A DNA stretch of 64,000 bases, from sequence record KJ019142.1; one strand, written 5' to 3'. Of this stretch, positions 1-64,000 are shown piece after piece. The number at the start of each line of letters is the position of its first letter. The first letter of the stretch is position 1. Below the pieces are notes generated by a model. That model was not told the DNA's origin, made no database searches, and saw only the letters and a list, made by a program, of their open reading frames with translations. Made by a program: the position numbers and the translations under genes.

Positions 1-353
1 AAATAGTTGGTAATGTAATCAAACAATACAAGATGGATGTTCCATACTTCACACAGTTCTTTCCCAAGGGACTGGAGATTGAAACACCAAAGGTCAAAGG
101 TTACAGTCCTGGAGGACAATTCAAACCACATTGTGATGTGGATGCTACTTCCTGTCCAAGGTATCTTGCCTTTCTATTTTATCTTAATGATAATTTTACA
201 GGTGGACAAACAGAGTTCTTACCTGGTATAATGGTGGAACCTGTGAAAGGTTCAGTGGTGGTATTTCCACCCAACTGGCAACACCCTCATTGTGGATTAC
301 CAGTGGAGACTGGTAACAAATATATTATGTCAACTTATCTAAGATACGTTTAA
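1..353 (+). CDS. 2OG-Fe(II) oxygenase (prolyl-4-hydroxylase-like), 5' partial
   Basis: HxD (HCD)...H (HCG) triad and terminal KYIMSTY strand; frame is open from the window start, so the gene is probably truncated. Confidence 0.85.
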   Translation, partial: IVGNVIKQYKMDVPYFTQFFPKGLEIETPKVKGYSPGGQFKPHCDVDATSCPRYLAFLFYLNDNFTGGQTEFLPGIMVEPVKGSVVVFPPNWQHPHCGLPVETGNKYIMSTYLRYV

Positions 354-1720
354 TGGATCGAATTGAGAATTTAATACTAAGATCACTCTCACATAGTGAA
401 GGGTTTTCTAGGAAGGTTATCCCCTTCATCAAACCAGATTATTTCCATGATAATGCTGAGAAAGTTCTCTTCGAAGAAATCGCACAATACATTGTCAAGT
501 ACAACTCTAATGTTACTGTACAGGCTCTAAGTATTGAGGTGGAACAGAGAACCGATTTATCTGATAGTGATGTCAAAACTATCAGAACTATCCTAGATGA
601 CTTTGATGCAGTCACAGGAACTGATGAGTGGATGATTGATTCCACTGAGAAGTGGTGTAAGAAACAGGCAATTTACAACGCTCTTATGGAGTCTGTGAGT
701 ATTGCCAATGGAGATAGTCAGACTAAGGCTGAAGACGCTATCCCCAGTATCCTCTCAGAGGCTCTGGGTGTATCCTTTGATAGTAATGTAGGTCACGACT
801 ACATTGAGAACGCAGAGGATAGGTGGGAGTACTACCACCAGAAGGAAGATAAGATTCCCTTCGATATTGATCTACTCAATGCGATTACTAAAGGTGGATT
901 ACCTAACAAGACACTGAATATCGCACTCGCTGGTACTGGTGTTGGTAAGTCACTCTTTATGTGTCACGTAGCAGCCTCTAGTTTAATGCAGGGTAAGAAT
1001 GTTCTATACATCACTGCTGAGATGGCAGAAGAGAAGATCGCAGAACGTATTGACTCCAACCTACTCAACGTTAATATTAAGGATCTATCTGAACTACCCA
1101 AACAGATGTTTGAGAAGAAGATAGATGCGGTATCTAAGAAGACACAAGGTTCCTTGGTTATCAAGGAGTATCCTACAGCTTCTGCACACTCAGGACACTT
1201 CAAGTCTCTACTTAACGAACTAAAACTCAAGAAGAACTTCACACCAGATATTATCTTTATTGATTATCTCAATATCTGTGCTTCCTCTCGTATCAGAGCT
1301 GGTGCTAACGCTAACTCCTACACACTAGTGAAGAGTATCGCAGAAGAGATTCGTGGTCTAGCGGTAGAGTTCAACGTTCCTATCGTGAGTGCTACTCAGA
1401 CGACTCGTAGTGGGTATGGAAACAGTGACGTGGGTATCACAGATACCTCTGAGTCTTTCGGTCTTCCTGCAACCGCTGACCTTATGATCGCTCTTATCTC
1501 CACAGAGGAGCTAGAAGGTCTAGGTCAAATTATGGTTAAACAACTCAAGAACAGATACAATGATCCCACCATCCACAAGCGTTTTGTTGTCGGTATTGAC
1601 AGAGCTAAGATGCGGTTGTATGACTGTGAGCAGGCGGCTCAGGATGATATTCTGGATAGTGGTGACGACTCTGAGGAAAAGACTTCCCTCAAGGATAAGT
1701 TGGCAAAACTGAGTTTCTAG
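353..1720 (+). CDS. gp41: T4 gp41-like replicative DNA helicase (DnaB family)
   Basis: Walker A AGTGVGKS, IFIDYL, SATQTTR, KQLKNRY motifs; 455 aa. Confidence 0.97.
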   Translation: MDRIENLILRSLSHSEGFSRKVIPFIKPDYFHDNAEKVLFEEIAQYIVKYNSNVTVQALSIEVEQRTDLSDSDVKTIRTILDDFDAVTGTDEWMIDSTEKWCKKQAIYNALMESVSIANGDSQTKAEDAIPSILSEALGVSFDSNVGHDYIENAEDRWEYYHQKEDKIPFDIDLLNAITKGGLPNKTLNIALAGTGVGKSLFMCHVAASSLMQGKNVLYITAEMAEEKIAERIDSNLLNVNIKDLSELPKQMFEKKIDAVSKKTQGSLVIKEYPTASAHSGHFKSLLNELKLKKNFTPDIIFIDYLNICASSRIRAGANANSYTLVKSIAEEIRGLAVEFNVPIVSATQTTRSGYGNSDVGITDTSESFGLPATADLMIALISTEELEGLGQIMVKQLKNRYNDPTIHKRFVVGIDRAKMRLYDCEQAAQDDILDSGDDSEEKTSLKDKLAKLSF

Positions 1721-1728
1721 TGTATAAT
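1700..1728 (+). promoter_or_regulatory. sigma70-type promoter (TTGGCA-17 bp-TATAAT)
   Basis: -35 at 1700-1705, -10 at 1723-1728, 17 bp spacer. Confidence 0.7.
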
Positions 1729-1780
1729 GGTTATGTTGGGAAGAAACCCCAACCTCCTTTGTGATGTGGTGTTTGTTGGG

Positions 1781-1806
1781 GAAGGGGTGGTTCCCTTCCC
1801 TTTTTT
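1781..1806 (+). terminator. intrinsic terminator
   Basis: GGAAGGG/CCCTTCC stem followed by T6. Confidence 0.75.
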
Positions 1807-1830
1807 ATTGTTTATTGGTATTCAATTATT

Positions 1831-2235
1831 ATGAGCGTAGATTTTTCTAAGTACGGTGAGTTTGTAGACACAGTAACTAGTGCCCCCTCCAAGGGAACTG
1901 GTGAGATGATCGCAGTACTCAAGGACCTTAAGCTTCGTGGAGCACAACCCGAAAGACTTCTTACTGGTGCAGTTGGTATCTGTGCTGAGGGTGGTGAGTT
2001 CATGGAAGTGGTCAAGAAGATGGTATTCCAAGGCAAACCCTATGACCAAGATAATGTCTGGCATATGAAGCGTGAGTTGGGTGATATTATGTTCTATGTA
2101 CAAACAGCGTGTATCGCTCTAGGTACCTCTGTTGATGAGATTGTAGAGATGAATGTGGAGAAACTAGAAGCACGATATCCAGGTGGTCAATTTAGTGTAG
2201 AGAATAGTGAGAACCGAGTAGAGGGTGACTTATGA
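1831..2235 (+). CDS. mazG: MazG-like nucleotide pyrophosphohydrolase
   Basis: EGGEF...VKK...RELGDIMFY acidic motifs; typical cyanophage position after gp41. Confidence 0.92.
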   Translation: MSVDFSKYGEFVDTVTSAPSKGTGEMIAVLKDLKLRGAQPERLLTGAVGICAEGGEFMEVVKKMVFQGKPYDQDNVWHMKRELGDIMFYVQTACIALGTSVDEIVEMNVEKLEARYPGGQFSVENSENRVEGDL

Positions 2236-2354
2236 TTGCATCTGATACACATAATGAACCCACTGAGTTAATCAGACAAATCAATGATTCAGTGGAACGT
2301 GCTAGAATGAAGGAACAAGACGATCAACTAAACTACGACACAGGAGGTAAATGA
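2232..2354 (+). CDS. small hypothetical protein (40 aa)
   Basis: ATG overlaps mazG stop, TGA overlaps next ATG; below ORF-track cutoff. Confidence 0.5.
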   Translation: MIASDTHNEPTELIRQINDSVERARMKEQDDQLNYDTGGK

Positions 2355-2659
2355 TGGACAAGCCAATTACAGTTGAGGAATATCAAGAGGCTGGTAAAGA
2401 GTTCTGGCCTAAGTATTGGTATGTTGCTAAAGAACTTGGTGAAAACGCTAAGACTGAAGATGTCCTACACGTTATGGAGTCTCTTGCTGGTGTTGTTATG
2501 GTCAACAGAAGCAATGAAAAGAAAGAATATTCTGGTATGATTGGGTTCAATAAGTCCCTAGAAGACAACCCATTGGCTTCTGCTACATACCACGGACAAC
2601 CAGTTACAGAGTGTCCCCCAGGGACTATCTACTGTAACGGTGAATGTTGTGACCTATGA
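2351..2659 (+). CDS. hypothetical protein
   Basis: 102 aa ORF, RBS GGAGG upstream. Confidence 0.7.
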   Translation: MMDKPITVEEYQEAGKEFWPKYWYVAKELGENAKTEDVLHVMESLAGVVMVNRSNEKKEYSGMIGFNKSLEDNPLASATYHGQPVTECPPGTIYCNGECCDL

Positions 2660-2667
2660 GGTAAATT

Positions 2668-2802
2668 ATGGCTAAAAGAACTTATACTACAAAGTCTGGA
2701 GATGTGTTTGAGTGGGAAGAGACCCCTGAAACTACTGCAGCACTCAAAGCTCTCCACAGACAAGTGGCAGAGACAAAACAGAAGCTTGACAGCACCAAGT
2801 GA
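2668..2802 (+). CDS. small hypothetical protein (44 aa)
   Basis: RBS GAGGT, ATG 2668, TGA 2800-2802; read by eye. Confidence 0.55.
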   Translation: MAKRTYTTKSGDVFEWEETPETTAALKALHRQVAETKQKLDSTK

Positions 2803-2814
2803 GTCTGTTATAAT
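2786..2814 (+). promoter_or_regulatory. perfect consensus sigma70 promoter (TTGACA-17 bp-TATAAT, extended -10 TG)
   Basis: TTGACA 2786-2791, TATAAT 2809-2814. Confidence 0.9.
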
Positions 2815-2820
2815 ATGAGA

Positions 2821-2890
2821 GTTGGGAAGGAAACCCCCCAACTGCGGTGACCCCCTTGGTAGTTCAGGGTTAGCGGCGATAGGAACTACC
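2821..2890 (+). ncRNA. structured RNA leader (hairpin plus probable pseudoknot) ahead of tRNA-Arg
   Basis: GTTGGG/CCCAAC stem; GGTAGTTC/GAACTACC stem whose loop GGGTTA can pair with upstream TGACCC. Confidence 0.5.
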
Positions 2891-2894
2891 ACAA

Positions 2895-2968
2895 GGGTTA
2901 ATAGCTCAGCTGGACAGAGCAACGCTCTTCTAAAGCGTCGGTCGTTGGTTCGAATCCAACTTAACCCG
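2895..2968 (+). tRNA. trnR: tRNA-Arg (anticodon TCT)
   Basis: GGGTTAA/TTAACCC acceptor stem, anticodon arm ACGCT-CTTCTAA-AGCGT, GGTTCGAATCC T-arm; no encoded CCA. Confidence 0.95.
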
Positions 2969-2990
2969 TTGGGGTCTAATTAACCCCATA

Positions 2991-3175
2991 GGATGTGACA
3001 GAATGAACCGTTTGGTTAATACCGGTCATTGTATAGTAGGGAAGGCTGTGGTGGCCGCCAGAAAGACTAGGAGACTAGAGTTCTGAGAACCCATACCAGG
3101 GTCCCGAAAGTTCAGAGGTATTACTATTCTTAGTATGACCCCTCTGTTGGAGGTAAAAAGATAATCCTCCCATCC
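2991..3175 (+). ncRNA. multi-stem structured RNA candidate between the two tRNAs
   Basis: GGATG/CATCC closing helix, internal stems AATGA(A)CCG/CGGTCATT, CAGAGG/CCTCTG, GGAGG/CCTCC; no ORF. Confidence 0.55.
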
Positions 3176-3181
3176 ACCCAA

Positions 3182-3253
3182 TCCACAATAGCTCAGCGGT
3201 AGAGTCGGCGACTGTTAATCGCCTTGTCCCTGGTTCGAATCCAGGTTGTGGAG
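3182..3253 (+). tRNA. trnN: tRNA-Asn (anticodon GTT)
   Basis: TCCACAA/TTGTGGA acceptor stem, GGCGA-CTGTTAA-TCGCC anticodon arm, GGTTCGAATCC T-arm. Confidence 0.95.
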
Positions 3254-3271
3254 TTCTTTATTATCTTTGAT

Positions 3272-3988
3272 ATGGATGTATCCAATCCTGATAACTGGTA
3301 TATTGGTAGATTTTGTGAATCTAACTTCCTAGATCAAACAGCACTCTCCTCAGTGAGGTCATGGATTGATACTCAATCATGGGTAGATGGAGTTTTAACT
3401 TTGGACTACTCTAAAGATAAGGATCCATATCAACTGAAAAGAAATCAGGCAACGAGAAATATAATCCCACCCAGACTATTTTGGCCACATGTTGATAAGA
3501 ACGAAAAGTTCGCTCGGTTCACCTGTCCCCGATCAAGCACCGATCCAAACTGCACAAAAACATCTAAGGGTGAATACTACAAACCACACTTTGATGATGT
3601 AGTTAATGGGCACTTCTCAACTACGATCTTTATCAGTGATCCTGATGAATATGATGGTGGTGAGTTAGTTCTGTATATTGACGGGAAGGAAGTATTCTTC
3701 AAACCAAAAGCAGGTGAAGGTGTAACTTATGAGACTGGTATTGGTCATAGAGTCAATACAGTCACAAGGGGTGAGAGATTGGCATTTGTATTCTGGACAG
3801 ATTGTCGATGGGATGATATTGATGATTATCGTGATTGGCGTTATTATAACTATATGAAAGACTACCTAATGACAACTCCTTATGTTGATACCTTATATGA
3901 GTTTTGTAACGAACCCCATACTATATTCAAAGGGAAATCATATGATATTATGAGAAAGGTTATGAGGAAAGTTATTCCTAATGGTTGA
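3272..3988 (+). CDS. 2OG-Fe(II) oxygenase (PKHD type)
   Basis: YKPHFD...DEYDGGEL...HRVNTVTRGERL; start moved to ATG 3272 because the longer ORF overlaps tRNA-Asn. Confidence 0.88.
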   Translation: MDVSNPDNWYIGRFCESNFLDQTALSSVRSWIDTQSWVDGVLTLDYSKDKDPYQLKRNQATRNIIPPRLFWPHVDKNEKFARFTCPRSSTDPNCTKTSKGEYYKPHFDDVVNGHFSTTIFISDPDEYDGGELVLYIDGKEVFFKPKAGEGVTYETGIGHRVNTVTRGERLAFVFWTDCRWDDIDDYRDWRYYNYMKDYLMTTPYVDTLYEFCNEPHTIFKGKSYDIMRKVMRKVIPNG

Positions 3989-4514
3989 ATCATTTTACGG
4001 AGAAATACTCAACTCGGATGCTACTGGGCATCTGTATTCGTATGCCCAAAGTATTCAAGACTGGCAAACCATAAACCAAGACTACATGGGTAAGAAATAC
4101 CAGTCTGTTATGGCTCATAAAGTCCCTAGGGGAAATGAGATTGAGAAGTATGTTGTCAGAACTTTTCTCACATTCAATAAGTTATATTTCAACTACGATT
4201 TAGTAGGAACATTTGAAACACAGATTCTGAAATACAATGTGCATGATGGGTATGATTGGCACTGTGACTATGGTGTGAGTGAGAATCCCAATGCAGTTAG
4301 GAAACTGAGTATGATTATTCAACTCAGTGATATGTGGGACTACAACGGTGCAAATGTATTCCTAAGGGACTGGCACAACCGAGAACACATCCTAAGTAAG
4401 GAGTCTGGGTATGTTACCGTATTTGACTCTAGGTCCCCTCACAGGGTCTCTCCTCTAGCTATCGGAGAACGATACTCACTGGTAGCCTGGGCTCACGGTC
4501 CAGAGTGGAGATAA
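3981..4514 (+). CDS. 2OG-Fe(II) oxygenase
   Basis: YDWHCD...RKLSMIIQL...HRVSPLAIGERYSLVAW. Confidence 0.9.
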   Translation: MVESFYGEILNSDATGHLYSYAQSIQDWQTINQDYMGKKYQSVMAHKVPRGNEIEKYVVRTFLTFNKLYFNYDLVGTFETQILKYNVHDGYDWHCDYGVSENPNAVRKLSMIIQLSDMWDYNGANVFLRDWHNREHILSKESGYVTVFDSRSPHRVSPLAIGERYSLVAWAHGPEWR

Positions 4515-4539
4515 ATAAAATACAAAGAAATGGAAACAT

Positions 4540-4854
4540 ATGCTTTCTACACAATATCGTCTTCGCCTTGAGGCTATCTGCCGAAAGATTGCGAATAGTG
4601 AATCTGTGGATTTGAGTGACATGATCTGGGCAGACAAATTGGCAAAGAGCCATACTACTGCTAGAGACTGGTTACAGCAGGCAAGAAGACAATCAGCCCA
4701 TCAAATTGAAGAAGGTACCATAGATGATTTTATGAATAGGATGGGTTTAGGTGATCCCGATCCGTCCAATCATAAGAAGGGATTTGATAGTGCCGATGAT
4801 ATTAAGGACTGGTTTCAACAGGATAAGCCCAAAGACTGGAGACAAAGAGACTAA
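4540..4854 (+). CDS. conserved cyanophage hypothetical protein
   Basis: 104 aa ORF, MLSTQYRLRLE start; late-promoter-like ATAAATA upstream. Confidence 0.75.
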   Translation: MLSTQYRLRLEAICRKIANSESVDLSDMIWADKLAKSHTTARDWLQQARRQSAHQIEEGTIDDFMNRMGLGDPDPSNHKKGFDSADDIKDWFQQDKPKDWRQRD

Positions 4855-4856
4855 CT

Positions 4857-5036
4857 ATGGCTAATAAAAACGACAAAGGCAATCACCCAAGAGAAGAGGG
4901 TTGGTTCACCGAAAAGTTGAAGAGAAGACTCAGGAATGATCTCATACATCCTGAACATCTAGTTCCCATTCTTATTGAAGAGAATGAGGCACTTAGAGCA
5001 GAGATTGCAACACTAAAAGCAATGCATAAATGGTAA
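4857..5036 (+). CDS. small hypothetical protein (59 aa)
   Basis: fills gap between neighbours, read by eye. Confidence 0.5.
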   Translation: MANKNDKGNHPREEGWFTEKLKRRLRNDLIHPEHLVPILIEENEALRAEIATLKAMHKW

Positions 5037-5037
5037 A

Positions 5038-6339
5038 ATGGCAGCATTAAGTTCCACTTCCCCAGGACAACTAGGTAAGTATGTCATCCCCACAGTCCAG
5101 AAACTAAATGATGCGATGAAACGCAGAACTAGTCTTGGTAGGGGGAGTGGTAAGTCTTATACCATTAAGAATACCCCTGCGAATGTGGCAGCTATCAAGG
5201 AGTTCTCTCGTATTGGTAGCTCCCCCAAGTCACAGAAAGAAGCACTTGCTATTAGTCTGCAGACCACTGATACTAAAGTTCCTACTATTACTATCGGCAG
5301 TATTGATAAACCTAATATCAAATACAACCTTGGAGATATGTCCGAGGCTGTAGTTGGCGCTGCTATTGCTGCCAGGTTTATCTACAAGAATAGAAGTATT
5401 ACGACTTCAAATGTTTATGGTGTTCTATATGGAATGCCACCATCATCTAACTACCCAGGGAAGAAGGGAAAATATACAGAGAAGACATTCCAGTCAGTTA
5501 ATGAAAATAAGAAGGTTACAGATCAAGTTAAGGTGTATATCTCCTTAGCTGAGGTTAATATGGCTGCTGTGATGGATAGATCCAATAAGGATCTTATTCT
5601 TCCTTATGTTCGTTCTGCAGTCAGATATGCCAATAGTACTACTGTTAAGAAGTGGTCCAAACTACTTTATGAGAACAATAGATCAGACAAGATTGATGTA
5701 ATGTCTGATGGTCTGGGAGGACAAACCACAACTAAAGTGGATGTATATGTAAAAGTTAATGATGAGAAAGTAAATATTAATGTGTCACTGAAGGCTGGTG
5801 ATGTCAAACAGTTTGGTCAGGTCTCTGGTATTGAGTTTGAGAAACAAACTAAACTATGGGAAACCTCCTTTGGTTTTGGTAGTGAGATTAAGAGTCTAGA
5901 GTCAAAGTATAACCAGTTGATCTCAGATAAATCAACAGTCCCACAGGCTGTAACTATGGTGTATCAAGAGGTGGCTAACCTTTTTAATCAAGGTATTAAG
6001 AGAGGTGATGCTGGTATGATAAGGAAATTTGCCAACTCCATTAAGTATTTCGCTACACTAAATGAAGACAATGTAACCCTACTACAGGTGGGTAATGACG
6101 CAGCAAAGCTCTATTCGTTTGATGATATATACCAAGGAATAGAAAACATGCAACTGAACGCTTCTATTACTATGGGTAAGAGTGGTCTTCCAACCTTACT
6201 AATAAACGAGACTGCTAGTGGGCAACCCCTCATTCAGTATCGTGTGAAGCAGGAGTTCAAACCCGATGGGTCTCCATACATCAGAAACTATGTGGAGAAG
6301 CAAACTGTTCTAGGGAAACTTATTGGTGAAAACCTCTAG
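5038..6339 (+). CDS. hypothetical protein, putative PD-(D/E)xK nuclease fold
   Basis: 433 aa; GDMSE helix, KVDV...VSLK pattern resembling restriction-nuclease catalytic cores; adjacent to Dam. Confidence 0.5.
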   Translation: MAALSSTSPGQLGKYVIPTVQKLNDAMKRRTSLGRGSGKSYTIKNTPANVAAIKEFSRIGSSPKSQKEALAISLQTTDTKVPTITIGSIDKPNIKYNLGDMSEAVVGAAIAARFIYKNRSITTSNVYGVLYGMPPSSNYPGKKGKYTEKTFQSVNENKKVTDQVKVYISLAEVNMAAVMDRSNKDLILPYVRSAVRYANSTTVKKWSKLLYENNRSDKIDVMSDGLGGQTTTKVDVYVKVNDEKVNINVSLKAGDVKQFGQVSGIEFEKQTKLWETSFGFGSEIKSLESKYNQLISDKSTVPQAVTMVYQEVANLFNQGIKRGDAGMIRKFANSIKYFATLNEDNVTLLQVGNDAAKLYSFDDIYQGIENMQLNASITMGKSGLPTLLINETASGQPLIQYRVKQEFKPDGSPYIRNYVEKQTVLGKLIGENL

Positions 6340-6374
6340 GTGTGTTATAATACCATTGTAGAGATTTCTATTTT

Positions 6375-7274
6375 ATGAAGGAACGCAGAAAGTATCCAAC
6401 CGTATTGAGGTATCCAGGCGGTAAGTCTAGGATTATCTACTATTTGTTTAGGGAAAATATGATCCCTAAGAATGTCAAGGAATACCGTGAGGGTTTCCTA
6501 GGTGGGGGTTCTTGTGCTCTTGCGTTTTCTGTGATGTACCCAAACACCCCAGTTTGGGTCAATGATCTTTACTATAATCTGTTTATCTTCTGGACACAAC
6601 TCCAGAAGAATCCAGATCCACTTATCAATAGACTCCTAGAATTAAAGGACGAAGCCTGTGATGCATCAGGTACAGAAGAACTAGAGAAAAAGCATAGAAA
6701 ACTCTACACAGATATGCGTGATCTCATTAACACCTCTAGTGATCACCTTGATATTGCAACCTCCTTCTACATTCTAAACCGATCTAGTTTCGGTGGATTC
6801 ACTGAACAAAACAAGAATGCCTTCATCCGAGACTCATACAAGAATACTATTTTCTCTCAGAGTAAAATCCGTAAGTTGGCTAATATCTCTGAGATTATCC
6901 AACCCTGGAGAATTACCAATACACACTACAAGGAACTAATGAGAGCTCCTGGTGATGATGTATTTGTGTTCCTAGACCCTCCATATCTAATCAAGGATAT
7001 GTTGTATGGTAAGGACAAGGAGATGCACACTGGGTTCTCTCATGAAGAGTTTGTGAGTGAGTGTAAAGGTTCTACACATGACTGGATGATTACCTACAAT
7101 GAACACGAATGGTTGAGATCCCAGTTCGCTGACTATCATATGGAGTCTTTCGAGTTCCGTTATAGTCTCGCCCACAGGGAAGAGAATGGCAACAAGAAAG
7201 AAGAACTCCTCATAATGAACTATGAGATTCCTCGTGATATCCCAAACCCACTAGAGGTAGTTTTGTATGGATGA
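6375..7274 (+). CDS. dam: DNA adenine methyltransferase (Dam/D12 family), copy 1
   Basis: LRYPGGKS, YREGFLGGGS, WVND, FLDPPY motifs. Confidence 0.92.
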   Translation: MKERRKYPTVLRYPGGKSRIIYYLFRENMIPKNVKEYREGFLGGGSCALAFSVMYPNTPVWVNDLYYNLFIFWTQLQKNPDPLINRLLELKDEACDASGTEELEKKHRKLYTDMRDLINTSSDHLDIATSFYILNRSSFGGFTEQNKNAFIRDSYKNTIFSQSKIRKLANISEIIQPWRITNTHYKELMRAPGDDVFVFLDPPYLIKDMLYGKDKEMHTGFSHEEFVSECKGSTHDWMITYNEHEWLRSQFADYHMESFEFRYSLAHREENGNKKEELLIMNYEIPRDIPNPLEVVLYG

Positions 7275-7722
7275 TCTAGAGCTAGAGTATCATCTTTATC
7301 TGGATGGAAACCCTATTCAGACACTGAAGGATGACGCTAGTACAATGACTTTAGCCAAGAAGAGAGTTATCGGTCCTTACATTCGTAGAGCTGAATCTTT
7401 TATTAAAATATCAGAACCATTTAGGGAACTACTTCGTCTTGATGATGGTAAGGATAAACTTCTAGATGCAATAGGTGTTGTCTGGGCACACTACTTTGAA
7501 CATAAGATTAACAAGAAGTATATGGTTATCCCTAAGGATGCATCTCTTGATTTTATGGAATACTTTGGTACTATGGCACAGAAGGATAAGTTTCCAGATG
7601 ATAAATATATTAAGAAAGCTCAGCGTATTATTCTCTCCCACGAAAAGAGTATTGACGCTTTCATTAAGGCTTTTCATAGTATCCGTTTAGCCAACGACAA
7701 ATATCTCTCCCTGAAGAAATGA
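7267..7722 (+). CDS. hypothetical protein
   Basis: 151 aa, translationally coupled to both neighbours. Confidence 0.75.
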   Translation: MDDLELEYHLYLDGNPIQTLKDDASTMTLAKKRVIGPYIRRAESFIKISEPFRELLRLDDGKDKLLDAIGVVWAHYFEHKINKKYMVIPKDASLDFMEYFGTMAQKDKFPDDKYIKKAQRIILSHEKSIDAFIKAFHSIRLANDKYLSLKK

Positions 7723-10661
7723 TCACACCGAAGTCCCTACTATCATTCCTATCTGAAGCCGCTGATTCTGAGGCTGCACAACAGGCTAAGGAGATGGGTT
7801 TAACCTCTGCCGGTTATGGTAACTGGAGAGATAGGACGGGCAATGTTGTTGCCAAAACTGTAGATGGTCAGTTGGTAATGATTGATGCCAAGGCAGATCC
7901 TATGGCTAGACCAGAGGCGCCTGAGAAGGAAATGCCACCTGAAGAGGAGGAGGAGCCTCAGTTTGTAGAACCAGATCCAGATATGGTTGAGAAAGTAGCT
8001 AAGGGTCTTTCTGGTGGTAGATATGATATTGCATCAGCACAAAGGAAGAAAGAGTTACTGGCTTCTGCTAGACAGGTATTAATCAATAAACAGATCCAAG
8101 ACGCTCAGATGCAGGCTGACGCTGAGGCTCAGGCAGCGGCACAAAACCCACCAGAACCCACTCCAGAGGAGTTGGCACAACAACAGGCGGATATGGAACT
8201 ACAGCAACAGAATGCTGTAATGGATACCGAACTGAAGGCACAGAGTGTTGAGAACGGGAAACTGGACCTTCAGATGAAGAAGGACCAGATGAAGCAACAG
8301 AAGGAGGCAGAGAAAGAAGCCAAGGCTATGGATAAGTTAGCCAAGAAAGCAGAGGCACAGAAACAAGCAGAAGCCGACGCACAAGCTCAAGCTGAAGCGG
8401 AATCTAGTAATGTTGAGGCAGAACCAGAACCAAAAGCTCCAGCTGAGTTGGATCAATTATTATCGGATATTCGTAGTGGTGACGAGACCAAACTAGCAAA
8501 GTCTCTTCAGAAACTACAGAAGAAAGAAGGTCCTAAAAAGCCAAAACCAAAGGCACCAAAACTAGATATCGAACAGGTAAAGGCTCAAGCAGTAGAAGAC
8601 GCTAAGCCTGGTGATCAACAGACTGCATACTTTGGTCCTCCTCCTGGAAATACAGGTGAGGAGATGAATAATGTAGTTAATCTTATTGAACAAGTATCTA
8701 CAACTAATAAGGGCACAGTTCCAAAGTATGCTCAGAAGATGCTCGATAAGTTCAATGACCCTGTTGCTAAGAAGCAGTTTGGTGAGTATTTGGAGTTTAG
8801 TGCTCAGGAAGAAGCTAGAATCGAAGAGAACTGGAAGAAACTATCCAAAGTTAAAAATATTGATGATGCGAAGAGATTACTTACCGAAGGTATGGGTTTA
8901 ATTGAAGGTCCAAAGGGACTGGAGTTTAGACCAGTATCACCTGGTATGCGTGAGTTCATGTCTATGGCGAAGAGTAATACTCAGAAAGGTTATCGTGGAC
9001 TTCAGTATAGGGAAGTCGCCCACTTAGCAAACCCAGAAGTTCAGGAAAGAATTCTCAATACTGATAGACAGCAAGTTAACGCTGATACTATTATTAACCC
9101 TGATGTAACTTGGGAGATGGCTACCGAACTTTATGACTCTATGTCTGGAAAGGTGAAGGGTGTATTTAACAAACTAGGAGGTGCTGACGCTATGCGTGAG
9201 GCTTTCGATCCCAAAGTTCCTGTAGTATATCTAAAAGATAGTTCTGGTAAGGCTACTGGACTTACTAATATTGATGTTATGGCAAATACTGATCCTGAGA
9301 CATATAAAGAACAGTTTGCTAAAACAGGTGGCAGAAACCGAGGTATCTTTATCATGCAGAAGTTGATGGCTACTGGTGGTATGGATCAACTCACAGGTCT
9401 TCCTAACTTCCTAACTCCTGAGAGTGGAACTATCGATCACCTAGAGGGTAGGTCACAGAAGATGGCGGACAAGTCCATCCGTAAGGACTCTCCTATCAAT
9501 ATGGCTATTGTTTCTAACTCAGTTAACTGGGCAAAGGCAGACGCTGCTGATCCTGAAACTGGAGCAAAGGATACTATTCCTGGTTTGGTTGCTCTAGGTC
9601 AATCTTACAGTGGAGGTATTAACCCAGCTGCCAAGAAAATCATAGAACAGGGTGGTGAAGAATCCATGAAACAAGCTTGGATGACTCAGAGAATTTCGGG
9701 TATTGATATCAGAACACAGGCAGACGCCGAGAAGAAAGATACAGAACCTGATAGTCTTGATACTTTTATGGACGTACCTATGGGTAAATCCGGTGGTGTT
9801 GTTAATAGACTATCGGACGCTACTTCTTTTGGATATGATCTTCGTAATATGACTATGTATTACCCACGTGCGGATCATAAAAATAAGTATGACCAAAACT
9901 CTTGGTCTGGTAACCCCAGAAAAGGTTCAAACCGAGGTTACTATGCAGTTCTAGACGGTTGGAGAAAGTCTGTTCTATCTGGTGCCATGTATGGTCCTGA
10001 GATTAGTAATTTGGTAGATAGTCATAGGGAAGAACTTACCAACGAAGTCCTCAAAAAGAGGGGAGATGAACCAAGACTAAGATCTGAAACTGAAGTTGAT
10101 GAAGAACTCAGAAAGTTTAAGAAGAACTATGTTAAGTATCAGTACTCTATGCCTATGAGAGCCATTGCTTCTGCTTGGACAACTGGTATGATATCAAGAC
10201 AGGATTATATCAAAGAGCTAAAGAGACTTAGTGATAAGGCTCTTGGTCAATTAGGTCCTGGTGGTGAGGTACATAGAGCTAGATTGGTAAAGGAAAGGGA
10301 CGAGTCTCTTAATCAATATCTATCTGAAATTGAAACTCATCAAGGTGTTGACGAACTATCTGAGGTTGACGAGGAGTGGTTGATGGAGAATATTGGAAGC
10401 AATCCTGTTATGAATATGGCTTTATCTGAGTTTGGTAGAGGAGTTTTACGTAAGAAGTATCCAGCTGTTCTAGACGCGTTTGACGCGGGTATTGCTGACG
10501 GCAGTGTTTCTTCAGGTAACTCTTTGACTGTTGGAAATAAAAAGAACGCTAAGAAACTTGTAGATCCGTCACAAGGGAAGTTCTTTGAGCACTTTGACTT
10601 GACAAACCAAGAAAACAGTGGTATGATGGATACGTTAAAGAGGTTGAGGAAAACCCGTTAA
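7719..10661 (+). CDS. 980-aa protein: N-terminal domain shared with the cytidylyltransferase, Gln/Ala/Glu coiled coil, HNH-like motif
   Basis: long ORF; DQLTG...TIDH...DSPINMAIVSNSVNWAK at about 9380-9540 resembles a beta-beta-alpha-metal core. Confidence 0.7.
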   Translation: MITPKSLLSFLSEAADSEAAQQAKEMGLTSAGYGNWRDRTGNVVAKTVDGQLVMIDAKADPMARPEAPEKEMPPEEEEEPQFVEPDPDMVEKVAKGLSGGRYDIASAQRKKELLASARQVLINKQIQDAQMQADAEAQAAAQNPPEPTPEELAQQQADMELQQQNAVMDTELKAQSVENGKLDLQMKKDQMKQQKEAEKEAKAMDKLAKKAEAQKQAEADAQAQAEAESSNVEAEPEPKAPAELDQLLSDIRSGDETKLAKSLQKLQKKEGPKKPKPKAPKLDIEQVKAQAVEDAKPGDQQTAYFGPPPGNTGEEMNNVVNLIEQVSTTNKGTVPKYAQKMLDKFNDPVAKKQFGEYLEFSAQEEARIEENWKKLSKVKNIDDAKRLLTEGMGLIEGPKGLEFRPVSPGMREFMSMAKSNTQKGYRGLQYREVAHLANPEVQERILNTDRQQVNADTIINPDVTWEMATELYDSMSGKVKGVFNKLGGADAMREAFDPKVPVVYLKDSSGKATGLTNIDVMANTDPETYKEQFAKTGGRNRGIFIMQKLMATGGMDQLTGLPNFLTPESGTIDHLEGRSQKMADKSIRKDSPINMAIVSNSVNWAKADAADPETGAKDTIPGLVALGQSYSGGINPAAKKIIEQGGEESMKQAWMTQRISGIDIRTQADAEKKDTEPDSLDTFMDVPMGKSGGVVNRLSDATSFGYDLRNMTMYYPRADHKNKYDQNSWSGNPRKGSNRGYYAVLDGWRKSVLSGAMYGPEISNLVDSHREELTNEVLKKRGDEPRLRSETEVDEELRKFKKNYVKYQYSMPMRAIASAWTTGMISRQDYIKELKRLSDKALGQLGPGGEVHRARLVKERDESLNQYLSEIETHQGVDELSEVDEEWLMENIGSNPVMNMALSEFGRGVLRKKYPAVLDAFDAGIADGSVSSGNSLTVGNKKNAKKLVDPSQGKFFEHFDLTNQENSGMMDTLKRLRKTR

Positions 10662-11542
10662 TGGCAAAACCATTATTCAAATGGACTGGGGGTAAGGGGC
10701 GACTCCTTCAAAAGTACACAGACCTAAACTTTTTCCCCGACTCTAGTCAGTTTGATACTTTCGTTGATTTGTTCTTTGGTGGGGGTGCTGTGACTATGTG
10801 GGTTGCTGAAAAGTATCCAGATAAGAAACTTATTATTAACGATCTCAATACTGAGATGATGAATCTGTATATTCAGATTCGAGATAACTGGGAAGAATTC
10901 AGGGAACACTACCTGCGCATCAGTGGGGTGTTTATTGAAACCCCTCAGGATAAAAGGAAAGCTTTATATAATTGTTATAAGAAACGATATGCCTGGAACT
11001 ATAAGTGGTTGAGTGAAGCTGAGATAGCTGCTAACCTTTTGGTTATGTTAAAGACAAACTTTAACGGTATCTGGCAGGGATATATTATGTACGGCGGTAG
11101 ATACTCTACACCCCCTGGACATATCAATTACAAACCCACACTCTTTGATATCAATAAAGTAGAACAGTTCCGAGACGTTCTTTGTAGGTCTACAATATAT
11201 AACCGTTCTTTTGAAGACGTACCTATCCCTGAGAACTCTTGGGTATTTGCTGATCCTCCATATCGTGACACCAAGAAGATGTACTCCGACCAGTTCGACG
11301 ATGAACTGCAGAGTAAATTAGCTAACTTTTTAACTTCCAATAGCTGCTTATATGCGGAGTCTAATAAGGAAACCGGTGACGGTTTTTGGCAGGCACATTA
11401 TCCAGAAGAACACATTAAGTTTCTAGATCATAAGTATACCTGTGGTCACGGTGGTGCAGTAAACCCTGTAACTGAAGTTCTTATAAAGAACTATGGGAAT
11501 AATATCCCACAACCAACTACCCTTGATTCCTTTTTTAACTGA
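10661..11542 (+). CDS. dam: DNA adenine methyltransferase (Dam/D12 family), copy 2
   Basis: FKWTGGKG, FVDLFFGGGAV, IINDLN, FADPPY motifs. Confidence 0.92.
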   Translation: MAKPLFKWTGGKGRLLQKYTDLNFFPDSSQFDTFVDLFFGGGAVTMWVAEKYPDKKLIINDLNTEMMNLYIQIRDNWEEFREHYLRISGVFIETPQDKRKALYNCYKKRYAWNYKWLSEAEIAANLLVMLKTNFNGIWQGYIMYGGRYSTPPGHINYKPTLFDINKVEQFRDVLCRSTIYNRSFEDVPIPENSWVFADPPYRDTKKMYSDQFDDELQSKLANFLTSNSCLYAESNKETGDGFWQAHYPEEHIKFLDHKYTCGHGGAVNPVTEVLIKNYGNNIPQPTTLDSFFN

Positions 11543-11544
11543 TT

Positions 11545-12237
11545 ATGCAAAAGAAAAACCGTATCTCCCACGAAGAAGAAATCAAACTATGTCGCCAAGC
11601 ACAACTACATGATCATACATCCAAGTATGCTATGACTAAAATGGTTAACGCTAATATTGGGTTGGTTGAAAAACTTGCCAACAAACTCTACATCAAGAAT
11701 GATCAATACTCTTTTGATGACCTATACCAAGAGGGTGTATTTGGTCTTATCAGAGGAGTGAATAAGTTTGATCCTAGTGTTGGGTGTAGGTTTTCCACAT
11801 ATTCATACTACTGGATCTATAGTTATATCATGAGGTATTGTGAGAATAACCTAGGTAAGATCCGTATTCCCACTCACCTCCGTGAGAAGATGAGGAAACA
11901 GAAAGATAATAAGGTAGAGTTGGACAGACTAAAGTCCAAAGTCCCGTCAGTAGTATCATTAAATACAATAGTGGGTGAATCACTATCCTTGGATAATGTA
12001 GTTACATACACCGAGAATATCTCATTTGATGATGAGATGGAACATGTTTTGGTTGTTATGGATGAGGTTTTGGATGAAAGAGAACACCAGGTTCTCTGTA
12101 GTAGGTTTGGTATTGGTGGCGAGAAGCCACTATCCCAGAGAGAGTGTGCTAAACTACACAATGTTACCCATGGTGCTATCTATTTGATTGAGAAGAAATC
12201 AATCAAGAAAATCAAACACCATATGGGGTATAAATAA
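11545..12237 (+). CDS. sigma70-family RNA polymerase sigma factor (not gp55-type)
   Basis: region 2 DDLYQEGVFGLIRGVNKFDPSVGCRFSTYSYYWI; region 4 HTH LDEREHQVLCSRFGIGGEKPLSQRECAK. Confidence 0.9.
   Translation: MQKKNRISHEEEIKLCRQAQLHDHTSKYAMTKMVNANIGLVEKLANKLYIKNDQYSFDDLYQEGVFGLIRGVNKFDPSVGCRFSTYSYYWIYSYIMRYCENNLGKIRIPTHLREKMRKQKDNKVELDRLKSKVPSVVSLNTIVGESLSLDNVVTYTENISFDDEMEHVLVVMDEVLDEREHQVLCSRFGIGGEKPLSQRECAKLHNVTHGAIYLIEKKSIKKIKHHMGYK
12229..12236 (+). promoter_or_regulatory. T4-type late promoter TATAAATA
   Basis: exact match upstream of the cytidylyltransferase; further exact copies at 13447, 15397, 51671, 53655, 55834. Confidence 0.8.
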
Positions 12238-12253
12238 TACTATAGTAGATTCT

Positions 12254-13468
12254 ATGACGATGAGATCGTTTCTAACATTCCTAACTGAGGCTCGTTCTCG
12301 TGCATCTAAAAGAGCCAAAGAGTTGGGACTCACTGGCAACGGTCATGGTGGATGGGAAGATAGCGAAGGTAACCTAGTCGCTATGACTGTGAAGGGTGAT
12401 CTGGAGTTTGTGAAGGGAAGAGAACCCAAAGAGGAAGAAGAACCCGATGAAAAGACTTCTGCCCCTGAAGAGGAACCAACATCCAACAAAGCGCCTGGGG
12501 TAGATCCAGAAAATACAGATACCCCACAACAGGAACAACCAGCACCTGTTCCCAAAGATAAAGGTATTCTAACTGTTGCTTTCGGTAGGTTTAACCCTCC
12601 TACTATTGGGCATGAGAAGTTAATTAATACGGTAGCATCATATTCCGAGGATGGAGATTATATTATTGTTCCTTCCCGTAGTGAAGATAAGAAGAAGAAT
12701 CCTCTAGATGTTGATACAAAAGTCAGCATCATGAGGCAGATGTATCCACAACATGCCGAGAAGATTGTTAACGATCCACATAACAGAACCATCTTTGATG
12801 TTATGCGTAAGGCGCATAATGATGGTTACGCTGGTATTAGGATTGTTGGTGGTGGAGATAGAGTTAAGGAATATGAGAAGTTAGCCAACGCATATAACGG
12901 ATCTACCTATCAGTTTGATGAAATTGATATAGTAAACGCTGGTGACAGGGATCCAGATGCGGAAGGTGCGGAAGGTATGTCTGCCTCCAAGATGAGAAAG
13001 GCGGCAGCTGATAATGACTTTGCTTCTTTTAGAAAGGGAATGCCAAAGACTCTCAGTAACGACCAGATGGTTTCTATCTACACTCAGGTTCAGAAGTCTA
13101 TGGGTGTAACACCTAAGGAAGCTGTAATTGAAAACTGGAAAGTTGCTCCTAGACTGTATCCACAGGAACTGAGAGAGGCTTATATCCAAAACGAAATCTA
13201 TAATATTGGTGATACTGTCAGTCATGACACCACTGGTATGGTAGGTAAGATCGTAAGAAAGGGAACCAATCACCTCATTTGTGTAACAGAAAGTGAAGAG
13301 ATGTTTAAGACCTGGACACAGGATGTGAGTCCTGCCGACCTAAAACCACAACCAGCAATCTCTACTCCAAAGGAGAGGGAAGTTGGAACAGATTCCCTCA
13401 GATCTTTCCTTCAGAGAATCACTCCAGGGGAGAAAGAGCAATCCTTTATAAATAAACATAAGAAATAA
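12254..13468 (+). CDS. cytidylyltransferase-like nucleotidyltransferase (HIGH superfamily)
   Basis: AFGRFNPPTIGHEKL, KNPL, GGDRV, GMSASKMR motifs; start taken at ATG after the late promoter. Confidence 0.88.
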   Translation: MTMRSFLTFLTEARSRASKRAKELGLTGNGHGGWEDSEGNLVAMTVKGDLEFVKGREPKEEEEPDEKTSAPEEEPTSNKAPGVDPENTDTPQQEQPAPVPKDKGILTVAFGRFNPPTIGHEKLINTVASYSEDGDYIIVPSRSEDKKKNPLDVDTKVSIMRQMYPQHAEKIVNDPHNRTIFDVMRKAHNDGYAGIRIVGGGDRVKEYEKLANAYNGSTYQFDEIDIVNAGDRDPDAEGAEGMSASKMRKAAADNDFASFRKGMPKTLSNDQMVSIYTQVQKSMGVTPKEAVIENWKVAPRLYPQELREAYIQNEIYNIGDTVSHDTTGMVGKIVRKGTNHLICVTESEEMFKTWTQDVSPADLKPQPAISTPKEREVGTDSLRSFLQRITPGEKEQSFINKHKK

Positions 13469-13487
13469 GACAGTTCCTTTTTAGAAG

Positions 13488-14984
13488 ATGGATTTCAACG
13501 TAACCGAAGCTGTCGAGCTAATCGTATTGTTAGCCGAGACAGAACAGCTAACACTACAAGATGCTCTACAGGAGTTCCTATCAGAGACCGAATTGGACTC
13601 TGAAACGGCATCCCATCTAAAGGGTGCCCTCTTTGAGAAATATTCACTCAGGGAGATGGCTACTGACGCCGTAACAAACGCTATGATGAAAGTGTTTGTT
13701 AGTCGTCCAGTAGTAGAAGAGGAAGTGGAGACTCCTGATGGTAATCTCTATTTTGTAGAGGTTGAACTAGAGGAGGAAGTTCTAGAAGGTTATCTAACCC
13801 TAGAAGAAATCCAGAATATGAGAGTGGATGCTGATGTTCTATCCGTTAAGTTAGTTGATGAAGGTGTTCGTGACACTGACGCCGAGAAAGGAACAGAGGA
13901 AAGAAAGAAACGCCTTGAGAAGAAGCGTGGAATGAAGTTGGACGACCATCCTCAGTATCTGGAAACAGATATGAAGAAGCGTCAGGAGAATAACGAGAAG
14001 GCTCGTAAGGATATGGATAAAGTGAAGGGTCAGAAGAACCCCCACTTCGAAGAGTATGATATTTCTGAAGGTCGCAAAGAAGGTGAGTCTTCTAAAGATT
14101 ACGCCGATAGAATGACTAAGAAGTATTCTGGTGGTAAGTCTAAGTCCTATGATCCCATGAAGGATAAGAACTTCGACCATGACAAGGCAGAAAGAACCCG
14201 TGGTTCTATGGAAGAAGGTCTAGACGCCGTAGGTGGCGAAGACGCTGACATTAATAACGATAATAAGGTTGATAAGACTGATAAGTATCTACACAATCGT
14301 CGTAAGGCTATCGGAAAGGCGATGAAGAAGGAATCAGCTTGGGCTGAGTATCTAAATCGTAGAGGAATCTCTGAGGAAGTATTCTCTGAAGGTGACCTAA
14401 TTGATGCAGGTCGTAAGAATGAGGGAGAAAGAAGGGGAAAAAAGATTACCGGGGAGGGTGTTGATAACTCCTCCTCTGTGAAGTTGATGCCTCGTATCGC
14501 TGAAGCTGCTATTATCACTGAGAAGTCAGAGAGTAAGTCACAACAGCGTCTCTTTGGTATGGTAAGAGCAGCTCAGAAGGGTGAGAAACCCGCCTCTGGT
14601 AAGGTTGCTGAACTAGCTTCTAAGGTTGGTAAGAAAGACGTTCTAGACTTCGCTAAGACAAAACACAAGGGTTTGAAAGAGAACTGTTGTGATAAGTGTG
14701 GCACTCCTGATTGTACTTGTGATGAGAAGCCCAAGGCTAAGAAAAAGAAAGCTAAACTAGATGAAGCAGGGATGCCTATTCTAGAGTATTCTAGAAACAA
14801 CGCTGAAGGTCCTACACCTGAAATGATTGATCCTCCAAAGGATGAAGAAGGTAAGAAGGGTGTAAAGAACCCTAAAGGTAAGGCTAAGAGACCTGGTGCA
14901 GGTGACAGAAGACCTAACGACGGTGGTTCCGAACTACCATTCGATATGGGAACCGTACCTGGTGGCGGCGGTTGTGGTTGCTAA
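13488..14984 (+). CDS. late, highly charged hypothetical protein (possible head internal protein)
   Basis: 498 aa, TATAAATA at 13447; DADINNDNKVDKTDKYLHNRRKAI and SKSQQRLFGMV motifs typical of cyanomyophage late proteins. Confidence 0.75.
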   Translation: MDFNVTEAVELIVLLAETEQLTLQDALQEFLSETELDSETASHLKGALFEKYSLREMATDAVTNAMMKVFVSRPVVEEEVETPDGNLYFVEVELEEEVLEGYLTLEEIQNMRVDADVLSVKLVDEGVRDTDAEKGTEERKKRLEKKRGMKLDDHPQYLETDMKKRQENNEKARKDMDKVKGQKNPHFEEYDISEGRKEGESSKDYADRMTKKYSGGKSKSYDPMKDKNFDHDKAERTRGSMEEGLDAVGGEDADINNDNKVDKTDKYLHNRRKAIGKAMKKESAWAEYLNRRGISEEVFSEGDLIDAGRKNEGERRGKKITGEGVDNSSSVKLMPRIAEAAIITEKSESKSQQRLFGMVRAAQKGEKPASGKVAELASKVGKKDVLDFAKTKHKGLKENCCDKCGTPDCTCDEKPKAKKKKAKLDEAGMPILEYSRNNAEGPTPEMIDPPKDEEGKKGVKNPKGKAKRPGAGDRRPNDGGSELPFDMGTVPGGGGCGC

Positions 14985-15010
14985 ATAGTGATGTAGTTTT
15001 TAGGTATTAC

Positions 15011-15187
15011 ATGTCAAAAGTAGTGAGTCTACTCAAGCCAGCACTTCTCTGGTTACGTGATTCTACCGAAGTGAAGAAGTTAGTAATTGAACTCCTCCAG
15101 CGTTACGCTGAGAGTACGAAGACTGATGTTGATGATTTACTCGTCGCCACAGTCAGTAAAGCACTCCTCCCCGAAGGAGTTGAGTGA
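15011..15187 (+). CDS. small hypothetical protein
   Basis: 58 aa from ATG 15011. Confidence 0.65.
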   Translation: MSKVVSLLKPALLWLRDSTEVKKLVIELLQRYAESTKTDVDDLLVATVSKALLPEGVE

Positions 15188-15360
15188 TGGAGTGTTTGTT
15201 AGTATCCCATACTACGTTTTGGGTACTAACAGGCGCGTTACTTCTTTCTGAAGCTATCGGTGAAACCAAATGGATTAAATCCAATGGAATTTTGTCATTC
15301 ATCTTTGAACTTTTAGAGCAACTAGCTCGTATAGTCCGAAAGGCACTATATCAACGTTAA
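15187..15360 (+). CDS. small membrane protein (57 aa)
   Basis: hydrophobic FWVLTGALLLSEAIG...KSNGILSFIFELL; read by eye. Confidence 0.55.
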   Translation: MECLLVSHTTFWVLTGALLLSEAIGETKWIKSNGILSFIFELLEQLARIVRKALYQR

Positions 15361-15393
15361 CCTAGGGGGTATTCAAAACCTTCTAGGTTTTTT
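15360..15393 (+). terminator. intrinsic terminator
   Basis: ACCTAG..GG/CC..CTAGGT stem plus T run. Confidence 0.65.
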
Positions 15394-15439
15394 CTATATA
15401 AATAAAACTACCGGATATTCACACTAAAGGAATCAACAA

Positions 15440-16246
15440 ATGGCACTCTGGGGAAACAAAGACAATTTATCAGGTCCAACTCCAGTTACTATTGTCGGCA
15501 CAGCAACCTCCGAGTTTTGGACTGCTGCCGCAACTGGAATTGGCACTATCGCAACAGGAACAACCATCGTATTAGGTGATGGTGGTTCAGCAGGTTTTGC
15601 AGTCATCGAAGCAAGTTTGGGGGCAGACCTAGTAAAGGTTAACCACCTATCAGCACTTGCTGGATCTAACTCGGCTGTATATTCACTACAACCTATTTCA
15701 CTTAAGAACGATCCTGGATACGCACCTACTTCAGCCGATGGCTCACTAGGACGTACTCAGAGACCAGTTGGTTTGAGTTCTGCAAACATGACAGCATCAG
15801 CTGGAACTGTGTGGGAAGCTGATCACAGTGGTTGGGTTGGAGTTACAACCTACATGGACAACTCAGCAACACCTCCAGTGATGCGTGTTAAGAAGGAAGT
15901 TCTAGTCGCTATGTCTGGTATTCAGACTGGTGGACGTGAGTATCCTGGTATGTTCAGTAACGCAGCTGCCGCAGTTGTTATTGGTGCAGCATCCGTAAGT
16001 GGTTCTGCCACACCTGTAGCACTCACACCATCAGCATATACAGTATCTACTGCTTCAGCAACCGCTGGTGACCTAACCTATGTTTGGTCTACTAACGATG
16101 GTTCTGCTACAATTACTGGTGGCACTACAACTACCGCTAACATTGGATTCAGTACAGCTGGTAGCTACAACGTTACTTGTACAGTTTCTTCTGGAACTGC
16201 CTCTGATTCACCATCAGCAGATACACTTGCAGTAGTCGCTAGCTGA
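15440..16246 (+). CDS. probable virion structural protein with C-terminal Ig/PKD-like domain
   Basis: late promoter 15397; Ala/Thr/Ser/Gly rich; YVWS...FSTAGSYNVTCTV beta-sandwich pattern. Confidence 0.65.
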   Translation: MALWGNKDNLSGPTPVTIVGTATSEFWTAAATGIGTIATGTTIVLGDGGSAGFAVIEASLGADLVKVNHLSALAGSNSAVYSLQPISLKNDPGYAPTSADGSLGRTQRPVGLSSANMTASAGTVWEADHSGWVGVTTYMDNSATPPVMRVKKEVLVAMSGIQTGGREYPGMFSNAAAAVVIGAASVSGSATPVALTPSAYTVSTASATAGDLTYVWSTNDGSATITGGTTTTANIGFSTAGSYNVTCTVSSGTASDSPSADTLAVVAS

Positions 16247-16262
16247 TAACCAAGAGTAAGAG

Positions 16263-16646
16263 ATGAGATTTGACGAACTAAATGATGATAATTATCTCTT
16301 GTTTGCTATCAAGTTTTACGAGAACCCTCACGCGGTAACCCGTGATGATTTTGAGGATGATCTGAAGAAGATTAAGTATGTTAAACGTCTACTAAGACGT
16401 TATAGAAATATGGGTGTGTTAAAAACGCACCTCATACTTAATCACTTGATAGTATTATTCAATGTATTTGGGGATGCTGCCGTTCCCCTCCTGTTCTATA
16501 ACATAGAAAAGGACCTATGGCCAGCACTGAAGGGGTTCCTTGTGTTTATGCACAAACTTCCTGAGTTTCCTAGGACACTTATGGACGAGGTTCCCTTAGA
16601 CGAATATTGCCTAGAACAACTGGAGAACATAGATGAGTCATCCTAA
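16263..16646 (+). CDS. conserved T4-like phage hypothetical protein
   Basis: MRFDELNDDNYLLFAIKFY...HLILNHLIVLFNVFG pattern seen upstream of primase in T4-like phages. Confidence 0.75.
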   Translation: MRFDELNDDNYLLFAIKFYENPHAVTRDDFEDDLKKIKYVKRLLRRYRNMGVLKTHLILNHLIVLFNVFGDAAVPLLFYNIEKDLWPALKGFLVFMHKLPEFPRTLMDEVPLDEYCLEQLENIDESS

Positions 16647-16818
16647 ACTAGATATTCTAATAGAAGCCTTCAGGAAACTGAGGGAAGACGCAGGGATGAC
16701 TGTAGGTGGTGGTAACATTGCCGGTATGCCTCCAGAAGATACTGATCCCCCTGTGGATCTAAAGAAGAAAAAGAAGAAGGTATTATCTACCTTCCGTAGA
16801 AGTTTACCCAACCAGTAG
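16633..16818 (+). CDS. small hypothetical protein
   Basis: 61 aa ORF in operon. Confidence 0.6.
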   Translation: MSHPKLDILIEAFRKLREDAGMTVGGGNIAGMPPEDTDPPVDLKKKKKKVLSTFRRSLPNQ

Positions 16819-16825
16819 GAAATTT

Positions 16826-17212
16826 ATGTTCCAGAGGAATGACAATGTGAAATTGGCAGTCCTTGAGGAGAAACTAAGTACAACATCTGAAGTTATCTCC
16901 AAGCTTGATGAAAATATCGAGCAACTTAGTCATCTGAGTGTCAATGTCAGCAAAATGTTAGCTGTCCACGAAGAAAAGATAGAGGTTTCCAGAGAAGCCC
17001 ACCTAGAAACTGAAAAGGAAATAGGAGAACTATCAGACAGATTAGAAGAAAAGTATAAATGTTTAGCTAAAAGACTCACTGCTTTGGAGTTTAGAGTCTG
17101 GATGGCTGCGGGCGCCTTTGCTATTATAGGTATCTGCCTCCAAATTGGTATTATAGAGGGCGTCACATTATCCCAAAAGTCTGTTATAATGGAGGTGTCC
17201 CAGACTGAGTGA
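16826..17212 (+). CDS. coiled-coil protein with C-terminal transmembrane segment
   Basis: heptad-rich body, VWMAAGAFAIIGICLQIGII tail. Confidence 0.7.
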   Translation: MFQRNDNVKLAVLEEKLSTTSEVISKLDENIEQLSHLSVNVSKMLAVHEEKIEVSREAHLETEKEIGELSDRLEEKYKCLAKRLTALEFRVWMAAGAFAIIGICLQIGIIEGVTLSQKSVIMEVSQTE

Positions 17213-17219
17213 ATACTGA

Positions 17220-18200
17220 ATGGATTTTGTTGATTCCAAGTTCATAAGTCTAGTATCCTCTCGCTTAGAGAAGTTCAAACAGAAGAAGTCTGACCTGTAT
17301 AACTGCAGGTGTCCCATTTGTGGAGACTCTTCTAGGAACCGAACTAAAGCGAGGGGATATATTTATGCAGTGAAACAAAATACAAACTACAAATGTCACA
17401 ACTGTGGTGTGAGTATGTCATTCTCTAACTTCCTGAAGGAGATAGATCCAGTATTACATAAGCAATATGTCTTTGAGAAGTTCAAGGGAAAGAACTCTAC
17501 GCCCATCAAGAACGTTAAGTCAGTTCTGGATAAGTTTTCCTACGAACCCAAGTTCAAGAAGAAGACAAAGATTGATTTGCCCTCCGCCTTTGATGTAAAA
17601 CTATCTAAGGAGTATCTGGATAACAGAAAGATTACCTCTGGGGAGTTTTATTACACAGATAACTTCAAAGAGTTTGTGAATGTAATCAAACCAAGAACGT
17701 TTGATGACGAACGTGGGGGACCTAGAATTGTAATTCCCCTGTATGACAGGGATGGTGTATTGTTTGGGTTACAGGGAAGATCTCTTCTCCCCAGTAAGGT
17801 TAAATACATCACAATCATCCTTGATGAAGACCAACCAAAAGTGTATGGTTTGGAGAAGATAGACCCCACACAGAGGGTTTATCTAGTGGAGGGTCCTTTC
17901 GATTCCACATTCATAAATAACTCACTCGCTATGTGTGGTGCTGATGTAGTATTAGATACACTGGGACTACAAGAACTAGTATATGTGTACGATAACGAAC
18001 CTCGTAACAGGGAGATCTGCAATAGGATCAATAAAGTTATCGATCAGGGTAAGAAGGTTGTTATTTTCCCCACAAATATAGAACAAAAGGACATCAATGA
18101 TATGATCTTAGCAGGGCATGATATAATGACTGTATTGGGATCCAATGTCTACCAAGGACTAACTGCTAAAATTAAGTATAACGAATGGAAAAGATTATGA
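17220..18200 (+). CDS. gp61: T4 gp61-like DNA primase
   Basis: CPICGD...CHNC zinc finger, TOPRIM VEGPFDS and YDNEPRN. Confidence 0.96.
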   Translation: MDFVDSKFISLVSSRLEKFKQKKSDLYNCRCPICGDSSRNRTKARGYIYAVKQNTNYKCHNCGVSMSFSNFLKEIDPVLHKQYVFEKFKGKNSTPIKNVKSVLDKFSYEPKFKKKTKIDLPSAFDVKLSKEYLDNRKITSGEFYYTDNFKEFVNVIKPRTFDDERGGPRIVIPLYDRDGVLFGLQGRSLLPSKVKYITIILDEDQPKVYGLEKIDPTQRVYLVEGPFDSTFINNSLAMCGADVVLDTLGLQELVYVYDNEPRNREICNRINKVIDQGKKVVIFPTNIEQKDINDMILAGHDIMTVLGSNVYQGLTAKIKYNEWKRL

Positions 18201-20497
18201 ATTCTGTGATCAGTGTTGTTAAGAGGTCTGGTGACAAGGAAGTACTTGACATTAACAAACTTCACGTAATGGTCGAGGCTGCTTGTGACGATCTATCTGG
18301 AGTCTCTGCCTCACAGGTAGAGATGAACTCAAATATTCAGTTCTATGATGGAATTACAACTGATGCAATTCAGGAAATTCTTATTAAGAGTGCTTCTGAT
18401 TTGATTGATCTTGATCACCCAAACTATCAGTTTGTTGCTGCTAGGTTGTTGTTGTTTGCTGTACGCAAACAGGTTTTTGATCGGATGCATGAACTACCTG
18501 ATGTTAAGTCGCATGTTAGGAAGTGTGTAGACGCAGGTGTTTATGATGCCGAAATCTTTGATCTCTATAGTGACGAAGAGTTTGCTGAGTTTGATAAGAT
18601 TATTAATCACGACAGAGACTACATCTTCACCTTTGCTGGTCTCCGTCAGGTGGTGGATAAGTATTTGGTTCAGGATAGAACCAACAATAAGGTATATGAA
18701 ACACCCCAGTTCATGTATCTCCTTATCGCCGCTACTATCTTCTCTCAGTATTCTAGAGAGACACGAATGTCCTATGTGAAACGTTACTATGACGCAATCT
18801 CAAAGCACCGCATCAATATTCCAACGCCTATTATGGCAGGCGTTAGAACGCCCCTTAGGCAGTTCGCTAGCTGCGTTCTTATTGATTCCGACGACAGTCT
18901 CGATTCTATCTTTAGTTCTGATATGGCTATTGGCAGATACGTTGCGCAAAGAGCTGGAATCGGGATCAACGCTGGAAGAATCCGTGGTCTCAACAGTAAA
19001 ATCCGTGGTGGAGAGGTAAGCCATACCGGGGTAATTCCATTTCTCAAGAAGTTTGAAACTACCGTTAGGTGTTGTACTCAGAATGGTATTAGGGGAGGTT
19101 CGGCAACAGTTCACTTCCCTATCTGGCACCAAGAGATCGAAGATATCATGGTGTTGAAGAATAACAAGGGTACAGAAGACAACCGAGTGAGGAAACTTGA
19201 CTACTCCATCCAACTATCAAAGATTTTCTATGAGCGTTTCATCCAGAATGGAGAAATTAGCTTGTTCTCACCGCATGACGTACCAGGTTTGTATGATGCT
19301 TTTGGTACTGATGACTTTGACACTCTATATCGGATGCATGAACTCAATGATGCTGTTCCAAGAACGACACACAAAGCACAAGAGTTAATCATGGATCTCT
19401 TGAAGGAGAGATCTGAGACTGGTCGTATCTACTTAATGAATATCGATCATTGTAACTCCCACTCGTCCTTCTTGGATAAGGTGGAGATGTCCAACCTCTG
19501 TCAGGAGATTACACTACCTACAAGACCCCTAAACCATATCGATGATACCGAAGGTGAGATTGCTCTCTGTATCCTCTCTGCGTTGAACGTAGGTAAGTTA
19601 CGCAACCTAGAAGAGATGGAGGAGCTATGTGACTTGGCAATTCGTGGTTTAGATGAACTCATTGACTTCCAGAACTACCCCATCAAGGCAGCTGAAATTG
19701 CCACTAAGAATCGTAGGTCTCTAGGTGTTGGTTACATTGGGTTGGCACACTACCTAGCGAAACATAGAGTTGGGTATAATGATCAGGAAGCATTCCAATT
19801 GGTTCATGATCTAACTGAACACTTCCAGTACTATCTAATCAAGGCAACAACTAATCTCGCCAAAGAGAAAGGAGCTTGTGGTTGGTCTGATCGTACTAAG
19901 TATAGTCAGGGTATTCTACCTATTGACACATACAAGAGTGATGTGGATGAGATTGTTCCCAACGTCCTCACACTAGACTGGGAAGCTCTACGAGCCGATT
20001 GTCTGAAGTATGGAGTCCGTAACTCCACTCTATCCGCACAGATGCCCTCTGAGTCCTCCTCAGTCGTCTGTAACGCCACTAACGGTATCGAACCACCCAG
20101 AGGGTTCCTATCGGTGAAGAAGTCCAAGAAGGGAACCCTGAAACAGATTGTTCCTTCCTATCCATACCTCAAGCAGTTCTACACTCTCCTATGGGAAATG
20201 GGTAGTAACGAGGGATACATCAAGATTGTGGCTGTGATGCAGAAGTTCTTTGACCAGGCTATCTCTGGGAACTGGTCTTACAACCCTAAGGACTACCCAA
20301 ATAATGAGGTTCCAATGAGTGAGATGGTCAAAGATTGGCTCACTACATATAAGTACGGTTGGAAGACTTCTTACTACCAAAACACATATGATATGTCCAC
20401 CGATACTGGGGAATCTGACACCAAAGAAGAACTAGAAACATTACTGTCACAGATCGAACTCCTCGAAGATGACGACTGTGACAGTTGTAAAATCTAA
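18197..20497 (+). CDS. nrdA: ribonucleotide reductase class Ia alpha subunit
   Basis: ATP cone, PTPIM, SCVL, SNLCQEI, C-terminal CDSCKI; no intein-sized insert. Confidence 0.98.
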   Translation: MNSVISVVKRSGDKEVLDINKLHVMVEAACDDLSGVSASQVEMNSNIQFYDGITTDAIQEILIKSASDLIDLDHPNYQFVAARLLLFAVRKQVFDRMHELPDVKSHVRKCVDAGVYDAEIFDLYSDEEFAEFDKIINHDRDYIFTFAGLRQVVDKYLVQDRTNNKVYETPQFMYLLIAATIFSQYSRETRMSYVKRYYDAISKHRINIPTPIMAGVRTPLRQFASCVLIDSDDSLDSIFSSDMAIGRYVAQRAGIGINAGRIRGLNSKIRGGEVSHTGVIPFLKKFETTVRCCTQNGIRGGSATVHFPIWHQEIEDIMVLKNNKGTEDNRVRKLDYSIQLSKIFYERFIQNGEISLFSPHDVPGLYDAFGTDDFDTLYRMHELNDAVPRTTHKAQELIMDLLKERSETGRIYLMNIDHCNSHSSFLDKVEMSNLCQEITLPTRPLNHIDDTEGEIALCILSALNVGKLRNLEEMEELCDLAIRGLDELIDFQNYPIKAAEIATKNRRSLGVGYIGLAHYLAKHRVGYNDQEAFQLVHDLTEHFQYYLIKATTNLAKEKGACGWSDRTKYSQGILPIDTYKSDVDEIVPNVLTLDWEALRADCLKYGVRNSTLSAQMPSESSSVVCNATNGIEPPRGFLSVKKSKKGTLKQIVPSYPYLKQFYTLLWEMGSNEGYIKIVAVMQKFFDQAISGNWSYNPKDYPNNEVPMSEMVKDWLTTYKYGWKTSYYQNTYDMSTDTGESDTKEELETLLSQIELLEDDDCDSCKI

Positions 20498-20554
20498 TCC
20501 ATAACGTGATATAATAGGATCACTACTTAAACCATAAACTAACTCTCACCAACT

Positions 20555-21721
20555 ATGAAGTTTCTAACAAATACAGGAAATATCGAAGGAATGACCGTGT
20601 TTAATCAGAATGAAGTTGATGCTAAGACCCAACCAATGTTTTTTGGTAAGCCTCTGGGGATACAACGTTATGATACCTTCAAGTATCCTATCTTTGAGAA
20701 GCTAACTCAACAACAACTAGGATACTTCTGGAAGCCAGAGGAGATCTCTCTTCAGAAAGATAGGTCTGACTATCAGAAGTTGCGTCCAGAACAGAAACAC
20801 ATCTTTACTTCTAACTTAAAGTATCAGATTCTTCTAGATTCTGTACAAGGTCGTGGTCCTGGTATGGCTTTTGCTCCCTATTGTTCTCTCCCAGAACTAG
20901 AAGGATGTCTTAAGGCTTGGGAGTTTATGGAGATGATTCATAGCAGATCTTATACTCATATTATCAAGAACCTATACCCAGATCCTTCTGAAGTATTTGA
21001 TACTATTCTGACAGATGAAAAGATCCTTGAGCGAGCAAAGACGGTTACAGCGGCTTATAACGAATTCATTAATGCCGCTCACGAATACGACAACGGTAAC
21101 ACATGGCAACACGCAAATGAAGACGTACCTACGGCTCTTGTCAACCGTTATGACCTTAAGCGTAAGCTTTACCGTGCTATGGCTAACGTTAATATCCTAG
21201 AGGGTATTCGTTTCTATGTTTCCTTTGCATGTTCTTTCGCCTTTGGTGAGTTGAAGCAGATGGAGGCATCAGCCAAGATCATTTCACTCATTGCCCGTGA
21301 CGAATCACAACACCTAGTTATCAGTCAGAACATTCTGAAGAACTGGAGGAATGGTGATGATCCTGATATGATTAAGATTGCTGAGGAACAGAAGCCTTGG
21401 TTGATTGAAACCTTTAAGTTGGCAGTGGATCAGGAGAAAGCCTGGGCGGAATACCTCTTTAAAGATGGTTCTATGATTGGTTTGAACGAGAAACTACTAG
21501 GAAACTATGTTGAGTGGATTGCTAACCGTCGTATGAAGGCTGTTGGTCTAGAACCCATCTACGATATCGCAGCTAAGAACAACCCCCTCCCCTGGACAGA
21601 ACACTGGTTGAACTCCAAGAGTGTTCAGGTTGCCCCTCAGGAGACTGAGATTACCTCCTATATCGTTGGTAATGTGAACCAGGATGTGAAATCAGATCAG
21701 TTTGCTAACTTCTCCCTATAA
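20555..21721 (+). CDS. nrdB: ribonucleotide reductase class Ia beta subunit
   Basis: FWKPEE, EMIHSRSY, EGIRFYVSF, RDESQH, APQETE. Confidence 0.98.
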   Translation: MKFLTNTGNIEGMTVFNQNEVDAKTQPMFFGKPLGIQRYDTFKYPIFEKLTQQQLGYFWKPEEISLQKDRSDYQKLRPEQKHIFTSNLKYQILLDSVQGRGPGMAFAPYCSLPELEGCLKAWEFMEMIHSRSYTHIIKNLYPDPSEVFDTILTDEKILERAKTVTAAYNEFINAAHEYDNGNTWQHANEDVPTALVNRYDLKRKLYRAMANVNILEGIRFYVSFACSFAFGELKQMEASAKIISLIARDESQHLVISQNILKNWRNGDDPDMIKIAEEQKPWLIETFKLAVDQEKAWAEYLFKDGSMIGLNEKLLGNYVEWIANRRMKAVGLEPIYDIAAKNNPLPWTEHWLNSKSVQVAPQETEITSYIVGNVNQDVKSDQFANFSL

Positions 21722-21726
21722 TTTGA

Positions 21727-22368
21727 ATGGAACTATATTATGAAAAGTTAGATAAGAATCTCTATGTATTAGATGATTTCTTTACTATGGATGAATTCAT
21801 GCCGTTACATGATGAACTACACGGCATGTACCATACTTTTTTGAGAAAGAGGGAGAACTATGTGGGTGGTGAAAACCCATATTGGTTTGCACTCAGTAAG
21901 AATAATACTCCAAATTCATCACCAAATAACGGACTCGGGGAAAATATGGTTTTCCTCGATAGAGCCACAAAGATAAGATGGGCAATAAACAAAATACTGA
22001 GACCTGATTTCTCCTTTTACCTGAAGAGAATCAATACTAACCTGCAATGGAAGTTTCAGGATTCATCTTTCCATTTAGATTCGTATAGTAATGAACTAGA
22101 CGAGAAATACTGGGGTTGGACTTTCCTCGCCTGCACCCAAACGGATTGGGATTATGAGTGGGGAGGTGAGTTTGTGTGTCAGGTTGCAGACAGAACCTAC
22201 AAAAACATCTCATACTCACCAAATAGGTGTATACTATTCAATGGGGATTGTTCCCATAGGGGAGCTGCCCCCAATATCTTTGCACGGGATTTTAGAACTA
22301 CCGTAGCTTGGACATTTGTATCTGTGGACGCACATATAACCCCCGATGCAACTAGCCATATTTCCTAG
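21727..22368 (+). CDS. 2OG-Fe(II) oxygenase
   Basis: FHLD...WGGEF...HRGAAP...R motif set. Confidence 0.8.
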   Translation: MELYYEKLDKNLYVLDDFFTMDEFMPLHDELHGMYHTFLRKRENYVGGENPYWFALSKNNTPNSSPNNGLGENMVFLDRATKIRWAINKILRPDFSFYLKRINTNLQWKFQDSSFHLDSYSNELDEKYWGWTFLACTQTDWDYEWGGEFVCQVADRTYKNISYSPNRCILFNGDCSHRGAAPNIFARDFRTTVAWTFVSVDAHITPDATSHIS

Positions 22369-22415
22369 ATAGTCACGTCACATGATAGAATGACGTATAT
22401 CACGAGGAGGATGTC

Positions 22416-22631
22416 ATGTCGAGTGAACCATTTCTTGAATGGATGGTGAAGCCGCCCATTTCAGATGAAGAGTTGATGTTGATTTGCCTAAAGAATGCCC
22501 CGTGTGGCACGAATAGGAAGCAAGCAATGAAATTGATCAGAGTGTTGGAAGTAAAGTTGGCGGAACCTACGGGATTTGCTAATATATTTCCACAACCCAA
22601 ACCAGGTGGGGAGTCTGATTATGCTGGGTAA
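22416..22631 (+). CDS. hypothetical protein
   Basis: 71 aa, RBS GAGGAGG. Confidence 0.7.
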   Translation: MSSEPFLEWMVKPPISDEELMLICLKNAPCGTNRKQAMKLIRVLEVKLAEPTGFANIFPQPKPGGESDYAG

Positions 22632-22749
22632 TGTTTTACTTTGGATATCAATTCCCTTTGTAGTTGCTACCATATTCTTTGGTATCTACAGAGGTGAAAA
22701 TTATTATTATGAGAGTAGTGACTATGATGGAAATGGAACATCGCATTAA
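22621..22749 (+). CDS. small membrane peptide (42 aa)
   Basis: MLGNVLLWISIPFVVATIFFG...YDGNGTSH; read by eye. Confidence 0.6.
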   Translation: MLGNVLLWISIPFVVATIFFGIYRGENYYYESSDYDGNGTSH

Positions 22750-22750
22750 G

Positions 22751-22942
22751 ATGCGTTACGAATTCGCTATGAGTTCGTTCGCTAGAATGTACGGAGTGAG
22801 AGCTGTTTCTGGATCAGGGCACCATGTCAAATTCTGCAAAAGGTGGGCAGATACTAGTGTTGAGGAAGCTCCTAATGGAACTCTAACTGAAGTTGATTTC
22901 TACTTCAGGGATTTGTGGGACATTTGGGGGGAGTATATATAA
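22751..22942 (+). CDS. hypothetical protein
   Basis: MRYEFAMSSFARMYG start within ORF 22664-22942. Confidence 0.6.
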   Translation: MRYEFAMSSFARMYGVRAVSGSGHHVKFCKRWADTSVEEAPNGTLTEVDFYFRDLWDIWGEYI

Positions 22943-23033
22943 TGAGAACATATATTCCAGCGTTTTTCATACTAACCTTTGTGATAGTATTTGTTACTTG
23001 GGGATTGAATAACGCCTACCCATAAAATTACAT

Positions 23034-23177
23034 ATGATTGCTTCGTATAAGAAACTCGAAACGGAAAACTTCATGTTACGTTTGGAAGTCGAGAGACTAC
23101 GAATGGCACTACAAGAGACCCAAAACGAGTGGTCACACCCAGAGTCTTGTGTTAGAAAACAAAGTCTCTGGAAATAG
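23034..23177 (+). CDS. small coiled-coil hypothetical protein (47 aa)
   Basis: MIASYKKLETENFMLRLEVERL...; stops just before the terminator, unlike the track ORF 23038-23229. Confidence 0.55.
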   Translation: MIASYKKLETENFMLRLEVERLRMALQETQNEWSHPESCVRKQSLWK

Positions 23178-23181
23178 GTTA

Positions 23182-23209
23182 GGGGGGTGGTTGCCACCTC
23201 CCTTTTTTT
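23182..23209 (+). terminator. intrinsic terminator
   Basis: GGGGGGTGG/CCACCTCCC stem plus T run. Confidence 0.75.
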
Positions 23210-23286
23210 GTGCTATAATACCTTTGTGAAGGGAAACAGGGGCTGCTTAGCATCTAAATACTTAATGAGAGGAGTTATCATTTAAT

Positions 23287-23421
23287 ATGGCATACAGAGT
23301 TTGGCATTCACCAATAAAGAGTATTATCCTACAAACCTATGAGGAGGTAGTTGTATACTATGCAATGCAAAGAGCAGCACATAACACTACTCCAGAAGGT
23401 TGGGAAGAAGTTGCTGCATAG
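23287..23421 (+). CDS. small hypothetical protein (44 aa)
   Basis: GAGGAG upstream, read by eye. Confidence 0.45.
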   Translation: MAYRVWHSPIKSIILQTYEEVVVYYAMQRAAHNTTPEGWEEVAA

Positions 23422-23444
23422 ATATGGTAGAATGATTATGTTAT

Positions 23445-23885
23445 GTGAAAGAAGTAAATTATGAGAACCCATGGATATATCTGGAGAGACCTTTCACTGA
23501 TGATGATATTCTGGACTACTTTGGTTTTGTTTATCGTATTACCAATAAGACAACAGGGAGAAAGTACCTGGGAAGAAAGGTATTTTGGTTCCACAGAAAG
23601 CCTCCTGGTAAGAAACGAAGGGTAAAGAAACCATCAGACTGGAAGAAGTACTATGGATCCAGTGATGAACTTAAAGCAGATATTCAACTCTTAGGGAAAG
23701 ATATCTTCACCAGGGAGATTATATCATTGCATAAGACCCTAGGAAAGACAAACTTTGCAGAGACAGAAGCACTCTTTCAATACAAAGTATTGACAGAGAA
23801 ACTTGACGATGGGTCTCCAATGTATTATAATGCGAATATACTTTCGAGATACTACAGGAAAGACTACTTTGATTATGAGGACTAA
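23445..23885 (+). CDS. GIY-YIG nuclease, T4 endonuclease II-like
   Basis: GFVYRIT...KYLGRK...YYGSS...YYN pattern. Confidence 0.8.
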   Translation: MKEVNYENPWIYLERPFTDDDILDYFGFVYRITNKTTGRKYLGRKVFWFHRKPPGKKRRVKKPSDWKKYYGSSDELKADIQLLGKDIFTREIISLHKTLGKTNFAETEALFQYKVLTEKLDDGSPMYYNANILSRYYRKDYFDYED

Positions 23886-24973
23886 TGAGTTATTTTACTG
23901 ATCGTTTTGGTGATACCTATAAGGTTATCCGTAACTATATCTCTAGTGAAGAAGCAAATACTTTAGGAGAGAACTATAAAGAGTTTGTATCTACTGATGG
24001 GGTGCCTACAGAGGCAACCATGATTACTTCGAATGCATATGATTTCTACAACCGACCTGAACAGGTAGCACTACTATCAGAGAAAGTATCACATATTAAT
24101 GAACTATTAGGTAAGAAAGTTCTTCCTGCCTATTCCTTTGTTAGACAATACGGAGTTGGATCCTTTCTAGGCAAACACACAGACAGAAAGTCCTGTGAGG
24201 TATCTCTGAGTATCCACCTGTGTGGTGATAAGGAATGGCCGTTCTGTATAGAGGATAAGGAAGGAAACCCCGTAGAACTCATCCTACACCCCGGAGATGC
24301 AGTCTTATATGATGCACCCAATGCAACTCACTGGAGAGAAGAATATGATGGTGAGTTCTATATTCAAACCTTTCATCACTATGTAACTTTAGGTGGTGAG
24401 TATGAGAATCTATTCTTTGATAATAATGATAAAGAATTCTCACTAACCAATTATATTAAACAATATAAGGAATCAGTACCTCCTGATATCTGTGATATGA
24501 TTGTTAAATACGCAGAACAATTCCCTAATAGGTGGGAAAATGCTACTACTATACAATCTATAAAAGATAATACTATTGATACTAGGATATGTGAGAGTTG
24601 GAATGTTTTACCAACTGATAGTATTGATGATGTTGTTTATAAGTATATAACTGAAGCATCTTCTAAGTTCTGTAATACCTTCCCACACTTTAATCTTACT
24701 CAGGACACTGGATATCAGATTTTAAGATACAAACCAGGTGGTAAGTATGACTACCATACAGATCAACATGCCACTTATAACAGGGAAGTTACTATTATTC
24801 TAAACCTTAATGATGACTACGAAGGTGGTAACCTATGTCACATTAAAGACAACCATATGATAAAGATGGGTAAGGGTGATATCATTATTTTCCCTGCTAA
24901 CTTTATGTACCCACATCGTATTACTCCCATAACATCTGGTGTTAGGTATTCTATTGTGACTTGGGCAGTCTAA
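23885..24973 (+). CDS. tandem two-domain 2OG-Fe(II) oxygenase
   Basis: two HTD...H..R sets: HTDRKSCE...HWRE and HTDQHA...HRITPITSGVRYSIVTW. Confidence 0.85.
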   Translation: MSYFTDRFGDTYKVIRNYISSEEANTLGENYKEFVSTDGVPTEATMITSNAYDFYNRPEQVALLSEKVSHINELLGKKVLPAYSFVRQYGVGSFLGKHTDRKSCEVSLSIHLCGDKEWPFCIEDKEGNPVELILHPGDAVLYDAPNATHWREEYDGEFYIQTFHHYVTLGGEYENLFFDNNDKEFSLTNYIKQYKESVPPDICDMIVKYAEQFPNRWENATTIQSIKDNTIDTRICESWNVLPTDSIDDVVYKYITEASSKFCNTFPHFNLTQDTGYQILRYKPGGKYDYHTDQHATYNREVTIILNLNDDYEGGNLCHIKDNHMIKMGKGDIIIFPANFMYPHRITPITSGVRYSIVTWAV

Positions 24974-24995
24974 ATACTCTGTTATTTCGGTTACA

Positions 24996-26216
24996 GTGAT
25001 GAGAATTGATTTCAGTAACTTTTTCCAATACTATGATGGTGATCTAAAGAACCATGTAGAATCAATTGCTCTACTAGAGCGTGAGATTGAAAAGGTTGCT
25101 CCCCATCTCCTCCAGGACGAAGCAGAGTGGGTTAAAGTATATCGTAATACTGCTGAGGTTGAGAAACCAGATAAGGTTATTGCCTTACCCGTACCTTACT
25201 TCCCCCAGACAGATAACTACACACAACCAGAGAGGACTTGTAACTCCTCCTCCTGTGCTATGTGTCTAGAATACTTTAGACCTGGAACTCTAGTTGGTTC
25301 TAAAGGTGATGACGCGTATATCAGAAAGGTATTTGCTGTAGGTGATACTACAGATCACTCAGTTCAAACTAAAGTTCTAGCAGACTATGGTGTAGATTCT
25401 GAGTTCAACTATTCACTCAGTTTTGATAACCTAGATCACGAACTTGAGAACAAGAGACCTGTTGTGATTGGTATCCTCCACAGAGGAACCCTAGCACACC
25501 CCACAGGGGGTCATATGGTGGTTGTGATAGGTAAGACGGCAGAAGGTGATTACATCTGTCACGACCCCTACGGAGACCTTAACGACGGATATACAACCAA
25601 TGTATACAACGGTCAGTCTGTTGTGTATAAGAGAAATGTTCTAGAGGCTAGATGGACTCCTGACGGTCCTACCAGTGGTTGGGGGCGTACTTTCCAGGCG
25701 AAAGTAACCGCAAAAAAGTCTGAGGAGGGTAAGTTGCCCTCCGCTGGTGTTGAACTTATCAAAGAGTTTGAAGGACTTCATGTTCTAAAATCTGATGGAA
25801 TGATCCATGCTTATCCTGACCCTCTATCTGGTGGTGAACCCTGGACTATTGGTTGGGGTTCTACTAGGGATCTTGATGGATCAGCATTCCATCCTGGGGA
25901 TAAAATCACCAGAGAGAAAGCAGACATCCTCCTAGAGGAACAACTCAGAAGGGATTATCTTTCTAAGTTAGAACAAACCATCCCCTATTGGGATGAGATG
26001 AACGACAACCAACATGGAGCCCTGCTTAGTTTTGGGTATAATCTAGGAGCCGGTTTCTACGGAAGTCCTGATTTTAACACAATAACCCGTGTTTTGCGAG
26101 ACAAAGAGTGGAATAAAGTCCCCGACGCGTTATACTTGTATCGTAACCCCGGAACTCCTGTAGAGGAGGGTCTTTCTAGACGACGGATTGCAGAAGGAGA
26201 ACTTTGGGAGAGCTGA
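24996..26216 (+). CDS. modular endolysin-like protein: C39-like peptidase plus GH24 lysozyme
   Basis: PYFPQTDN...TCNSSSCAM...GHMVVV...DPYG; LIKEFEG...AYPDP...WTIGWGST. Confidence 0.88.
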   Translation: MMRIDFSNFFQYYDGDLKNHVESIALLEREIEKVAPHLLQDEAEWVKVYRNTAEVEKPDKVIALPVPYFPQTDNYTQPERTCNSSSCAMCLEYFRPGTLVGSKGDDAYIRKVFAVGDTTDHSVQTKVLADYGVDSEFNYSLSFDNLDHELENKRPVVIGILHRGTLAHPTGGHMVVVIGKTAEGDYICHDPYGDLNDGYTTNVYNGQSVVYKRNVLEARWTPDGPTSGWGRTFQAKVTAKKSEEGKLPSAGVELIKEFEGLHVLKSDGMIHAYPDPLSGGEPWTIGWGSTRDLDGSAFHPGDKITREKADILLEEQLRRDYLSKLEQTIPYWDEMNDNQHGALLSFGYNLGAGFYGSPDFNTITRVLRDKEWNKVPDALYLYRNPGTPVEEGLSRRRIAEGELWES

Positions 26217-26636
26217 ATGATTGCACTTGATATATTCTGTGACTGGTTCACTGGGAGATGGAACAACCGTGCTCAGGCACATTCCAACCCCAGAGGTCAG
26301 GCATATGTGATGGCTAGACACGATAGGATATCAGACACAGAGTTTCGATGTGTTTATCACTACCATAGGGATAAGACCCCTTATAGGGACTTTACCCTGA
26401 ATATCAACGGACATGATAGTGATATTATTCTGTCTGATAAGGAAACCAGGTTAGTTTATTCTTTATATAACGGAGCGTATACCTGTCACTTTGATAAGAT
26501 AATCAAAGGAAAAAGATATGTATTTGATTCTGTATTAGCGAATACTTTCTATAAACTTAATGATCAGTGTTTTGATGGAACCCGATTAGTTCGGGGTCTA
26601 GAAACCGGTGAGTTTTATGACTTTAGAAAGGAATAA
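26217..26636 (+). CDS. cpeT: CpcT/CpeT-like (T-type) phycobilin lyase
   Basis: FTGRWNNRAQAHSNP...PYR N-terminal signature. Confidence 0.7.
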   Translation: MIALDIFCDWFTGRWNNRAQAHSNPRGQAYVMARHDRISDTEFRCVYHYHRDKTPYRDFTLNINGHDSDIILSDKETRLVYSLYNGAYTCHFDKIIKGKRYVFDSVLANTFYKLNDQCFDGTRLVRGLETGEFYDFRKE

Positions 26637-26638
26637 TA

Positions 26639-26824
26639 TTATCTAATCCCCACCCACCATTCGCGAGCACAGTTTGCGATTTGTTCTGCGGTGGGGTTTT
26701 CTACGCGGATAATCTCAGAGCACTCATCTATCATTTCCTCTAGATGTTTATTGCAGGTAGCGAGATCGTTCATTTGCTTGTGCCTTGATATTTTCGCAGT
26801 CATGAGAATACTAACAATGATCAC
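26639..26824 (-). CDS. small hypothetical protein on the minus strand
   Basis: sits in a + strand gap, tail-to-tail with cpeT. Confidence 0.45.
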   Translation of the reverse strand: MIIVSILMTAKISRHKQMNDLATCNKHLEEMIDECSEIIRVENPTAEQIANCAREWWVGIR

Positions 26825-26964
26825 ATATAGAGTTATTTAGTTCTCAGAGAACTCTCAGTTGTGAGAAATGTGTAATATGATATAATGTAAATATCTTCAT
26901 ATTTTCTTCATATACATAATGAAGAAACTATTAAGTTTCACATTGTCGTTTGTAAATTAAAGTT

Positions 26965-27609
26965 TTGGATTCCAATAAGAGATCGATTATTAGAAAACTA
27001 GCAGCTATTGCTGCGATTGGCTTCGTGGGTATTCCCGCTGGAGCTGGTCTAATCCCTACTCTAGAACAGTTTCAAGAAGAAAATGGATATGGTACTGAGG
27101 AAGTAGTAGAGGATACAACTGAAGAGGTAGTAGAAGAAGTAGCAATGACAAGGCGTTGGGTTCTCCCCAATGGAACACATAATGAGAAGATAGTACTCAG
27201 TGCCCTACAGGATAGGGGTATTACTGATAAAGTTGCTCTAGCGGTTGTTTTAGGTAATATCAAACAAGAGTCACGATTCCATTCCAACATCTGTGAGGGT
27301 GGTGCAAGGGTCAACTATCATGGTTGTAGATATGGTGGGTATGGTCTTATCCAATGGACTACTTCAGATAGATATAGAGGACTTGGACACTACGCTTCTA
27401 GGATTGGTGGTGATCCTTCCAGTGTAGAAACTCAGGTTGGATATATCTTCAGAGAGAGGCAGTGGTTAGACATTGAATCATCCCTCAAAAGAAATGGTCA
27501 TAGTGTTGGTTACTACATGAATAGGGCATATTACTGGTTGGGATGGGGTCACCATGGAGCCAGAACCCACTACTCACATGACTATGCTGCTCGTCTCATC
27601 TTTAAATAA
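26965..27609 (+). CDS. secreted or anchored phage-tail-lysozyme-like cell wall hydrolase
   Basis: N-terminal hydrophobic segment; GNIKQES...GYGLIQWT; start codon uncertain (TTG). Confidence 0.75.
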   Translation: MDSNKRSIIRKLAAIAAIGFVGIPAGAGLIPTLEQFQEENGYGTEEVVEDTTEEVVEEVAMTRRWVLPNGTHNEKIVLSALQDRGITDKVALAVVLGNIKQESRFHSNICEGGARVNYHGCRYGGYGLIQWTTSDRYRGLGHYASRIGGDPSSVETQVGYIFRERQWLDIESSLKRNGHSVGYYMNRAYYWLGWGHHGARTHYSHDYAARLIFK

Positions 27610-27623
27610 ATAGATGAAACCCA

Positions 27624-28019
27624 ATGAAAGTCCCAGAGTTTAAAGTCAGTTTTCAGTTTGGTAAGAAGAAGAAAAACCCCCTACGTCTATACATTATAGG
27701 GGCAGTTTTGAGCTTTGTTATCGATATGATACATACTTTTATGAGGGTTCCCACAAAGGACCTCTGGGCTTTGGTTGACGAATTGGGAAAAGAGCTTAGA
27801 ATAGAAGATATCAATGAGCTCGTTTTGAATAGTCCCGAACTACTACAGGCTAGAATCGAACGAGAAGTTGATGGAGCTATTGAGGACCATCTTAAAGAAA
27901 CAGGTCACAAAGACCCAGAGATTGAATCAGTATTTACTGAAACACTAAAGGGAGAAACCCCCTTAGGTGGTGAACTAAGAATCCGTGGTAAGTGGGTTCC
28001 TGAAAATAAGGAGGACTAA
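27624..28019 (+). CDS. hypothetical membrane-anchored protein
   Basis: 131 aa, one hydrophobic segment. Confidence 0.7.
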   Translation: MKVPEFKVSFQFGKKKKNPLRLYIIGAVLSFVIDMIHTFMRVPTKDLWALVDELGKELRIEDINELVLNSPELLQARIEREVDGAIEDHLKETGHKDPEIESVFTETLKGETPLGGELRIRGKWVPENKED

Positions 28020-28180
28020 TGAAACGACACAACAAAGTGATGCACCTTATCCGTGAGTCTCTTCGTAATCCAGAAGCATATTCTGAGGAAGAGATTACAT
28101 ATATGAGAGAGCAACTCAAACTACTGGAGGGTGAGAAGGAAACTATTAAACGGGAGAAGAATCGTGGATTTGGATCTTAA
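28019..28180 (+). CDS. small hypothetical protein (53 aa)
   Basis: RBS GGAGG, ATG overlapping previous stop. Confidence 0.55.
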   Translation: MKRHNKVMHLIRESLRNPEAYSEEEITYMREQLKLLEGEKETIKREKNRGFGS

Positions 28181-28610
28181 ATTCATTGGAGATGAGTGTC
28201 TTAGGAAACCATCAGTAAATGTTGAAGATATCACAGAGGATGTGGTAACTTTATCCAAGGCAATGAAACAGAAGATGATTGAGTGTAATGGTATTGGTCT
28301 AGCAGCCCCACAGGTTGGTAGGAATATCAGACTTATAGTTGTGCGACTAATGTGTGGTATGACTGTGGAGATGATTAATCCACGCATCAGTTGGACTTCT
28401 GATGACAGATGCATACTTGATGAAGGTTGTCTTAGTATCCCTGGAAAAACACACCCTGTTGAGAGGTATAAATCCATTAGAGTTAAATTTCAGGACATTA
28501 CAGGACAACATAAATATTGGAAATTATCTAAGATGGACGCACGAGTGGTTCTACATGAGTATGATCATTTGGAAGGTTTATTGATGGTTGATTACCAGAA
28601 GACTGGTTAA
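28164..28610 (+). CDS. def: peptide deformylase
   Basis: GIGLAAPQVG, EGCLS, HEYDH motifs; probable GTG start 28164. Confidence 0.95.
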   Translation: MDLDLKFIGDECLRKPSVNVEDITEDVVTLSKAMKQKMIECNGIGLAAPQVGRNIRLIVVRLMCGMTVEMINPRISWTSDDRCILDEGCLSIPGKTHPVERYKSIRVKFQDITGQHKYWKLSKMDARVVLHEYDHLEGLLMVDYQKTG

Positions 28611-28626
28611 CTTTATAGTATTAACA

Positions 28627-28818
28627 ATGATTATGAAAACGAAGAGAGAGCGTCTTGAAGATGTCATTATGGAATATCTAGATGAAGAATACTCGTCTCG
28701 ACGTATCTACGAAGAATTCCTATCAGTAATGATTAATGAATGTCAAGGTAGGGAAGAAGCATCTAAGAAAGCCTTAGAACTTAGAGACTTGATGTTGGGT
28801 GATAGACCTGTATTTTAA
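28627..28818 (+). CDS. hypothetical protein
   Basis: within track ORF 28588-28818. Confidence 0.6.
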   Translation: MIMKTKRERLEDVIMEYLDEEYSSRRIYEEFLSVMINECQGREEASKKALELRDLMLGDRPVF

Positions 28819-28836
28819 CAAAGGAGATTATCAATT

Positions 28837-29148
28837 ATGACTAAAGAAGTTAGCGATTTGAAACTCACACGACTTGAGTGTGTGAAGTGTGGCGCCACTT
28901 GGATCAATGGTAATCATGTATGGAAGACTGGTAATACTGGAAGTGAAACCGATCTAGCTGGGTTAGTTTGCAATAAACTAGGTGATGACGATTGCATCAA
29001 CCCCCTAAGGGGTGCTGAGACAGGTGACACTTGGGAACAGCGTTTTGGTGATTTGGAAACTGGATTCAATGCAAGGAGAGAGCGTCTAGAGGATCAGAGA
29101 GCCAGGTTCAAGGAACAATATGGGGAAGACCCTCACTTTGACGATTGA
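28837..29148 (+). CDS. hypothetical protein (Cys-containing)
   Basis: CVKC...C...C, RBS GGAG. Confidence 0.7.
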   Translation: MTKEVSDLKLTRLECVKCGATWINGNHVWKTGNTGSETDLAGLVCNKLGDDDCINPLRGAETGDTWEQRFGDLETGFNARRERLEDQRARFKEQYGEDPHFDD

Positions 29149-29216
29149 GGAAGTGGCACACCCCCTAGGCAAACCTATGGGGATGCGTTATAATATGAAG
29201 GTAATCAACCAGAGAG

Positions 29217-29432
29217 ATGACACAGCTTAAAACAAAGTTCCGCAGGTATATCGGTGTTCTCACTGAAGCCGTATCTCGTTCCATCGAGTTAGACTACTCA
29301 CAACCCAAACTCTATAAGAAGGTCCGAAGGTTCTACGAGGAACAGGGAGTCTCCTTCACTGGAGACGAGGTAGATGACTACCAAATTGTTATGGATTGTT
29401 TAACTGAAGATCTAGTAAAGGAGCCAGTATGA
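29217..29432 (+). CDS. conserved cyanophage hypothetical protein
   Basis: 71 aa after a TATAAT promoter. Confidence 0.7.
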   Translation: MTQLKTKFRRYIGVLTEAVSRSIELDYSQPKLYKKVRRFYEEQGVSFTGDEVDDYQIVMDCLTEDLVKEPV

Positions 29433-29665
29433 AGACTATTCTTGAGAGAGAAGGTTTCCGTTTCATTGAGAAAGGTATTATTGAACTCAATGGAATGCCA
29501 GACTACCGACTACAGAAACAAGATCACTATTCCCAACGATGGAATGATGTTTATCTCTTCGATAACAAGATGCAGTGTCTAACTGCTATGGAAGATATCG
29601 AATATTGTAAGTGGTTGTGTGGAGAACCCTGTTATGTTCGTGATGTTGTTGGTTCCTATTCATAG
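29429..29665 (+). CDS. hypothetical protein
   Basis: 78 aa, coupled. Confidence 0.7.
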   Translation: MKTILEREGFRFIEKGIIELNGMPDYRLQKQDHYSQRWNDVYLFDNKMQCLTAMEDIEYCKWLCGEPCYVRDVVGSYS

Positions 29666-29899
29666 ATGAGAACTACATCCTTCCTAAGGTATCTTGGAAA
29701 TACCTTACTAGTGTTGGGTCATTTCACACTCCTTTGGGGGGATACACAGACCGCCTTGACTATCAAAATCATAGGTGGTCTTTCTTTGTTACCCTTTGCC
29801 ATCTCCTGGAAGTTGTGGGATGTTGTGGCACTTGAGTTAATATTTGGAGGTATGGATGTAACCAAGTTCATCCAGTTAGTGTTCGGAGAGACACTTTAA
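29666..29899 (+). CDS. small multi-pass membrane protein
   Basis: three hydrophobic segments. Confidence 0.65.
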   Translation: MRTTSFLRYLGNTLLVLGHFTLLWGDTQTALTIKIIGGLSLLPFAISWKLWDVVALELIFGGMDVTKFIQLVFGETL

Positions 29900-29924
29900 A
29901 CTTTTCCCTGGCGCGCCCCAATCA

Positions 29925-29950
29925 CACCACTCCTCACGGGGTGGTTTTTT
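29925..29950 (+). terminator. intrinsic terminator
   Basis: ACCACTCC/GGGGTGGT stem plus T run. Confidence 0.75.
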
Positions 29951-29971
29951 ATTGCTTATAACTAGTGTAAC

Positions 29972-30280
29972 TTGGGTTACATTATGAAAGCCGACGCACA
30001 ACTAGAACACCACGCCAATTGCTGGAATGCTATTCGAAATAATGATAAGGAATACTTTAAGATAGGAGTTGGTGTTTATAAAACCATCAACGCTGACAGG
30101 GAATACTATATCAATAGTCGTATTGAAACTGATAAGAAGAGTGATATATCAGAAATGGATCAAGTGAAAGAAGCCCACTCTAAACACTTAAGTTACTTCA
30201 TTGGATACAAATCAGAAGTAACAGTTGAAGCTATCAGTAGTGATTGGAAATCTACATTATACCGGGTTACTACCTGCTAG
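29972..30280 (+). CDS. hypothetical protein
   Basis: 102 aa ORF. Confidence 0.6.
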
Positions 30281-30300
30281 GGTGTGTTATAATAGATGAA

Positions 30301-31311
30301 ATGCATGTTGTGATGAAAGCTTTAATCTCTGGAATTACAGGTCAAGATGGATCCTATCTTGCTGAACTTCTACTTAAGAAGGGGTATGAAGTCCATGGTA
30401 TTATTCGTAGAACCTCCTCGTTTAATACAGGAAGAATCGATCATATCTTCGATCAGTTACACCTCCACTACGGGGATTTGACTGACTCCCTGAACATAGT
30501 CTCTATCATTAAGGAAGTAGAACCTGATGAGATCTACAACCTAGGGGCACAGAGTCATGTGAAGGTATCATTCGAGATCCCTGAATACACTGCACAAACA
30601 GACGCTCTGGGAACTCTACGAGTATTGGAAGCAGTCCGTCTCCTAGGTATGGAGAATAGAGTTCGTATCTATCAGGCATCCACTAGTGAGTTGTATGGAT
30701 TAGTTCAGGCAGTTCCACAGAAAGAAGATACCCCATTCTATCCACGATCCCCATATGGTGTAGCGAAACTCTATGGTTACTGGATTATAAAGAACTACAG
30801 AGAGAGTTATGGGATGCACGCTAGTAGTGGTATCCTATTCAATCATGAGTCACCACGACGGGGTGAGACCTTTGTAACTCGTAAGATTACTAGGGCACTC
30901 TCTCGTATCAGTACAGGACTACAAGATGTTCTCTACCTAGGTAACCTAAACGCCAAGAGGGACTGGGGACACGCAGAGGACTTTGTAGAGGCTATGTGGT
31001 TGATGCTCCAACAGGATAAACCTGATGACTATGTGATTGCCACCGGGGAACAATACTCAGTTCGTGAATTTGTAGAGGCATCTGCTGAATACTTTGGTAT
31101 GAAGATTGAGTGGCAGGGTGAGGGATTAGATGAAGTGGGTATAGATAGATTCACTAAGAAAGTCGTTGTTCGTGTCAGCGATAAGTATTTCCGTCCAGCA
31201 GAAGTTGAGTCTCTCTGGGGAGATCCTACCAAGGCTAAAGAGGTATTAGGTTGGAAACCTAAGCATACCTTTAGTTCTTTGGTTGAAGATATGTGTATTT
31301 ACGGTCAGTGA
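30301..31311 (+). CDS. gmd: GDP-mannose 4,6-dehydratase
   Basis: [48 protein letters not shown]. Confidence 0.97.
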
Positions 31312-31313
31312 TT

Positions 31314-32240
31314 ATGAAAAAGGGTTCAACGGTAGCAGTATTTGGTTCGGGTGGATTGGCTGGAAGTGCCATCACCAGGGCACTCAGGTGTTCCTTTATG
31401 GCACATAAGATTCTTACCCCTAGGAGTAAGGAACTAGACCTAAGAGAACAGGCAGATGTTCGTAGTTGGTTTAAGGAGAACAAAGTTGATTATGTATTCT
31501 TAGCCGCCGCCCTAGTTGGTGGTATTATGGCTAACAAGACTAGAAAGGCAGAGTTCTTACACGACAACCTAATGATGCAGTGTAATGTAATTGACTCTGC
31601 ATACTATAGTGGAGTAAAGAAACTCCTATTCTTAGGTACCTCTTGTATCTATCCAGCAGGAAGACACCATCCACTAGTGGAACATGAACTACTCACAGGA
31701 CTATTAGAACCAACCAATGACGCATACGCAATCGCAAAGATCGCAGGGATCAAACAATGTGACTTCTACCGAGAACAATATGGATTTGATGCTATCTCTA
31801 TCATGCCTCCTAATCTATATGGTCCTGGAGATAATTTCAATGAGGGATCAGGACATGTCCTCGCCTCATTGATGAATAGGTTTCACCTAGCGAAGGAAGC
31901 AGGTGCATCTAGAGTTGAATGTTGGGGTGATGGATCACCTATGAGGGAGTTTCTATATGTGGATGACTTAGCAGATGCTTCCTTATACTTTATGAATAGT
32001 TATAGTGAGTCTGGGCACATTAATACTGGGACTGGTAGGGATGTAACTATCAAACAACTAGCGGAGACTATTGCTGATGTAGTTGGATACAAAGGTGAGA
32101 TAGGTTGGGATACAACTAAACCCAACGGAAACCCAAGGAAACTACTTGACAGCAGTAGGGCAAACCTGTTAGGATGGGAACCCAAGGTTAAATTTGAAGA
32201 CGGAATCAAACTCACATACAACTGGTATCTAGCACAATGA
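31314..32240 (+). CDS. fcl: GDP-L-fucose synthase / GDP-colitose synthase-like epimerase-reductase
   Basis: AALVGGIMAN, LGTSCIYP, LEPTNDAYAIAK, PPNLYGPGDNF, REFLYVDDLA. Confidence 0.95.
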   Translation: MKKGSTVAVFGSGGLAGSAITRALRCSFMAHKILTPRSKELDLREQADVRSWFKENKVDYVFLAAALVGGIMANKTRKAEFLHDNLMMQCNVIDSAYYSGVKKLLFLGTSCIYPAGRHHPLVEHELLTGLLEPTNDAYAIAKIAGIKQCDFYREQYGFDAISIMPPNLYGPGDNFNEGSGHVLASLMNRFHLAKEAGASRVECWGDGSPMREFLYVDDLADASLYFMNSYSESGHINTGTGRDVTIKQLAETIADVVGYKGEIGWDTTKPNGNPRKLLDSSRANLLGWEPKVKFEDGIKLTYNWYLAQ

Positions 32241-33430
32241 CAAAGATTACAAATGGATATACGTGGCCTCTTATGAAGGACACTGTGACCAAGAGAGATA
32301 GGTTGAGGATGGCAAAGTTTATCCTCACCAGTGATAGACTAACACAAGGTAAAGAAGTTCGTAAGTTTGAGGAGCAGTGGAGTGAGTGGCTTGGAGTTAA
32401 ACATTCTCTTTTTGTTAGCAGTGGCAGTACCGCTAACCTACTTCTTGTGTCTGCTTGGAAGGAATTATACGAGATCCCAGACCAGTCGAAAGTAATTGTA
32501 CCTGCTTGTACTTGGGTAACTAATGTTGCTCCTATCATCCAGTGTGGTTTGACTCCAATCTTTTGTGACATCAACTTAGAAGACTACTCCTTTGATCTGG
32601 ATAAACTACAGGATATTCGTGATGAATATCACGATGACATCAGAGGTATCTTTGTTACTCACCTCCTAGGATTTCCTGCTAATGTGGAAAAGTTTCGTGA
32701 TGTTTTCCCCGACGCTCATATTCTAGAAGATGTATGTGAGAGTCACGGAGCAGTCCTCCCTAGTGGTGATAAGGCGGGAACCTTTGATGTTGGTGGCACA
32801 TTTAGTTTCTACTTTGGGCACCACATGACTACCATTGAAGGTGGTATGGTGAGTACTAATGATCCAGAACTCTATGATCTAATGAGAATGAAGCGTTCTC
32901 ATGGGTTAGCGAGAGAATCACTATACTTTGAAACATACAAAGAGAAGTATCCTGATGTAAATCCACAGTTTCTCTTCGTTACTGAGGGATATAACTTCCG
33001 TAATACTGATCTAGCTGCTGTATTAGGACAGTCTCAACTGAAGAGACTAGACAGTATGATTGGGATTCGTAACAGGAACTATGAGTTATACCAACAATTA
33101 CTAAAGAAACACGAACATGACCTTACACATGAGTATGGTGGTTCTTTCTATATCCCCTCCACACAGGGGGATGTAAGTAGTTTCTGTTTTCCATTTGTAG
33201 TTGATAATATGCACTGCTATCTTAAGTTAAAAGAACTTCTAGAAGAATACTATGTTGAGTATCGACCTATTGTGAGTGGTAACCTCCTACGACAACCATT
33301 CTTGAGAGAATATTCTGCTGAGTGTCCCAAGGCAGATATAGCCCATGAAAAGGGACTATATATTGGGAATAATCACTTTGTAGATGAGTCTAACTTTCAC
33401 ATGCTAGATGAGATTTTGAGCCAACTTTGA
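32237..33430 (+). CDS. colD: PLP-dependent GDP-4-keto-6-deoxymannose 3-dehydratase (ColD-like, DegT superfamily)
   Basis: SSGSTANLL, EDVCESHGA, SFYFGHHMTTIEGG (His in the Schiff-base Lys position), RPIVSGN, GLYIGN. Confidence 0.8.
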   Translation: MTKITNGYTWPLMKDTVTKRDRLRMAKFILTSDRLTQGKEVRKFEEQWSEWLGVKHSLFVSSGSTANLLLVSAWKELYEIPDQSKVIVPACTWVTNVAPIIQCGLTPIFCDINLEDYSFDLDKLQDIRDEYHDDIRGIFVTHLLGFPANVEKFRDVFPDAHILEDVCESHGAVLPSGDKAGTFDVGGTFSFYFGHHMTTIEGGMVSTNDPELYDLMRMKRSHGLARESLYFETYKEKYPDVNPQFLFVTEGYNFRNTDLAAVLGQSQLKRLDSMIGIRNRNYELYQQLLKKHEHDLTHEYGGSFYIPSTQGDVSSFCFPFVVDNMHCYLKLKELLEEYYVEYRPIVSGNLLRQPFLREYSAECPKADIAHEKGLYIGNNHFVDESNFHMLDEILSQL

Positions 33431-33431
33431 T

Positions 33432-34226
33432 ATGACATTTTCATTTAATCATATGGGCAACTTGGGGCATCTGGGAAACCAGATGTTTCAGTATGCCGCA
33501 CTCATTGGTATGGGGGCTAAGCATGGGAGGAGTATTTGTATCCCCCATAAACAAAGTTTTGGGCAATCATACTACCAGGATCTTCGTAGTAATATCTACG
33601 ATGCTTTCAACCTCTCACCCAATGGTGTAGGTATCAGTAGGTTCCCCACAGTTCAGGAAGGTAGTTTCCACTTTGATGAAAACTTATTTGAGAACCCACC
33701 AGATGAGAACTGTAACCTCTATGGATTCTTCCAGAGTGAAAAGTGGTTCTCACATATCAAAGAAGGTATTAGGAAAGAGTTCACTCTAAAGGATGAGTAC
33801 CGGGAAGTGGCACAACTGATGAGAGAACAACTCTCTGGTCAGGTTGTTGCTATTCATGTTCGTAGAACTGACTACCTATCCAATCCAAACCACGGAGCAT
33901 TGGGTTTAGATTACTATGAGAAGGCACTGGAGTTGGTTCCTAATAACCTTACAGTAGTTGTATTCACTGATGATCCAGAGTGGGCTAAAGAACAACCACT
34001 CTTTCCAGATGATAGGTTCTTTGTATCAGAGACAGACTGTCCCTATACAGACCTTGCTCTTATGAGTATGTGTGATTATCATATTATTGCCAACAGTTCA
34101 TACTCTTGGTGGGGTGCATACTTATCTGATAGTAAGAAAGTAATTGCTCCTAAACAGTGGTTTGGGGAACCACTTAAAACAAATAACCTGAAAGATCTTT
34201 ATTGTGATGGGTGGGTGAAACTATGA
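33432..34226 (+). CDS. GT11 alpha-1,2-fucosyl/colitosyltransferase
   Basis: GHLGNQMFQYA, GFFQSEKWF, HVRRTDY, IANSSYSWWGAYL. Confidence 0.93.
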   Translation: MTFSFNHMGNLGHLGNQMFQYAALIGMGAKHGRSICIPHKQSFGQSYYQDLRSNIYDAFNLSPNGVGISRFPTVQEGSFHFDENLFENPPDENCNLYGFFQSEKWFSHIKEGIRKEFTLKDEYREVAQLMREQLSGQVVAIHVRRTDYLSNPNHGALGLDYYEKALELVPNNLTVVVFTDDPEWAKEQPLFPDDRFFVSETDCPYTDLALMSMCDYHIIANSSYSWWGAYLSDSKKVIAPKQWFGEPLKTNNLKDLYCDGWVKL

Positions 34227-34846
34227 GTAACTTTGCAAGTGCTAAACAGTTTATCAAGAATGGTATTGATACACAACAGGAGTCTATCTCTGGTGGTGGC
34301 AGCACTATGGCTTCCACAGTTGCCTTCAGATACTTCCTACCAAAGTATATCAAACAGTATGGTATTGAGAGTATCTTAGACATTGGGTGTGGTGACTGGC
34401 ATTGGATGTCTACTATCAGAGAAGAGTTTCCTGATGTAGACTATGAGGGATGGGATGCCTCTGAGGATATGATTAATCCCATGACTGAGAAGTATGGAAC
34501 AGAGAATACTAGGTTTGAGGTAAAGGATATCATTGATAACAAGTATCCCAAAGTGGATTTGGTTATCGCTCGTGATGTTCTATTCCATCTCAAAGAGGAT
34601 TACCTAAAGAAGGTTCTCAAGAATATCAGTAAGGCAGGTGTGAAGTATCTACTAGCAACCACCTTTCCAGGTTTACCTAAGAACGAAGAACTCACTCCTA
34701 AGAAATATGACGGTTGGGGATTCAGACCAATCAATCTGGATATCGAGCCTTATAATATGAAAGATTATTGTATCAATGATTTCAAGGAAACGACAGCCCC
34801 TAACAGAGGATACTATCGTCATGTCTATTTGTATGAGGTAAAATGA
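34223..34846 (+). CDS. class I SAM-dependent methyltransferase
   Basis: ILDIGCGD...GWD...DLVIARDVLFHL. Confidence 0.85.
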   Translation: MSNFASAKQFIKNGIDTQQESISGGGSTMASTVAFRYFLPKYIKQYGIESILDIGCGDWHWMSTIREEFPDVDYEGWDASEDMINPMTEKYGTENTRFEVKDIIDNKYPKVDLVIARDVLFHLKEDYLKKVLKNISKAGVKYLLATTFPGLPKNEELTPKKYDGWGFRPINLDIEPYNMKDYCINDFKETTAPNRGYYRHVYLYEVK

Positions 34847-34995
34847 AGATCGAAATTGAACTATCTAAAGATGTAGAATACAAAGGAGAGAAACTAGGTG
34901 AGTATATCTGGAACCTAGAAGAGGGAATTAATCATGTTACTGGTTTTGGTGATTCACTTGAGGAATGTTTTAAGGAAATTGTGAGGTTTAGATGA
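34843..34995 (+). CDS. small hypothetical protein (50 aa)
   Basis: coupled at both ends (ATGA overlaps); read by eye. Confidence 0.5.
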   Translation: MKIEIELSKDVEYKGEKLGEYIWNLEEGINHVTGFGDSLEECFKEIVRFR

Positions 34996-35723
34996 AGAAA
35001 GTAGCTATTATCTTTATTGGAACAGGTAGATACCTAGAGTTTCTACCAAAGTATTATGAACAGGCAGAAGCAAACCTCTTCCCTGACAGACCCAAACACT
35101 ACTATGTGTTTACTGATGGTGACTTAGGTAATGAACTACCTGACAATGTAACTGTATACGAACAGGAACATCTTCAATGGCCATACATCACCCTCTATCG
35201 TTTCGGTATTATCCAGAAACACCTAGAGGAGATTGAGAAGGAGTGTGGTTTCCTACTCTTTATGGATGCTGATACACAGGTAGTATCCCCTGTATCGTTC
35301 GATGAAGTATTCAGGAAGGGAAAACCCTATACAGGTGTTCATCACCCCTGCCACGCCCTGAATATGCCACCACACAATGAGTTTCCTGGTAGTCTAGAAA
35401 CTAATACAGCATCCAAGGCAGCATGTAAACCTGGTGATGACTTCTCTGTATATTGGCAAGGTTGTGTATGGGGTGGAAACATAAAGGGTGCTCGTAAGAT
35501 TATTGATACTCTCCACCACAGAACTAAACAAGATGAGGAGAATGGAATCATTGCCAAGTGGCATGATGAAAGTCATATCAATAGATACTTCCTTGATAAC
35601 AAAGATAAGGTGAATACCCTATCACCTAGTTTCGCATACCCAGAGTCCTTCACTGAGTATATGGAAGACTACGAACCTAAGATTGTACACCTAGCAAAAG
35701 AGAATTCTAAGTATCAGGTATGA
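34992..35723 (+). CDS. GT6 family (ABO-type alpha-1,3-Gal/GalNAc transferase)
   Basis: IGTGRY...YYVFTD...WP...FMDAD...VWGG...WHDESHINRYF. Confidence 0.9.
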   Translation: MKKVAIIFIGTGRYLEFLPKYYEQAEANLFPDRPKHYYVFTDGDLGNELPDNVTVYEQEHLQWPYITLYRFGIIQKHLEEIEKECGFLLFMDADTQVVSPVSFDEVFRKGKPYTGVHHPCHALNMPPHNEFPGSLETNTASKAACKPGDDFSVYWQGCVWGGNIKGARKIIDTLHHRTKQDEENGIIAKWHDESHINRYFLDNKDKVNTLSPSFAYPESFTEYMEDYEPKIVHLAKENSKYQV

Positions 35724-36343
35724 GTTACTTCACAGATTATGACAACGAATTCACAGTATTTGAGGCACCAAAGAACGGGGGAACTACTCTCCGTCTTTGG
35801 ATATACTACGCAGGAACAGGGGAGTTGGTGAAGTCAGCGGAGTCTGAATACTACGCTGGCACTGGAGAAACATACAAACAACTCCAAGAGTGGGGTTATG
35901 TGAATGGGGAATACGAGAACCCCAAGACCCAGATGGTATGTATCAAGAGAGACCCTGTAGATAGGTTTGTAAGTGCCTTCTATGATAAGGTAATCAAAGA
36001 GGGGAGAATCAAAGTAACCATCGATGAGTTTCTCTCAAACTATGAAGAGATACTTGATAAGTCTACCCTCAAGATGAATGATGGTAAGACTAACTTCATG
36101 AAGTTTCACTTTGAGTCACAGACATATCACTTTGGTAAAGATAGAGATCTATATCATAAGGTCTTTGATATCTCAGAGGTTGGTACTGGTCTGAAGAAGT
36201 ATCTGGAGAGTAAGTGGAATATAGAACTACCTGATGTCCATGCTAGAAATAGTGGTGGTGGTAGAAAGTTTGATCTCTCCAGGGGACAACTGAATAAGGT
36301 AAAGGAAATTTACACACAGGACTATTATAATGGGTGGTACTGA
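35720..36343 (+). CDS. sulfotransferase family 2-like protein
   Basis: PKNGGTT (5'-PSB-like), RDPVDRFVSAFYD (3'-PB-like), HFESQ. Confidence 0.8.
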   Translation: MSYFTDYDNEFTVFEAPKNGGTTLRLWIYYAGTGELVKSAESEYYAGTGETYKQLQEWGYVNGEYENPKTQMVCIKRDPVDRFVSAFYDKVIKEGRIKVTIDEFLSNYEEILDKSTLKMNDGKTNFMKFHFESQTYHFGKDRDLYHKVFDISEVGTGLKKYLESKWNIELPDVHARNSGGGRKFDLSRGQLNKVKEIYTQDYYNGWY

Positions 36344-37115
36344 AGGATATATCCTGATAGGTATTGGTGATAGGTATCTACAGATGACAGAGAACCTCAC
36401 TAAAACTCTAAAGAAACATGGAGATAATAGAGGATCCCTAACTATCACAAGATCGGATAATAGGGAACTCTATAGTGAGTGTAACACTGAGTTTGAGAGG
36501 AATGGAACTCTACCTAAGATTACCTTAGATAGATACTTACCTTTTGATCACAATATATTCCTAGATGCTGATATGTTATGTGTAGGTGATACACAACATG
36601 TATGGGATCTATTCAGGAGTAGTGATCAGTTTGTTCAACAGGTAGGATGTTTGGGAAGAGATCCTAACTTCCACGCTCACCAGTATGAGAGTGAGTTGGG
36701 TTTTGAGATTCCTAGAGTCCATGGTGGTTGTATCTACATCAATAGAGAGAAACTAGACCCAGGGTTCTTTCCCTATATGAGAGAGTGTTTCCTAAACTAT
36801 AAACAAATATTTCATAATAGTGGTCTAACCTATAAGAATAGTAGACCAGATCAACCACTATACGCTCTAGCAAATGGTATGTGGGGATTTAAACCTGTGG
36901 ATCTATACACTAACCCTATCATGACTATTGTGAATGATAGTACCCCACCCCCACTAGATAGTGTGTTCTTCAATAAGAAGAGGGGTCCTAAGTTAGATAC
37001 TCCTGTTCCCTTTGTTCATGTATTCCGTGGAGAAGAGGGTATGTCTAGGGGTTATACTAGAGGTGACCAGAAGATGTTGTTGTCCCATTATGATTACTAC
37101 CTGAACTATGAATAA
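36330..37115 (+). CDS. GT-A fold glycosyltransferase (GT8-like)
   Basis: IFLDADML DxD motif, DQP motif. Confidence 0.65.
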   Translation: MGGTEGYILIGIGDRYLQMTENLTKTLKKHGDNRGSLTITRSDNRELYSECNTEFERNGTLPKITLDRYLPFDHNIFLDADMLCVGDTQHVWDLFRSSDQFVQQVGCLGRDPNFHAHQYESELGFEIPRVHGGCIYINREKLDPGFFPYMRECFLNYKQIFHNSGLTYKNSRPDQPLYALANGMWGFKPVDLYTNPIMTIVNDSTPPPLDSVFFNKKRGPKLDTPVPFVHVFRGEEGMSRGYTRGDQKMLLSHYDYYLNYE

Positions 37116-37896
37116 AACTATATGGATGTGTTGGTTCCAGGGTTGGGATAAGGCACCAGAGATTACAGAGAAGTGTTTAGAGTCCTGGAAACACTACAAT
37201 AGTGATTGGGATATTGTTCTACTAGATGAATCCAACTACAAGGATTACATCTCCATTGATAAAGAACTACCAGGACTGAAGACAAACTATATCTCACTGG
37301 GTGATATCCTTCGTCTCTTTCTACTAAAAGAGCATGGTGGAGTATGGGCAGATGCAACTATCTTCTGCAACAAACCAGTGGATTGGGTTTTGGATTATGA
37401 GGATTCTTTCATCTTCACCAGGAAGGATAAGATGATTGCCTCTTGGTTTGTTGCTGCTCAGAAAGATTCCCATGTTGTAGATGTATGGTATAATAAGATG
37501 TTAGAGTTCTGGAAGTATCGTATGGAAAATACAGATACTTTCGAGCAACAATATGGTTGGATACACGCTTTGTTCCGTCAGTCCTACGCTCAGGATAGGG
37601 GGTTCAGGGATATTGTAGATAGTATGGATAAGATTGATTGCATGAGTGATGGTCAATCTAGAGGTAAGGGTCCGCACTTTTTTGCACCCTACAGTAAATA
37701 CTTCTACAACCCTATCAGTGACACGATAAAGAATCGTATAGACTCTAAAGTTGATCCACTATATAAGTTGTCTTACAAGGCAAACACAGACTGGAGAAGT
37801 CCAGAGAACAGGGGTATCCACCCAGCAGACCAAAAGATTATGTTGGAATATCCAACTAATAGTGAACTACATTATCTACTCAACACATTAAAATGA
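37108..37896 (+). CDS. capsular polysaccharide synthesis protein (DxD glycosyltransferase, GT32-like)
   Basis: IWMCWFQG...CLESW...DILRLFLLKEHGGVWADAT. Confidence 0.85.
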   Translation: MNKTIWMCWFQGWDKAPEITEKCLESWKHYNSDWDIVLLDESNYKDYISIDKELPGLKTNYISLGDILRLFLLKEHGGVWADATIFCNKPVDWVLDYEDSFIFTRKDKMIASWFVAAQKDSHVVDVWYNKMLEFWKYRMENTDTFEQQYGWIHALFRQSYAQDRGFRDIVDSMDKIDCMSDGQSRGKGPHFFAPYSKYFYNPISDTIKNRIDSKVDPLYKLSYKANTDWRSPENRGIHPADQKIMLEYPTNSELHYLLNTLK

Positions 37897-38798
37897 CAAA
37901 TAAATCATTGGTTACCGGTGGCGCGGGTTTCATCGGGTCACATATTGTGGACCGACTTATTACACTAGGACATCAAGTCGTAGTGATTGACAATGAATCC
38001 TCTGATGGTCATGATGAATACCATTGGAACAGAAGCGGACAAGTACAAAACCATAAGGCAGACATTCGTGACTACGATGCAATCAAACACTTGTTTGGTG
38101 GAGTCAATAATGTTTTTCACCTTGCCGCTAAAGCATCAGTACAGGCGTCAGTAGATAACCCCCTACCAACTATTGCCACACAGGTAATGGGAACCGCCAA
38201 TGTATTGGAGGCAGCACGACAATCTGGTGTGAGTAAGTTTGTATATTCCTCTACTAGTGCTTGTTATGGTAACAACAACCCCATTCCTAATGTAGAAACG
38301 ATGAGAGAAGATCCTCTCAACGCCTATGCTATTGGTAAGTTATCTGGGGAACAACTAGTTCGTGCCTATCACTACCTCTATGGTATGAAGACGGTGGCAT
38401 TCCGTTATACCAATGTGTATGGGGAGAGGGCAAGACACGTAGGACACTACGCTCCTGCTGTTAGTAAGTTCCTAAAGATGAGAGCACAGGGAGAACCTCT
38501 AACTATCTTTGGTGATGGCGCCCAACGCCGAGACTTTATTCATGTATCTGATGTAGTCAACGCTAATTGCTGTATTACCTATGAGGAACTAGAGCAGTGG
38601 GGTGAGACCTATAACATTGGTTATGGTAAGAACTGGAGTATCCAAGAGATCGCAGACTCTATCAGTCAGGAACAGATTCACCTATCTGCTCGTACTGGTG
38701 AGATGCGTGAGACGCTTGCTGATATTGGGAAGGCAAAGGCAGAGTTGATGTGGAAACCAAAGACTGACATCATGGATTGGATTAGGGTACAACTCTGA
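37893..38798 (+). CDS. NAD-dependent nucleotide-sugar epimerase/dehydratase
   Basis: TGGAGFIGSH, FHLAA, YAIGK, RYTNVYG, RDFIHVSDVV. Confidence 0.93.
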   Translation: MTNKSLVTGGAGFIGSHIVDRLITLGHQVVVIDNESSDGHDEYHWNRSGQVQNHKADIRDYDAIKHLFGGVNNVFHLAAKASVQASVDNPLPTIATQVMGTANVLEAARQSGVSKFVYSSTSACYGNNNPIPNVETMREDPLNAYAIGKLSGEQLVRAYHYLYGMKTVAFRYTNVYGERARHVGHYAPAVSKFLKMRAQGEPLTIFGDGAQRRDFIHVSDVVNANCCITYEELEQWGETYNIGYGKNWSIQEIADSISQEQIHLSARTGEMRETLADIGKAKAELMWKPKTDIMDWIRVQL

Positions 38799-39415
38799 TG
38801 CCAGTATTTCAGAAGGACAACAAGAAAGTTCTATTCATCCATGTTCCCAAGACTGCAGGAAGTTCTGTGAATAAACTCTTTGTGAATAATGGATATGAAA
38901 TGTCCTACTATTCTGAGAGTTCTAAAGATCTATACAATGGATTATGTGGACCACAACATCTGGACTCACTTCTATTGGAAGATGAGTTCCAAGATTTCTC
39001 TCAGTTTGATTATATCTTCTCTATCTTCAGAGACCCAGTAGACAGACATCTATCTGAGTTCACCTGGGCACCCTGGGGACTAATGGGTAGAAACATCTAC
39101 ACACCAGAAAGATTTGATGAGTGGTGTCCTAAGATATTCAGAGCGTATCAGGACTCACCATATAGGATGGATAATCACATTAGACCTCAACATGAGTTCT
39201 ATGTCAATGGATGTGATGTGTATGACTATGAAAATATCAATACACTCACAGAGAAACTATGTGATAAAATAGGTCTAGATAATAAAGAGATGCCATATGA
39301 AAGGTCTTCACGATATGATAGTGAGGATTATGTCATCTATGAAGATACTTACAATTGTATTACTGAATTTTACAAAGGAGACTATCAATGGCAAAAGGAT
39401 TCAGTCCTGTTGTGA
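38798..39415 (+). CDS. sulfotransferase family 2-like protein
   Basis: FIHVPKTAGSS, FRDPVDRHLSEF, HIRPQHEF. Confidence 0.85.
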   Translation: MPVFQKDNKKVLFIHVPKTAGSSVNKLFVNNGYEMSYYSESSKDLYNGLCGPQHLDSLLLEDEFQDFSQFDYIFSIFRDPVDRHLSEFTWAPWGLMGRNIYTPERFDEWCPKIFRAYQDSPYRMDNHIRPQHEFYVNGCDVYDYENINTLTEKLCDKIGLDNKEMPYERSSRYDSEDYVIYEDTYNCITEFYKGDYQWQKDSVLL

Positions 39416-40266
39416 CTAAGGATAAGAACAAGTCCCAGTTCAAACTACAGGGTGTTCCTAGGATTTACTACATCAGTTTAGATGATCATGCTCATCGTCA
39501 AGACTATATGGAGTCCCAGTTTGAAGACTGGGGCATCACTAACTTCGAAAGAATCTCTGCTCATGATGGTAGAGGTGATAATGATCTGAGTGATATTCTC
39601 AAAGGATCTTATCCAAAGATGATGAGTTCTGGTGAGGTTGGTTGTGTAACCTCTCACCTAAAGGCACTAAAACACTGGTTAGATACTACAGAGGGTGAAG
39701 AGTTTCTCCTTATGATGGAGGATGATTGTGATATCTCCACTGCTGCCCACTGGGGTTTCTCCTGGAGGGAGTTTATTGGGAATATTCCATCCCATGTAGA
39801 TTGTGTTCAGTTAGCAGTTATCAACCCATCAGAACTACATATCAAACTCCATATCAGGTTTGTGAATGATTTCTCCACTGCCTCATACCTAATCCGTAGA
39901 TCACACGCAGAGAAGTTAGTTAGACTCTATTGTAGGGGTGATAAGTATAAACTTGATAGTGATATCAAACCCAGAGCAGTTGCTGATGATCTTATCTACA
40001 ACTCTGGTGTGACTCTTGCTATGCCTCTATTTGCCTTCAAGATTGCACTAGGTTCCAGTATCCATGATGTCCATATCAATACCTTCCACAAGAGTAGTCA
40101 TGATGGTATCTGGGAGTTTTGGAAGAAAACAGCACCAACTATTGAGAACTGGAAACCATTCTTCAACTATGATGCCTATCTGGGAACCCTACCACCCAAT
40201 GTTGTGGTTCAACAATGGCAGCAAAAACAGGAATCCAAAGCAAAAGATTCAGGGGCTTCGCAATAG
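39388..40266 (+). CDS. GT25 family glycosyltransferase
   Basis: YISLDDHAHRQ...FERISAHDG...GEVGCVTSH...MEDD. Confidence 0.88.
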   Translation: MAKGFSPVVTKDKNKSQFKLQGVPRIYYISLDDHAHRQDYMESQFEDWGITNFERISAHDGRGDNDLSDILKGSYPKMMSSGEVGCVTSHLKALKHWLDTTEGEEFLLMMEDDCDISTAAHWGFSWREFIGNIPSHVDCVQLAVINPSELHIKLHIRFVNDFSTASYLIRRSHAEKLVRLYCRGDKYKLDSDIKPRAVADDLIYNSGVTLAMPLFAFKIALGSSIHDVHINTFHKSSHDGIWEFWKKTAPTIENWKPFFNYDAYLGTLPPNVVVQQWQQKQESKAKDSGASQ

Positions 40267-40310
40267 AACATATATATGTTATAATATTTACATTCACCCA
40301 TGAGGTTATT

Positions 40311-40430
40311 ATGAAATTTGGTTTTACCCCCGAAGCAGAAATCCTAAACGCTCGTTTGGCAATGTTGGGATTCGTTATCGCCGTAGGCACTTACTTGACC
40401 ACAGGTCAGATTATTCCAGGAGTTCTTTGA
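40311..40430 (+). CDS. hli: high-light-inducible protein
   Basis: [13 protein letters not shown]...TGQIIPG; ATG 40311 after RBS GAGG. Confidence 0.92.
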
Positions 40431-40723
40431 TGGCGTTTTCTGTAACACTTAGATCACCTACTGGTGAAGATAAAGTTGTAACAGTGGAGGGAGATCAATA
40501 CATCCTAGATGCCGCAGAGGAAGCGGGTGTAGATCTCCCATATTCATGTAGAGCTGGTGCTTGTTCATCCTGTGCAGGTAAGATTGTATCTGGAAAGGTG
40601 AATCAAGAAGACCAGTCATTCTTAGATGATGATCAGATCGAAGCAGGTTTCGCACTCTTATGTGTAGCTTATGCCGAATCTGATTGTGTGATTGAGACGG
40701 AAAAAGAGGAAACCCTTTACTGA
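40430..40723 (+). CDS. petF: plant-type [2Fe-2S] ferredoxin
   Basis: [15 protein letters not shown]...LLCVAY. Confidence 0.97.
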
Positions 40724-40728
40724 GACTG

Positions 40729-40878
40729 ATGTCTAATCCAAACGCTCTATATGAAGATATGGAGAAACTGAATGCCCTCTACGAAGAACTTTGTTGGGGG
40801 CATAACGATGAACTACAATTTTCCCATGACGGGGAGAGCATTATTATTACCAATAAAACCCAGGAGAAACAAAAATGA
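40729..40878 (+). CDS. small conserved cyanophage protein (49 aa)
   Basis: MSNPNALYEDMEKLNALYEELCW; read by eye. Confidence 0.6.
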   Translation: MSNPNALYEDMEKLNALYEELCWGHNDELQFSHDGESIIITNKTQEKQK

Positions 40879-41084
40879 CAGTAACAACTGAAGACGGCGG
40901 CCGCACAAACATGTACGCCACTGAACCCACTATGTTTATTGATCCTTCTTACACTGAGAAGTATGGTTTAGAAACACACGCGGAACGAGCTGAAACAGCA
41001 AACGGGCGTTGGGCAATGATTGGATTTGTTTCTGGTATTGTATCCTATGTTATTACTGGTAACTTCTTCTTTGGTGTTATCTAA
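40875..41084 (+). CDS. hli: high-light-inducible protein
   Basis: AETANGRWAMIGF...TGNFFFG. Confidence 0.92.
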   Translation: MTVTTEDGGRTNMYATEPTMFIDPSYTEKYGLETHAERAETANGRWAMIGFVSGIVSYVITGNFFFGVI

Positions 41085-41090
41085 TATTAG

Positions 41091-41118
41091 AAGGAGGGTT
41101 TGATACCCTCCTTTTTTT
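41091..41118 (+). terminator. intrinsic terminator
   Basis: AAGGAGGGT/ACCCTCCTT plus T run. Confidence 0.8.
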
Positions 41119-41165
41119 GTGCTCCCATAAATACCTTCTAGGCACCCACACACCTTCGTATCAAA

Positions 41166-43481
41166 ATGGCATTTAAGATTAATGGCGTAGTACGCATTGA
41201 TAATAGTGGCAACGGTTTTCTGGGAATTGTAACCGCTACCGACGCTAATATCACAGGAGTTCTCACTGCCACTGAGGTGGATGCGAAAGTATCATCTAAG
41301 GCAATAACTGAACAAACAGATGGAACCGTAGATGATGTAACTGGTGCAGATGAACTATTACTATTAGATGCTGAGACTGGTGGATTACTAAGAGTATCAA
41401 TAGATGAGTTCGTGCAGGGTTCAGGCATTGGAACTCTAGTAACGGACTTTGATAACTTAACTGTTACTGGTATCACAACCGTTGCCACCCTCAAAGGTAT
41501 TGGATCTAATAACATCAGTGTAGGGAGCACACTTTCCTTTGCTGATGGTACAGAGATCATCATGGGTGACTCTGGTGACTTCAGTATTCATCATGATGGT
41601 GACCATACTTACCTAGATGAGACGGGGCAGGGTAATCTAAAACTCCGTACAAATAACTTTAGAGTAACAAATATAGCAGAAACAAAACCAGCTATTACAG
41701 CACAGGTTACTTCTGGTGTTGAGTTGTATTTTGATGGTAATAAGAAGATAGAAACTACAAATACTGGTGTTCTTGTGAGTGGTATGCTCACTGCTGATAG
41801 ATTAAGATCAGGTGATATTGCTGCTAGAAATGTAATCACACTGGGTATTACCACTATCCAAGATCATTTGGAAGTGAATGATAGTACTGGTTCTGGTACG
41901 GAATATAATCTTAATGTTAAGACTAATGGTAGTTCTACCTTTGGTGTCTTAGGTAATGGAAATATTCTACTTGGAAACAGTTCCGGTGCTCCATTCATGG
42001 CGACGAATGATCACCACGCAACTTCCAAGAAATATGTAGATGACGCCATCGCTGATGATCCTAGCGGTGCTGCGGCTTGGGGTACTGTTGCCTCAAACAA
42101 CAGTGGTGGTGCTAGTAGTATTACTTTACTGGGTGGGATGAATGTAGCAAGTGTCACAGCTGGCACATCAAATGCAAAAGGAAATTTCGTGGTTACATTT
42201 GCCACTCCAATGCCTGATGCAAACTATTCAGTAACCGCTAGTTATAATAACGCTAATGTTAACACATATGGGGATATTAGTGTAGGTTCTAAAACAGCAA
42301 GTAGTTTTGAGGTTCAAACTTTTGAATCATCAAATCTGCCTGACTGGCAGGGGTTTGGATTTGTCGTCTTCGCAACCAATGCCCTCCCACCAACAGGCGG
42401 CACCGGCACAGATAGCTGGGCAGCTGTAGATCAAACTATTGTTAATGGTGCTTGTAATGTACCAGCTAGCTTTAATGTTGCGTCAGTAACTAGAACTGGA
42501 CTGGGCCTATATGACGTGGTGTTTACAACGCCGATGCCTACTGATAAATACAGCGTTGTGGGTAGCATTACCCGAGACACATTTTCTAATTTCTGTACTT
42601 CTAATAGGTCGGCTACTGGCTTTACAGTAAAGAACACCTATCAGAATCGCGATAACGGTGCTACTCAGTATGCAGACAACCCTTTCTCCTTCACCGTCAA
42701 CGCCACCAACGCAACGCTACCTGAAACTATTACAACGGATCAGTTTACCTCTGCGTTTAATGCTCCTACCTTCAAAAACATTCTCATCAATGGAAATCTG
42801 ACAATTAATCAACGTAATGTTAATATTACATCTGTTTCTGCCGGTGAATATGGTGAAGATCGTTGGAAAAAGACATTAGGTGGGATGACGCAGATTGTTG
42901 AAGATGGTAATTATCTACCAAGTTCTTCTTACACTTTATCTGGAACAGGTATTACTACAACTACAGCAAACTCACCTGCTTCTGGTGACTGGGACATCTC
43001 AACAACCTTTGGTGATATTCCTATTACTGCTCGTTCTATCCAACTTGAATATGGCAACGTAGCCTCAGCGTTTGACTTGAGACCGGTTGGGGTGGAGCTG
43101 AGTTTGTGTCATCGTTATTTTTATAGAATAATAAGGTCCGTCAACAGCACTCCTTTTACTATTAAATCTAACAGTAACTCAAACGACATTCCCGCTGTAG
43201 GCTCGATCGAGTGTTCTTACAGTGTAGTTTTTCCAGCCATAATGAGAACCCAACCTACTGGCTCAAATTACAGTAACAACGGAGCAAATAACTATTTGGC
43301 AATTCCAGGATATAGGGCTATTACTAACTCTTTTCTGGCAAGCGATGTAAGTTTTTCATACGCATCCTCTGAAGCCGCAGTAATTTTAGTGGATACGACC
43401 TTAGGGAGCATCGGAGTAGTTCAAGGAGCTGCGTTCCCGCTAGAGGCGGCTTTTAGTTATGACATCGACGCCGAACTTTAA
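41166..43481 (+). CDS. tail fibre / receptor-binding-like protein
   Basis: 771 aa Gly/Thr/Ser/Asn rich; VELYFDGNKKIETTNTGV fibre motif; duplicated W...NVASVT...F.TPMP..YSV domain; late-type CATAAATA upstream. Confidence 0.8.
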   Translation: MAFKINGVVRIDNSGNGFLGIVTATDANITGVLTATEVDAKVSSKAITEQTDGTVDDVTGADELLLLDAETGGLLRVSIDEFVQGSGIGTLVTDFDNLTVTGITTVATLKGIGSNNISVGSTLSFADGTEIIMGDSGDFSIHHDGDHTYLDETGQGNLKLRTNNFRVTNIAETKPAITAQVTSGVELYFDGNKKIETTNTGVLVSGMLTADRLRSGDIAARNVITLGITTIQDHLEVNDSTGSGTEYNLNVKTNGSSTFGVLGNGNILLGNSSGAPFMATNDHHATSKKYVDDAIADDPSGAAAWGTVASNNSGGASSITLLGGMNVASVTAGTSNAKGNFVVTFATPMPDANYSVTASYNNANVNTYGDISVGSKTASSFEVQTFESSNLPDWQGFGFVVFATNALPPTGGTGTDSWAAVDQTIVNGACNVPASFNVASVTRTGLGLYDVVFTTPMPTDKYSVVGSITRDTFSNFCTSNRSATGFTVKNTYQNRDNGATQYADNPFSFTVNATNATLPETITTDQFTSAFNAPTFKNILINGNLTINQRNVNITSVSAGEYGEDRWKKTLGGMTQIVEDGNYLPSSSYTLSGTGITTTTANSPASGDWDISTTFGDIPITARSIQLEYGNVASAFDLRPVGVELSLCHRYFYRIIRSVNSTPFTIKSNSNSNDIPAVGSIECSYSVVFPAIMRTQPTGSNYSNNGANNYLAIPGYRAITNSFLASDVSFSYASSEAAVILVDTTLGSIGVVQGAAFPLEAAFSYDIDAEL

Positions 43482-43523
43482 ACTCCTTAATTCCTTACAA
43501 TAGAACTATCACACTTTAAAACT

Positions 43524-43766
43524 ATGGCTTATACTTACGCATTTACTGATGCTGATAACAACAGCATCAAACGCACTGATGAAGACGGTAACGTTGCATT
43601 CGTTCCAGTCGCAGAAGGCAATCGTGACTACGCAGAATATCTATCCTCTGGTATCACTGCCGATGCATACGTAGCACCACCGGAACCAGAACCCCTTACT
43701 CCAGAAGAGAAACTAGCCAACTCTGGACTGACAGTTGATGAGCTAAAGAGTTTGTTAGATCTATAG
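43524..43766 (+). CDS. small protein downstream of fibre (possible assembly chaperone)
   Basis: AFVPVAEGNRDYAEYL...GLTVDELKSLL. Confidence 0.6.
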   Translation: MAYTYAFTDADNNSIKRTDEDGNVAFVPVAEGNRDYAEYLSSGITADAYVAPPEPEPLTPEEKLANSGLTVDELKSLLDL

Positions 43767-43870
43767 GTGTGACAGCCAGCAAACTGGCACAGGGGGTTGG
43801 CACCCTGGGGAATCTGTGTTATAATAAACACATAAATAAGATATGTAAAGTTCTTATTACAACACTTCCA

Positions 43871-43975
43871 TCTAACCGAGACCTACGGGGAAGTAAAATA
43901 CGTCTCTAATACCTACACCGGAGGGTGGTGTAGGAATAATACTATCGTCAGCTCCCCCTGGCACTACTTACCCTT
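43871..43975 (+). ncRNA. PhotoRC-II-like structured RNA in the psbA leader
   Basis: GAGAC/GTCTC and CCTACACC/GGTGTAGG stems directly upstream of psbA, the known location of this motif in cyanophages. Confidence 0.7.
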
Positions 43976-43983
43976 TTTACACA

Positions 43984-45063
43984 ATGGCTTCAACACTTAC
44001 ACGCCGTCAAGGCGCATCTATCTGGGATCAGTTTTGTTCCTGGGTCACATCAACCAACAATCGTCTTTACGTCGGTTGGTTCGGTGTTCTAATGATTCCT
44101 ACATTGTTAGCCGCAACTGTATGTTTCATTATCGCTTTCGTGGGTGCTCCCCCAGTGGACATCGACGGAATCCGTGAACCAGTAGCTGGTTCACTCATGT
44201 ATGGAAACAACATCATCTCTGGTGCAGTTGTTCCTAGTTCAAACGCAATCGGTCTACACTTCTACCCAATCTGGGAAGCAGCCACACTCGACGAATGGCT
44301 CTACAACGGTGGTCCTTTCCAACTAGTTGTCTTCCACTTCCTTATTGGTATCTACGCCTATATGGGACGTGAGTGGGAACTCTCTTATCGTTTAGGTATG
44401 AGACCTTGGATCTGTGTAGCATACTCTGCACCAGTTGCAGCAGCTTCAGCAGTATTCCTAGTCTATCCTTTCGGTCAAGGTTCATTCTCAGACGCGATGC
44501 CCTTGGGTATCTCTGGAACATTCAACTACATGTTGGTCTTCCAAGCAGAACATAACATCTTGATGCACCCCTTCCACATGTTGGGAGTCGCAGGTGTCTT
44601 CGGTGGTTCATTGTTCTCAGCGATGCATGGTTCACTTGTTACCTCTTCACTTGTCCGTGAGACAACTGAAACTGAGTCACAGAACTATGGTTACAAGTTC
44701 GGCCAAGAAGAAGAGACCTATAACATCGTGGCAGCCCATGGCTACTTCGGTCGTTTGATCTTCCAATACGCTTCATTCAACAACTCACGCTCACTCCACT
44801 TCTTCTTAGCCGCATGGCCAGTTGTGGGTATCTGGTTCACCGCACTTGGTGTTTCCACAATGGCATTCAACCTCAATGGTTTCAACTTCAACCAGTCTGT
44901 TATCGACGGACAAGGTAGAGTATTGAACACCTGGGCGGATGTTCTTAACAGAGCTGGTCTTGGGATGGAAGTAATGCATGAGAGAAATGCACACAACTTC
45001 CCACTAGATTTGGCAGCAGCTGAGTCCACACCAGTGGCTCTAATTGCACCATCTGTTGGTTGA
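43984..45063 (+). CDS. psbA: photosystem II D1 protein
   Basis: [27 protein letters not shown]; uninterrupted 359 aa. Confidence 0.99.
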
Positions 45064-45084
45064 TCACTCAACCTGTGGTATGAT

Positions 45085-45113
45085 AAAGGGGGACTTCGGT
45101 CCCCTTTCTTTTT
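45085..45113 (+). terminator. intrinsic terminator
   Basis: AAAGGGGGAC-TTCG-GTCCCCTTT plus T-rich tail. Confidence 0.85.
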
Positions 45114-45133
45114 CTTTTGTAATGTAAAGTTTT

Positions 45134-45364
45134 ATGTCTCACGATCTAATCGAATTGCTCACTTACTATGTGATCGGTGGTGCCCTTATCATAGGACCAC
45201 CCGCTATCTTTCTCATCATTGCTATGATGGCAGCACTCCAAAATACGAAAGGTCGCATGGTTGGATACAAAGATCACAAAACTTATGGTGATTCATCCAT
45301 CTACGATCCGGCACCAAAATTGCCAGTAGATCAAACAAAATTCTTCCTGGAACTTAACAACTGA
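45134..45364 (+). CDS. small membrane protein
   Basis: 76 aa, one TM segment. Confidence 0.7.
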   Translation: MSHDLIELLTYYVIGGALIIGPPAIFLIIAMMAALQNTKGRMVGYKDHKTYGDSSIYDPAPKLPVDQTKFFLELNN

Positions 45365-45375
45365 GGTAAACAAAA

Positions 45376-45423
45376 ATGACGACAAGTACACTTACAACAC
45401 CACAAAGGGGGTGTATTCGTTAG
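45376..45423 (+). pseudogene. psbD: 5' stub of a psbD gene (MTTSTLTTPQRG, then CIR-stop)
   Basis: RBS GAGGT; the first 12 codons match the usual cyanophage D2 N-terminus and break off within the Trp codon. Confidence 0.7.
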
Positions 45424-45783
45424 TCTGGAAGCAACTGACACAAATACCATAGGGGTATTGGCAAAACCCAAAAATATGTGTTATACTGGGTAGGGATAGG
45501 TAGAGTATTCAGGGGTGAAAAGACTACCTATACCCCCCAATAATACACAGCAATAATACACAGAGAATACTTATAATAAAACCCCTACGGGGTTTGCCTA
45601 CGGGCAACTGAAAGAGATATATGTATAGGGGCAACTGATATAACTGCTATGCCCGCTACGCCAACCTGAAAAACCACAAAGGTAGTATAACACCAGAAGT
45701 AGTTATTGGCAACTATCTAGAAACTATCTAGTTGCCGCAGGGGTTTTTATGCGTTATAATAATAATACCCTGAATACAAAACT

Positions 45784-45948
45784 ATGAGTATGATAAAACA
45801 GCGCCTGTATGAGGTAGATATTGCCCCAACAGAAGAAGATATGGCAGAGTATGAGTTATACTGCTACTACCAAGATATGGTAGAGCGGTATAATACTACC
45901 GCCCCAGAGAAGTTTTTAGAAGAGGCGTTTGGTGAAGAGGTAGAGTGA
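45784..45948 (+). CDS. small acidic protein (54 aa) in the cassette
   Basis: ATG after TATAAT at about 45755; TGA overlaps the GTG of the HNH gene. Confidence 0.55.
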   Translation: MSMIKQRLYEVDIAPTEEDMAEYELYCYYQDMVERYNTTAPEKFLEEAFGEEVE

Positions 45949-46577
45949 AGCAACTAATACAAAACCCAAACAACTATACAATAACCCCAGAGGGGGTTGT
46001 ATTATCTAACAAATACAAACGCCCCCTATCACTACAATATGATAGAGGGGGCAACCCCTTCTACCAGATAAAACGCCTAGGGGGTGGTAGTAGGCAACAA
46101 CTATACCAAAACAAACTACTACCCCAACACTACCCCTTCTACTGGATAAACCAGTTAGAAGAGGGTGAAGAGTGTAGGAATATAACTTATATCTACCAAC
46201 ACCCTATGCCCCCCTACAAATACTTTATAACCAACAGAGGTAGGGTTTGGAGCAACATATCTAATAGGTTTTTAGAAACCCAACACAACTATGGTAGGGG
46301 TGGATACTATGATAGAATAACCATAGATACACACTCTGTGAATACACACTGGTTGGTAGGTAGATACTTTTTAGAGAACTGGTATGCTGGTTGCTTTGTT
46401 TGCCATAGGTGTGAAACTCTACCCTACCCAAACAGAAACTACCCTACTAACCTGTGGGTAGGCAACAACAGCAGCAACCAGTTAGATAGTGAGAGCAAGC
46501 AGAGAACACTACACAGAAGAAAGAGAGTGAGTGAGTGTATGAGAGGCAACCAAAACTGGCGGGGCAAACACAAATAA
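45945..46577 (+). CDS. HNH homing endonuclease, NUMOD4/I-HmuI-like
   Basis: YFITNRGRVWS...GYY...HWLVGRYF...VCH...NYPTNLWVGNNSSN; N-terminal second YTITPEGVVLS repeat. Confidence 0.8.
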   Translation: MKQLIQNPNNYTITPEGVVLSNKYKRPLSLQYDRGGNPFYQIKRLGGGSRQQLYQNKLLPQHYPFYWINQLEEGEECRNITYIYQHPMPPYKYFITNRGRVWSNISNRFLETQHNYGRGGYYDRITIDTHSVNTHWLVGRYFLENWYAGCFVCHRCETLPYPNRNYPTNLWVGNNSSNQLDSESKQRTLHRRKRVSECMRGNQNWRGKHK

Positions 46578-46696
46578 CACACAAACTCTGTATAACTGCT
46601 CTACTACGCTTTCTAACCTAGCACTTTGTTGCTCTGGACTAACAGGGAGTTATGTGTTATAATATAAACATAAATACATATAACTTCACAAAAACT

Positions 46697-47755
46697 ATGA
46701 CTGCTTCACTTGCACCCCCAAAAAGCAACGGGGGTTGGTATGATATTTTAGAAGACTGGTTGCAGAAAGATAGGTTTGTCTTTATTGGCTGGTCTGGATT
46801 ACTACTTCTTCCCACTGCTTATCTTGCCATTGGCGGCTGGCTTACTGGCACAACTTTTGTCACGAGTTGGTACACCCATGGTCTTGCTTCTTCCTATCTT
46901 GAGGGTGCTAACTTTCTCACGGCGGCTGTCTCGACTCCTGCTGATGCTATGGGTCATTCTCTTCTTCTACTTTGGGGTCCTGAATCTCAGGGCGACTTCC
47001 AGCGGTGGCTCCAACTTGGAGGGCTTTGGTCCTTTGTTGCTCTCCACGGTGCCTTCGCTTTAATTGGATTCATGCTTCGTCAGTTTGAACTGTCACGACT
47101 CATTGGTATCCGTCCCTACAACGCTATTGCATTCAGTGGTCCTATCGCTGTATTTGTCAGTGTGTTTCTTCTATACCCACTAGGTCAATCTTCCTGGTTC
47201 TTTGCCCCCTCCTTTGGTGTGGCAGCAATCTTTAGATTCCTATTGTTTCTTCAGGGTTTCCACAACTGGACACTGAACCCCTTCCATATGATGGGAGTTG
47301 CTGGTATACTAGGTGGAGCACTACTATCTGCAATCCATGGCGTTACTGTTGAAAATACCCTATATGAAGATGGAGAACAGAATAACACCTTCACTGCGTT
47401 CGATTCCACCCAGGAGGAAGAGACCTATTCGATGGTTACTGCGAACCGCTTCTGGTCGCAAATCTTCGGGGTTGCGTTTAGTAATAAGCGTTGGCTTCAC
47501 TTCTTTATGTTGTTTGTTCCTGTCATGGGTCTTTGGGTCTCAAGTATTGGGATCATTGGGCTTGCTCTTAATCTTCGTGCTTATGATTTTGTGAGCCAAG
47601 AGATTAGAGCAGCAGAAGATCCTGAGTTTGAAACTTTCTACACAAAGAACATCCTTCTTAACGAAGGACTAAGAGCATGGATGGCACCTGTGGATCAACC
47701 ACATGAGTCATTTGTATTCCCAGAAGAAGTTCTACCTAGAGGTAACGCATTGTGA
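46697..47755 (+). CDS. psbD: photosystem II D2 protein
   Basis: [19 protein letters not shown]-like [27 protein letters not shown]; ATG 46697. Confidence 0.99.
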
Positions 47756-47997
47756 TTAACGCACTCTTCACTTTTATATTTGCTGCGGTGATGTGGGTGC
47801 AAGTCCCACAGTGGCAGGATGATTGGTCTAAGTGCGCAGTAGATGTACCTGATGTTCAATGTCATTGGTATATCACAGCACCCGATAGCACCATGGGTGA
47901 AGGATTTAGTTGGGCGAATGCCCCTTGGTTCAGTGCTGAAGGTCTCCTTGATATTGGAGAACTTCACAACACAGTTCAATCACTTCAGGAGGCATGA
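47752..47997 (+). CDS. conserved cyanophage hypothetical protein
   Basis: signal-like N-terminus, [13 protein letters not shown]. Confidence 0.7.
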
Positions 47998-48209
47998 TGA
48001 ATATATTATTTTTAGTATTATACTTCGTCTGTTTCTGTCTCATTGCAGGTGGTGCCGCAGCTATGATGTATGCAAACATACAATCTATCTGGAACACACC
48101 ACCCGCTCCACCTAAACCAATTCATCCTGAGGCACCTGTAGCAGGTGAAGAGGTTATGTATGTCGATCTAACAAGAGAAAAACTGGAAGATTTGTACCAT
48201 GAACATTGA
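47994..48209 (+). CDS. small membrane protein
   Basis: N-terminal TM, HPE...YVDL. Confidence 0.65.
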   Translation: MMNILFLVLYFVCFCLIAGGAAAMMYANIQSIWNTPPAPPKPIHPEAPVAGEEVMYVDLTREKLEDLYHEH

Positions 48210-48321
48210 ATACCTTTTAGGTTGGGTTGCTATTCTTGTTTTGTTTATAGCAACACAGAATACTGATGATGACGATGATCCAGAAGGTGGTATGATGGTT
48301 CCTTCCACTCAATCTACATAA
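48199..48321 (+). CDS. small membrane peptide with acidic tail (40 aa)
   Basis: TM then DDDDDPEGGMM; read by eye. Confidence 0.55.
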   Translation: MNIEYLLGWVAILVLFIATQNTDDDDDPEGGMMVPSTQST

Positions 48322-48330
48322 CAAAACTAC

Positions 48331-48359
48331 AAGGGGATTGCTAACAATCCTCTTTTTTT
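48331..48359 (+). terminator. intrinsic terminator
   Basis: AGGGGATTG/CAATCCTCT plus T run. Confidence 0.75.
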
Positions 48360-48443
48360 GTATCGTTATTTTGTTTGATTGTTATATATTGTGTGTATTC
48401 TCACACAAACCATATACATAGAGTGTAGAACAAGAGGAGTATT

Positions 48444-48644
48444 ATGTTATCACATAATCTTATTTCGCATAACCAATTAGAAGGTTGGCGAGAATCTTTT
48501 CAGAAGATAGATAAATCTACCAATAGAACAACAGACGAACTAAACCTAATTAATGATTACTATGATTGCTTAATAGAGTGTGATGATAACCAATCAGCAT
48601 GTAAGCGTATCTGTAAACATGTATTGACATCTCCACCAATTTAA
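48444..48644 (+). CDS. small Cys-containing hypothetical protein
   Basis: DYYDCLIECDDNQSACKRIC. Confidence 0.7.
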   Translation: MLSHNLISHNQLEGWRESFQKIDKSTNRTTDELNLINDYYDCLIECDDNQSACKRICKHVLTSPPI

Positions 48645-48656
48645 ATATGTTAGAAT

Positions 48657-48683
48657 GGAGGGTATAACAACCCTCCTTTTTTT
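48657..48683 (+). terminator. intrinsic terminator
   Basis: GGAGGGT/ACCCTCC plus T7. Confidence 0.8.
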
Positions 48684-48857
48684 ATGCGATTCGATCTTTC
48701 AATAGAGGATTATACTATCATCCTCAATGCCCTACATTACTACAAAAAGAAGACAGTAGAGAAGCGGGGCAACTTCAAACAGTATAGCGAGGAGCGAGTC
48801 AACGATCTTAGGGACCGAATGGCCCACCAAATCGTCTGGGAACAGGGTGAAGAGTAG
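48684..48857 (+). CDS. small hypothetical protein (57 aa)
   Basis: read by eye. Confidence 0.5.
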   Translation: MRFDLSIEDYTIILNALHYYKKKTVEKRGNFKQYSEERVNDLRDRMAHQIVWEQGEE

Positions 48858-48972
48858 CAAATACCACCGTTTTCAGGAACCTCTCACCAAACCTTTGGGA
48901 TACACTATGGAAAAACGGGTTGTTGATCGCCTATAATAAGGGGGTAGAACACAACTGGAGAGAAAATCCACT

Positions 48973-49356
48973 ATGAAAATCCAACAATCAATGCTTCGTC
49001 GTCTCGCCGCTAAGAAGGGGAAGAAGCAGAACGGATTCACACTAATTGAACTGATGGTGGTTGTTGCTATCGTTGGTGTATTGTCGGCTGTTGGTCTCCC
49101 TCAGCTATTGAAAGCACAAGACCGAGCAAAGATCTCAGTAGCACAACAGGAAGCAGTCAACTACGCTAAAGAGTGTTCTATCTCCATCCTTACAGGTGGT
49201 GATGGTCCTGTCGTTGCTAACTTTTCAACAGTTCCTGCCGACCAAACCTGTGCCGCTGGTACTGATGTAACCGCTTTATCTGATACTGAGACAGTAGTAA
49301 CCTGGACAGTAGAAATGGAAGGCGGCATCCCTGGCGTTCCTTCTTCCGATGAGTGA
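48973..49356 (+). CDS. pilA: type IV pilin (PilA-like)
   Basis: basic leader then G|FTLIELMVVVAIVGVLSAVGLP with Glu+5; two Cys. Confidence 0.92.
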   Translation: MKIQQSMLRRLAAKKGKKQNGFTLIELMVVVAIVGVLSAVGLPQLLKAQDRAKISVAQQEAVNYAKECSISILTGGDGPVVANFSTVPADQTCAAGTDVTALSDTETVVTWTVEMEGGIPGVPSSDE

Positions 49357-49362
49357 TCTATT

Positions 49363-49926
49363 ATGAACCTAATGTCCACCATGGTGGGACTTAGCATCAT
49401 GGGGGCTTCTGCCCCCGCTATGATGAAAATGTCCATGGCACCATATGAAGCACAACTAAGAGCACAAAACCTAGGTGTAGCCGAAACTGCTGCTGTAGTA
49501 TTCGCCGCTACTTACGAAGGTAAGCTCGAACTCCCAGAAGATACAGACACCTGTGTATCAAAACTACGTGAAGGTACTGCAAACGCTTTTAGCGTTACCT
49601 GTACTGAAGGTGATGGTAGGTATGTTCAGTCTGTAACTCGTGCATTCCGTCTAGCTGTTCCCGATGAAGGACTAGACGGTGGTAATGCAACTGATACAAG
49701 CAGAGAGTTTGCATTTGAAACTCCTACTCGTTTCTCAGGACACCAATGTCCTGGTTATGATTCCTGGGGAGTCAACGGTTACAATGACAAAAACTACTCT
49801 GCCTTAGGTGGAGCTTGTATTCCTAACGATGGATGGAATCAAACTAATTATCAGTTCTCTGATCCAGACGCTTGGCTTTATGACATCAACAACCGTAATG
49901 GTTGGGGAGCACATCCTGACTACTAA
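49363..49926 (+). CDS. pilin-like / minor pilin candidate
   Basis: N-terminal hydrophobic helix with Pro (LMSTMVGLSIMGASAP), four Cys, directly after pilA. Confidence 0.55.
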   Translation: MNLMSTMVGLSIMGASAPAMMKMSMAPYEAQLRAQNLGVAETAAVVFAATYEGKLELPEDTDTCVSKLREGTANAFSVTCTEGDGRYVQSVTRAFRLAVPDEGLDGGNATDTSREFAFETPTRFSGHQCPGYDSWGVNGYNDKNYSALGGACIPNDGWNQTNYQFSDPDAWLYDINNRNGWGAHPDY

Positions 49927-50108
49927 TGATTGAGTTACTCGCATCTAGCATTATCATTTACGGTAATGCCAACGGGGTGTGGTCTCCCTCACATCCCGAT
50001 ATTTATCCTTATTCAGAACCACCTACACGAGTAGAAAAACCTGAAACTCCAAAAACATCTACGACTAGCGGAAATGGAGATATCATTTTCCCTCAACTAT
50101 TAGAATAA
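49926..50108 (+). CDS. small hypothetical protein
   Basis: coupled to previous gene, followed by terminator. Confidence 0.55.
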   Translation: MIELLASSIIIYGNANGVWSPSHPDIYPYSEPPTRVEKPETPKTSTTSGNGDIIFPQLLE

Positions 50109-50130
50109 CTAAAACTAGGAAACACACACA

Positions 50131-50152
50131 GGAGGGCAACCCTCCTTTTTTT
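50131..50152 (+). terminator. intrinsic terminator
   Basis: GGAGGG-CAA-CCCTCC plus T7. Confidence 0.8.
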
Positions 50153-50185
50153 GTGCTATAATTACTAGTGAGTTGTGAGACTACT

Positions 50186-50467
50186 ATGGATGAAAGAATA
50201 AGAACTTTATATGTCTTTCAGTCGGATGATCGTCTCATAACTCATGACGGGCATGTTCAACTAGGTTGTCACAACATGACTATGGAAGAGTTTATGTCTT
50301 TCGATAGGGAGAATATCCGATACATCGAAACCTACTGGTTGCCTGATGTATTTGGAAATAGGTATAAGCGTTCTAACTTCCAAGCACACCAGAGGGTATC
50401 TGGGGAGAAGGGTGTATTAGAACTATCTAATAACCAACCAGGAAACAGACTTGATAGGTCTGTATAA
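50186..50467 (+). CDS. hypothetical protein
   Basis: ATG 50186 after TGCTATAAT. Confidence 0.65.
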   Translation: MDERIRTLYVFQSDDRLITHDGHVQLGCHNMTMEEFMSFDRENIRYIETYWLPDVFGNRYKRSNFQAHQRVSGEKGVLELSNNQPGNRLDRSV

Positions 50468-50495
50468 GGCACCTATATACACAAAAAGGATTCCT

Positions 50496-50705
50496 ATGGG
50501 ACCTATAATTGTATTTGCTTGTTTTCTACCTATAGTTGCTATATTCATTGTAATAAAACTAGCTGTTTGGGTAGAAGCTGTTAACTCCGAAACAAACTAT
50601 GTCAGAGAAGAACCTTCAAGACAACGAGGACCTTGGGTGGAAAACCCATATGAGGATATTGATGTTGAGGAAGAGGAGTATGGAGATCGCACAGACTATC
50701 GATGA
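50496..50705 (+). CDS. small membrane protein
   Basis: TM followed by acidic tail. Confidence 0.65.
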   Translation: MGPIIVFACFLPIVAIFIVIKLAVWVEAVNSETNYVREEPSRQRGPWVENPYEDIDVEEEEYGDRTDYR

Positions 50706-50832
50706 AGCGATTAACGACTATTATTCGCTTCATGGACTCCCTGTTCCCGATTGGAAACTGAAAAAGAATCCAGACTGGTGGATTGAATACTTACTTTCTC
50801 TTGGATTAACTGATAACAATGAACCCCTTTAA
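50680..50832 (+). CDS. small hypothetical protein
   Basis: RBS GAGGAG; PVPDWK...WW.EYL. Confidence 0.6.
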   Translation: MEIAQTIDEAINDYYSLHGLPVPDWKLKKNPDWWIEYLLSLGLTDNNEPL

Positions 50833-50991
50833 GATACTCGGACCTTTCCTAAACCTATTGGTGGTGTATAGTCTATGGTATTCTGACTTATACAGTAGGA
50901 ATCGATACTACGCATATGGTATTGTATTACTACACATTCTCGTACTGGCATCAATTCCAACCATACCCGCAATTCTATATTGGTATTAATT

Positions 50992-51642
50992 ATGAAGATC
51001 TTTTTAGACACTGCTGACTTGAATGAGATCAGAGAAGCATCATCCACTGGTTTGATTGATGGGGTGACTACCAACCCAACACTCATTCTAAAGAGTGGTA
51101 ATGACCTATACTCCACTGCAAAACTATTACAACTAGAATACCCCACATTTGAGAGTATCTCCACTGAGGTGGTTGCAGACACCGCAGAGGAGATGGTAGA
51201 GCAGGCACGTCAGTATCTTAATATTGGATCTGCAATCACTGTTAAGGTTCCTTGTACTGTAGAGGGTCTTAAGGCGTGTAGAACACTCTCAGAGGAGGGT
51301 GTGAAGACCAATGTGACCCTTGTGTTCTCTGTATCCCAGGCTATCCTGGCAGCTAAGTCAGGAGCCACCTATGTGTCTCCCTTTGTTGGTAGGGTGAATG
51401 ATAACTCCTTCAGTGGAGTTGCACTTATCCAAGCTATCTCAGAGACCTTCTCCCTACACAGGGTGAAGACAGAGGTATTGGCAGCTTCAGTTCGTGAAGC
51501 AAACCAAGTAGGACGTTGTTTTGCAGCTGGTGCTGACATTTGCACCATCCCAACCAAAGTATTCTGGAAGATGTACGAGCACATTCTCACAGAGAAAGGT
51601 TTAGAACTCTTCCAAAAGGACTGGGAGAACTCAGTACGATAA
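50992..51642 (+). CDS. talC: transaldolase, TalC/FSA type
   Basis: FLDTAD, GVTTNPTL, VKVP, NVTLVFS, YVSPFVGR, LAASVR. Confidence 0.97.
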   Translation: MKIFLDTADLNEIREASSTGLIDGVTTNPTLILKSGNDLYSTAKLLQLEYPTFESISTEVVADTAEEMVEQARQYLNIGSAITVKVPCTVEGLKACRTLSEEGVKTNVTLVFSVSQAILAAKSGATYVSPFVGRVNDNSFSGVALIQAISETFSLHRVKTEVLAASVREANQVGRCFAAGADICTIPTKVFWKMYEHILTEKGLELFQKDWENSVR

Positions 51643-51705
51643 AGTGTGAATATCCACACTTTAAGTATTATATAAATATTAAAGAATACATATTTCTTTG
51701 CATAA

Positions 51706-51912
51706 ATGAAACGTCCAGCCTTTTATTTGGTTGCGAGTGTTGTTATTGTTCAGATGTTAATGGCGGCGGGGGTATTATTTGGTTGTTTTGCACGACCGGA
51801 TCCCCGTTGTACCGGAGATAAGGCATCTGATTTACTGAATAATATTATTGTACAAACTTTCGCACTCTATGCGGCTGAGAAAGTTTCCCATAAAGATGAT
51901 AAACAAGTATAG
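51706..51912 (+). CDS. small membrane protein
   Basis: late promoter at 51671. Confidence 0.65.
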   Translation: MKRPAFYLVASVVIVQMLMAAGVLFGCFARPDPRCTGDKASDLLNNIIVQTFALYAAEKVSHKDDKQV

Positions 51913-51951
51913 TGTGGTAGAATAGGGGAGAACACCTCCACCTATTTTTTT

Positions 51952-52440
51952 ATGCCTATCAATAAAGAGTATTATGATAAATGGTATGGGATATGGAGTT
52001 CCCAATCAGAAGATGTATTGGAAGTTACTGCCTTAGTTAGAGCTATTGAATGTACTAATGGGTGTATTCAGTGGGCGTTTAGGGACGATGATGACAGGTC
52101 ACTACCCATTGAGAAGACCAGAGAGGCTATGAAACTCTCCATGGGTGTGATGAAGAATAAGGTTTTACCATTCCCTGATGGTGGGAAGTTTGTTATCCCA
52201 GAGGATGTAGTTCCCCTCATGGATAAGTCCAGAGATATTTACATTAGAGGATTCAAACAAGGTGATGAGGATGCCTACCAAGAGTTTATGGCACTATCCA
52301 AGTCACACTTTGTTGTAATGGGTAGAGAGAGGATGGATAGAAACTTCCAGAAGGTGAAGGATCATTTCATAGATGTGTTTAGTGACTACTGGATTGAGAT
52401 GGGTAGGGGATATGTTTATGCCCTTGGGGAGTATGTATAA
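51952..52440 (+). CDS. hypothetical protein
   Basis: 162 aa ORF. Confidence 0.75.
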   Translation: MPINKEYYDKWYGIWSSQSEDVLEVTALVRAIECTNGCIQWAFRDDDDRSLPIEKTREAMKLSMGVMKNKVLPFPDGGKFVIPEDVVPLMDKSRDIYIRGFKQGDEDAYQEFMALSKSHFVVMGRERMDRNFQKVKDHFIDVFSDYWIEMGRGYVYALGEYV

Positions 52441-52464
52441 ATATCTGGTATCGCTTCTCCTCCA

Positions 52465-52656
52465 ATGGACGAAAATAGTGCATCACGTATTTTAGATTCA
52501 GCAGGAAAAGGTGGGCATGTTAATCCTACCGCCCTGGCTGTTACCATACGTGCCGCAGTGAAGGAATGTCTAGACCATAATGGTATGGTTAGTATGTCAT
52601 CCCTCTACGAACTCAGTTGTCAGTTGGAAAAGAAGGGAAAAGAGTGGTATGATTAG
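52465..52656 (+). CDS. hypothetical protein
   Basis: 63 aa ORF. Confidence 0.55.
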   Translation: MDENSASRILDSAGKGGHVNPTALAVTIRAAVKECLDHNGMVSMSSLYELSCQLEKKGKEWYD

Positions 52657-52676
52657 TAAACTTATTTGGTGATGTC

Positions 52677-52877
52677 ATGAGTGAAAAACTTTGGGTGAAG
52701 ATGGCGGAAGTATTCTACAATAAGGATGCCGAGACCGCAGAGCGAATGGGAGTTGAGAACTTCTTCAATAAAGCAGCATCTAGAATGATTGCAGTTGTTG
52801 CTGAGAGTATTGATGGGGAGGAGAGACTATACCTAGAAGAGCAATCCAAAATAGCAGAGGCTGAGCAACGAGTATGA
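52677..52877 (+). CDS. hypothetical protein
   Basis: 66 aa ORF. Confidence 0.6.
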   Translation: MSEKLWVKMAEVFYNKDAETAERMGVENFFNKAASRMIAVVAESIDGEERLYLEEQSKIAEAEQRV

Positions 52878-53101
52878 ACACTTACTATGTGATAGTATAC
52901 ACACTAGTATTCTTTGTTGGTGTGTGTATTATTGAACCCAACCTACTCAAGTGGATAGAACTCCAGTTTAAGTGGGCAGGTATAAACGTTAGAAGAGCTA
53001 TACTTATCGTTCAATTTCATCCACGTAACTTTGTTACCAACTGGATAATTCGTAGGAAGTTTCAGAAGATTATCAGAGAACATAGTCAACCTAAAGAGTA
53101 G
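52874..53101 (+). CDS. small membrane protein
   Basis: N-terminal TM, coupled. Confidence 0.6.
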   Translation: MNTYYVIVYTLVFFVGVCIIEPNLLKWIELQFKWAGINVRRAILIVQFHPRNFVTNWIIRRKFQKIIREHSQPKE

Positions 53102-53110
53102 GAGTTAGTT

Positions 53111-53287
53111 GTGATTGAGACTTTGGCATTTGTTTTCCTTTCATGCCAAGATGCACGTCAGGTTGCAGATCGTGCAATGAATACTGAGAGTATTACCAAA
53201 GAAGTAGCCATAGAAGTTATTATTGAACTTGATATAGCTTCTGGCGGCAAATGTAACTTACCTGGAATAACTGATGGGCATGTTTGA
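53111..53287 (+). CDS. small hypothetical protein (58 aa)
   Basis: GTG start after GGAG; read by eye. Confidence 0.45.
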   Translation: MIETLAFVFLSCQDARQVADRAMNTESITKEVAIEVIIELDIASGGKCNLPGITDGHV

Positions 53288-53663
53288 TACTATAAGATGC
53301 TCCTATGATATTGGAGAACTCACTGATGTAGAATGTCAGTCTAAGAATATAGATGATTGGGGAGGCACTATGTCTTTCTATTGGGTAGATCCTAATGGGA
53401 GGTTGTGGTCTCCCAGTTATGCTGGAACCTATGACTTTGTTCCTGAAGAGGGACCCTTCCCTGAGCTCGGAAAGGGGAAGCTTAGTCATGTACAATATTT
53501 GGGTACTACACCTAATGGAACTCATGGGAAGTATCAGTTCGTATCTATGACAAGATGTATAGAGATATATGATACAAAAACACATGCAGATGGGTATGTA
53601 GAGTTTGTGACATGTTATTTGTCATTCTACCAAGGACTACTGAGAGATTACTTTTATAAATAA
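53274..53663 (+). CDS. hypothetical protein
   Basis: MGMFDTIRCSY start, 129 aa. Confidence 0.75.
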   Translation: MGMFDTIRCSYDIGELTDVECQSKNIDDWGGTMSFYWVDPNGRLWSPSYAGTYDFVPEEGPFPELGKGKLSHVQYLGTTPNGTHGKYQFVSMTRCIEIYDTKTHADGYVEFVTCYLSFYQGLLRDYFYK

Positions 53664-53688
53664 GTCCATACAGAGTTGTTTTTAACCA

Positions 53689-55226
53689 ATGGATCTCCAA
53701 TCATATATCCAACTTAAAGAGGCGTACACCAACGTCCACTCCCCAAAGGTAGAAGTCACTAGAGAAGAAGTTGATTCTTTCATTGATGCCTTATTGGAAG
53801 AAGGATACGATCTAAGTGAGTTTACTTGGGAAGAAGTCCGTGATGCTTACCTAGAAGAGGGTATTGCTAATAATCCTCGTTATGGAGTTATTGGTCAAGG
53901 TGCAAGACTTCTTCAGAAAGGTTTTGGTAACAAACAACAGGGAGATGCTGCTAGGGATTATGAGACATCTGTAAATAATATTAATAGTCGTAGAAATCAA
54001 AATTCTAGTACATCAACTGCAACTGCTAACGAGATTGCAGCAGAAACCAAAGGTAGGAAAGCTCAGACAGGTGGTGGATCTAGTTCTAGTGGATCTAGTT
54101 CTAGTGGATCAGGTGGATCAGGTGGATCAAGTCTCTCTGATTCTGTTGCTAGAAAACAGAAAGAGGCTGATGCCAAACGCGCAAGACAAAGGGAGACTGG
54201 TGGAACTGGAGCCACCGACAATAAGCCCGCTGGTGGTTCTGGTGGCTCCGGTGGCTCCGGTGGCTCCGGTGGTTCTGGTGGCTCCGGTGGCTCCGGTGGG
54301 GTGGCTCCGGTGGCTCCGGTGGTTCTGGTGGATCCGGTGGCGGCAGTAATAGACCAGTAGCAAAGGCTAAGCCAGTACAGACAGCACAACAGAAGGCAGA
54401 CTCTTCTACTAACGCACAGTATGACAAGTTGAGGAAGTCTGATCCAGCTGCCGCTAAGAAGTTTGGTATGGCTGCATCACAGAAGAAGTTTGGTAATCAA
54501 CTAAAGCCAAAGACTCCAAATCCATTGATGAGGGGTATGAATACTGCTTCTACTAAGCCAGCAACTACTCCCAAACCAGCAACTACTCCTAAGCCAACAA
54601 CTCCAGTAGCAGACTCATCTCCTGTTAGGGCAATGAGTAAGACTACCCCCACACCAGCTGCCTCCAAGCCAAAGGCAACACCTATCAAGTCAAGTCGCCT
54701 AAACAAGGCACTATCCAGTGTTGGTGAAGCAGTGGAATTTGATTCCTTTGATATCATCCTAGAATACCTAGTTGATTCTGGTTTCCCACAACAGGAAGCT
54801 CTCGTCATCATGGCGGAAATGCCTGAAGAGAAGCGCGAAGAGATTCTCGAAGCTATGAAGCATCGTGACGCCAAGACTGGTGAAGTCACAGACAAGCCTG
54901 AAATTGGCAAGACATACTACCCCCATGGTGAGCGTCAGAAGTCTTCTGTAGCTCTTCGCAAAGAGAAGGAGAGGGCAGATGCTAAAAAGAAATCAGTGAA
55001 GGAGGATAGAGCTTCCCTCGCAGATGCCTATCGGGCAGTTTATTCTGAGGAAGCTTCCGATACTAAAAAGGATAAGCACCTAGAGCGTGGTGGTCACTCT
55101 GCTAAGACTGACTATAGTAAGCCACCTTCTACTGGTAACACCTTCGGTAAGAAGCCATCTATGAGTGAGGAAGATCGTAGTGAGGCTATGGCTAAGATTG
55201 TGGCTAGAATGAAAGGTAAGAAATAA
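53689..55226 (+). CDS. late Gly/Ser-repeat protein, split into two ORFs (53689-54360, 54429-55226) by a frameshift
   Basis: late promoter 53655; reading resumes in the 54429 frame from 54300. Confidence 0.75.
54232..54344 (+). repeat. 9-bp tandem repeat GGTGG(C/T/A)TC(C/T) encoding GGS, with one 5-nt partial unit
   Basis: 7 full units 54232-54294, GGTGG at 54295-54299, then 4 more units. Confidence 0.9.
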
Positions 55227-55240
55227 TAGTGTTATAATAA

Positions 55241-55270
55241 CCCCATAGGTCCATTCCCATGGGGTTTTTT
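55241..55270 (+). terminator. intrinsic terminator
   Basis: CCCCAT/ATGGGG stem plus T6. Confidence 0.75.
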
Positions 55271-55304
55271 GTTATGAATACATAAAACTAAATGGACTTA
55301 CTCC

Positions 55305-55679
55305 ATGAATACATATGGTTCTCCCGAAGGTTATCTCTTTAACCTTCATACCTGCTCAGCATCAGAAGCGAAGCGAATGTGGAAAGAATCTATAAAGAAT
55401 GATTGGAAACATAAATGTGCTTATTGTGGATCAGAACATGAAATTACTTTAGATCATATAGTACCCAAAGCAAAAGGGGGCACTAGTCACACAACCAATA
55501 TCGTAGCCTGCTGTCGTTCTTGTAACGCCAGTAAGGCATATGAGGATTGGATTATCTGGTATATTCAACAGCCATTCTTCACTGAAGAGAGGAGGGAGGC
55601 TATTGAAAAGTGGATGGAGAAGGGTCTCCTCAACAATAACTTAGTTGCATATCCACCCAGAAGAAATGTCGTTTATTGA
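55305..55679 (+). CDS. HNH endonuclease
   Basis: CAYCG...TLDHIVPKAKGG...NIVACCRSCNASK. Confidence 0.92.
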   Translation: MNTYGSPEGYLFNLHTCSASEAKRMWKESIKNDWKHKCAYCGSEHEITLDHIVPKAKGGTSHTTNIVACCRSCNASKAYEDWIIWYIQQPFFTEERREAIEKWMEKGLLNNNLVAYPPRRNVVY

Positions 55680-55685
55680 GTCTTT

Positions 55686-55814
55686 ATGGATTCCTATCAC
55701 CCGTCTAGGGCAGATCAAGAACTAGAACTAGAACAGCAAGAACTAAAAACAATCATAGGAGGATCTATATTATCCTTCTTCACTGTACTTATACCTTTTA
55801 TTATACTTCTCTAA
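55686..55814 (+). CDS. small membrane peptide (42 aa)
   Basis: C-terminal hydrophobic stretch; read by eye. Confidence 0.4.
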   Translation: MDSYHPSRADQELELEQQELKTIIGGSILSFFTVLIPFIILL

Positions 55815-55895
55815 AACCTTTCAGTTCAGGCGATATAAATAAACCTAAGAAGAGTATATGCGTTCTTCGTCGGATAGCCTGAATCGACAAAAGAG

Positions 55896-58800
55896 ATGAT
55901 CTCAACAGCGACTAAGATTAAATTTAAAAGGTCTGGTGTAGCCGGACGTAGACCCTCCTTAGCTGATCTTCAGTTAGGTGAATTGGGGATCAATTATAAC
56001 GATGGTAAACTATTTTTCCGACAGGAAAATGAAGTAGTTGGCTCTCGTATCATTGAACCTGGACAGGGTGATGTAATCGGTAAGACTATTTTCGTATCCA
56101 CAAAGGGTAACGATAACAATAGTGGTCTTAACGAAAGGGATGCCAAGAGAACTGTTAAAGCGGCCGCCGCAGTAGCAGAACCTGGTGACTCCATCAAACT
56201 GTATCCAGGTCAGTACATCGAAGATAACCCTATCGTATTTAAGGATAGGGTATCTGTAGAGGGTATGGAGCTTCGTAACGTTCTCGTTACTCCAGCCAAC
56301 CCCAGTAAAGACTTGTATCAAGTTGGTGAGGCGTTCCACGCTACCAACCATTCCTTTGTGTCCAATAGGGATTCAACAGATGGTGCCTCTATTATCACCT
56401 ATCGTCCTCTAGAGGGAACTGCGTCTGACAGGTATTTTGACGCGGCTAGACTCATCAGGGACAATCTTAGCTTCATTGCTAACGAGACAGTAGGTTTCCT
56501 AACCAGTGGATATTCAGGCTTTGCCGCTGGTCAGAGATCACAGGACGCTGCTCGTGCTCTAGAACTAAACAAGAACTTCATAGTAGAAGAAGCATTTCAA
56601 TATATCAACTCTCCTGATTATACAGGAGCCACATACTTCAACCCAGACCCAGCACAGTGTAAGAGAGACCTAGGAAATATCATTGATGGTTGGAGATATG
56701 ATCTCATCTCTGATGGTAACACCAGATCTACTGGTCTTGGTCTAACCTACTACGCACCTATTCCCTTTGTGAATAGTGCTAATGTTGCTGACCTTGTATA
56801 CAACAGAAATAACGGTGATGTTCTAATTGAAACCGACGTAGATACACAGGTTTCAGTTGGTGAGAAGATCAAACTACAGGATATCAGACTAGAGTGTGGT
56901 TCCTACAATAACGACTTCTTTATCACTGGTTTCAAGTATGATAACACCAGTGGTATTGGAACAGTTAATCTACCCTTTATCCATAACGTCAAGGTTGGAG
57001 ACCTTGTTAAGTTTGATGGTTTAGAGTTTGATTGTCCTGCCTATGGTGCCATTGAATATGGTATCCAAGACTTCAAGTATAATGAAACTACTGGTGGAAG
57101 TGTTGTCACACTCACCGAAGATCATGATCTAAAGATTGGTGACACCATTGAACTAAGAGACCTTCAGTTCGATTGTCCCGCCTATGGTGGTGACTTCACT
57201 AACATCATCAACCTAGAATACAATAAGACCAGTGGTCAGGGTGTTATCACATATGACAAACCCGCCGATCTCAAGTCTGGTGACGTTGTTATCCTCTATG
57301 ACCTCACACTAACTTGTGATGCTTATGGTAACGCTATCTCAGTTACTGATTTCTCTTATGATAACTTCACTGGTATCACTGAAGTAGAAGTAAATAGACC
57401 CCACAACCTCCGTCCCGGAGACCTAATCAAACTAGAGAACCTTAAGTTCTCTTGTGATTCCTACCTTAATGAAACATACAAGGTCTCTAACTTTGTATAT
57501 AATGAGAGCACTGGTGATAGTGTCCTCACCCTAACTGAACCACATAGTTTAGTTGCTGGTAAGAACGTCAGACTTGCTGACCTAGTTTTCTCCTGTAACT
57601 CCTATGTTCCAACCGCTAAAGCAATCTCTGATTTCCAGTATGATGAAGTAGTTGGTATCTCTACTATTACTCTAGCATCTCCACACAACTTATCAGTTGG
57701 TGAGCAGTTCAGACTAGAGGATTTAGTATTCTCCTGTAACTCATATTCCTTCACTGATATTCCTATCATTGATGCACCATATGATAATGTAACTGGTTAT
57801 GTAACCCTATCGTTCTCTGGTGACCACGGACAACAGGTTGGTGAGAGAGTAAGACTCAGAGATATTGAGTACTCCTGCCCTGGTGGTTCAGGTATCACTA
57901 CAACCTTGTTCCCTGATGGGACCTTTGGTTATGAGTTTGAAATCCTAAGTGTTCCAAACACTAAGAAGATGATTCTTAATGTTGGCACCTCCACTATTGA
58001 ACACTCCTATGTGAGTGGTGGTACTGCTACCGTTGGTATTACAACTACTATCTTCCCTGATGGAACACAAGGTTTCGACTTCAATGTATCCAGTGTTAAT
58101 AGTTCCACTGTTATCGAAGCAAGTGTTGGTATTTCTACCATCGCTCACAACTATGTTTCTGGTGGATCATTATTCGTTGGTTTCACTACCACAGTATTCC
58201 CCGATGGAACACAAGGTGATACCTTCAGAGTTAATTCTATCCCTTCTAGCACTCAAATCAGTGTTAATGTTGGTGTATCTTCTATCGCCCATACTTTCGT
58301 ATCCGGTGGTACAGCAACTGACCTAGACTCTTTCATCCCTGTATCTGGTTTCACCTACAATGAAGGTGACGGAACTGGACTAGTATCCCTAGACAAGGCA
58401 CACAACCTAGTGGTTGGTGACTCTTTTGTTCTAGAGGATCTTAAGTTCAACTGTAACTCCTACAGAACAGGTGGTACTTCTACTATTGATATCACTAACT
58501 TTGAGTATGATAAGGTAACCGGACTATCTACAGTCACACTATCTTCTTCACACAACCTACATGTTAATGATACCGTAGCACTATATGATATCAAGTTCTC
58601 TTGTCCTGGTGGTTCAGGTATTACAACTAATATCTTCCCCGATGGAACCAGAGACAACTTCTATGATGTAGTTGCTGACCTAAACCCCAACCAGATTATT
58701 GTTCGGGTTGGTAAGTCTGACATTACTCACACATACGCTAGTGGTGGTAGTCTATCCGTTGGTATCACTACTAACATCTTCCCTGATGGAACTAGACCTT

Positions 58801-61800
58801 CTGGTGACTTCTTCCAGGTTATCTCTGTTCCTTCTACCAAGTCTGTTCTAACTCAGGTTGGTCTATCCTCTATCGCTCACTCATACGCAAGTGGTGGTAA
58901 GTTCTACACTGGTATCACTACTAATGTATTCCCACAGGTATTCACTGACCCCAACATCAAGGTAACCAACGCTGTATATGACGAAGTATCTGGTGTTATC
59001 ACCATTACTACTAACAAGGCACACGGACTTACCGCTACCGCACCTGTTCTACTACAGGACCTAAACTTCTCTTGCCTCTCTGGTGGTGTAGGAAACACCC
59101 CAGGCAACCTTGTATTCCCCAGGAACCAGGAAGTTTATGATGTTGTGTCCGTTCTATCTACTACACAATATACGATCAATGTAGGTCCTTCTGACTTCGC
59201 TCACGCATATGTTGATGGTGGTACTTCTACCACACAGAACATCACTAAGGCATCCTACAACAAAGGAACTGGTGATCTAACAGTAACCCTAGACAAGCAA
59301 CACGGTTATTCAGTTGGTGATCGTGCTAGTGTGGTTGATCTCCTCTTCTCCTGTCAGTCTGGTGGTCCTAACAACCAACCTGGAACACTTCTATTCCCCA
59401 GACCTACTGATGAGTATGAAGTTCTATCTGCAAGTGGTAAGACACTCACAGTTAATGTTGGAGCGTTCCCATCACTAGTTCATACCTATAAGAATGGTGG
59501 ATCACTAACCTATAGTTCTACTGTACTTCCTGTAAGTAACGCAGTTTATGATCAATCAACTGGAGTTCTAACACTTACCACATCAATTGCACTAGGGGCA
59601 CCTGTTGGTTCTACCATTAAGATGCAGGGTCTAAACTTCTCCTGTGCCTCTGGTGGTCCTGGTAATGACGCTGGTGCTATTGTATTTCCAAGACTAGACA
59701 CTCCTACCTTCAAGGTGAAGGAAGTCAAGAGTGGTGTATCCTATGTTATCAATGTAGGAACCTCTACACTCTCACACACATATACATCTGGTGGTTTCTC
59801 CTCACTCAAGAAGTTGAAGAACGACCCCAATATTTTCAAAGTTATCGACACCCCAACACCTAGTAAGGTTATTACTAATGTCGGTGTATCCTCTATCGCT
59901 CATGACTATGTGAGTGGTGGTAATATGTTCGTGGGTATCACCACTAATGTATTCCCTGATGGAACTCGCCCTGATGGAAGTAGGTTCGAAGTTATCTCCG
60001 CCCTATCACCCAACCAGGCACTCATCAACATCGGTGTTTCTACTATCACCCACAACTACGATAGTGGTGGTAGGATGCAGTATGGTACTACCAATGAGAG
60101 ACCTGTTCTAGACTTCCTATACGATGGTCAGACTGGTATCTCCACTGTAACTATTAGAGGAACTCATGGTTTGAACCAGGGTGACCTAGTGAAACTCAGA
60201 GGTCTTGAGTTCGCTTGTACTAACTCACCTGGTATTACAACTACTATCTTCCCAGATGGAACTGCCGCTGGTCTCAATATCTACAAGGTTACTGAGATTA
60301 TTAGTAACAGTACCTTCAAGACAAATGTAGGTAGAGTTGGATTCGATCATACTTACATCCAAGGTGGTTCCGCTTTCGTTGGTATCACTACTAACATCTT
60401 CCCAGATGGAACACAAGGTTACAACTATACAGTTGCCGCCATTCCTAATAAGAATCAGGTAACAGTTGATGTGGGTATCTCCAGTATCCAACATGATTAT
60501 ATTCGTGGTGGATCACTATTCTCTGGTAAGACTAACGAGAGAGATATCGCAGACTTCAAGTATGATCACATCTCTGGTGATGCGGTTCTTACCTTCAGAA
60601 AGGCACAGAACTTATTCACACAAGATCTAGTAAAACTTAAGAACCTTCAGTTTGATTGTCCAAACTCTACTGGTATCACTACTACTCTCTTCCCAGACGG
60701 AACCAGAAGTAACCTCTTCCTAATCAAGGAGAGACTAAACCCAACACAGTTCAAACTCAATGTTGGCACTTCACCATTCGGTCATGACTATGTGAGAGGA
60801 ACAGGTCAGGCATTCGTTGGTATCACTACTAACATCTTCCCTGATACCAAGACACAACCAAGTAAGTTATTCAAGGTTGTTGATGTCCCAACTCCTACTA
60901 CTATCTCCGCCAAGATTGGTGTATCCACTATCTCCCACTCATATGTTAAGGGTGGTAAGGTATTCGTTGGTATTAACACTGATATCTTCCCTGGAGATGA
61001 GCAAGTATCACCACTAGGTGACACATATACAGTTCAGAGTATCACCAAAGATGGTGAGTTGGTTATCAATGTTGGACTATCTTCTATCAGTCACTCTTAT
61101 GGTGGCGGTGGTAAGGTTCTATATGGACAGAGTTCTGGTAACAACCTACAACATATCACTGGTCCTGGTGTCCTAGATGCAACCATCGCCGCTGTGGACT
61201 TCGAGAAACAGGTAGCAATCAACGCACTAAACAACAGACCTTGGGGTTCATTCGTTCCTGAAGAGACTGCTGTTGTGGAGGCGTTCGCCTATGATAACCA
61301 GACTGGTTTCGGAACAGTAACTGCTAGAGGAATCAACGTCAACACTGGTGACACCATCAGAATGAGTGACATTCAGTTTGTTTGTTCTGAGGAGTACGCC
61401 GGTGTAACCACTACCTTCTTCCCTGATAATACTAGACCAGAGGGTCAGTACTTTAGAGTAGAAAGAAGAATCAACATCGATGAGTTTGAAGTTAATATTG
61501 GTGTTTCTACTATCAAACACGTATTCAACTACGAAACAGGTGGTAACGTATATCGTTACAGACAGTCTATTCTAGATGTTAACTACGATAGATCCAGTGG
61601 TATCACTAGTATCCGAGCAACCAAGCATGGTTACAAGGCGAAAGATATCGTGGAACTAGGTGATATCGAGTTCGATTGCCCCGTATTCAAACCTCAATAT
61701 GATATTGAGAACTTTGTTTATGATAACACAACTGGTCTATCCACAGTTACTACTACTGTAGATAACACCATCAAGGTAGGTGACAATGTAAAACTAGCAG

Positions 61801-64000
61801 ACATCAAACTAGAGTGTCCTCCATATGGTAACCAGAGAGTTATTGATAACTTTGTTTATGATAATAAGAGTGGTCTTTCCACCATATCACTAACAGCAGC
61901 ACACGGACTCAACCTAAGACCTAGACCTTCTGTTTCTATCTCTACCGCCCTCTATGATAACCAGACTGGTATCCTAACCGTTACCACCAATGCTGACATC
62001 AACTTCACCGATAGAAGTGGTCAGGGTGTTCAACTCAGTGGTCTAAGGTTCTCCTGTGACTCCGCTGGTTTCCCTGGAACTCTCACCTACCCTGAAGAGA
62101 ATCTAGTTTATGATATCCTAGAGATTCAGTCTCCTAGTAAGTTTAAGATTAATGTTGGTCTCTCCACTATCGCTCACGAGTATGTGAATGGTGGTGCCGC
62201 TACTAAGGTTGATAGATTCGATGTGAAACTACAGGGTATCAAGTTTGATTGTCCCGCCTATGGAAACACAATCGATGTTACTAACTTCCTATACGATCAG
62301 AGAAGTGGTAACTCACTAGTTACCGTAGATAAGGCACACAAACTATCTGTTGGTGATAACATCAAACTAGCGGATCTCAAGTTCCAATGTGCTCCATATG
62401 GTAACGATTACAATGTTCTAAACGCAGATTACGACAACACAACTGGTATTATTACAGTAACCACTAACCAAAACATCAACGGTGTTGGTGTTGGTGATAC
62501 TATTCGCCTCTCCAGACTACAGTTTGATTGTGTAGGTAGTGGTCCTGAGTATAATATCACTAACGTATTCTTCAATACTGGTAACAGATCAGTTATTCTC
62601 ACAGTTCCCGAAAGACCAATTGGTCTAAACCCAGGTGATGACATTAAACTAACCAATATGTCATACCTAGAAGGTGGTAGTGGTAATGTAGTTGCGTATC
62701 CAGATGGAAGAGATTCAAGTCTAAACATCTTCCGTATCAATGATGTTCAACCTAACTCCATTCTCCCTGGATACTTCGATGTAACCACAGCGTTCCCCAA
62801 TGTTAAGGATCCTTTCGCGATCTTCAACAATACTGGTAGACTAACCACTGGTATTACTACTAACATCTACCCTGAGAATGTAGGTGCTGAAGGTGGTTTC
62901 TATGAAGTTATCCGCCTAAGACAAGATAACCAGTTTGAGATTCAGGTAGGAACCTCTACTATCACTCACAACTATGTGAGACAAGGACAGATGTTTACTG
63001 GTGTAACCACCAACTTCTTCCCTGGTAACCTACAGAACTCACCTAGAGGAAACATCTTTGAGATTGTGGAAGTTCCCACAGCAACACAGGTGAGAATCAA
63101 TGTAGGTGTATCTTCTATCTCTCATAGTTATGATAGTGGTGGTCAGATGTTTGTTGGTATTACTACTAACATCTTCCCTGATGGAACCAGAGGTAACCTA
63201 TTCCCAGTTGTTGGAGTGGCAAATACTCTCACCCTAAGAATCGACGCGGGTGTATCCAGTATCCCCCACAACTATGTTTCTGGTGGAGAACTATTCGTAG
63301 GTATTACAACTAATATCTTCCCTGGTAACTCACAGAACTCACCAAGAGGTAGTATCTTCAAGGTTCTATCTAAGGATAACGAGTGTGGTGCTGATAGATT
63401 CACTATCAATGTTGGTGTATCTTCCATCACTCACGGTTATGTTGAGGGTGGAACAGTAACCACTGGTGTTACAACTAACAAGTTCCCTGATGGAACACAC
63501 GGATTCAAGTTCCCTGTTATCGATGTTCTAGATGACAACTACTTCACCGTGAATGTTGGTACTTCTACTATCACTCACAACTATATCTCTGGTGGTTTCA
63601 CTAGAAGACTTGAAGTTCCTATCAATAGTTTCGTATATGATAGAGTTTCTGGTCTATCCACAGTGGGTATCCAAAGTCACAGAATGAATATCGGTGACCT
63701 TGTGAAACTTCGTGATGTGAAGTTCAACTGTGATCCATATGGTGGAGAAAAGACTATCTCTGGTGTTGTTTATGATAATACCTCTGGTAGAATGACCGTT
63801 AACACCACTGGTTCTCATAGTCTAAACATCAATGATGTTGTGAAACTCTCCAATATTCAGTTGGATTGTTCCCCATATGGTAACGAGAGAACTATTACCG
63901 CCGCCACCTACAACAGAAACAATGGAAACCTAAGTGTTCAGGTATCTGAACCTCACAACCTCAAGATTAGTGAGAATGTGAAACTTAAAGGTTTGGAGTT
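55896..64000 (+). CDS. giant repeat-containing virion structural / fibre-like protein, 3' partial (at least 2700 codons)
   Basis: late promoter 55834, ATG 55896; frame spot-checked at start, 58020 and the window end; absent from the ORF track, consistent with no stop in the window; many GITTNIFPDGT and F.YDN.TG repeats. Confidence 0.88.
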   Translation, partial: MISTATKIKFKRSGVAGRRPSLADLQLGELGINYNDGKLFFRQENEVVGSRIIEPGQGDVIGKTIFVSTKGNDNNSGLNERDAKRTVKAAAAVAEPGDSIKLYPGQYIEDNPIVFKDRVSVEGMELRNVLVTPANPSKDLYQVGEAFHATNHSFVSNRDSTDGASIITYRPLEGTASDRYFDAARLIRDNLSFIANETVGFLTSGYSGFAAGQRSQDAARALELNKNFIVEEAFQYINSPDYTGATYFNPDPAQCKRDLGNIIDGWRYDLISDGNTRSTGLGLTYYAPIPFVNSANVADLVYNRNNGDVLIETDVDTQVSVGEKIKLQDIRLECGSYNNDFFITGFKYDNTSGIGTVNLPFIHNVKVGDLVKFDGLEFDCPAYGAIEYGIQDFKYNETTGGSVVTLTEDHDLKIGDTIELRDLQFDCPAYGGDFTNIINLEYNKTSGQGVITYDKPADLKSGDVVILYDLTLTCDAYGNAISVTDFSYDNFTGITEVEVNRPHNLRPGDLIKLENLKFSCDSYLNETYKVSNFVYNESTGDSVLTLTEPHSLVAGKNVRLADLVFSCNSYVPTAKAISDFQYDEVVGISTITLASPHNLSVGEQFRLEDLVFSCNSYSFTDIPIIDAPYDNVTGYVTLSFSGDHGQQVGERVRLRDIEYSCPGGSGITTTLFPDGTFGYEFEILSVPNTKKMILNVGTSTIEHSYVSGGTATVGITTTIFPDGTQGFDFNVSSVNSSTVIEASVGISTIAHNYVSGGSLFVGFTTTVFPDGTQGDTFRVNSIPSSTQISVNVGVSSIAHTFVSGGTATDLDSFIPVSGFTYNEGDGTGLVSLDKAHNLVVGDSFVLEDLKFNCNSYRTGGTSTIDITNFEYDKVTGLSTVTLSSSHNLHVNDTVALYDIKFSCPGGSGITTNIFPDGTRDNFYDVVADLNPNQIIVRVGKSDITHTYASGGSLSVGITTNIFPDGTRPSGDFFQVISVPSTKSVLTQVGLSSIAHSYASGGKFYTGITTNVFPQVFTDPNIKVTNAVYDEVSGVITITTNKAHGLTATAPVLLQDLNFSCLSGGVGNTPGNLVFPRNQEVYDVVSVLSTTQYTINVGPSDFAHAYVDGGTSTTQNITKASYNKGTGDLTVTLDKQHGYSVGDRASVVDLLFSCQSGGPNNQPGTLLFPRPTDEYEVLSASGKTLTVNVGAFPSLVHTYKNGGSLTYSSTVLPVSNAVYDQSTGVLTLTTSIALGAPVGSTIKMQGLNFSCASGGPGNDAGAIVFPRLDTPTFKVKEVKSGVSYVINVGTSTLSHTYTSGGFSSLKKLKNDPNIFKVIDTPTPSKVITNVGVSSIAHDYVSGGNMFVGITTNVFPDGTRPDGSRFEVISALSPNQALINIGVSTITHNYDSGGRMQYGTTNERPVLDFLYDGQTGISTVTIRGTHGLNQGDLVKLRGLEFACTNSPGITTTIFPDGTAAGLNIYKVTEIISNSTFKTNVGRVGFDHTYIQGGSAFVGITTNIFPDGTQGYNYTVAAIPNKNQVTVDVGISSIQHDYIRGGSLFSGKTNERDIADFKYDHISGDAVLTFRKAQNLFTQDLVKLKNLQFDCPNSTGITTTLFPDGTRSNLFLIKERLNPTQFKLNVGTSPFGHDYVRGTGQAFVGITTNIFPDTKTQPSKLFKVVDVPTPTTISAKIGVSTISHSYVKGGKVFVGINTDIFPGDEQVSPLGDTYTVQSITKDGELVINVGLSSISHSYGGGGKVLYGQSSGNNLQHITGPGVLDATIAAVDFEKQVAINALNNRPWGSFVPEETAVVEAFAYDNQTGFGTVTARGINVNTGDTIRMSDIQFVCSEEYAGVTTTFFPDNTRPEGQYFRVERRINIDEFEVNIGVSTIKHVFNYETGGNVYRYRQSILDVNYDRSSGITSIRATKHGYKAKDIVELGDIEFDCPVFKPQYDIENFVYDNTTGLSTVTTTVDNTIKVGDNVKLADIKLECPPYGNQRVIDNFVYDNKSGLSTISLTAAHGLNLRPRPSVSISTALYDNQTGILTVTTNADINFTDRSGQGVQLSGLRFSCDSAGFPGTLTYPEENLVYDILEIQSPSKFKINVGLSTIAHEYVNGGAATKVDRFDVKLQGIKFDCPAYGNTIDVTNFLYDQRSGNSLVTVDKAHKLSVGDNIKLADLKFQCAPYGNDYNVLNADYDNTTGIITVTTNQNINGVGVGDTIRLSRLQFDCVGSGPEYNITNVFFNTGNRSVILTVPERPIGLNPGDDIKLTNMSYLEGGSGNVVAYPDGRDSSLNIFRINDVQPNSILPGYFDVTTAFPNVKDPFAIFNNTGRLTTGITTNIYPENVGAEGGFYEVIRLRQDNQFEIQVGTSTITHNYVRQGQMFTGVTTNFFPGNLQNSPRGNIFEIVEVPTATQVRINVGVSSISHSYDSGGQMFVGITTNIFPDGTRGNLFPVVGVANTLTLRIDAGVSSIPHNYVSGGELFVGITTNIFPGNSQNSPRGSIFKVLSKDNECGADRFTINVGVSSITHGYVEGGTVTTGVTTNKFPDGTHGFKFPVIDVLDDNYFTVNVGTSTITHNYISGGFTRRLEVPINSFVYDRVSGLSTVGIQSHRMNIGDLVKLRDVKFNCDPYGGEKTISGVVYDNTSGRMTVNTTGSHSLNINDVVKLSNIQLDCSPYGNERTITAATYNRNNGNLSVQVSEPHNLKISENVKLKGLE

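Follow-up and report, generated by a model that had tools for sequence, protein, structure and literature searches.

To our knowledge, homing endonucleases have previously been linked in cyanophages with psbA only, through F-CphI and the psbA intron. A review describes one-sided homing in phage T4 in which junctions formed at microhomologies, as well as co-conversion caused by free-standing endonucleases (PMC2988022), and cyanophage photosystem genes are known to undergo recombination (PMC3037559). In the F-CphI/S-PM2 psbA intron system, a free-standing homing endonuclease adjoins a cyanomyovirus photosystem II gene (PMC6083498), and the same holds for the locus described here, where the targeting of that gene is putative. 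However, F-CphI has an Endo VII-type motif, lies downstream of psbA, and cuts the intron insertion site (PMC6083498), whereas the nuclease of our locus is of the NUMOD4/HNH type, lies upstream of psbD, and is associated with a gene stub and with no intron. The window that we analyzed is a stretch of 64,000 nucleotides from record KJ019142.1, which is the wild marine cyanophage Synechococcus phage ACG-2014f isolate Syn7803C11 (C11). Compared with the cassette-free sibling US30, nt 39-69 of psbD (31 nt) are exchanged in C11 for 1,355 nt (45414-46768), and this insert contains three sigma70-like promoters, a hairpin RNA, a conserved 54-aa ORF, an HNH nuclease gene, and a foreign psbD 5' end. We consider it likely that the insert is a free-standing homing endonuclease cassette that resides just upstream of psbD and entered ACG-2014f by double-strand-break repair. 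Our literature search, in which not all journals were covered, found no paper on the combination of a stub, an HNH cassette, and a re-headed psbD.

The neighborhood begins with psbA (D1; 43984..45063, plus strand), which is present both in the ORF list and in the GenBank annotation. It is preceded by a PhotoRC-II RNA motif (43852..43947, plus strand; Rfam RF01717, 69.4 bits, E 5.8e-11), which is part of the context outside the cassette, and followed by an intrinsic-terminator-like hairpin found in the terminator scan (45086-45107). Then comes orf76 (45134..45364, plus strand; ORF list, phrog_961 in PHROG), the gene that lies directly upstream of psbD in cassette-free siblings. The ATG at 45376 is preceded by GAGGTAAACAAAAATG and opens a psbD stub of 38 nt (45376..45413, plus strand), which reads MTTSTLTTPQRG plus TG. 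A preliminary description of this DNA had taken the stub, which retains its native RBS, for the usual phage D2 start, and it is indeed 100% identical over its 38 nt, together with all sequence upstream of it, to the true psbD start of the cassette-free siblings. In US30, whose flanks are identical to those of C11 (0/1391 and 0/1700 nt different), an intact and uninterrupted psbD runs from the stub's ATG, while the carriers have the stub, the cassette, and a foreign-headed psbD. Relatives that lack the HNH gene had neither the same stub nor the same MTASLAPP start.

The stub ORF continues beyond the junction as TGT ATT CGT TAG, with the stop at 45421-45423, 8 nt past the junction, and would yield a product of 15 aa. 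The stub had been said to collapse into unrelated sequence at this point, which is right for the loss of the reading frame, but comparison with the carrier US37 revealed that the first nucleotides beyond the stub are partly psbD-like. The US37 stub is 17 nt longer and continues as in-frame psbD (...TGGTATGATATTTTGGAAG) before the common cassette sequence CAACTGAC; therefore, the left junction lies between 45413 and 45431. Comparison among the carriers delimits a junction filler of 36 nt (45414..45449, plus strand), whose first 18 nt (45414-45431) resemble psbD in a degenerate and frameshifted form, in the place of the in-frame GTATGATATTTTGGAAG of US37. After 45431, the filler reads CAACTGACAC..., and three isolates have an 8-nt indel in it. 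The two stub versions, that of US37 and that of the other seven carriers, could stem from two events or from a later conversion patch. The junction sequence GAAGCAACTGACACAAATACCA and the start of the HNH gene are alike at 18/22 positions, which is suggestive yet indistinguishable from chance in compositionally biased DNA, and it was not used as evidence. A search of the 370-nt left non-coding part of the cassette for decayed HNH, small ORF, or psbD sequence returned nothing significant.

The conserved module of the cassette starts with the predicted promoter P1 (45450..45487, plus strand; sigma70-like TTGGCA-18-TATACT with TG), and its left end, TAGGGG..TTGGCAAAA, recurs in the metagenomic contig L024 and in KJ019101, each time behind the stop codon of an unrelated gene. 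A hairpin RNA element with the loop UUCAGGGGUGAA follows (45493..45535, plus strand; fold -28.8 kcal/mol, z -2.0), the stem pairs of which are maintained by two-sided changes in the L013 and L020 copies, and a second small hairpin lies at 45579-45595. The predicted promoter P2 (45732..45760, plus strand; sigma70-like TTGCCG-17-TATAAT), which is conserved in L010, L011, and L024, is located 5' of the small ORF and the HNH gene. The small ORF (45784..45948, plus strand; ORF list, phrog_10005 in PHROG) encodes an acidic protein of 54 aa and its stop overlaps the HNH start codon; its dN/dS is 0.24-0.29, and homologues lie upstream of HNH genes in L010, L011, L020, and L021. Ahead of the re-headed psbD is the predicted promoter P3 with a late-like motif (46635..46676, plus strand), in a region conserved in L011 and L024. 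P3 is a sigma70-like TGGACT-17-TATAAT with an upstream TG and a -10 box at 46658-46663, to which TGTTATAAT (46655-46663) belongs, and the T4-late-like CATAAATA is found at 46669-46676. The motifs that had been put forward as the re-headed gene's own promoters are thus present where they were claimed, as motif matches. In KJ019101, the left part of the module occurs after gp32 with a different, GIY-YIG-like nuclease gene.

The gene between the stub and psbD had been called an HNH endonuclease gene, and this assignment is borne out by PHROG, by a profile comparison, and by structure prediction. The gene has a GTG start (45945..46577, plus strand) and encodes an I-HmuI-like NUMOD4/HNH homing endonuclease of 210 aa. 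On its own, the protein has no match in Pfam or NCBIfam, and a LIM match from a single-sequence PDB search proved spurious, so a profile of relatives was required. The protein matches the PHROG HNH families 959 and 59 (E 1.5e-6 and 1e-4), and the profile of its relatives matches PDB 1U3E (I-HmuI) at E 1.3e-15, with ilHkdE...NLwvG..dN aligned to DHKDGN...NL...INVEN. NUMOD4 is present in 42 of the 61 relatives, across which H154, N169, and N178 (catalytic His, metal-binding Asn) are invariant or nearly so. The AF2 model has a pLDDT of 90.5, and its top and only significant Foldseek match in PDB is 1u3e_M (E 5.5e-5, prob 1.0, 116 columns). Both marks of the I-HmuI-like family, a beta-beta-alpha-metal HNH motif and an N-terminal beta-sheet NUMOD4 preceding it, are therefore present. 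I-HmuI of Bacillus phage SPO1 is the closest solved relative, with a NUMOD4 DNA-binding region followed by HNH in common and with the His and Asn conserved, but the 1U3E match covers only residues ~72-187 of the C11 protein, and no solved structure matches its first ~70 residues or its basic tail. Moreover, I-HmuI is an intron-encoded nickase that acts on one strand, whereas the C11 nuclease gene lies in no intron, and many phage HNH genes serve other roles. The HNH gene is intact in 8/8 carrier isolates with a dN/dS of 0.24-0.31, values indicative of purifying selection. We infer from position and polymorphism only that the enzyme's cut or nick in the naive psbD allele would fall within or close to nt 39-69.

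An intact psbD with a different N-terminus had been reported about 1.3 kb downstream of the stub, and it is found there with its ATG at 46697 (not 46698) and its end at 47755, encoding 352 aa with Pfam Photo_RC at residues 28-317 (E 6e-72). The D2 start annotated in GenBank at 46652 (MCYNIN...) is probably wrong, because it takes in the P3 -10 box. The gene is composed of a foreign head of 24 codons (46697..46768, plus strand), in which 46768 is the last base differing from US30, and a resident body with the Photo_RC domain (46769..47755, plus strand) that is identical to US30 (0 differences in 1700 nt). Within the replaced tract, 14/31 positions distinguish the head from the naive allele; the head has the ACAAAAA..ATGAC leader in common with the native gene and forms direct repeats with the stub (71% over 38 nt). 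The preliminary description had regarded the head as a recoded replacement 5' end of an essential gene, and neither part of that can be upheld. The head is an ordinary diverged psbD donor allele, of which hybrid or related versions exist in cassette-free siblings and whose leader is also that of the native gene; most simply, the flanking gene of the donor would have been co-converted, as happens in intronless homing. Furthermore, psbD is an auxiliary gene, which was missing in 4/16 cyanomyoviruses surveyed (PMC3037559). It is plausible, as judged from sequence, that the cassette destroys its own cut site through the head, and also that it rewires psbD expression through the new sigma70-like promoter. 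Both fragments of a gene in pieces should be non-redundant, but here the new head duplicates the 12-13 residues of the stub, and the downstream psbD is complete and of full length.

Another reading of the same structure takes the insert for a degenerate intron of group I or II with an HNH ORF and assumes that splicing joins the stub to the psbD body. Joining ...GGGGGTG (45413) to GTATGAT (46738) would be in frame and give the protein of the US17-type allele, and intron-encoded HNH enzymes such as I-HmuI exist. However, an Rfam scan of 43500-48500 at E<=1 detected no group I or group II intron, with PhotoRC-II upstream of psbA as the sole match, and a manual check of splice sites found no canonical group I join (5' exon ending in U, intron ending in G) of stub and body in frame. 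For the in-frame join at 45413/46738, the last base would have to be G in the 5' exon or T in the intron, contrary to the group I rules. In addition, the putative 3' splice site is preceded by a homologous psbD start that has an ATG, a leader, and a promoter-like site of its own, the stub of US37 would require another splice site, and the stub ORF runs into its stop so soon after the junction. Splicing is thus highly improbable, and the claim that the gene was invaded without it is supported. The nuclease gene is instead free-standing, as no Rfam intron surrounds it, it is an independent ORF that has a start of its own, and the candidate P2 lies upstream of the operon that it forms with the small ORF.

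Among about 40 sequenced ACG-2014f isolates, eight (9 records) carry the cassette, on at least three backbones, and about 32 are cassette-free. This presence/absence polymorphism at one locus among near-identical genomes is what is expected of homing. An artefact of assembly or annotation, in favor of which the misplaced D2 start in GenBank might be cited, can hardly be credited, since 8 isolates that were assembled independently and differ at the SNP level share the structure, and the cassette with its head recurs in four independent metagenome assemblies. Six isolates whose flanks are 0-3 nt apart have cassettes that are 6-49 nt apart, with the differences in clustered, mosaic patches, some of which agree with a metagenomic lineage. 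The cassette-free isolates have four psbD 5' alleles, represented by US30, US17, US4, and C16, which include hybrids with a donor-type head, and the diverged tract covers ~70 nt at the junction. In the C16 allele, MTTSTL is joined to an APPKSNGG-type head, and related versions of the head occur in US17, C34, US4, and C90. Co-conversion is thus indicated by the donor-type psbD codons 1-24 of the carriers, by a right boundary that varies among them (GTC vs ATC at codon 28), and by the hybrids of cassette-free siblings.

These alleles might also be read in the opposite direction, with the cassette arrangement as the older one and the cassette-free genomes derived from it by recombination between stub and head, which would delete the cassette. 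The two are direct repeats, and the C16 allele MTTSTL/APPKSNGG is exactly what a crossover at the common CACTT would give. However, the commonest cassette-free allele (US30 type) has none of the head's 14 differences and agrees with the canonical phage D2 start, and therefore it did not originate by stub-by-head deletion; the flanks and downstream codons of C16 also differ from those of all sequenced carriers. Several synonymous differences separate the hybrid cassette-free alleles from the present head of the cassette, and to judge by their sequence, these alleles did not arise directly from the sequenced carriers. We therefore regard this history as improbable, and deletion between stub and head can explain some of the hybrid alleles only.

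The wider distribution of the cassette was followed by a metagenome scan and exact look-ups, which yielded contigs of 0.8-1.2 kb. The metagenomic copies retain the linkage of HNH, P3, and APPKSNGG head, although their HNH is 79% identical at the protein level, and in L011 and L024 a head of this type lies behind the diverged HNH gene. The samples from which L024, L011, and L010 derive are ERZ1283817, ERZ891134, and a TARA sample. This donor-type arrangement (L024/L011) is known from ~1 kb contigs, which end before a full psbD could be read. In L024, there is no stub, and the cassette unit is placed right behind the stop codon of a gene homologous to ACG-2014f gene 17. The proposed search for stub, HNH, and psbD in phages and metagenomes thus recovered the linkage of HNH, promoter, and head repeatedly, but one copy (L024) is without the stub. 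Because this diverged copy sits behind an unrelated gene and has no stub, the stub is most likely the product of one-sided (illegitimate) repair rather than a designed strategy. A search of IMG/VR for further copies with long flanks found only the same phage, and one of 5.8 billion proteins found a single 76% relative, on an 861-bp contig. PPK(S/T)NGGWYD was encoded in no bacterial genome searched, and a search with the D2 N-terminal region found no full-length APPKSNGG protein. With regard to possible ectopic cutting, the similarity score between the psbD target region and the L024 gene-17 junction was within the shuffled expectation.

Passive mosaicism has to be weighed against homing as well, that is, the cassette and head may have arrived by ordinary recombination between co-infecting cyanophages, while the HNH protein does not have psbD as its target but cleaves another site, acts as a nickase in a different role, or has no activity here. 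Cyanophage photosystem genes recombine (PMC3037559), unrelated inserts such as a restriction enzyme with a methylase occupy the psbA-psbD interval of S-RIM32, and the left part of the module accompanies a different nuclease type after gp32 in KJ019101. Nevertheless, the insert boundary lies inside the gene that adjoins the nuclease and coincides with diverged alleles confined to ~70 nt between identical flanks, the linkage of HNH and psbD head is kept across lineages whose HNH is only 79% identical, and the nuclease is intact in all copies and under purifying selection. We consider passive mosaicism unlikely. An unannotated psbD-like N-terminus noticed in S-RIM32 is the front of that phage's own psbD, the CDS of which is annotated short, and has no relation to the C11 cassette.

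The favored homing scenario would operate as follows. The cassette, consisting of P1 with the hairpin RNA, P2 with the 54-aa ORF and the I-HmuI-type HNH gene, and P3, would live immediately upstream of psbD. The HNH enzyme would break the naive psbD at its putative site, and the break would be repaired from a cassette-bearing genome, with the right end guided by psbD homology, so that the donor's psbD head and promoter would be co-converted. At the first entry into ACG-2014f, the donor may have had no homology on the left (cf. the diverged copy behind the gene 17 homologue), and the left join would therefore have been illegitimate, leaving the stub and ~36 nt of filler. Afterwards, the stub and orf76 would serve as a left homology arm, and the cassette could spread among ACG-2014f backbones and recombine with other variants, while the donor-type head, with its 14/31 different positions, would protect carriers from the nuclease. 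Transcription of psbD probably now starts at the predicted P3. We speculate, tentatively, that the whole is a self-contained "gene-head replacement" element, in which promoter/hairpin RNA, small acidic protein, HNH, promoter, and a nuclease-resistant psbD 5' end would form one mobile piece that may land behind unrelated genes (L024) and may invade coding sequence without an intron or intein by bringing a substitute start. In that case, the hairpin and the 54-aa protein might be accessories within a larger family of homing modules in phages, because both accompany the GIY-YIG-like gene in KJ019101.

If the homing scenario is true, homing pressure extends to a second photosystem gene, psbD, through another enzyme family and with a start swap and a new promoter instead of splicing. 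The new psbD promoter could alter the timing and amount of phage D2 during infection, and the cassette could, in addition, account for allelic diversity on a very small scale at the 5' end of a metabolic gene of host origin. The near-isogenic wild ACG-2014f isolates with and without the cassette, together with the hybrid alleles, would make homing, one-sided repair, and co-conversion measurable in a marine phage population, beyond T4.

The C11 locus resembles several described systems in part. Like SegF, SegG, and MobE of T4 (PMC2988022), it has a free-standing nuclease gene with its own promoter beside the gene that is presumably cut, polymorphic among relatives and associated with co-conversion; however, the boundary in C11 lies inside the target coding region, a stub is left, the co-converted piece includes a promoter and a start codon, and the cutting is presumed from sequence. 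In one-sided homing of T4, homology exists on one side, the other junction is non-homologous or microhomologous, and a new context is invaded, which fits the clean right junction and the filler-bearing left junction of C11. The T4 case is an engineered laboratory system with an intron, whereas C11 would be a natural case, fixed in a wild population and based on a free-standing HNH cassette. An endonuclease gene also lies inside a coding region without an intron or intein, with the host gene functional, in Aeh1 nrdA/mobE and T4 gene 39/60/mobA (PMC2988022), but in Aeh1 nrdA and T4 39/60 both halves are needed and reassemble as subunits, whereas C11 has a complete gene downstream, and the remnant of 13 codons left upstream of it is redundant. 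Finally, free-standing homing endonuclease genes of fungal mitochondria are likewise associated with partial duplicates of atp6, atp9, or cox1 that become pseudogenes (PMC7487136). These systems are organellar and of the LAGLIDADG or GIY-YIG type, and no 5' head with a bacterial-type promoter is described there, whereas in C11 an HNH cassette precedes a complete psbD whose foreign head is accompanied by its own predicted promoter.

Megablast against GenBank phages found the whole structure, a psbD stub, an HNH-nuclease cassette and a full-length psbD, in nine records representing eight isolates, and about 32 more ACG-2014f isolates matched at the two flanks and in nothing else of the structure. 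In the cassette-free isolate US30 (KJ019093), 1,391 nt on the left and 1,700 nt on the right show no difference from the window. Its psbD starts at the stub's own ATG (ATGACG...CAAAGGGGGTG/GTTCGATGTCCTGGATGACTGGGTTAAACGC/GATAGG), and its 31 nt at psbD nt 39-69 are replaced in the window by 1,355 nt (45414-46768), the remaining psbD being the same. Therefore, the stub is the decapitated native psbD start and the head of the present gene (codons 1-24, 46697-46768) is foreign, as the preliminary description had proposed; its coordinates and motifs were also right to within one base. The window comes from Synechococcus phage ACG-2014f isolate Syn7803C11, and its positions are those of KJ019142.1 minus 124000: psbA lies at 43984-45063, orf76 at 45134-45364, the stub ORF at 45376-45423 (ATG at 45376, GAGG ahead; MTTSTLTTPQRG followed by TG and TGT ATT CGT TAG) and full-length psbD at 46697-47755 (Photo_RC, E 6e-72). 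The D2 start in GenBank, 46652 (MCYNIN...), is probably wrong because the extension (46652-46696) would include the -10 box of a promoter-like site, P3; the extension is missing from the US37 and C25 annotations of D2, and the true start is most likely 46697.

The claim that no splicing is involved held up computationally. An Rfam search of 43500-48500 at E<=1 returned PhotoRC-II upstream of psbA alone and no intron. The single in-frame join (...GGGGGTG + GTATGAT) breaks the group I rule of a U at the end of the 5' exon and a G at the end of the intron, and what would be the 3' end of the intron is homologous to a psbD start and has an ATG, an ACAAAAA leader and a promoter of its own. The PhotoRC-II RNA motif (RF01717, 69 bits; 43852-43947) is known and sits where such a motif is expected; a strong sigma70-like promoter (43797-43825) lies ahead of it.

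The 210-aa ORF (45945-46577) between stub and psbD encodes a protein that alone has no Pfam or NCBIfam match and matches PHROG HNH families. An exhaustive HMMER search gave 123 relatives, and a profile built from 61 of them matched the homing endonuclease I-HmuI (1U3E) at E 1.3e-15; NUMOD4 occurs in 42 of these 61, H154, N169 and N178 are conserved in the family, and the AlphaFold model (pLDDT 90.5) has 1u3e as its sole significant PDB neighbour. The protein is therefore an I-HmuI-type HNH endonuclease, confirming the first assignment, whereas F-CphI is of the Endo VII-type family (PMC6083498). The gene is intact in 8/8 carrier isolates, and against metagenomic copies it and the small upstream ORF have a dN/dS of 0.24-0.31. 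A 33%-identical relative stands free between regA (translation repressor) and hsp20 in Synechococcus phage S-H34 (MT162467, 2465-2980 of locus L023), so the family uses other intergenic sites in cyanomyoviruses.

The small ORF (54 aa, 45784-45948), which ends in a stop codon overlapping the nuclease gene's GTG start, encodes an acidic phrog_10005 protein with the motif TDMEEYELYCYY. Further copies stand immediately ahead of NUMOD4/HNH genes in distant metagenomic relatives (L010 126-275, L011 92-241, L020 198-374, L021 412-567). Another, in KJ019101 (L029 1096-1251), follows gp32 and has as its neighbour a convergent ORF of 210 aa, whose motifs look GIY-YIG/NUMOD3-like by eye. The dN/dS of the protein is about 0.25, and phage homing modules may have it as a conserved accessory.

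A sigma70-type scan found three promoter-like sites on the + strand of the insert: P1 (45458-45487), P2 (45732-45760), upstream of the two-gene unit, and P3 (46635-46663). The + strand of the cassette is A-rich, and psbA and psbD are not. A hairpin (45493-45535) lies downstream of P1, and copies elsewhere keep its pairs despite changes on both stem sides. This promoter (TGTGTTATACT) and hairpin, with loop UUCAGGGGUGAA (window 45458-45537), recur outside the cassette in L013 (KJ019086, 2503-2620), L020 (60-150) and L029 (KJ019101, 935-1030). In many ACG-2014f genomes, the window's genome excepted, a copy of 90% identity lies at ~158.7 kb with an intrinsic terminator after it, and its stem is changed from ATAGG/CCTAT to ATTGG/CCAAT with pairing kept. 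The element, for which Rfam has no family, resembles a small RNA gene or a regulatory leader belonging to homing modules. The left part of the cassette and the HNH start contain four occurrences of the motif GCAACTGA/GCAACTA (45431-45450, 45604-45619, 45631-45650, 45950-45969), and a palindrome (45708-45736) with the inverted pair GGCAACTATCTAG/CTATCTAGTTGCC lies immediately upstream of P2; these may serve protein binding or have arisen by chance in a biased sequence.

Metagenomic HNH genes with 76-79% protein identity were found on short contigs (5.8-billion-protein search, metagenome scan and exact look-ups). Contigs L011 and L024 share the order P2, small ORF, HNH, P3, followed by ATG ACT TCT TCT TTG GCA CCC CCA AAA AGC AAC GGG GGT TGG TAT GAT, which indicates that nuclease and psbD head type have stayed linked through substantial divergence. 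This head type was absent from sequenced phages outside ACG-2014f, IMG/VR contigs and bacterial genomes. The L024 module has no psbD stub and immediately follows the stop codon of a Syn7803C11_17 homologue (89% aa, 85% nt; L024 1-110, ERZ1283817 k141_212300, against L028 925-1020, KJ019142 at 17.2 kb), a gene that in ACG-2014f lies ~150 kb from psbD with a glycosyltransferase next. L024 may thus represent the kind of donor that a one-sided model requires, with ACG-2014f homology on the psbD side only; alternatively, it could be an ectopic copy with the psbD head as cargo. Its context would reflect either another genome order in that lineage or ectopic landing of the HNH-P3-psbD-head unit.

The left junction reads ...GGGGGTG/TATTCGTTAGTCTGGAAG CAACTGACAC... 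in seven carriers and ...GGGGGTG GTATGATATTTTGGAAG/CAACTGACAC... in US37, which has 17 extra nt of in-frame psbD; the two versions match at 11/18 positions. One explanation places the original join after psbD nt 55 (GGAAG) and has the distal stub exist as two diverged patches; the other is that joining happened twice. Filler occupies the following ~18 nt (CAACTGAC...CCA), where three isolates have an 8-nt indel, and TAGGGGTATTGGCAAAACC (45450) marks the start of the conserved module.

The distribution of the cassette is mosaic and polyphyletic, with at least three backbones among carriers (the C11 group, n=6; C25; US37), and speaks for its mobility. Within the C11 group, flanks are 0-3 nt apart and cassettes 6-49 nt apart, the differences lying in tight patches: for instance, 45793-45850 has 19 changes, and four changes accompany a 9-nt deletion at the HNH 3' end. 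Such a pattern is the mark of recombination between cassette alleles that have diverged. Two patches match the metagenomic lineage (P1 region in C14/US26; HNH 3' end in US13/C29). The junction is also a hot spot of allelic variation: cassette-free siblings carry four psbD 5' alleles, types A (US30), B (US17, C34), C (US4, C90) and D (C16), all converging by codon ~29. Types B-D look like partial conversions toward a donor-type head, or stub-head deletions, and derive from other donor variants because their synonymous sites are not identical to those of the present head. Such diversity is expected from repeated break-and-repair at this place, and is not proof of it. The alleles also show that the head, at first described as 'recoded', belongs to an ordinary psbD allele family and is not peculiar to the element.

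Probably, the HNH enzyme broke a naive psbD allele near nt 39-69 and repair copied the donor from the psbD side, taking in the head, then P3 and the nuclease gene, and finally the remainder of the cassette. At first entry into ACG-2014f, the left side would have been closed illegitimately, giving stub and filler, and in later spread orf76 and the stub would serve as left homology. A scar left by one-sided repair is a better account of the stub than a strategy of the element. Immunity would come from the 14/31 differences in the head, and psbD is probably now expressed from P3 rather than by orf76 read-through; loss of the element's cut site and a rewiring of D2 expression, as first proposed, are hypotheses. 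The invaded gene had been called essential, but psbD is missing from 4/16 surveyed cyanomyoviruses (PMC3037559). In the psbA-psbD interval of Cyanophage S-RIM32 (KU594606), there are a restriction enzyme/methylase pair and a thioredoxin. In its psbD region (3501-4562 of locus L014), the CDS is annotated at a mere 684 nt and an unannotated D2-like N-terminus stands ~380 nt ahead of it, so that a frameshift, a pseudogene or an error in sequencing is likely.

The literature searched contained no psbD-associated homing endonuclease or such an arrangement. The kind of element, a free-standing homing endonuclease gene with intronless homing, is already known. For the co-conversion and one-sided joins proposed here there are precedents in T4 (PMC2988022), where free-standing endonucleases cause co-conversion and one-sided homing yields illegitimate junctions, and free-standing homing endonuclease genes with partial duplicates of adjoining genes in fungal mitochondria (PMC7487136) are a precedent for cassette plus stub. 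New are the insertion within the 5' coding region, with a stub left behind and the gene rescued by a promoter and head transferred along with the cassette, and the segregation of such an insertion in a wild near-isogenic phage population.
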